The notes beneath the pieces are model-generated. The model had not been told where the DNA came from, ran no database searches, and saw only the letters and a list, made by a program, of their open reading frames with translations. 33,461 nt of DNA from Trichodelitschia bisporula. Taxonomy: Eukaryota. The translations under genes and the position numbers were made by a program. Within the stretch, counting starts at the first letter, position 1, and every line of letters starts with the position of its first letter. Location: assembly GCA_010356995.1 (NCBI GenBank), contig ML996689.1, positions 355,873 to 389,333 of the forward strand, in the 5' to 3' direction. Below, piece after piece: positions 1-33,461 of the stretch.

Positions 1-943
1 CACCATGTTGATGATGGTATCCATTCCACTGGATAGCAGGTATTGCCCAGTGCGATGGAAACCCTGCAGTTGTGAGGATTAGTCGAATTATGCGAGCATG
101 ATGCCTACAACGGATGCAACGGAAGATTTGTGGCCTTGACCATCTAGCAGTGTACTGCAAGGGAACATGGCACAATCGGGGTGCAGATTCCATGTCCTTA
201 TGGAATGGTCCATAGAACACGAGGCCAGGAGGTGTGGGTTCGTTGGACAGACAGCAAGATCGTTAACGAGCTTGCCGGTCAGTAAGCCTACCGCTCAGTC
301 CCGAAGGTAGAGCACTTACTCCTCCATGGCCCACCAGGCTCTGGTCTAATTAGCAATGGACCGCACATTGGGTAACGGCGAGACTGACCCGCACCAGCTT
401 TCCTGTGACGACATTGAACACTCTGATACTGGGATGCGTACCAGCATAACAAATCAGCGGGTCCCTGGTTACGGGATCCTCGGCCCAGGCGATACTATTG
501 AATATAACCGTAGGCTCGAAATGTTAGACGTCGCAAATGACGCTGGCGCGACTTACATCTTCATCCGTGATCCAACGGATGATTTGGACATGGTACTGGT
601 AGTCGTCTTTCACTCCACGACATATGATGACCTGCACTACGCCTCAGTATCGGAACACTGCATACTTCCATGGCTATCTCACATGATTGCCACCTGTGAC
701 GGCAAATATGGGATCAACTCCACGCGGCACTGAGGGGCAGAATTTGACGTCATAGATAGCGACTATAAAGGTCAGAGGAAGGCCAGTCGAGCAAGCATCG
801 GCTAAAGTAAAACCTACGGTCTTTGTCTTTGCCCTAAGATGCCGTCAATATACGAGCACGAGATACGTAAAACAAATATCAGCTGAACCTACACACAACC
901 GAAGCGACGCCCGAAAGCCAGGCAGCTCTCCCGTACCCTGCAT
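1..943 (-). CDS. EED: Polycomb PRC2 subunit EED/ESC-like WD40 protein, 5' part (runs off the window's left edge)
   Basis: Absent from the ORF track; spliced by hand. Exons 943-893, 833-818, 762-683, 631-557, 514-389, 340-320, 270-109 and 63-<4 join in frame: MQGTGELPGFRASLRLC-GKDKD-LAIYDVKFCPSVPRGVDPIFAVTGGNH-VIICRG...WITDED-PTVIFNSIAWAEDPVTRDPLICYAG...GKLVR-SLVGHGG-LVNDLAVCPTNPHLLASCSMDHSIRTWNL...GQGHKSSVASV-GFHRTGQYLLSSGMDTIINM. The YDVKF, P-L-C-AG, L-GHG--VNDL and FH--G-YLLS-GMD blocks match my recollection of EED/FIE proteins. Confidence 0.85.
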
Positions 944-3147
944 ACTCGAGGGCGGGGGTGCAAAAGGCGGTGGTCGAATCGGATCAATCTCCAAAGGGGT
1001 AACGTCGCTAAATGACGTTGCTCAAGCACAGTCGAGGATTTTTCTATTCCAAGGTTGCAGAGGCGCAAAGGTCGGCCGAACTGCGAATGCGGTGGTATGC
1101 GGGAAGGGGGACGGGTGTTTGGGGTGGGGGGTTGGTTGGCCGGAAGGCGAGTAGCTGGCAGCACTTCAACCCAGCGACATGAAAACGATCGACGATCAAA
1201 AACAGCCACCTTTCTGGGGGAGGTAAATGTATGGTTAACTATGCTCGTACAGAGACAGTGGAGAAGAGACTCGAAGGAGCCGAATTAGTGATGGGGCTTC
1301 AAGAAGCGTGGATGGTGTTGTTACACAGCACGCTAACGGAGCATAAACCCATGCAACTTGTGCATTGCGCCAAGCCAGGCCTCCCTCGACCTTCCCCAGT
1401 GCAAAAAGTCCAAACAAACCCCAGCCGAGCGGGGGCACGGCTTTTTCCCCAACGGTCGGAGTTTGGCGCCGACACATGTACAAAGCCGGTTTGGGAGGTT
1501 ATGTCCATGAATTTCTTTGGTTTACTAATAGCGCCCTGCCTTGTTGTGCGAGTGTCCAGAAGCGCCAGAGAATGGCGTTGGTCGGGATGGCCGCTGCGGC
1601 TGCGGCTACGGCGCTGGCAGCAACACTGGCTGCAGCAAGCACGCAGCAGTGACGTCGCACAAAACTACGCCAGAAGCCAGACATTGGACGGACTGGCGCG
1701 GAGTGATTGAGAGGCGGGGGGATAAACGAAAAAATGGATGATCTGGAGGATAGATTGGGCGGTGAACTGAAGCTACGGTACTTGTCACTAATGGGGAACG
1801 AGATCAGATGGGATCTAAGCACGCGAAGATGAAGGCAAGGAGACTCGTCTATATCAAAAAAGCCATGTCGTCCAGCCTTCAGATCCCGTGATTTCTAGTT
1901 TCGACCACACTTCGTCAATGCTCAACCTTAACCGCAACTTCAACTTCTACCTCCCTCTCTTCCCTCTCCTTAAGGCATACTATAGTACACAATAGAGCTT
2001 TACCATTCTATCGGTCCCATCCACTCTCTCATTCCCATCTTCACTTTACCGTATTACCTATTTCGCTTCTCTCCCACTCTTCTACCCCCTCCCTCACTAC
2101 CACGCTTGCCACCAACCCTACCCAATCCCGCCTTGTCGGGAGTTATGATTGCTTTGCTGCACTCTGCCGTGTTCCATTCTCACAACGAACCTGACCACTG
2201 CGGCAAAATAGTACCACATGCCCGTCTTTTCCTGCTGCAGGGCAAAGTTCATAGCAAAAGCGCGTGGGATCCACTCTACCCCTCTACCCCTCTACCCCGC
2301 CTACTACAGTACCAGCACTATTCACTACCACCAGTGCGGCAAGAGTACTACATACCGTCGTCTCCCCTCCTTTACCCCCCGAAATACCCGACTGCAGCTG
2401 CACATGGGAAGGCCTGTGAGACCCATCTTCCGTCCTTTCCGCCTTCCGCTCGAATCACCGTGAGGCTGCCTGCACGCTGCAGAACATGCTGGGCGGCCAC
2501 AGATGTTGCCGTCGGCAGCATTGAGGTCGAACTCCCCGGCAACCACAACACCCTCCCAAACCATGACAGCCAGCTAACTAACCCATGTCTCTTTTATCTT
2601 GCTCTTCCTCATTGGACAACATGCTAACCTGACCCCCCTCCAAAACTTCAAGCACCCGTAGTCTACACCGACCTGCCTTTCGCAACATATGCATTCATAT
2701 GTTTTTTCTCCTCCTTGGCTTTTGCCTTGTTTCGAATCCCTAGAACTAGCTGCTACTTGATAGCCAAGTCTGTGTGTACGGAATGCTGCCATCTTCCGGT
2801 TACCGGCTGCAGGCCTAGCCCTTTACCTTGCAGTTCGGAGGGAGTACGGCGCCGGTAACGCGAGCTGTGGGCTGAGAACCTCCCCTCCTGCCTTGCGTTC
2901 GTGTCCACCGGTTGCTTGTGCGCGCGGCATACTGCGAGGCCCGCCACCCCGTGAACCGGTTGAATTATTGCCCCTGCGAGGCATACCCCTGTCCCACATC
3001 CGCCGGTGCTTCGCCCACTTTATTTAAGCCTCGTCTTAATTCGAGCCTGCTCTCTGATCAATAGCGAGCCCGTTACTGTATCAGGTTTCTTTGTCTTTGC
3101 CGTTGACCGAATATTTTGACAAGCGTTTATGTTCAGTTAAACCCATC

Positions 3148-4912
3148 ATGGAGACCACCTTCATCACCATACATGGTAGTTCCACTCGCCTCAACCCTCC
3201 ACCTCGCTGACCCCCCAGCGCAGACCTGACCAACGATGCCCGCATTCTGTACTCATCCGACTCCATCGTCGACATTCTCGGCCACACGCCTGATGAGGTC
3301 GTCGGGAAGTCATGCTGGGAGTTCTTCCATCCCTCTGAAATTCCCCTCGCAAAGCAAATGCACCGCCGTGATGTGAACCTCGACAAGGCCGCAGTGCTCG
3401 CCTACTGTCAGCTCAAGAACCGTAATGGCGAGTGGGTCGGCTGTGAGTGCTGCTTCAGCGTCGTTTACGATGTCATGGTCGTTTGTACCAGTATCTATCG
3501 AAGCGCCAATGACAGCTCCAGTATGACCGTCGAAAGGGTTTTTTTCTCGCTAATTAGGTGTAGAACGTGCCGATGAAGCCTACCCTGTACGCCGGCGCTT
3601 CTCGTCGTCTCCGCAAGACCCGCGCTACCATATGCTTACGCATCTCTCGTCCAAATTCAAGCAAGACGTGGCGACTCAGACTCACGAACCCCGCGCTGCT
3701 CTCTTTCTCAACCGTTTCACTCGCACCCTGACCATCATGTACGCCACATCCGGAGTCCAAGAGATCATCGGTATCTCTGGCGCTGAGATGAAAGGCCGCA
3801 GCTTCTACTACTGCATTGCCGAGGATTGTCTTGAAGACGCAGTCCGTTGCTTGGAATCGGCAAAGGGCAATGACTCCATCGCTTACTTACGCTTCTGGTT
3901 CCGCGACCCACGGTTTGAAGATCGCACTCGCGAGAATGAAGAAAACCGCATGAGAGACGATGAGGACGAAGACATGACCGAAGTCGATACTGACACCAGC
4001 ATGACCGACGTCACCAGCTCCGAAGACGAGGACGATCAAGGCGGCGTATCCGTCCACTCCCCGAGTCGCTCTCGCTCGCAGGGTTACGTCCGTCCAAGCA
4101 TCAGCACGGCGGACAGCGGTACAAGTTCATCCTCCAATTTCACCGGCACGACCTCCGGTCAGCCAAACACGCCCTCTGTCGCGCCCTCGCCTGTGCCAAC
4201 TGCCTCCACATCCTCCAGCGTCGATCCACATGCCGGATACATTGAGCTCGAAGCCGTCGTGTCCTGCACCTCCGACGGCCTCGTGGTCTGCCTGCGTCGA
4301 GCACGCCCGCTCCTGCCACAGACTGCCCAGGAACCGCCGTCCCAGACCACTCGTGCCACCCAACAGTTCCCAACACCCACACCGACCATGCCCCCACCCA
4401 CCCGCGGCATTTTTGCCGCTCCCTGGGCCATAGAACCAACATACTACCCCGCACCGCCAGCCCCGCCAACCAGCTACTTCCCCGGCATGCCGACCAGCTA
4501 CGCACCACCGAACTTCGGGGCACAATTCACGAGCGCCGGGTGGAACATGCAGAGCCTGTTCCCGGCGCCGCTACAACAGGCAGCCTCGAAGGGCGGGCCC
4601 GAACCGGTTGATTTCATGAAGAGTATTCGTGAGGTTGGTGTGTTTGCTTGGGGGTTGACGGGGATCAACGGTGCGTTGGCGGACTATTCGCGCGGGAAAC
4701 CGAAGGGTGAAAGCATTCCGTCCGGCGGGTTGCCTTTCTGGGATCCGACGTACCGGGAGCCGGCGAAGCCGTTTGTAGCGAGTCCGGGGCGGTTGCCGAG
4801 TGTTAGTCCTGTTGGGTCGGGGAGTTCAGGATTAGGGACTGCGGGGGCGGGATACAGTCCCAGTCGGGGAGAGTATAAACCGAGGGATATATTCGGTGAT
4901 CCTGGGCTCTGA
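3148..4912 (+). CDS. Fungal PAS-domain protein (two PAS-like folds, acidic and Ser/Pro-rich regions)
   Basis: ATG at 3148 (METTFITIH), intron, DLTNDARILYSSDSIVDILGHTPDEVVGKSCWEFFHP (PAS signature), second intron near 3521-3563, then ORF 3632-4912 with a second PAS-like segment (TIMYATSGVQEIIG...GRSFYYCI). Confidence 0.85.
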
Positions 4913-5733
4913 GTCCTAGGCGAGCGGCGCATTTGGCGGCTATCAGTTTTGGACGGCGGATGTTTTGGTATGGTAGGTTTGGCAAGACGCTCGTTTGGGT
5001 TTGACATGCGGTTTGGATTGTTGGTTAAGTAGACTATGTTGCATTGATACCATTGATGCTCGTAGCGATTCTGAAAAATATAATACCTGGTTACTCTTAG
5101 GATGAGGAACAACTTCCAGTCTTCCCCCGCAGGGGCTCTTTCGTGATAGCCAATAGCATCTCCTAGCAGTGAGTTCACTTTGCGGATATAGGATGCCATT
5201 ATCGATCTCGATCGGCCAGTGTCTCAAGTGCAACCTCATTTCCAACGATTCGGCACTTCAGCTGTTCCCCAAAATATCTTCCACGCAAGTGGAGCTTTGA
5301 GCCGACTCTCCGGTATTTGATCATCAGAAATCTAAAACATCCATCTCACAACAGGCTGTGATACTGCGATATGGTTGGCTGGAGGTGTTAGGGTTGGTCA
5401 TCACGAAGCCCAGGACGTCGACATGCATTTTTAGAGCGACGACCACGGTGCCGCATCGGTGCCGCAACGGCTTGTCATCACTCATGAGCCAATGATGGAT
5501 ATGAGGAAAAGGCGCAAGCATACACGAATCTAGGTTACACTCACGGCATGGCAAAGCTTTTGCATGGGGAAGTAGTTCAAATTTTCCCTATTCTATTCCC
5601 CCCGGAGAGTTGCCGCATCGGGCCGGGCCTCGACCCACGCCCCGCACCCGACCGGCCGATCCCCCACTCACAAAATACCCTCTAGGCGAAACCCACTGAG
5701 GCCTAAAAAATTTACGAAGGGAAAAAAGGGAAC

Positions 5734-5822
5734 TGCCCCCTGACAGAGTTGAACTATCGACCTCGGCATTGCCTGCTGGAACAGGTACTAGTGCCGCGCT
5801 CTACCAACTGAGCTAAAGGGGC
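5734..5822 (-). tRNA. tRNA-Thr(AGT) with a 16-nt intron
   Basis: Minus strand folds as a cloverleaf: GCCCCTT/AGGGGGC acceptor, GCTC-AGTTGGTA-GAGC D arm, CGGCA-CT-AGT-A[intron]A-TGCCG anticodon arm, GATAG-TTCAACT-CTGTC T arm. A T6 Pol III terminator follows near 5722-5727. Confidence 0.95.
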
Positions 5823-5863
5823 TCACGATGTGATGCTCGAATTAGCAAGCTGTCAAAGTCTGA

Positions 5864-6070
5864 CTACAACTCATCATGGGACGAGGACGGGCTGGGAGTG
5901 GGAGTGGTCGAGATGGTGGCGGTGAGGTCTTTGAGGTTGGGAGCGAACCTAAGCCATGAATGGGATGGAGATGAAGGGGCGCATACAGTGGTGGTCAAGG
6001 TGACTGTCTTGGCGGTTAATACGGCCATCAGCATTGCAATGGCGATGGTGGAAAGGCAGAGGAGTGCCAT
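5864..6070 (-). CDS. Small signal-peptide protein, array copy 1 (68 aa, ends in HDEL)
   Basis: MALLCLSTIAIAMLMAVLTA hydrophobic leader, Thr/Ser/Pro-rich body, HDEL then stop. Preceded by the same TATA and TGACTCA block as the other copies. Confidence 0.6.
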   Translation of the reverse strand: MALLCLSTIAIAMLMAVLTAKTVTLTTTVCAPSSPSHSWLRFAPNLKDLTATISTTPTPSPSSSHDEL

Positions 6071-6194
6071 GACGACGGGTTGAGAGGGCTGAAGGGTTGA
6101 GTGCTGGGTTTGGGGTGTAAATGCGGAGTGGATTTGGAGGATGGGTTGAAGACTGGCGGGTTGTACTGGAGATGGGTGGGAGCTGCGGAGTCCC

Positions 6195-6215
6195 TTTATA
6201 CCCGCGTTTGAGTCA
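6195..6215 (-). promoter_or_regulatory. TATA box plus TGACTCA (Gcn4/CpcA/AP-1-type) element, repeated upstream of array copies
   Basis: Plus-strand tttata...tgagtca at 6195-6215 and 7229-7250. One-mismatch versions at 6762-6782 (taagtca) and 7698-7720 (cgagtca). TATA only at 8219-8225. Confidence 0.55.
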
Positions 6216-6340
6216 CAGGGACGAGTATTCACATGGTTGACTTGCTGAAGGTGAACCTGAGCATTCATTCTTATTTGAGGTGAACTATTTACCCCGGCAC
6301 GGCCCACAGGCAGGTCCTCGTGCCGTGTTAATGAGCTGAT

Positions 6341-6682
6341 CTAAAGGCCGAAGAGATGGGATCCCCAGTTCTCGGGATCGTTTGATCCTGATATGTCGCA
6401 TTCCTCAACATCAATCCAAGTCCACGAGCCCTCGGGAGCATCGTCTGACTCTATGGGCGTAGTCATGGATGACTGGGGCCTGGGAGGGAGTTTGGGGCGG
6501 GGAAGCATCTCGGGGCTGGGAGGAATTTCAGGGCTGGGGGGGATCTCTGGGCTGAGAGGAATTTCGGAGCTAGGAGGGATCTCGGAGGTTGCGGTGGACA
6601 GTGTAACAGTGGCGATGGCTGCAGTCGCCATCACCACTCCAGCCAGGAATGCGAAGATTGGGGAAAGGGCGAGGCGGTTCAT
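6341..6682 (-). CDS. Small secreted protein, array copy 2 (113 aa)
   Basis: CACAATG start, hydrophobic leader, (S/P)EIPPS hexapeptide repeats, C-terminal EECDISGSNDPENWGSHLFGL related to copies 4 and 5. Confidence 0.75.
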   Translation of the reverse strand: MNRLALSPIFAFLAGVVMATAAIATVTLSTATSEIPPSSEIPLSPEIPPSPEIPPSPEMLPRPKLPPRPQSSMTTPIESDDAPEGSWTWIDVEECDISGSNDPENWGSHLFGL

Positions 6683-6896
6683 TGTGACGGGTGAAGTGCG
6701 TGAGGATGATGGTGTGGATGTGGGAAGTGCAGATGGTCAATTATGGAGCAGCAGAGGCCGGCTTATAGCCTCTGCTAAGTCACAGGGTCGAGTTTTCACA
6801 GAGTCGTGATCGACGACGTGCTTGAGCTTCATTCCCAGAGCAAGTGAGCTATCAACCTCGGCCCGGGTTTCTAGGACTGGTACTCGTGCCGTGTTA

Positions 6897-7150
6897 AGGA
6901 GCTGGTAAATCCCGAAGAGACGGGATTCAGTTGTCCGGTCTATTTACTTCTGGAATGTTGTTTTCCTTCTCAGCACCTACGGTACACAGCTCTTGGATGA
7001 ATCGTCGGGTTCCATGGACGTAGTCATGGAGGTCTCGGGGCTGGGAGCATTCTCGGAGTCTGCAGTAGAGGGTGCGGTAGTGGCGATGAGTGCATACGCC
7101 ATCGCTGCTATGGCGAGGAAGGTGTAGATTGGGCAATCGAGGCTGCTCAT
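6897..7150 (-). pseudogene. Array copy 3, probably disrupted (57-aa ORF 7150-6977; C-terminal motif out of frame)
   Basis: The signal-peptide ORF stops at SKSCVP. Downstream DNA gacaacTGAatcccgtctcttcggg aligns with copy 2 gagaacTGGggatcccatctcttcggc, showing a Trp-to-stop change plus an indel. Confidence 0.6.
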
Positions 7151-7374
7151 TGTGACGGATGCCGAGCGCAAGGATGATGGTGCGGATGAGTGTCCTTGCA
7201 GTCGGATTCTGACAGAAAACGGAGACGGTTTTATAGCCCCAGCTGAGTCACAGGGGCCAAGTGTTCACGGACTTGTCGTTGGCGGTGAATTTGCGCTTTC
7301 ATTCTTACATCTAGTGAGCTATCGACTTCAGCATGGCCCATTAGAGCAGATACTCGTACCGACTTGATGAGCAG

Positions 7375-7635
7375 CTAACGTCCAAAGGCGTGCAAGAGAC
7401 GTGAGACCCAGTTGGCCGGTTTTTTCGCTCCCGATATGACGCATCCCTCCTCGGCGATCAAAGTACATGAGCTCTGTAAGGGATCGTTCGGATCTGTGGG
7501 CATAGTTGCAGTTGGGGGGGGGCTGCGAGCGATCTCGGTGACCAAGGTGGATGGTGTGGGAGTGGGGACGAGTGCGTCTGCCGTCCCAACTGCAAAGAGG
7601 AATGCGAAAACTGTGGAAAGAAAGAAGTGCTTCAT
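7375..7635 (-). CDS. Small secreted protein, array copy 4 (86 aa)
   Basis: CACAATG start; MKHFFLSTVFAFLFAVGTADA leader; Pro/Thr linker; SCTLIAEEGCVISGAKKPANWVSRLLHAFGR then stop. Confidence 0.8.
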   Translation of the reverse strand: MKHFFLSTVFAFLFAVGTADALVPTPTPSTLVTEIARSPPPTATMPTDPNDPLQSSCTLIAEEGCVISGAKKPANWVSRLLHAFGR

Positions 7636-7840
7636 TGTGATGGTGGAGTTTGGTACGAACACTAGATGGGGTTAATGCGGAGAGCTGCGGAGGCCGTCTT
7701 ATAGCCTCGTTGTCGAGTCACGGAGCCGAAAATTCACATAATCCTGCTGAAGATGAGCCCGGACGCTCATTAATTATCGCAAGTGAACTATCCACCTCAG
7801 TATGACCCTCCATGACAAGTTCCCGTGCCGCGTCCCTGAG

Positions 7841-8156
7841 CTAACGCCCGAAGGGGTTCAAGAGATGTGACGCCCAGTTGGCTCGTTTATTGGCTCCGGA
7901 CTTGACGATGCAGTAATGACTCACGACACACGAATGTCCGTGGCGCTGCTCGAGGGCGCGCTGATTGAGGGCACGCTGCCATGAGACTGCCCCGCTCCTT
8001 AGACATAGTTGCGGATGGTCTGTACTTGCGAGAGATCCGAGAGACTGAGATGGAGGATGTGGGAGTGGGGATGGGTGCGTTCGTCGTCCCGAGGGCGTTC
8101 GACATCGCAAGTGCGATGAGGAAGGCGAAGACTGTGGAAAGGAAGAAGGGCTTCAT
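7841..8156 (-). pseudogene. Array copy 5, frameshifted
   Basis: The MKPFFLSTVFAFLIALA leader is in one frame and the conserved tail SCVVSHYCIVKSGANKRANWASHLLNPFGR in another. The span is 316 nt (3n+1) and I found no frame-restoring intron. Confidence 0.65.
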
Positions 8157-8472
8157 CGTGACGGGAGGTAGAGGTTGGTGATGGCGGTAGAAGGAGATGT
8201 GGGGAACAGCGGAACTCCTTTTATAGCCACTGCTATAGTGATGGGAATGGTTCACTTTACCTGGTGAAGGGGCCAATCACGGCGGACGCACTGGGTGGTT
8301 TCGCACCCCCCTTCGCGGTCGGATAGTCGAACTCCAGAATCGCGAAGAGGGATTCGGCAGTAGTCGGCATGGCAGCTCGGATGAGCCGTATTTGCACCCA
8401 GCACTGTGGCGGCCCGACGGGGAACGTCCATTGCTCAAAAGCGTCAACTTATCAGATTCGGCCCACTCTCGC

Positions 8473-10043
8473 TTACTGAAAGCTCTGCTTCAAAATGCCC
8501 GGCATCCGCTTCTCCAGATCCAGAATCATTTGGCCAAACAGGCCATTCGCCCACGAAAACCTAGATGATCAGCTTCAGCCCGCCCACTCCGGGAATGCAC
8601 TCACCACTGCCTCGTCCAATGCCCCGCATTGAAGCTATCCACACTCTCATGAATAAGCCCCAGCCCATCCGTACTCGCCACAATCTCCTTCAACACCGCC
8701 CTCACCTCATCCTCCTCATCACTCGTGAGTATGCGCACAATACTCGCCATCGGCCACGCCAGACCCGGGCCATTATGCGGGCCCCCAACCGCATTGATAA
8801 CCGGCCCACGCATGAAATACGGATTCCCAGCGCCGAGAATCATCTTCCGCGTATTCTGATAAACCACATCCGACCGTTCCACGAAGCCCATCATCGGCGC
8901 GGCAAGCAGGCTTGGAATATTCGCATCGTCCATGATATTCACGCCGCCAAACCCATCCACCTCATACGCATAAATCTTCCCAAAGCGCTTATCCTCCACG
9001 ACGCCCGCCTTGAGCACCGCCGCCCGCACACTCGCCGCAAAACTCTTCATCTCCGAGCTCAGCCCCCCTTCCCTAATCTTATCCGCGATGTCCGCCGCCG
9101 CCGCCAAGTACCGCGCAAACATCATATTCGCTGGTATGAAGAGCTGATAAATCGCCGCATCGTCACTCGGCCGGAATGCGCTCCGGACCAATCCAGTCCC
9201 CGCCGCAACCGGATTCCCCACCCCATCATTCGCCAGCGTCTCCGTCGCGCGCGTCGTGCTCCGCATCCAGGTATACGGGCTCGGCAGGACCTTGCCGTCG
9301 GGCGCATACGTACCATTCGTCATCGCGTACGCCGTATCCAGTACTGCCCTCACGGCACGCTTCCAGCCATACTTCCCAAAAAACGCCGCATCCCCAGTGG
9401 CGCTGTAGTATTCTGCACTAATCTGCAGAAACGCCGCCAGGCTATCCAGCTCGTACTTGCACTCAAACACCACAGTCGGATCATACGGCGGGAACACGGT
9501 GTCTCCGTTCGCGCCGCCATTACCCGCCAGCGGCAACCCGGCCTCGACGGGCGGTTGGAACGAGTTGCAAAACGGACTCGCGGCGATATACCGCGCTTGG
9601 AGGTTGATCACACCCCTCACAAGCCCGGCGAGCGGGTCGTCGCTACCGTTCACAAGCCCCATGTAAGACTGCATCTGGTTCGCGCTGTCGCGCAGCCACA
9701 TCGCGTTGATATCCCCCGTGATCACAAAAGTGAGTTCCTCGTCCGACCCCTTCGCGGTGCCGCGCCAGCGAATGGCCGTGTCGAGGGTATTCGGGAAGGC
9801 ATTTTCAAAGAGGCGGGCTAGGTCTGGGTCGCTGATTGTGTTGCGCAGCCGGGTAATCGTCTGCTCCACGGTTGGGGACGTGAAGGTCCGGCAGGACTCA
9901 GTCGGCCGTTGAAAGGCGAGTTGGTACCGCCCAGAGGACACCGGCGAGTGGTTTGCCGTCGCGTACTGCGCGTAGTCCGGACACTGGGCAGCCACGGCAG
10001 CCGCGCTGGCGAGCGCAAAAGTGCAAATCCACGTTGGGGCCAT
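8473..10043 (-). CDS. Secreted glycoside hydrolase family 125 (exo-alpha-1,6-mannosidase / Mug157-like)
   Basis: Signal peptide; motifs [63 protein letters not shown]. Intron 8604-8561 yields the C-terminus [16 protein letters not shown]...SFQ. Confidence 0.93.
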
Positions 10044-11697
10044 GGGGAGCGAGAAGGGTCGTCGTCGGGCGGGCAGAAGGGCGGAGGTGGAGGTTAAGTG
10101 GAGTTTAATATGGCGCTCGGACGGGGTTGTAAAGTGGCATTATGGGGTATTAAGGGCACGGTCGCGGGCGGGCGCCGACGCGGCATGACGGAGGTGTACC
10201 ACCCGAGATGGACGGCGGTGGTTGGGTGGGCACGGCAGATGTATTGCGTACGTTTGCGGCTGGATGCTCGTGGCGGTTGGGTGGTGGTTTCTCGTGGTGC
10301 CCGCATGGCTGATGATCGGCCAGCGGGGGGGGAATGTGTGGAGAGGTGGGCGGGTCTGCTGCTCATGGTAGTTGGGTTGACCCTGCTGGAGATGGAGTGG
10401 GGACGCAGAGGCTAGATGTCGTGGCTGCGGGAGTGGGTTGCGTGGCCATGTGGTGATGCGGAGAGCCGTGTCACGGGATATGCCGTGGGTAAGGACGGGT
10501 ATCGGCGGGAGGGTCGAGCCGAAGGGGAAGAAAAGTAGGCCGGCCCGAGAGGCAGAGAGGATGGTGGAATAAGATCCAACGAAAAAGTTGTGAAAGGAGG
10601 AAACTTTGAACTGATGGAGAATATTGCAGGTACTTGTCCCCATTTCCCAGTCGGGAGTGTGGTTTTCATCCGACGATGATGAAGACTTTGATTGGAAAGC
10701 CTCATGAAACATGATTCAATGCGGTTTCTCTGCAGGGCTAGAGCGCCAACCACGTGCAATAGGTACAACAGACGATCCACCATGCCCGCTTAACTGCTTT
10801 CTCTCATTTCTCCTCCTTACATAGGCCGCCCCCCCAACCCATAACTCACCACCCCAGACCATACGCCGATCCCCATCACAGTTCACCTCGCACTCTACGC
10901 CGTACTACCACGGGCCCTGGACCAACCAGTCCTCGTAGGCAAAAGTCAACGCACCATTCACGACCACACAGCATCCCCCGAAAAGGTAAGGCCGATACGA
11001 GTATGCGGCAACCGGCCCTAGCTTGGCGAGCCCGGTGCTACGGCCCGCATCACGGGAGGCCATCGGCGGGGGATAATGCGCGCGTGCCATCCCGCTGCCG
11101 CTTCTCGCTAACATTTACTTCGGCGAGGCTTCATTCGCTAGACTACAGTAGCTGTCAGCCCATCATGCCTCTTAGAACTAGTCCTGCGGTGCAACCCGGT
11201 GTTCTGGGCGGGCCGACAGACCAGCCTCGCGCGGCTGGTTTGCCTCGTGGCAGTTGGGTCGGCGGGTTCCAGCGCGAATATTTGATGAGTCTTTGACGAG
11301 TCTTGGACGCACTTGCTTTTCGCAGCATCGTGGCGTTGCGGATGAGAGAATATGCGCTACATGAGGACATTTGCGGGGTGGGATGGGATTGGGTGCTGAG
11401 AACGAGGCTGAATGTTCGGATGCGCGATTGGCGGTCCGGGGTGCATGCGCTGATTTGCGCACATATCCCCGAGCAGCAGCCAAGACGCGCGAAGCTTTGT
11501 GATGGCAATCCTTCTCACTGCCGTACGTGGAGATAGGTGTGGGTATGCCTTCGAATCGCTGCTGAATATGAACGAGGCCGGTGCATTTAGCCATCACTCC
11601 CTCCACCATTGTCACATCTCATCAACGAAGCTACTTTGGCCTCGTCTTCCCCATCACCACCACTTAGCTACTACACTCCATCCCATAGCCCACCATC

Positions 11698-13604
11698 ATG
11701 GATATGTCCACGCCCATCGACCCAACAGTCGCCGCCCTCCCCCTCACTGACCCCGCCTGCATAAAAGCAATGGACTCCTGCCTCGCCTTCGCCGCCGCGG
11801 GCAACGCTTCCCAAACCGTCACCCCCTTCAACGGCCAATTCGCCTACGGCCGCTGGACAACCTACTACTGGGTGATCCTGCTCGGGTTCGCAACGGCCTT
11901 CCACATCTTCTGCACACTCCGGGACCGCCGCGCGGCCCCAGTGCCAGCGAGCACACCCCGCCCCTCCGTCCTCCGCAAGGCCCAAGCAGCCGGGCGATGG
12001 GCGTTCTACCGCCGGCCCGCCGGGCGGCTGAGCTGGTTCAGCCTACCGAGCGTAGGGACACTGGTATTCATACTCGTAACCACAGTCTTCCTCCTCGGCC
12101 TCACCTTCGCCGAGCGCCCATACTACCGCCCGCACTTCGGGTACGGGTCGCCGCCCATCGCAATCCGTTCCGGGCTGATGGCCTTCGCCTGCATACCGAT
12201 CCTCGTCGCGCTCTCGGGAAAGGCGAATATAATCACGCTACTAACGGGCGTGAGCCACGAGCGGCTGAACGTGTTGCACCGGTGGGTGGCGTGGATGAGT
12301 TTCGGGCTGAGCCTGGTGCATACGATTCCGTTCTTTTACGCGAGTATATATGATGAGGGGGATGGGGGGGATCAGCGGGTTAAGAGCGAGTTCTATACGA
12401 ATAAGATGCGGGGCGCGAACGAGGTACCTTTGCCCTTCCTTTCCCCACCCCTCCTCCCCTCAAAAAAACCTAACGAAGACAGTACTCCGGCGTCCCCCCT
12501 CTAGCAATGCTCTTCGGCCTCTGCATCCTCTCCCTTCCGCCCCTGCGCAACAAATTCTACGAGTCCTTCTACGCCGTCCACATCCTGCTAGCCATAACTT
12601 ACCTAGGCCTGCTCTTCTGGCACGCCGCCAACGTCAACGACTCCTGGGCCTACCTCTGGGCCACACTCGCCGTCTGGCTCGCCTCCTGGGCCGCTCGCAC
12701 CTTCTACTACACCCGCCCGCTCAACATCCACAGCGCCTGGTTCGTCCCCTCCCAGGCTACGCTCGTTCCGCTTCCCGGCGCCGTGACGCGGATCGAGGTC
12801 TGGCCCCCGGAGGATTTCGCGCACTCCCCCGCCCAGCATGTGTTTCTGCGCTTCACCGCGCTCGCACCGCTGGATAATCACCCCTTCACGATCGTCTCCG
12901 CACCCATGGACTCAGGTTCCCAACCAAGTCCACTCGTTTTCCTCGCCCGCACGCACGCGGGCTTCACAGCGCGGCTCGCGCGCTACGCACTTGCGAATGT
13001 AAATGGCAAGGACGAGGCCGCCAGCACGCCGGTGTGGATCGACGGCCCGTACGGGGGTGTGTCCCGCAGCTTCGAGACGCGGTACGATACACTTGTGCTC
13101 TTGGCGGGTGGGACGGGAATTTCGGCGTGCTTGCCCTGGATGCTGAGCGCGCGGGAGGGGCGGTTGAAGCGCGTTGTACTGGTGTGGGCGGTGAGGAGGG
13201 CGGAGGCGCTGGCTTGGGTGACGGGGGAGCTTGAGGCGGTCGGGAAGGGGGAGGTGGAGGTTGTTGTGCAGATGCATATAACTGGGGAGGTGGAAGAGGG
13301 GAAGGATGGTAAGGAAGTGGGTGAGGGGCTTGGGAAGGAGGCGCGTGTCGAGGTTGCGGGGTCTGAGGGGAAGAGTGGCTTCGCTGAGCGGTTGGCGGCG
13401 TTAGGGCCGTCTCTCGAGGGCCGGCCGGTCATGAGCGAGGTATTGTCCAAGCACGTTCGGGCCGGCGAGCGGACCATGGTCTTCGCCTGCGGGCCAGAAG
13501 GGTTCCGAGTCGACGTCGCGAACGCAGTAGCGGGAGCGCAGCGGCGCGTGCTAAGCGGCGAATGCGTGGAAATCGGGATGCACATCGAAACCTTCGGCTG
13601 GTAG
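11698..13604 (+). CDS. Ferric/cupric-chelate reductase (FRE family)
   Basis: Intron 12424-12482 joins the two ORFs in frame. Heme-ligand His motifs (HERLNVLHRW, YESFYAVH), FAD motif HPFT, and NADPH motifs DGPYG, LLAGGTGIS, ACGP and ETFGW. Confidence 0.93.
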
Positions 13605-13612
13605 CTTCATAA

Positions 13613-15853
13613 TTAATGGCACATCATGATCCACTGATCAATAACGTCCTGCATATCGCTCGCCACGCCCCACTGCGTCTTCAAACACCCAAACAGCTTC
13701 TGCATCGAATTGAACTCGTAGAGCAAATTGCGCATCCGCGGCGCAATGGCAAAGTTGCCCACCGGCTCGCCGCGCAGGAACCGCACCGTGTCCGAGATGT
13801 ACACTGAGCCCGTGAGCTCGGCGAGCGCGACGGATGGGTCGTCGCTCGTGTACACTACGTCTTTCCAGTCGACGACGACGGGCACGCGCACCGTCGCCAG
13901 GCCTGCGAGGAGGAAAACGCTGTACACCGTGGCGGCCGAGAACAGGCAGATAGGCATGTGAATCGTATGCGCGCGGCCCCGCGGAAGCGACTCCACAATC
14001 TCCTGCATCTGCAGCGCATGCAGCAAGGCACGGCGCGCATCATGCGTGCCCGCCCAAGCGACAAGGTCCGGGCCGGGACGCGTCACCCTTGAGCCGTCCC
14101 ACAGATGCTGGGCGATGCCCTGGCGGCGACAAACGACCTGGCAGAGAGTGGTAGACGAAATGACGGTGTCGAGGCCGAGGGCATGCCAGCGCAAGAGTGT
14201 CTCGTAGCGGTCCTCGGTGGACAGCGAGGGGCGCAGCACGATGCAGTCGTACATGCGGGCGAGGGCGCGGCGGATGTCGACTTTACCCGGCACGCCGACG
14301 GAGGTTTCGCCCTCGTCGTCGCAGTCTGAGAGCATGGATTGGACGCCTTCGAGGATGACTTTGAGGGAGAAGGCGGAGAAGGGGAGGGTGTGGAGGTCGG
14401 GCTGGGGGGTAGGGGAGAAGATGTGGTTGAAGATGCTGCGGAAGGTGGGGAGCTGGACGGGCTTGGATTGCATGTGCGATAGCCATTCCTCCGCGCTGAG
14501 GGCCATGAAGGCGGCTTCCTCGCCGGGGAGGCAGAGTTGGTTCGACGTATGGCGCAGGGATGCGACTTTGCCGGATACTTGCGCGTTTAGGCCGTCGAGA
14601 ATGTAGTGCGCCAAGAGGGCGCGCTGCTGTAGCTCACGCGCTACCCAGAGGCGCCATTGGCGATCAATTTCAGGCTTGGATGCAGTTGCGGCCGGTAGCT
14701 CTTCCATGGGGTACGGCTCGCTGTCATACATGCCGCAGAACTTGGACCAGTTGATATTGCCGTTGAACACCTGGGTTGAAGTCCGGATTTGGCGGTTCTT
14801 CGACAACATGCCATACATCTGATTAAGTACGACCGTCAGAACCAACTGCACGCCCGGACAGCTGTCATACGGCCCGCGATGTGTGACAAAGGTCTGCCAG
14901 GAAGTAGTGACAGCTGCATTGGCGAGTCTCCAGAGCCCCTCTCCCTTCGTAATGGCATCAGCGGGACCGAGGTAAAGTGATCCAATGGCGATGGCGCTTA
15001 GAAGCAGCGGATGGATGCATTCGCCATACACGAAAGTCGCTCGATGCAGAACCGGAAAAGTCGGAATGAACTTGACGAAGAACATGTGCAGACATTCGTC
15101 GAGGAAGACATAGTTGATGTCGGCATTCGCCGCGACGTTAGACGTCTAGTGAACTTTAGGAAAGCATGTAACTAGGCCAGAAAACCTACCCAGATGGCCA
15201 CGAGCCGATTGACATCTGGAATAGCCTTCTGACTTACCCCAGTGGAGATATCAATGGGCAGTCCTCTCTCGAGGAAAGTGGGGGTTCCAGCTCTCATGTT
15301 GAGGTCGATTTGAGGAAATACAGCAGGCAAGAAGGGCAAAGCGCTAGGCTCCATAATACTGTGAAAAAGCTCCTCCGACTCGGGCCAAATCAACTCATAA
15401 TCCAAGTCCATAGACTGAGTCACCGGAAAGGCGTTGGCCGTCGAAAGCTGCTGTTCCACTTCGGGAGAGGAAACCGAGATTCGTGAGCCATTGCATCCGG
15501 AAGTGCCGTTCTCAGTCTGCGGGAGACTCTCGGGGCTTACTGGTGCCTCAGAGGTGGTAGGCCTTGAGGTTTCCGTCGAGGCAGCGCCCAGCGGACGCAC
15601 ATGAAGCCGTTCGTGCCGACTCAGCGAGTCTTGCCTGCTGAAGGGACGCCGGCACACTTTGCATACAAATGGCCGAGCGCCCGTATCTGGGCATGAGTTA
15701 GAAGATGGTAGATTTAACTTTCCGCTAGTCTTACGGCTTCGTTCATGACGCTGTGGGGACGGATTAGCAAGTGGAAAAAGCATCCAGGGGTGGGAGTGGC
15801 ACCCTGAGGTGTTCGCCCTTGGAAAAGGACCGACGGCACCACTTGCAGTCCAT
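13613..15853 (-). CDS. C2H2 zinc-finger transcription factor with a fungal-specific TF middle-homology domain
   Basis: Spliced with three introns: MDCKWCRRSFSKGEHLR|RHERSH|TGARPFVCKVCRRPFSRQDSLSRHERLH...W|TSNVAAN...CLHMFFVKFIPTFPVLHRATF. Contains the typical W--W---E---R block. Confidence 0.9.
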
Positions 15854-16200
15854 ATTGAGATTGGGATAAAGCAAAAGGCGTGAGATATTGAAGAGATTGA
15901 GGGGAGGCAATGTGGAGAGGATGGGAAAGCGGAGATTGTGGGAGGGTGTGGGAGATGCTCTTGTGGGGTGTGGGGTGTGGGGATGTTCGATTACATATTG
16001 TGGGGATTTCCACCAGTCTAACCTCATCGGTATGGCGGACGGGAGCACGTCGCCGGGTGCCAGGCTGCCCCACTTTTACTGCCTTGCCGGTGCAGGACTA
16101 CCAGGTAGTCCCGGGAAGCAACAACGGGTAAAAAGCTTCGCCCATCACCAATACCACAACTGTGGAGTTCGCAGCCTCGCCCGCCGAATAAGCTGTCTGC

Positions 16201-16253
16201 TAGAACTAGTGCTCAAACGGCCTGTTAGAACTAGTGCTCAAACGGCCTGTTAG
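16201..16253. repeat. Perfect 25-bp tandem duplication in the divergent TF/MFS promoter
   Basis: TAGAACTAGTGCTCAAACGGCCTGT twice, followed by TAG. Confidence 0.9.
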
Positions 16254-16682
16254 CCGGCACCATGCTTGCTTCTGCGGTCGATCTCTTGGATAATGCTTGA
16301 TTTCGTTGAAGCAGGCACAAACGCCACTTGCGTGCGACATGCCGTCCTCCCGTACCGTAGTACGTACGGGTAATGGAGTCGGTAAGCCGCGATTTCTACT
16401 TGCTCGAAACACTATTCTGACGTCCTCTGCCGTCTCTGGGGAACATGGTTCCCCACACGATCTCGACTTGGCCAATGATGGTGATGATGCGCCATGACGC
16501 CTGCCTTGCACTGGGCTGGACTTCCCCCGCATTCACAATGCCGTCGTTCACAGCGTTTGCCACTCGCACTAACCACTGACAGTGACGATTTGCCAGTTGC
16601 TCATTTTCTAATCCTTTCCTACTACTTTCAAATGATCCTCTTAGACACCCGCTTGTCCTAGCCCTACGTGAAGCCCCTAAAC

Positions 16683-18305
16683 ATGTCGGCCTCTAGCATT
16701 CTGTCTCGATCGGAAGAGCCCAAAGACTCCGAGTCCCAGCGGCGCCAGCACTCGGAAAACCTCGACGACAAACAAAAGTTTTCCCGCGAACATCGAGACT
16801 ACCTCATCGACCGCCATGGCTCCTACAATCTCGAACCCGTCCCCAGCTTCGCGGGCGCCGACCCGTACAACTGGCCATACTGGAAGGTCTGCTTCACTTC
16901 TATCAGCCATTCCGACTAGAATCCAGAACTAACCCCCCCAGAAACTCACCAACCTGCTCCTCGTCAGCTTCCACGCCATGACCGCGACCTTCACCGCAGC
17001 CTGCATCATGCCCGCCTTCGCCTACATAGCCCACGACCTACACATCTCCATCCAACAAGCCTCCTACCTCACCGCCCTCCAAATCGCCATCCTAGGCGCC
17101 GCCCCCCTCCTCTGGCGCCCCCTCTCCGACCGCTACGGCCGCCGCCCCATCTTCCTCCTCTCCCTCCTCTGCAGCCTAATCGGCAACATAGGCTGCGCAA
17201 AGAGCCCCTCCTACAGCACCCTGTGCCTCTGTCGCGCCATCGTCGCGCTGTTCATCAGCCCCGCCATCGCCATTGGCAGCGCCGTGGTGACAGAATGCTT
17301 CTTCCGCAAATCCCGCGGCCGCTACATCGGCATCTGGACGCTGATGGTCACTCTCGGCATCCCCGTCGCGCCGCTGATCTTCGGCCCCGTGGCGTATCAC
17401 ATCGGCTGGCGCTGGATCTTCTGGATCCTGGCCGTTATGAACGGCGTCCAGTTCCTGCTCTATTTCTTCCTCGGCCCGGAGACGCTGTACGTGGCCCACG
17501 CGGGCGGCGGCCGTGGCCCAGACTTCAAGAATAAGTTCCTGAGCTTCGGTCGTATAAACCCGAAGCCGCTGCGCGCGGTCGACTTCGTCCACCCGCTTAC
17601 CATGGCGAGCCGGGCCTGCGTGCTCGTCCCCGCCATCGCGTACGCCATGAATTTCCTCATGGGGAGCATCCTGATCACCGTCGAACTACCGCAACTCTTC
17701 GTCGAGCGCTTCGGGCTCAACCCGCAGCAAATCGGGCTCCAATTCGTCGGGCAGATCATCGGGACTCTGATCGGGGAACTGCTGAGCGGCACAGCTTCTG
17801 ACTACTGGATGCGGTGGCGGACGGATCCAGCGCGGGTGCGCCCGGAGAGGCGCCTGTGGTTGAGTTATCTCGGGTACTTGTTGACAATAACCGGGATTGT
17901 GGTGTTTCTCGTGCAGTTGCAGAACGCGCACGAGGGGGACTGGAATGTGACGCCGGTTATTGGGGCCGGGATCGCGGCGGCGGGGAATCAGATTGTGACG
18001 ACGATTTTGATCACGTATGCGGTTGATTGTTACCGCGAGGAGTCGGCTAGTGTGGGTGTGTTCATCACCTTCGTGAGGCAGATCTGGGGCTTCATTGGGC
18101 CGTTCTGGTACGTACATGTCCTCTTTTGCAAGCGATTCGAGCTGATGAGTGCAGGTTCCCATCCATGTTCAAGTCCATCGGCGAGGCCAACAGTGCGGCG
18201 CTGTGTTCCTGCCTCGTCATCGCCGTCAGCCTTGCGCCGACGATTCTGTTGCAGTGGATGGGGCCGAAATGGCGCGCTCGCCAGGGGAGTACCGATCAGT
18301 CTTGA
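16683..18305 (+). CDS. Major facilitator superfamily transporter (DHA1-like)
   Basis: DPYNWPYWK|K N-terminal motif, motif A (PLSDRYGRRP), about 12 hydrophobic segments, PERRL and YAVDCY. Introns near 16888-16941 and 18108-18154; the last exon ends GSTDQS. Confidence 0.92.
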
Positions 18306-18903
18306 ACTGGTTAAGTTGTGACCGTACGGTACGCAGGATGTGGCCTCTCGAGTTCGGCGTTTATGGGTTGTGCAAAGTATGTATACTTACTGCGGTATCT
18401 GGCCGGTCGGTGCCGGTAGTGTCGTGATGTCACAGCACCTGCGGTAGCAATACGAAGTACCTTTTAGCTGCATTTGGACCCTGGTCTGGTGACATGTAGC
18501 GTGATACCGCGTTATGTCCTTCCCCAAAGCCCCGAGACTTCCGGGCGGGTCCGAACGCTGTACCAGTCACATCATGCATGCAGGGTGTATAAAAGAAAGG
18601 GCATAATTTCGTCAGACAAGCTCTGGCATTGCCCGAGCTGTCTGGCGTCCTCCAGCAAGAACGCTCAAACGTCTACATTTCGTTAAACCACCTCTACCGC
18701 CCTTCAGCCTCCCTCACCACCCCTGAGCAACTCCGACATCCAACCCTCAGCCTCACCTCCGCTCGGAGCAACTCCGACGTCCAACCTCATCCAAAAACGG
18801 AAAGAGCAGCAATTCGGTATTCGCTCTATGCCAAAATGCAACCAGCAAGAAAAAACGACGGAAAACTCCTCCCAAACCTCATCACCTCTCATATCCAAAA
18901 CCC

Positions 18904-20355
18904 TCACATCGCCTCAAACCTCTCAGCAAAAACCTCCTCCGCAACCCCCACACAATCAAACCCATAAATCATCCTCTGCACATCCCTATCCGCCCACTTA
19001 TCCGGATGCGGCCCCTTCCCCTCCCTAAGCGCCTTAAACGCGCGATCGCGCTCCGCCTTCGCCGCCCCCTCACCCAGATGCAGCACCCGTCCACTCTGCG
19101 CCGCCAATTCCACCAACGTCTCCGCGCGCTCCTTTCGCACCGCCTCATACACCCTGAGCACGCGGTTGATCGTCTCGGGCCTTGTGTCAGGCAGCTTGGG
19201 CAGGACAACGCCGAGCACGCCCGCATCCTCGATGGCCTGGGCGGCGCCCTGGTTGAGATGCGGTAGGGTCGGGTGGCACGCATCGCCTACCAGCGCAGTC
19301 GAGCCGTGCACCCACGTCGGCAGCGCGGCGTGCACGCGCAGCTTCCACTCGCAGACTTCGCCCTCCGGGACCATGTTCAGCATCTTCTGCACCGTGGGGC
19401 AGAACTCGCGGTACACGGCAAGCATCGCGGATTTCGAGCCGCGGGTCGTGTACATCGCGTTCGTGGCCGCGGCAAAGTGGTCGTCCGGCTGCGCGGTGCT
19501 GATGTTGTAGATCGTGTGGTTGGCGATCGGGTACGCGATGATGTGCTTGCGCTCGCCGATCCAGCGCGTCGATTGATCTTTATCGATGAGGGCGAGGAGT
19601 TCAGGGTCTGCCGCGAATTGTTCGCGCGTGAGCATGATGCGGTAGGCAGCCTGCCCGGTGTCCATGACTTCGGCGGACACGCCGAGGTCGCGCAGCATGG
19701 CGACGCGGGTGGGCGATTTTATGCCGTCGGCGCCGAGGAGGATGTCGCATTCGACGGTGTACGGCTGGCCCTCGCGGGGGACGACGACGAAAGTAGGCGA
19801 GGGGGCCCAGGAAATCACGCTGTCGAATTTAGTTGCGAAGTGGAATGTAATGGCGCGCTCTGCCTGGCAGCCCTTGTACATGGCGCCGGCGAGTTGGGAT
19901 CTGTGGCCGGTCATGTGCGGGTATCCGTAGTTCTCCTTGATCGAGTGCATGACAACATGCCCGAGCTCCTCGTTCGTAGACCCCACTGGTCGCGTCAGCT
20001 TATCCAGAGCCGTGAGGGAAGGCTACGGAACGCACTTCGTATGCTCGCCTCCTTGATATCCACGGCCGTTGCCTCGATTTCCTTCCACACGCCCAGCCGG
20101 TCGAGCACGCGCGCCATGTTGGGCGCGAGTTGGATGCCGGCGCCCACGAAGCCCAGATCCGAGGCCATTTCGAAGACGTGAATATCCTCAAAGCCGGCCT
20201 TTGCAAGGGACAAGGCAGACGCAAGCCCGCCCATGCCTATAACGCAGCATCGTCAGCTTCACCATCCCCCCCGCGACACTCACACACAACATACCCGCAC
20301 CAATAATGGCAATCCGCAACCTCTTAACCTCGTCCTTCATCATGCGCACACTCAT
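18904..20355 (-). CDS. FAD-dependent monooxygenase (group A, salicylate-hydroxylase-like)
   Basis: IAIIGAG|MGG Rossmann motif, GAGIQLAPN, DG motif (LLGADGIKS) and GD motif (LVGDACHPTLPHLNQGAAQAIEDA). Two introns. The start Met could also be at 20343 or 20340. Confidence 0.92.
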
Positions 20356-21767
20356 CAACCCACCCGTCGTAGCGTAGAAATGCTCCCTCAAACAAATCCT
20401 CGTATCTCGTCCGTAATCCGTGACACAAAAAAGCCGTTCCAAAAACCTTCAAGTCAAAAACCATAAACCATGAAGCAAAACGCACCACCCCCCCAAACAC
20501 AGCGGCCAAAACGCCTCTTAAACCCACCCTGGGAGCCGAAATGCCCACCCCCCGGCCAAGCCCCAGCCCAGAACCCTAGAACCTCTCCGCCAGAAAAAAA
20601 ACCCGGCCACCCGCACTACCGTACCGTACCCACCGCCGCACACGCCATATCAAAAGCCTTGCCCAAAGGCCTCTCTCCCGCGAGTTGCTTGCAAATACGT
20701 AGGCCCCACACAACTGGCCCTTGTAACAACCCCGCAGTCGGCCGGCCGATCGCGGTGCCATGCGCATGCACTCCGGGCTCGTGTGCGGCAACCTTGAACT
20801 ACGGTAGAATCTAGTCAGCATTGTCCATTGTCGTAACAAACTCCGAAGAACAGTATTCTTCACCCCTCCGCTATGGGAATCTTCCTCTCGTCGTCAAGCT
20901 CGCTATCCAATAGGCAGCTTAACGAAAGCTCCAGCCGTTAACCGCCGCCCCCCCCCCAGCACAACATAAGCACTGGACCGCCGCACCGCCGCGCGCGCAC
21001 GCATCCGCATCACACCACCTCACGGGTACCCGTACGCAACACACTAGTGCAGCGCAACAACCCCAAACCAAAGACCATAATTGATAAGCAATCCCCGATC
21101 CCCCCTTCCCAAAGTTTAAATTCCCCTCATCCAGACCCATCCCGCCCCGACTTGCCCGAAACTGCCGAAACCGCGCCCCGATCTTCGGATAAATGTTTCG
21201 CCATTTCTTGTCCCGTCCCCAGCCCCACCTTGCCCCTCGCATCCCCACCGCAGCAGTCCGGTTCGGCAGGTCAGGCGGGGACGGGTCAGCCCCCGTGTGG
21301 GGATGCCGGAATGAGGAGGTGACGCGTGCGGGGCCGATGGCCATGCTGGGTGTGCGCCTTCGCGATCGGTATGAGCACGCGAGCATTTGGTGAGGTGAGG
21401 CGGGGCAACCGGCAGTGACGTAATCCTTGCGCAGAGGGTTGGCGTGGGTGGGTTCCGATAACCGGAGCTCTCAAAGAGTCAGGGAGTTCATGCCACATCT
21501 TGCCTTGCCATGACCAGTCTATGCGAAGCTCTGTTCGTCCATTCATCATCATGCTTCTGCTAATTAGGATATCATCATAACCATCATAACCATCATACCA
21601 GGTCAAAGCATCTCATGAACCGGAACGCAGCGCTAGAAAATGTGCCTTAAGCCCGCCCCATATTACCCCAACATACAGAGAAGAACCGTACAAACGCAAA
21701 ATCCTGTCAAAGCCTCCATGTACCACGCCCAAAATCAAACCATGTTCTTATCTTTTTCTCCTTCGAC

Positions 21768-21859
21768 CTAAGTGAGCGTCGACATAGCGAACGCAACAAG
21801 CTTGGGATTCGGCGCCGGCCTCGACGCTGCCCTCGACCTTGCCCTCGACCTGGACCTTC
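21768..21859 (-). CDS. Alternative terminal exon of the preceding gene
   Basis: Donor G|GTAGGT at 21988, branch GCTGAT, and TAG acceptor at 21860 give in-frame GRSRSRARSRAASRPAPNPKLVAFAMSTLT then stop. Confidence 0.7.
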
Positions 21860-21956
21860 CTACTCGATGAATCAGCAAAGGCTCAATCATAAATGCCCAA
21901 GCGCGATTGACCACGAAGGAAAGCACATACACCCATGCATCAATCAAGCAAGGACA

Positions 21957-23499
21957 TCACCTCGCGGACCGGACCAGCGCCAACCTACCCTTGCGATCCT
22001 TCTCCACCCTCACAATATTCCGCTCCCGGCTGCGGCTGCGGCTGCGGCGCCGGACCTCGCTCCGCTCGATGACATCGTAATCGGTTTCCCGGCGCGCGAC
22101 TGTCATTTCGCCGTTGTGGCGGTGGGGGTCGTCGTAGCGGACATGGCTGTCATAGTGATCGTGCTCGTAGTACTGATCGTGCGCACGCTCCGGGCCCTTG
22201 AAGACAGCAACGGGGCCGTGGATGTTGTTTGATTCTTGCTGGGGCGGCGCCCTGATTATGTGACGCTCCTCGATGAAGTCTGCCTGGCGGTAGACGTCCT
22301 CGTGCCGGCTAGGGGCATGGCTAGGGGCATGGCTGGGAGCATGGCTGGGAGCATGGCTGGGAGCATACCCGGATGCAACGGTCCGGGCCGGACTAGGTGC
22401 ACGCACACTGGGTGCACGCACGCTTGGGGGAGCGTTTTCGATGATCGTCTTCTTCACAAAGGTCTCGTGGTAACCGACCGGCGGAGGAGGAGGTGGAAGT
22501 TCCTGGGGCTCCTGCACCTTCTCCTCGTACTTGTACACGATCTTTTCCGATTCTGCAGGTGTAAGCCTCGTACTTCGTTCCACAAAGCTCCCTGAACTTA
22601 CTCTCTTCGTGATAACGCTTGCTCAGCGCGATGATTTCGTCAATGTGCTCCTTGCCCAGAGCGCGACGGATGATGATGAAGTCGTCTTCTTCCTCAAACG
22701 GGTAGCCGAGCTCGACGACGGCGCTGCGGTGGGCCAAGCGCTTGGGCATCCGGGTCTTGCCCTTCTTCCCCGCGCTGGCACGGGGAAGCACTTCCTCGAA
22801 GCTATCCGAGCTCGAGCTCGCCACATCGACCCTAGACATGCTCTTGCTACGCCGGGCGCGGCTCTTGGACCGACGGACACGCACATCCTCGTACTCGTCG
22901 GATTCATCACCGGAAAGGTCCCGGTAACGCACTTCCTCAAATTCTTCTTCGCGGACAACCCGCCGACGCGAGGGTTCCCGAGGAGCAGGCTTGCGGATAG
23001 GCAGAGGGATGGGGACGTCCGCCGGAATGCGGTACTCGTCGTACGGACGGCGAAGCGGGCGGCGGTCAAAAGTATCGAGAGAACTCTGCCGACGGATGAA
23101 CTGGGGACGAGCAGGCCGCTTCGGTGGCGCTGCAACTTCGCGGTCGATGTACTCAAAGTCTCGCTCAACAACGCTGGCACGGCGACGATAGGGAGCGAGG
23201 GCACGGCTGGCTACCTCGCTGGGAGTTGGGCCGAAGCGGTCGCGTTCGTAGTAGTGTTGTTGCTCATCGACTCGGCCACGGGGTCCACGGGACTCGGTGC
23301 GTTCGTCGAAGATTACGTCGCGGCGATGGCCTGCGGGGCCCCGAGTATCGTCGATGCGGACCGATTCACGCTCGAACTTGTCGCGGTCCCAGCGGGACGG
23401 TGGACCGCGTGGAGGGAGATCGCCGCGGGGAGGGACATCGTCGTACGGCGGAATGCTGAGGTTCCCCTCGGACCGGCGGAAGCCACCATGACGCGACAT
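21957..23499 (-). CDS. Conserved fungal Arg/Glu/Pro-rich protein of unknown function (intron-retained C-terminus form)
   Basis: MSRHGG start; intron 22601-22553 joins the two ORFs in frame. Blocks RPQFIRRQSSLDTFDRRP and KKGKTRMPKRL...LGYPFEEE...RALGKEHIDE, which I recall from Pezizomycotina hypothetical proteins. APSH repeats; ends KDRKGRLALVRSAR. Confidence 0.85.
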
Positions 23500-23728
23500 T
23501 TTGCTTTCTTGGGTGAGGTGAGCGGATGGGTGCAGGTCTGCTTGATGGTTTAGTCGACGGGACGGTGCAGCGATCAGTTTGTGCCACACGCAGAAGGAAG
23601 GATTGGAGAAGCGAAGACGGGAAGTGGCGTGGTTAGGGTTTTTGGAAGGGTTCGGAGGATTGGAGGGGCTGCACGGTGATCAAGCGGGGGGGGAGCGGGG
23701 GAGCGGGGGAGAGGAGCCGGTTGAAGGG

Positions 23729-23978
23729 NNNNNNNNNNNNNNNNNNNNNNNNNNNNNNNNNNNNNNNNNNNNNNNNNNNNNNNNNNNNNNNNNNNNNNNN
23801 NNNNNNNNNNNNNNNNNNNNNNNNNNNNNNNNNNNNNNNNNNNNNNNNNNNNNNNNNNNNNNNNNNNNNNNNNNNNNNNNNNNNNNNNNNNNNNNNNNNN
23901 NNNNNNNNNNNNNNNNNNNNNNNNNNNNNNNNNNNNNNNNNNNNNNNNNNNNNNNNNNNNNNNNNNNNNNNNNNNNNN
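23729..23978. other. Assembly gap (250 N)
   Basis: Run of n flanked by G-rich sequence. Confidence 0.99.
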
Positions 23979-25748
23979 AGGGGAGGGGAACGATCAGGAG
24001 ACTACGTCAGCGGCGTTTATGCAGGTCTGAGCTAATCAAATCAGAGCTTGTCCATTAGGGCTTCAGACAACAACGGACAGGATTGGTCGAAGCTCTCTTT
24101 GGGCCGCAATAATGTTTCCTTCGATCGTGCCTTCCTCCTTCTGTCTCAGCAACGACGTCAGAGTGCTTTCCGCTGCTCTAGGCGTCACGACCATCAACTC
24201 TGGGCGTCTCCGGCGTGTCTGTTCGGTATGTGTCGCGTCTACGGAGTACATCTGTACCATAAGACCCTACGTCTACGCAATGTATGATCAATGTCCAAGG
24301 GGTCCCTTGACTGGGTTACGTTGGTACTTCGTACAGCCGGCTGTCGGTGATCGTGACGCCGTGTTGACTACCCGCACTCGACCAGAAACTCGACATTGGG
24401 CAGTGTGCCGCCACCACGTGCAAAGCGACTCGATCTCAACGACGAAACGAAACAACTTAGCAACTTAGCAACTGGAATCAAGAACCAACACACAGTAGTC
24501 CACGCCTCATTCCTATATTCATGAAGCATTTGTCGCCTTGTGATACGGTTCATCCATCGTCATGCTAGTCTAGCACGTACAGTTCATCCTTCCCTGAGCT
24601 ATGAATCCATTATCTTACCATATCATAGGTTACGTGGGCCTTCTCTGCCTCGCGTCCGGTATTTGGCATGTGAAATTCGGGACTCCCACTTTTGACTTTT
24701 GCCACTGTCGTTGCCACCATTGACCATTCTCCCAAGAACCAGAGTCCTTCAGCCTTGAATCCGAACCGGCCACAGAACGAGCCGCCTTTGGTACTCTCCC
24801 AGTAGACCTGTTGATCATCGCGTGCGTCCTGTTGCACGATTGGCAGGACACACTTCCTGTTCCGTGTCCCGTACTCGGCGAACAGATCTGTCAGTCCGTC
24901 CTTTTTGCCCGCCCGCTCCCGCCTGCTGGGCTGGATGGGCAAGGTGGCTGGAGGTTCTACCTGAATCTCACTTAGTCCTGCCCATGGAGGCGGTGGGCTG
25001 GCGAGTTTGGGCGAGCCAGAAACCCAATTGTCGGGCGGGTTGACAGGTCTACTCGGCGTTACTCCTAACATCTCAGCCTCACTGATGCGTCCACCTCACT
25101 GATGCGTCCACCTCACCGCGGCCGGCGTGCATTTTGGAAACCATGCACGACGCCGTCCAGCACATTCCATCCTCTCTGATGTCTGTCTCTCTGGCCAGAT
25201 CTACCGACTGAGGGGAGTACACGCAATCATGTCCGCCTCATAAGGCAGCCTCAGGCCTACCACGACCCTGCATCGTGCGAGCACGAGTTTCCGGGGAGCA
25301 CGAGTCTCCGGGGAGCAAGTACGCCAGGTCTCGACCTACGGCGAACGCGTAGTTGCCACTCCTTTAGCATTCTCGCCATAATCGGAGGCCTTCAACACCG
25401 AATTCTCACATGAAACCAGAATGAACCGACTTCGGCCCCCGCACTCAGGGACCTGTTCCTCATGGCCTGTGGGGCATGTCCTCTTGATGGCGGGAACTAT
25501 CGTCGCCTCCCATCCATCATTCTATTGAGAATCGGAGTCCTTCGGCGGTTGGTTCGAATTAGGGACCGACATGAACTGACTTTGGTCTGGTACTGGTGGG
25601 CCTCTTGCGCGTCCAATGCTTAGTATTGCCTTGTGATAGAATGATCTGGCATTTCCAACTGGACAGATTCCGTCCTTAAACTTGTCAAATCCACGGCATG
25701 CCTCCCATTCCTTCCTAGGCAAGTTGCATACGATCGTTTCACTCCAAA

Positions 25749-28700
25749 ATGTTCGAAAGACCTTTCAACGCAGGCTTGATAGTAGGCCTGACAGCACTGT
25801 GGGCGGTGAGTGTCGCTGGACAATCTGACTCCTACGTCTTCGGGATTGCTTCCAATGACGGACAACACTCCGGTTACATCGGCCAAACTGCCGGTGGACA
25901 GCTTTGTTTCGGTCAAGCTTTTCCCACGAAGCAGTTTACAGTGGACGTCGCCGCTGCGAGATTTGTTGATGACCAGGGCCGCGGCTGCGGCGTAGCTCTC
26001 GAGACCCATCAGGTGCAGTGTGACGCCGCCGTTAACTGTAAGTTCAACCGCATCTCTTTGTTTGAATCGGTTTAACACACTAAACGTATAGGCAATTCCC
26101 TCCTCGGTCTAGTCAACGCGGTCCAAAGCGCGGGTCAGCAGAATGCCGCCAGGGACAACGTATGGATTTGCCCTGCCAACGCCCAAGACGAGTGGAACGT
26201 CTACACATCCCCCATCGAAAACCAAAACTGCATCGGAGCAGTCCTTTCCGCCACCGCTCTCTCCGCAAACCAGCAAGCGGCGTCTGCGCCTGCTCAGGCA
26301 TCTGAATGGGCACTCGCTCCGCCAGCGGAGGCTGCACCCGCCATTCCCAATGCCGACGCCCCTCACTCGGTACCCCCATGGATCGCAGATCAGAACGCGG
26401 CAACTGCGGCTCCCGTTCCTGTCGTCGCTGAAGCTCCCGTCGCGGAGCCCGACATTACGCCTGCTGCTGTCCTTGCAGCTCCCGTGGTGGTCGCGGTCGG
26501 TGAAGATGGTGCATTGGTCACGATTGCGGCGCCCAAGGCTGCTGAGGTGGTTGCTCCTGTCGTGGCTCCTACTGCCGCTCCCGAGGTTGCCGAAGTTGCT
26601 CCGGCTTATACTGCGGCTGCCAGCTATGGCTCTGCTGCTGTCGAAGCCCCGGTTGCTCCTGCTTATACTGCGGCTGCCGGCTATGGGGCTGCGGCTGCGC
26701 CTCCTGCCGCTCCCGTTGTTGAAGCTCCAGTTGCTGCACCGGTTGTCGAGGCTCCCGTTGTTGCACCGGTTGTCGAGGCTCCCGTTGTTGCACCGGTTGT
26801 CGAGGCTCCGGTTGCTGCACCTGTTGTCGAGGCTCCGGTTTACAAACCTCTTGTTGAAGCTCCTGTTGCTGCACCTGTTGTCGAAGCCCCAGTTGCCGCC
26901 CCCGTTGTCGAAGCTCCGGTTTACGAACCTGTTGTCGAGGCTCCAGCTGCCGCCCCCGTTGTCGAAGTCCCAGTTGTCGCGCCAGTGGCTGAAGCTCCAG
27001 TCGCTGCCCCCGTCGTCGAAGCCCCAGTCGCTGCACCCGCTGTTGAAGTTCCCGTTGTCGCGCCAGCGGTTGGAGCGGTACCTGCTCCCGCAGCCGAGGA
27101 AGCCCCGGCAGCCAAGGAAAATCATGCTGCCCCCCCTGCCTGGGCCAACCACCACGGCCACGGCCCTCCTCCATTCACCGCCAAGGTCTGGAAAGCCATC
27201 CGCGGCGGCAAGAAGCCGGAGGAAATCCTTGAGCAGGCTGGGATCGAGCCGGCCGCTGAGGCTGCCGTCACGGCTCCGAAAGCACCGGTTCTCGTCCCAA
27301 AGACCCCCGTCGAGGTTCCAGTTGCCCCCGAGGTTGCAGTCGCTCCCGAAGCCCCAGAGGTTCCCGAAGAAGAAGTCGCCGTTTCTGAAGAGTATACGGC
27401 CGCCGCTGGTGGCGAGCACCCTCATGGTCCTCCTCCCGGCGCCGACAAGGGGCCTCCTGAGTGGGTTGGCAATCTGTTCAAGGCCGTCCAGGAGGGCAAA
27501 GAACCGGCTGAGATTCTGGAGGCTGCTGGCATTCAACTGCCGCCGGTAGATGCTGGACCCGAGGCCGTTCCCGAAGTAGAGGTCGTGGCTCCCGAGGCAG
27601 AGGTCGTTGTCCCCGAAGAAGAAGTTGTTGCTCCCGAAGCAGAGGTCGCCATTCCTGAGGAGTATGCGACAGGCGCTGGTGGTGAGCACCCTCAAGGTCC
27701 TCCTCCGGGCGCGGACAAGGGGCCTCCTGAGTGGGTTGCCAATCTGTTCAAGGCCGTCCAGGAGGGCAAAGAACCGGCTGAGATTCTCGAGGCTGCTGGG
27801 ATCAAGCTGCCACCTGCTGCTCCAGCCGAGGGTGGCGCGGAGGAACTGGGCCAGCAACATGCCCCGCCGCCTTGGGTGCTGGCTCAGCAGGGTGCCGATG
27901 GTGGACAGCAGGGCGCACAGGAAGGTGGATATTCTGGTGGATATGCTGGTGGCAAGCCTGAGGGTGTTGCCGTGCCTGTTGCTCCGGCTGCCCCAGAAGC
28001 TGCCGCTGCTCCTTTAGTTGCTCTGGTTCCGGCCGCACCGGCCAAAGATGCTGCTTATGCTGACAAGGTTGACGGTTACGGACAAGGCCAGCAACGGGGC
28101 GGGCATGAACAGGGTGGAGCCGAAGCTCCCGAATTCAAGGGCGAGGATTCATGGGCAGGTCAGGAGGCGTGGGGCGATGGTTCCGCGGTTAATGGCCCTC
28201 CGGCATGGGTTGTCGAGTATTTCAAGAACATGCATAACGGCGGTGGTGAACAGGGGCGGGAGGGTGGATTTGATGCTTGGGGACATGGGGGCGGTGAGCA
28301 GGGTGGGGAGGAAGGTGGCTATGGTGGTGACGATTGGGGGATGGTGGCTGGTGGTGAGGAGGAGGGTGGTGCGCCTGGTGGCTGGGGCGCGTTTGGTGGG
28401 AATCAGGAAGGGGGTGGTCATGAAGGCGGCTTCGGAGGCAATCAAGAAGCCGGCGGTCATGAGGACGGCTTTGGAGGCAACCAAGAAGCCGGCGGTTATG
28501 GAGGCGGTCACGGACAGCGACCCAGCAAGCCTGAAGGGGAGTTTTCGGAAAGCGCTCAAGGCGAAAATCACCAGGAGGGCGATAAGAACCTGGAGGGCGG
28601 AAACAACCATGAGGGCGGACACGGACAAGACGGCGGACACGGGCAAAACGGCGGAAACAGTCAAGACGGCGGGAACGGTCAAGAACACGGCAACGGGCAA

Positions 28701-29258
28701 GAGCACGGGAACGGTCAAGAAGGTGGAAACAACCAGGAAGGCGGCGGCCACGGGGGCGGTCACGGACAGCCCCCCAGCCAACCCGAGGGCGGCTCCGCCG
28801 AAGGGAAATCGGAAGACGGCAGCTCCTCGGAGGGTGGTTATGGCGGTCCGCCATCGGGCGGCGACCAAGGGGCCGAAGAAAGCAACGCCGACCAGGACGC
28901 AGAAGCCAGCAAAGACTTTGAGGCCGGAGCCCAGAACGAAATCGCCAAAGGCAAAGCCGAGCACGGCAAAGCCCACCGCGCCGCCCCGATTCTGCCCTGC
29001 GACACCCACGTTGTGGAGTCCGTCGCAGCTGGGAATGCCGCGGGAGCTGCGCACATCGTTCGTGTGAATCGCCGTGATGAACAGCCTCATCACCCGTCCT
29101 TGGAGGATAAGGTCAAGGTCAAGGAGGCGGAGTGGCTGCCGGATGATAACTTGGTTGAGGGTGCTGAACATGGGTATACGGCGTGGATTGACCATATTTA
29201 TGGTCATGATGGGAGTGTTCCCACGCCTTACTGGGGGGAGTATGAGGAGAGTGGTTAG
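25749..29258 (+). CDS. Large secreted repeat-rich cell-wall protein (about 1151 aa) with an N-terminal Cys-containing Pir-like domain
   Basis: Signal peptide; IGQTAGGQ...DDQGRGC...QVQCD. Intron 26038-26091 links in frame to WICPA...WNVYTSP...CIGAVLSA and to ORF 26484-29258. APVVEAPVA and Gly/Gln/Glu/His repeats follow. Confidence 0.85.
26705..27065 (+). repeat. 27-bp coding tandem repeat (APVVEAPVA, about 13 units)
   Basis: gcaccggttgtcgaggctcccgttgtt-like units. Confidence 0.9.
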
Positions 29259-29985
29259 ATTGGTGGGGGTTGGGGTTGGTGGTAGGGAGCTAAGGGGAGG
29301 GATAGAATGTGATGTGGGGAGGGGGGAGGAGGGTGTGGTTCTGATTTGGTCGACTTCCAGGAGTACGGGTTAGGTAAAAATCATAAAAATTGGGGTTTAA
29401 CCCCCCAGCTGAGGCCTGTGTTGAAGCTCTTGACTTCTAACACCGCACAGGGTATCGTATTGTCTTCGATCCTCGGAAGGACACGGTCCATGTCTGCAGG
29501 GAATGTCCTCAGGCTCCAGAGTCATCATCGTCGTTTGTCATGCATGTTCCCGTTGTTTGGACCAAGGTGAGATGGCTCGCACTAACTGCTGGCTTTACTA
29601 CATGTTCCATGGCGAGGAAGGAGGCACTACCCGGCATTGCATCTGCTGTTGCAGTGGATGCTCGGCCGGCAAGTAGGCGAGGCTCGGCCCGTGGATGGAA
29701 AACGCGTGGGGCCATCGGCTTCGGCAAGAGGCTGCATCCGCGCAAAGCGTGTGAAATGGACAATGTTGAGCTAGAGCACACTTAATGAACTAAAATGCCT
29801 GTCTTTTAGAACTAGGCATGGCAGACCTTCAGGAACAAAGCTCAGCAATCCTGCATCTCAGCCTTGTGGCTCCGTCTACACCCCCCCCCGTCCCGCGCCA
29901 AGAAACCAGACCTCTAATCCCAGCCCAGCGAAACGTGCGCGTCAACAACGACCGCCCTCCCACCGCGCCATCCCCCCCATCCCCA

Positions 29986-30995
29986 ATGCCGATATGCATC
30001 GAGTGCCGCTTCGAGGTCAACTCGCTCTACACACACTACAGCAAGACCGATGACCGGTCGCTGGGCAAGGCCGTGCGCCTGACGCAATGTCCGCGCTGCA
30101 AGCGCTTCGCTGATAAGTATGTCGAGCATGACTTTGTCGTGCTGTTTATTGATCTAGTCTTGATTAAGCCGCAGGTATGTGAGCTTTGCGCTGTGCGCGC
30201 TGGGCTGTGGTGCCAGGCTGATCAGAACAGGTGTACCGCCATCTGCTCTTCAACCGCCTCGGCCGCGAAGACGACCGCTTCGACGTACGTCCCCCCCTCC
30301 CCCACATCCACCCGTCTAACCCTTTCCAGCCCTCCATAATCCGCCTCGGCGTCCTGCTCCTCCTCTTTGACGTCTACCTGACCTGGGCGCGCATCGAAAA
30401 AGCCACCCCCCCCATCTCCTTCATCCCCAGCACGCACAGCAACACACACATAACCCACCCGTACACAACCGCCAACCCGTCCTCCTCGCTCCCGCCCCTC
30501 AGCACCCAGCCCCTGCTGTTACAATACCTCTTCTTCCTCCTCCTCTGCTTCCTCTCGACCCTCAGCTTCCACCTCCCCATCCGCCTCCTCACAACCTACC
30601 AGCCCGCCCGTCTGCAGCGCTGCCGCCTCCTACCCTACTACCCGCACGCCACCGCCGTGAGCACCGCGCTCATCGTCTCCTCCTGCACCAAACTCTTCCC
30701 CATATTGCTTATTATCTGGGAATATGACCTGCCGAGCGCGGCGTCGGCGGTGAGCTGGGCGGTGATTGTGAATAATATCGCGGCGCTGGAGATATTGATG
30801 GATTGCGGGTATGTGCGCGCGAGCGTGCTGGTTGTGCTGGGGGCTATAGCGCGTGCGGGCGTGGGGTGGTGTGTGCTGCGGGTTGTGGGGTTGCAGGAGC
30901 GGGGGTGGGGGCTGGATGGGATGGGGGTTGTGGTGGAGAGTTTATGGGGTATGAGGGGGTGGGTGGAGGGGTGGGTTTCCGGGCTGGGATGGTAG
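29986..30995 (+). CDS. ARV1: Arv1 lipid/sterol homeostasis protein
   Basis: MPICIEC...LTQCPRCKRFADKYVEHDFVVLFIDLVLIKPQ|VYRHLLFN Arv1 homology domain. Introns 30175-30230 and 30285-30329. Confidence 0.95.
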
Positions 30996-31351
30996 CCGGT
31001 GGGCCTTGGGGCGGTTGCATGTTGCATGCGTGGGTTTGGGGCGTATTCGGCGCGGGGCAGTTAGATACCATTTGGATTGGCGGACGCGAATCGAGACACG
31101 ATATGAAAGGTAGTGACAGCATTAAGGGATTGAATGCTCCTCCCCACGATAAACCCTAACCCTGGAACGCCGAGCGGTATATACAGCAAAACTGCGCTCC
31201 GGGCCGCCTGTCCCAATGTCAAGCCATCTGGTATGGTACAAGCCCGAGCGGGCCGCAAAGTGACCCCTCTTCCCTCCTCATTCTACCGAGTATCTTCTCC
31301 CACGTCCTCCATCCAACGTCCCGAGTACGATCTCGCCACCACCCCAACCAT

Positions 31352-31729
31352 TCAATCGTATCCAGGCCGCAGCTTTCCATTGATCGGCACAATGAGCGGA
31401 TGCCACTGCGCGAGGAACGTAATCGCCCACATAATGAAGCACGCCCAGGCAGACAAAAGCAGCGACGAGCGCCACACGCTGTATCCGTCAGCCAACAGTT
31501 CCCACCATATCGCATCCATCATCCAACGCCTCGTACGACGGTATCCGAGATGTAGGGGCAGAAACGTACGTTTGCGTGTCGCCCTTGGGCGCCGCGACCC
31601 ACGATATGCCGGAGAAGAGGGCGACGATCACGAAGCCGATGATGAGACTCCACCTAAGACGCGTGTCAACGGTGTTCAGGACATATACAGGAGCGCATAG
31701 CGCGCCGTGTGGGCTTACCCGTTTGCCAT
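31352..31729 (-). CDS. VMA9: V-type ATPase V0 subunit e
   Basis: Absent from the ORF track. Three exons give MANG|WSLIIGFVIVALFSGISWVAAPKGDTQT|VWRSSLLLSAWACFIMWAITFLAQWHPLIVPINGKLRPGYD, with the family motifs PKG and C--MW--T-LAQ-HPL--P. Confidence 0.93.
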
Positions 31730-32027
31730 GGTTGAGAGGGCTATGCGTACTGGGATGGGGTGCTGCGACTGCGGCTGTGATAGCTCCTAGAGGTCATTGC
31801 CAAGGCCGGTGCCGGGTGATTGTTGCGCCGAGAAGGGAGATGAGATTAGATTAGATGAAGAGAATGGACGACATCATATCAACGTAGACCTGTTGAAGTA
31901 GTATCTTCATTCCTTTCTACATACTTGTCCCTCCTACGACGTCGTCTTATCGTTAAACATATTCATCACAGTAGCTGACCATGATAGTTGATTTCCCCAT
32001 AAAGCACAGGAGCAGAAAAAGACAAAA

Positions 32028-32145
32028 ACATACAGCAGTTGGGATTCGCTGCTGGTCACCCACGCAACTACTAGTCAACCGGTTCAAAGCTTAAATTCAG
32101 TGAGCAGACGGGGACTGGTGTATTCTTTGACCTGCGTCCGTATCC
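32028..32145 (-). rRNA. Dispersed 5S rRNA gene (divergent variant or pseudogene)
   Basis: 118 nt with CCCGTCTGCTC loop C, TTAAGC and TAGTAGTTGCGTGGGTGACCAGCAGCGAATCC...CTGTATGT, followed by T-runs. The helices can pair. Confidence 0.88.
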
Positions 32146-32627
32146 TTAGCTCAGTGAGGAAAGTGCTCAATCTGGACTAGCCTATCCATTGTCATCCTTG
32201 CTAGCCGATACTTTCCTCCATCTTGCCGCTAAATCCAGCGCCAGATTTCCTTCAATTGGAAATTACTGACGCGCTAAGTGATTTCAGATGGGCAGCAACA
32301 TGTACTCGTCCTGCCCTCCGCATTGAACCAAAACGCCTCCGTTAAATCGCCCCGTCTTCGGCCCGTCGCCGGCTCCGCTCTCCAGAACCGGCCCGGTTGG
32401 ACCTGCAAGCGAAGTATCCTGAGTATCGGAAGGGTCATATCTCAATTAAGCGGGGGCGCCTGTTAGGACCCCTATTCCGTCTTCGCAGTGTCAGTTCTGC
32501 CTCGACGTGACTCAGTCAACACAACCCCGCACTCCGATTCTCCGAGTGGGGTGGCTAGGGGGCTAAGTGTGGGGTTGTACCGTGGTGAGGGAAGGGAAGA
32601 CGAGCCGAGGCAGTGGCGCAGGTGGTG

Positions 32628-32745
32628 AGTGGGTTGGTGGCACGGGTGAAGTTGGTGGCGCGGGTGGAGTTGGTGGCGCGGGTGGAATCGGTGGCGCGGA
32701 TGGAGTCGGTGGTGCGGATGGAGATGGTGGCGCGGGCGGTGGCGC
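32628..32745. repeat. Degenerate 18-bp tandem repeat (about 6 units)
   Basis: ggtggcgcgggtggagtt-like units. Confidence 0.75.
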
Positions 32746-33229
32746 TCAAGAATCGGGCTCTCTGTGTAGGGTCTCAGATGACAAATATAGGATTATCCGC
32801 TTAGCATCCTAACATAGCTTCACATCTTTATCAATGGAGGTTAATGAGAGGACATGGTGTACGTGACCGTCTTCCTTTTCCGGCTTGGACCAGGTTGGGC
32901 TAGGGCTTGGTCCCGTCTTCATCAACGCTCTGCTCAACACAAGAGCTGGGAGTAGCAAAAATTGAACACAGCCACACATTCCATCATATCTTCTCTGTTC
33001 ACTGCAGGAATGGTTAAATTCCAGATGCTTCCAGATCCCCATTGCATTGAAGCCATTACTTCACTGATCTGGCGGCATTTTTGTACGCCTCTGTTACCAT
33101 TTGCTATTGGAGTGCTTGATTTCAAAGCCGTACCATTCCCATATTGTAATCCTTTGCCACTTTCACTCTCAAAAAGGTATAAAAGGACCAAGACCGCAAC
33201 GGAGGTGGGTGGGGAGGTTAAGAGAAATT

Positions 33230-33461
33230 TTAGCAAATGAATTCCATGCACAGCACTCGACCAGACGGACATCCCAAGCCAACCTTACCCTCGTGGACAG
33301 CTTCAGCTCCAGCTCTCGCACTGCGATACTCGGATGGAAGCCAAAGAAGCCTTTCCGTGCCCCTGGCTACCCATTGCTCCTGGATAATTATGGACCGTGA
33401 AAGATTCGATGCCGACGCCAGCTGCTTGCCGTCCGGCGAGAAGGCCATGGCCAAGACCGAA
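33230..33461 (-). CDS. 3' end of a WD40-repeat gene of the fungal NACHT-WD (HET-E-like NLR) type, possibly internally deleted
   Basis: SVLAMAFSPDGKQLASAS repeat, then the typical tail WV--G-ERLLWLPSEYR...AV....V-LGC-SGRV. Confidence 0.75.
   Translation of the reverse strand, partial: SVLAMAFSPDGKQLASASNLSRSIIIQEQWVARGTERLLWLPSEYRSARAGAEAVHEGKVGLGCPSGRVLCMEFIC

Follow-up and report, generated by a model that had tools for sequence, protein, structure and literature searches.

We somewhat favor the view that a tandem array of five small open reading frames (ORFs) in Trichodelitschia bisporula represents a lineage-specific family of small secreted proteins in birth and death, made by DNA-level tandem duplication with the breakpoint inside a tRNA gene. 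The window analyzed was a stretch of 33,461 nucleotides, to which all positions refer. Almost certainly, the array began with the head-to-tail duplication of a segment reaching from about position 8308 as far as the T-loop of tRNA-Thr(AGT); the tRNA copy truncated in this way died, and unequal exchanges afterward carried the dead copy to four units. An earlier sequence-only reading overlooked this tRNA gene, at 5734-5822, and its four degenerate copies, one of which ends each of the other units.

Repeat unit and tRNA remnants

The five units lie head to tail on the minus strand, as first described, with ATGs at 8156, 7635, 7150, 6682, and 6070 and ATG-to-ATG spacings of 521, 485, 468, and 612 bp. 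In each unit of 470 to 565 bp, a TATA promoter is followed by a small ORF with a leader and then by nt 1 to 57 of a tRNA-Thr(AGT) gene that contains an intron. Four units close with dead tRNA copies, broken off in the T-loop, and the last with the intact tRNA; the rightmost unit keeps a live tRNA because only there does the 3' end of the tRNA follow. A GH125 alpha-mannosidase gene, whose 3' end was read by eye, adjoins the array upstream on the same strand (Table 1).

Table 1. Features of the array and its surroundings
Feature	Position	Strand	Evidence or remark
Intact tRNA-Thr(AGT), right end of array	5734..5822	-	ARAGORN; Rfam RF00005, 54.7 bits
Copy 1 ORF, 68 aa unspliced, hydrophobic leader, ends HDEL-stop, without NW tail	5864..6070	-	
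Copy 1 GT-AG intron, 58 nt, minor splice form	5929..5986	-	Splice joint in one contig of RNA run X3, depth 5.5
Copy 1 promoter module, TGACTCA 6215, TATAA 6200	6165..6278	-	
Dead tRNA-Thr copy, end of unit 2, nt 1-57 with intron	6279..6350	-	Score 79, 0/2000 shuffles; alignment
Copy 2 ORF, intact, 113 aa, tail ends FGL-stop	6341..6682	-	
Copy 2 promoter module, TATAA 6767	6735..6842	-	
Dead tRNA-Thr copy, end of unit 3	6843..6915	-	Score 70, 0/2000 shuffles
Copy 3 ORF, stops at 57 aa	6977..7150	-	57-aa model on record
Copy 3 promoter module, TGACTCA 7250, TATAA 7235	7200..7312	-	
Dead tRNA-Thr copy, end of unit 4	7313..7391	-	Score 69, 0/2000 shuffles
Copy 4 ORF, intact, 86 aa, tail ends FGR-stop	7375..7635	-	86-aa model on record
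Copy 4 promoter module, TATAA 7703	7670..7781	-	
GT-AG intron, 52 nt	7744..7795	-	Splice joint in a single contig, RNA run X3 only
Dead tRNA-Thr copy, end of unit 5	7782..7857	-	Score 63, 0/2000 shuffles
Copy 5, leader frame ends 7887 (89 aa), tail in +1 frame	7841..8156	-	89-aa model on record
Copy 5 promoter module, TATAA 8225, without TGACTC	8190..8308	-	
Approximate left boundary of repeat unit	within 8190..8308	-	Coincides with copy 5 promoter module
GH125 alpha-mannosidase gene, intron 8561-8604	8474..10043	-	Pfam; identity to named T. bisporula protein; splice joint and RNA contigs

The live tRNA-Thr(AGT) has a 16-nt intron (5770-5785) and its anticodon at 5787-5789 and is followed by a T-run. 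Five more copies of this tRNA gene occur elsewhere in the genome, none with a comparable neighbor. Among 325 non-redundant tiles, the four remnants scored best after the tRNA itself, and none of their scores was reached in 2,000 shuffles. All four retain the tRNA intron and the locus-specific 5' flank, show few indels, and have in common T33>G, the loss of A58 in the B box, and a shortened D-loop, so that intact Pol III A and B boxes are absent. C>T was the commonest change in three of them (11/39). A cloverleaf with U33, the T-loop, and the 3' acceptor strand is absent from the remnants, none is called by ARAGORN or Rfam, and their folding is no better than that of shuffles (z -1.1 to +0.8). 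A further remnant upstream of unit 5 was unsupported, since 878 of 2,000 shuffles reached its score. A B-box-like 10-mer was seen near 8330.

ORFs and the C-terminal tail

A hydrophobic N terminus was found in all five copies, with a best 11-residue Kyte-Doolittle mean of 2.38 to 2.66, a level that 4.3% of the 575 ATG-started open stretches in the window attain. The middle of each copy is rich in Ser, Thr, and Pro (34 to 53%). Both the leader on every unit and the variable linker were correctly noted by the sequence-only reading, and the proteins are probably secreted. Leader and tail share one frame in two of the five copies, 2 and 4, and these intact copies hold only one or two cysteines. 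The linker of copy 2 carries an 18-nt in-frame repeat expansion; the protein is strongly acidic, and its exact sequence is absent from the protein collection. Copy 4 is made up of a leader helix, the S/T/P linker, C57-x7-C65, and an amphipathic tail, and AlphaFold placed helices at residues 3 to 22 and 76 to 84 with low confidence (mean pLDDT 56). The copies do not share a conserved dibasic site, with KK in copy 4, KR in the tail of copy 5, and none in copy 2.

The three tail sequences quoted at the outset are present as stated. The claim that copies 2, 4, and 5 end in a common motif holds for copies 2 and 4, but the ATG frame of copy 5 stops at 7887 and its tail, which holds C-x5-C and a 15-nt repeat present three times, lies in the +1 frame. 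No indel relative to the window was found in copy 5 in the four runs compared, and no intron joining the leader of copy 5 to its tail was found among the RNA contigs. A tail remnant does exist in copy 3, as had been proposed, but downstream of the ORF and out of frame, with a stop in place of Trp. The idea of an amphipathic helix fits copies 4 and 5, whose hydrophobic moment was reached by about 0.1% of 5,000 shuffles, but not copy 2, whose moment was reached by 22% and whose tail is not cationic. Cationic amphipathic antimicrobial peptides combine an amphipathic helix with a net positive charge; the last 12 residues of copies 4 and 5 contain one or two Arg.

The last 10 or so codons of the tail lie on the tRNA 5' flank and acceptor stem, and its stop codon falls on or beside tRNA nt 8 to 10. 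In unit 5, an overlay showed that tRNA nt 8 to 15 match the stop codon (7841-7843) together with five bases. In copies 2 to 5, the frame that encodes the tail reads through the 5' flank and acceptor stem of the tRNA before terminating on or next to the A-box TAG. Because each gene was copied with the front of the neighboring tRNA, part of the conserved tail is encoded by dead tRNA sequence, and the likeness of the tails, judged from sequence, is partly inherited from the tRNA and its flank. Copy 1, the neighbor of the live tRNA, terminates short of it, as expected if the tail came from dead tRNA. The 3' part of copy 1 aligns with the other copies only over the last 30 nt or so; a collinearity of copy 1 with the tail throughout was dropped for this reason. 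The tail may have been gained from the dead tRNA or lost in copy 1.

Transcription, selection, and relatives

Among 410 gap-free columns, no invariant run is longer than TATAA, and both it and the ATG are invariant in all five copies. Between copy 1 and the other copies, the promoter module is better preserved than any other part (0.75). Neither run X3 nor run X4 is registered as RNA; both were treated as such because the GH125 intron was missing from them. Contigs over copy 1 had a depth of about 6 to 21; its intron region was covered by an unspliced contig in X4, and the spliced frame encodes 56 aa ending in C-x6-C. The 52-nt intron has its donor inside the unit 5 tRNA remnant and its acceptor upstream of the copy 4 TATA box. 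The spliced RNA, from low-depth contigs of one sample, indicates minus-strand transcription. RNA depth was 3.7 to 10, against 57 for GH125 in X4. The contigs cross TATA boxes, one running from GH125 into copy 4, and cannot show transcription starts. The RNA of the array is low level and partly read-through, and the GH125 gene is the likely source of the read-through. Part of copy 2 had no RNA cover and was left out of the evidence.

In likelihood tests, dN/dS was 0.75 to 0.84 over the whole ORF and 0.68 to 0.84 over the leader, neither different from 1. For the tail, it was 0.33 to 0.41 with copy 3 (p 0.010 to 0.026) and 0.25 to 0.28 without it (p 0.002 to 0.006), values based on 22 codons of three or four sequences in a hand-set codon alignment, for a region picked after the fact. 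After all 22-codon windows were scanned, 15 of 400 neutral simulations reached the observed value (p about 0.04). The other two sense frames of the region gave no signal; the antisense frame sharing third positions mirrored that of the tail, as expected, and is not independent. The tRNA-derived half of the tail alone gave p 0.07 to 0.09. Simple NG86 counts (0.56 to 0.85) were dropped as transition biased, and the likelihood tests were used instead. These comparisons support the tail as the sole part showing a signal of amino acid constraint. The earlier proposal that the conserved tail is the active part gains from this signal, but the similarity is partly tRNA inherited and the whole-ORF dN/dS looks neutral.

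Neighboring copies pair in the tree, as (2,3) and (4,5), and mean identity across this split was 0.69 for the dead tRNA, 0.68 for the leader, and 0.70 for the tail. A neutral copy would keep its ATG, open frame, and stop with a probability of 0.06 to 0.21, counting substitutions alone, and two of the four tail-bearing copies do so; a hydrophobic leader would survive neutral drift at 0.13 to 0.59 per copy. The large linker expansions (18 nt and 15 nt) preserve the frame. The family had been described as expanding, and the tree does show tandem expansion, but the array is as much decaying as expanding because three of the five copies are without an intact leader-plus-tail frame.

Genome searches by DNA, protein, and promoter pattern, with limited reach for very diverged copies, found no relative outside the locus in T. 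bisporula. None of six array frames had a Pfam match at cut-off, the copy 4 protein matched only itself (one of three candidates), and a six-sequence profile recovered only the three models of the locus among 1,974 candidates. Against 1.84 billion representatives, the profile gave four matches, three of them to itself; the fourth, a 960-aa tandem-repeat protein, was rejected as a repeat artifact. The best feature score in the ESM Atlas was 0.76 (PatX, below the bar), with nothing usable for the tail; the PDB gave 0 matches, and 0 of 595 pattern matches in metagenomes were confirmed. These protein, profile, metagenome, PDB, and genome searches agree with the family being lineage specific, as was suggested, and neither a known family (Pfam) nor dispersed genomic copies of the kind expected of a transposon came to light. 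ARAGORN found no tRNA at the 20 GH125 loci examined of 80, and the 23 of 80 most like the fungal gene gave no match to the neighbors, the array proteins, or the tRNA; the loci therefore offer no matching synteny and no outgroup, which leaves copy 1 as the sole comparison. Searches of the literature for the arrangement and for the species showed no description of a tRNA-overlapping array.

Origin of the array and comparison with known systems

On the favored reading of a secreted family in birth and death, intact copies 2 and 4 would be transcribed from their own TATA promoters under an unsampled condition, possibly amino acid starvation acting via the TGACTCA element, and the N-terminal helix would take their proteins into the secretory pathway. 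The S/T/P linker would be a disposable, fast-evolving spacer and the last 22 to 30 residues the working part, comprising a Cys loop in copy 4 and then a short helix. Outside the cell, the tail might bind a membrane or receptor, with competition or signaling among microbes as the most likely setting. Copies 3 and 5 would be pseudogenes or truncated variants. A bolder step, which we regard as rather unlikely, is that the gene beside the dead tRNA lost its stop and extended over the tRNA 5' flank and acceptor stem to the A-box TAG and that the resulting amphipathic helix was selected and amplified fourfold; on this view the peptide might be C-terminally amidated in the copies ending in Gly-Arg.

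The array could instead be mostly neutral debris: a small gene with a tRNA as neighbor underwent tandem duplication at a fragile site and is now in decay in every copy, the tails are alike by common descent from the tRNA and its flank, and copies 2 and 4 have merely escaped damage so far. We consider this somewhat improbable, although a whole-ORF dN/dS not different from 1, the equal divergence of coding and dead-tRNA parts, the three broken or truncated copies, and the low-level, read-through-like RNA all agree with it. It is opposed by the sense-frame specificity of the low tail dN/dS, which includes the half without a tRNA counterpart, by the invariance of TATAA and ATG, and by the frame-keeping expansions. 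If the copies are neutral debris, this is an ordinary decaying array.

It is very unlikely that the selected feature is nucleic acid, with promoter modules and tRNA remnants acting in cis, whether as leftover TFIIIC sites, as insulators, or within a long GH125 read-through RNA, while the ORFs ride along. The damage to the B box and D-loop in all four remnants, their failure to fold better than shuffles, and a tail signal that tracks the reading frame argue against such a role, for which the well-kept promoter module, the few indels in the remnants, and the splice donor that a read-through contig takes inside one of them can be cited. Least probable, and largely refuted, is a tRNA-derived, SINE-like or tRNA-targeting mobile element piled up at tRNA-Thr(AGT). 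The unit can be read as a tRNA head plus an unrelated body of about 400 bp, a size within the 140 to 493 bp that PMC5063351 reports for tRNA-related SINEs of fungi. Yet the genome searches, of limited reach for very diverged copies, detected no dispersed copy, the five other tRNA-Thr(AGT) loci are without such a neighbor, the remnants keep the intron and locus-specific flank with a broken B box, no tRNA head is detectable ahead of unit 5, and no A-rich tail or target-site duplication was seen by eye in the alignments.

If the tail is selected, the tRNA gene was both the amplification breakpoint and the raw material for its neighbor's C terminus, a compact and traceable case; the live tRNA alongside would be a fixed record of the ancestral sequence, making the event unusually easy to date and test. 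Should the bolder reading be true, a bioactive fungal peptide would be partly exapted from a tRNA gene. The array is also a caution that inherited noncoding landmarks can pass for "conserved motifs" in tandem orphan genes.

Lineage-specific small secreted proteins of Dothideomycetes are short and leader bearing, have no Pfam domain and no relatives, and occur in tandem copies with pseudogenes. The array copies resemble them in all these respects but differ in the one or two cysteines and long S/T/P linker of the intact copies. T. bisporula is a dung saprobe, to which "effector" as used for plant pathogens does not apply. Dikaritin clusters carry a DUF3328 (UstYa) gene alongside; no Pfam match to DUF3328 was obtained in 22 frames scanned in the window. 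As in KEPs (KEX2-processed repeat proteins) and dikaritin precursors (PMC9769878), a putative secreted precursor holds a short peptide candidate, which in two copies lies close to a dibasic site; unlike them, each array gene has one core, with no repeated KEX2-flanked cores, and the dibasic site is unconserved. The fungal tRNA-related SINE AfuSINE2 (PMC5063351) likewise joins a tRNA-related to a tRNA-unrelated part at similar length, but the array sits at a single tandem locus, keeps the intron and genomic flank, has a broken B box, and contains a TATA promoter and an ORF.

As in de novo C termini formed by stop codon loss (Andreatta et al. 2015, PMC4494051), downstream noncoding sequence may have become a C terminus here. 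Those cases are recent and polymorphic, and the two mentions of tRNA found in that paper deal with other subjects; the sequence in T. bisporula, tRNA flank and acceptor stem, is common to four paralogues and is a candidate gain only. In Saccharomyces, 33 of 96 gene-gain sites adjoin tRNA genes, and earlier work cited in the same source associated tRNA genes with the endpoints of segmental duplications (Gordon et al. 2009, PMC2675101). The Saccharomyces orphan genes and arrays described there share with the present one a small orphan family beside a tRNA gene; unlike those cases, the T. bisporula array has its breakpoint inside the tRNA and a dead copy in each unit, and its ORF ends on the dead tRNA.

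Duplication through a tRNA-Thr gene

The five minus-strand units proposed by the sequence-only reading were all present, with ATG spacings of 521, 485, 468, and 612 bp; copies are numbered 1 to 5 by increasing plus-strand coordinate, following that reading. That reading had overlooked the intact tRNA gene at the end of the array, one of six genomic copies of tRNA-Thr(AGT), and the degenerate copy of it in which each of units 2 to 5 (all except the live-tRNA unit) terminates. When 325 nonredundant tiles of the window were compared with the tRNA, the tRNA scored 178 and the four unit ends scored 79, 70, 69, and 63, versus a background of at most 56 (median, 39), and the score of each remnant was reached by 0 of 2000 shuffles. 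The remnants differ from the live tRNA at 5 to 6 of 30 exon positions and fold no better than shuffles. They retain the tRNA intron and the locus-specific 5' flank and were therefore copied as DNA. Since all four share T33>G, the loss of A58, a shortened D-loop, and a departure from the tRNA sequence in the T-loop, they descend from a single dead ancestor copy. From their positions and T-loop ends, the repeat unit spans about 8308 to tRNA nt 57-60. About 20 nt past its left end lies a 10-mer resembling a B box, which agrees with the T-loop region of the tRNA at 8/10 positions; it was not significant as a tRNA remnant in a shuffle test and may be a microhomology used in the first duplication.

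The genome assembly searched comprised 25.8 Mb in 44 contigs, with the window on contig C3. When tRNA genes and their 1.5-kb flanks were examined at 36 loci (the six Thr loci and 30 of the 63 listed), only the array locus had a clear degenerate same-strand tRNA neighbor. Locus L024 (C3:88437-91508) was the sole one with a near-identical inverted tRNA pair, about 80 bp apart, and L017 (C7:951530-954601) had a borderline match, tRNA-like and on the same strand, at a distance of about 1.3 kb from its tRNA (score, 52; null maximum, 48).

The pairing of neighbors, ((2,3),(4,5)), was ahead by 10-13 log-likelihood units, and the whole-unit tree placed copy 1, on a long branch, with copies 2 and 3 (support, 88). 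This shape fits tandem duplication followed by unequal exchange. Metagenome and GH125-locus searches yielded no outgroup, so we assign no direction to the tail, the conserved C-terminal motif region, which was either gained in copies 2 to 5 or lost in copy 1. We conclude that the array of orphan genes is confined to one locus, has partly decayed, and arose when duplication ran through a tRNA gene.

Reading frames and tails

All five copies have the hydrophobic leader and the following S/T/P-rich stretch (linker) that had been claimed. The tail had been assigned to the ends of copies 2, 4, and 5; this held for copies 2 and 4 but not for copy 5, where it is out of frame with the leader (see the table). 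A full frame is missing in three of the five copies. Contigs of four sequencing runs had zero indels relative to the window in copies 2 to 5; therefore, as far as the contigs tell, the frame breaks are not assembly errors. The public annotation has models for copies 3, 4, and 5 and none for copy 2 or unspliced copy 1.

Coordinates and state of features in the window
Feature	Position	Strand	Description
Convergent gene	about 3100-4912	+	Intron containing; PAS-like stretches by eye
tRNA-Thr(AGT)	5734-5822		Intact; 16-nt intron
Copy-1 HDEL-stop	5864-5878	-	End of unspliced frame
Copy-1 intron	5929-5986	-	58 nt, GT-AG
Copy 1		-	Unspliced frame stops at 68 aa
Copy 2		-	113 aa; leader and tail in single frame
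Copy 3		-	Frame stops at 57 aa; visibly broken
Copy 4		-	86 aa; leader and tail in single frame
Intron, unit 5 to copy 4	7744-7795	-	52 nt, GT-AG
Copy 5	7887 (leader-frame stop)	-	Tail in +1 frame
B-box-like 10-mer	about 8323-8335	-	Past left end of unit
N run	23729-23978		250-base assembly gap
924-aa frame	26484-29258	+	APVVE-type repeats; PPPGADKGPPEWV block present twice; Gly-rich C-terminal half

The tail partly overlies tRNA sequence. In copy 5, its A-S-H codons match the tRNA 5' flank, its N-P-F codons lie over tRNA nt 1-7, and its stop plus five bases are identical to nt 8-15; copies 2 and 4 stop within 3-5 nt of the same place. Copy 1, the only one adjoining the live tRNA, stops short of it whether unspliced or spliced. 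Its 3' part is alignable over the last ~30 nt only, with no detectable counterpart of the tail's first half (Cys to NW). Read unspliced, copy 1 encodes a hydrophobic leader and terminates precisely with HDEL, the fungal ER retention signal; this may be by chance, and if it is real, copy 1 would be an ER-resident variant.

Cysteine spacing is C-x7-C in copy 4 and C-x5-C in the copy-5 tail, and copy 2 has a single Cys. Judged by Kex2 site preferences, release of the tail by Kex2 is doubtful because the KK of copy 4 precedes Pro, the copy-5 tail has KR, and copy 2 has no dibasic site. An AlphaFold model of copy 4 had helices at 3-22 and 76-84 with low confidence; the tails are amphipathic in copies 4 and 5, not in copy 2.

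Transcripts and neighboring genes

Two runs from one sample, X3 and X4, lack the intron of GH125, the neighboring alpha-mannosidase gene, and therefore represent RNA. Their contigs covered copies 1, 3, 4, and 5, with partial cover of copy 2; the X4 depth was 3.7-10 over the array versus 57 over GH125. The copy-1 intron, minor in X3, overlies sequence that looks exonic in copies 2 to 5; either intronization occurred or splicing was lost. Once spliced, the copy-1 frame looks similar to the Pro-rich linker in copy 2. One X3 contig carried the second intron, which starts at a nonconsensus donor, GTGGAT, inside the dead tRNA copy of unit 5 and ends a short distance upstream of the promoter of copy 4. 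These two minus-strand joints show sense transcription of the array. Array contigs also run across the TATA boxes, and one extends from GH125 into copy 4; thus, much of the array RNA is read-through.

RNA contigs were deeper over the 3' end of the gene convergent on the array than over the array itself, and Pfam gave nothing for the frames scanned in that gene. Fungal genes recognized in the window by Pfam were GH125, ferric reductase, a fungal transcription factor, MFS, and Arv1. The GH125 product shares 100% identity with a database protein assigned to Trichodelitschia bisporula. The 924-aa frame matched no Pfam family at the cutoff and probably encodes a cell-surface protein. T. bisporula (Dothideomycetes, Phaeotrichales) is a dung saprobe.

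Tests for selection on the copies and comparison with known systems

With a codon alignment set by hand, tail dN/dS was 0.33-0.41 among the four tail-bearing copies and 0.25-0.28 with the visibly broken copy 3 left out. When all 22-codon windows were scanned, the observed tail value was reached in 15 of 400 neutral simulations, and the two other sense frames of the tail gave no constraint signal. Taken alone, the tRNA-derived half of the tail gave a p of 0.07-0.09. Linker dN/dS was 1.1-1.5.

We lean slightly toward the copies being selected secreted-peptide genes. The low tail dN/dS keeps this earlier idea alive, but whole-ORF values that do not differ from 1 (0.75-0.84) and the incomplete frames weaken it. 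These same whole-ORF values and those of the leader (0.68-0.84), neither different from 1, together with the broken frames and a dead tRNA part conserved (0.69) as well as the leader (0.68) and tail (0.70), are what neutral decay of the copies would leave. We nevertheless regard such decay as somewhat unlikely, given the low tail dN/dS, the invariant ATG and TATAA (no invariant run among the 410 gap-free columns is longer than the latter), and linker expansions of 18 nt and 15 nt that preserve the frame. If the copies are selected peptide genes, copies 2 and 4 would be expressed under a condition outside our sample and then secreted, the linker would serve as a spacer in the predicted protein, and the C-terminal ~22-30 residues would be the active part.

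We think it unlikely that the tail is a functional peptide partly exapted from the tRNA. We hold a cis-acting role of the array sequences to be quite improbable, and a SINE-like element still more so, because, compared with the fungal SINE of PMC5063351, the array is one locus, has a broken B box, and keeps genomic flank and intron.

No family or relative of the array proteins was found in Pfam, protein collections, the ESM Atlas, or the PDB. They are not KEPs since they lack the repeated cores that KEPs have (PMC9769878). In literature with poor coverage of subscription journals, we found no description of an ORF array ending on dead tRNA copies. The array works in the manner of orphan arrays for small secreted proteins that were acquired next to a tRNA, and the C terminus of its copies may be de novo, of the type described in PMC4494051.
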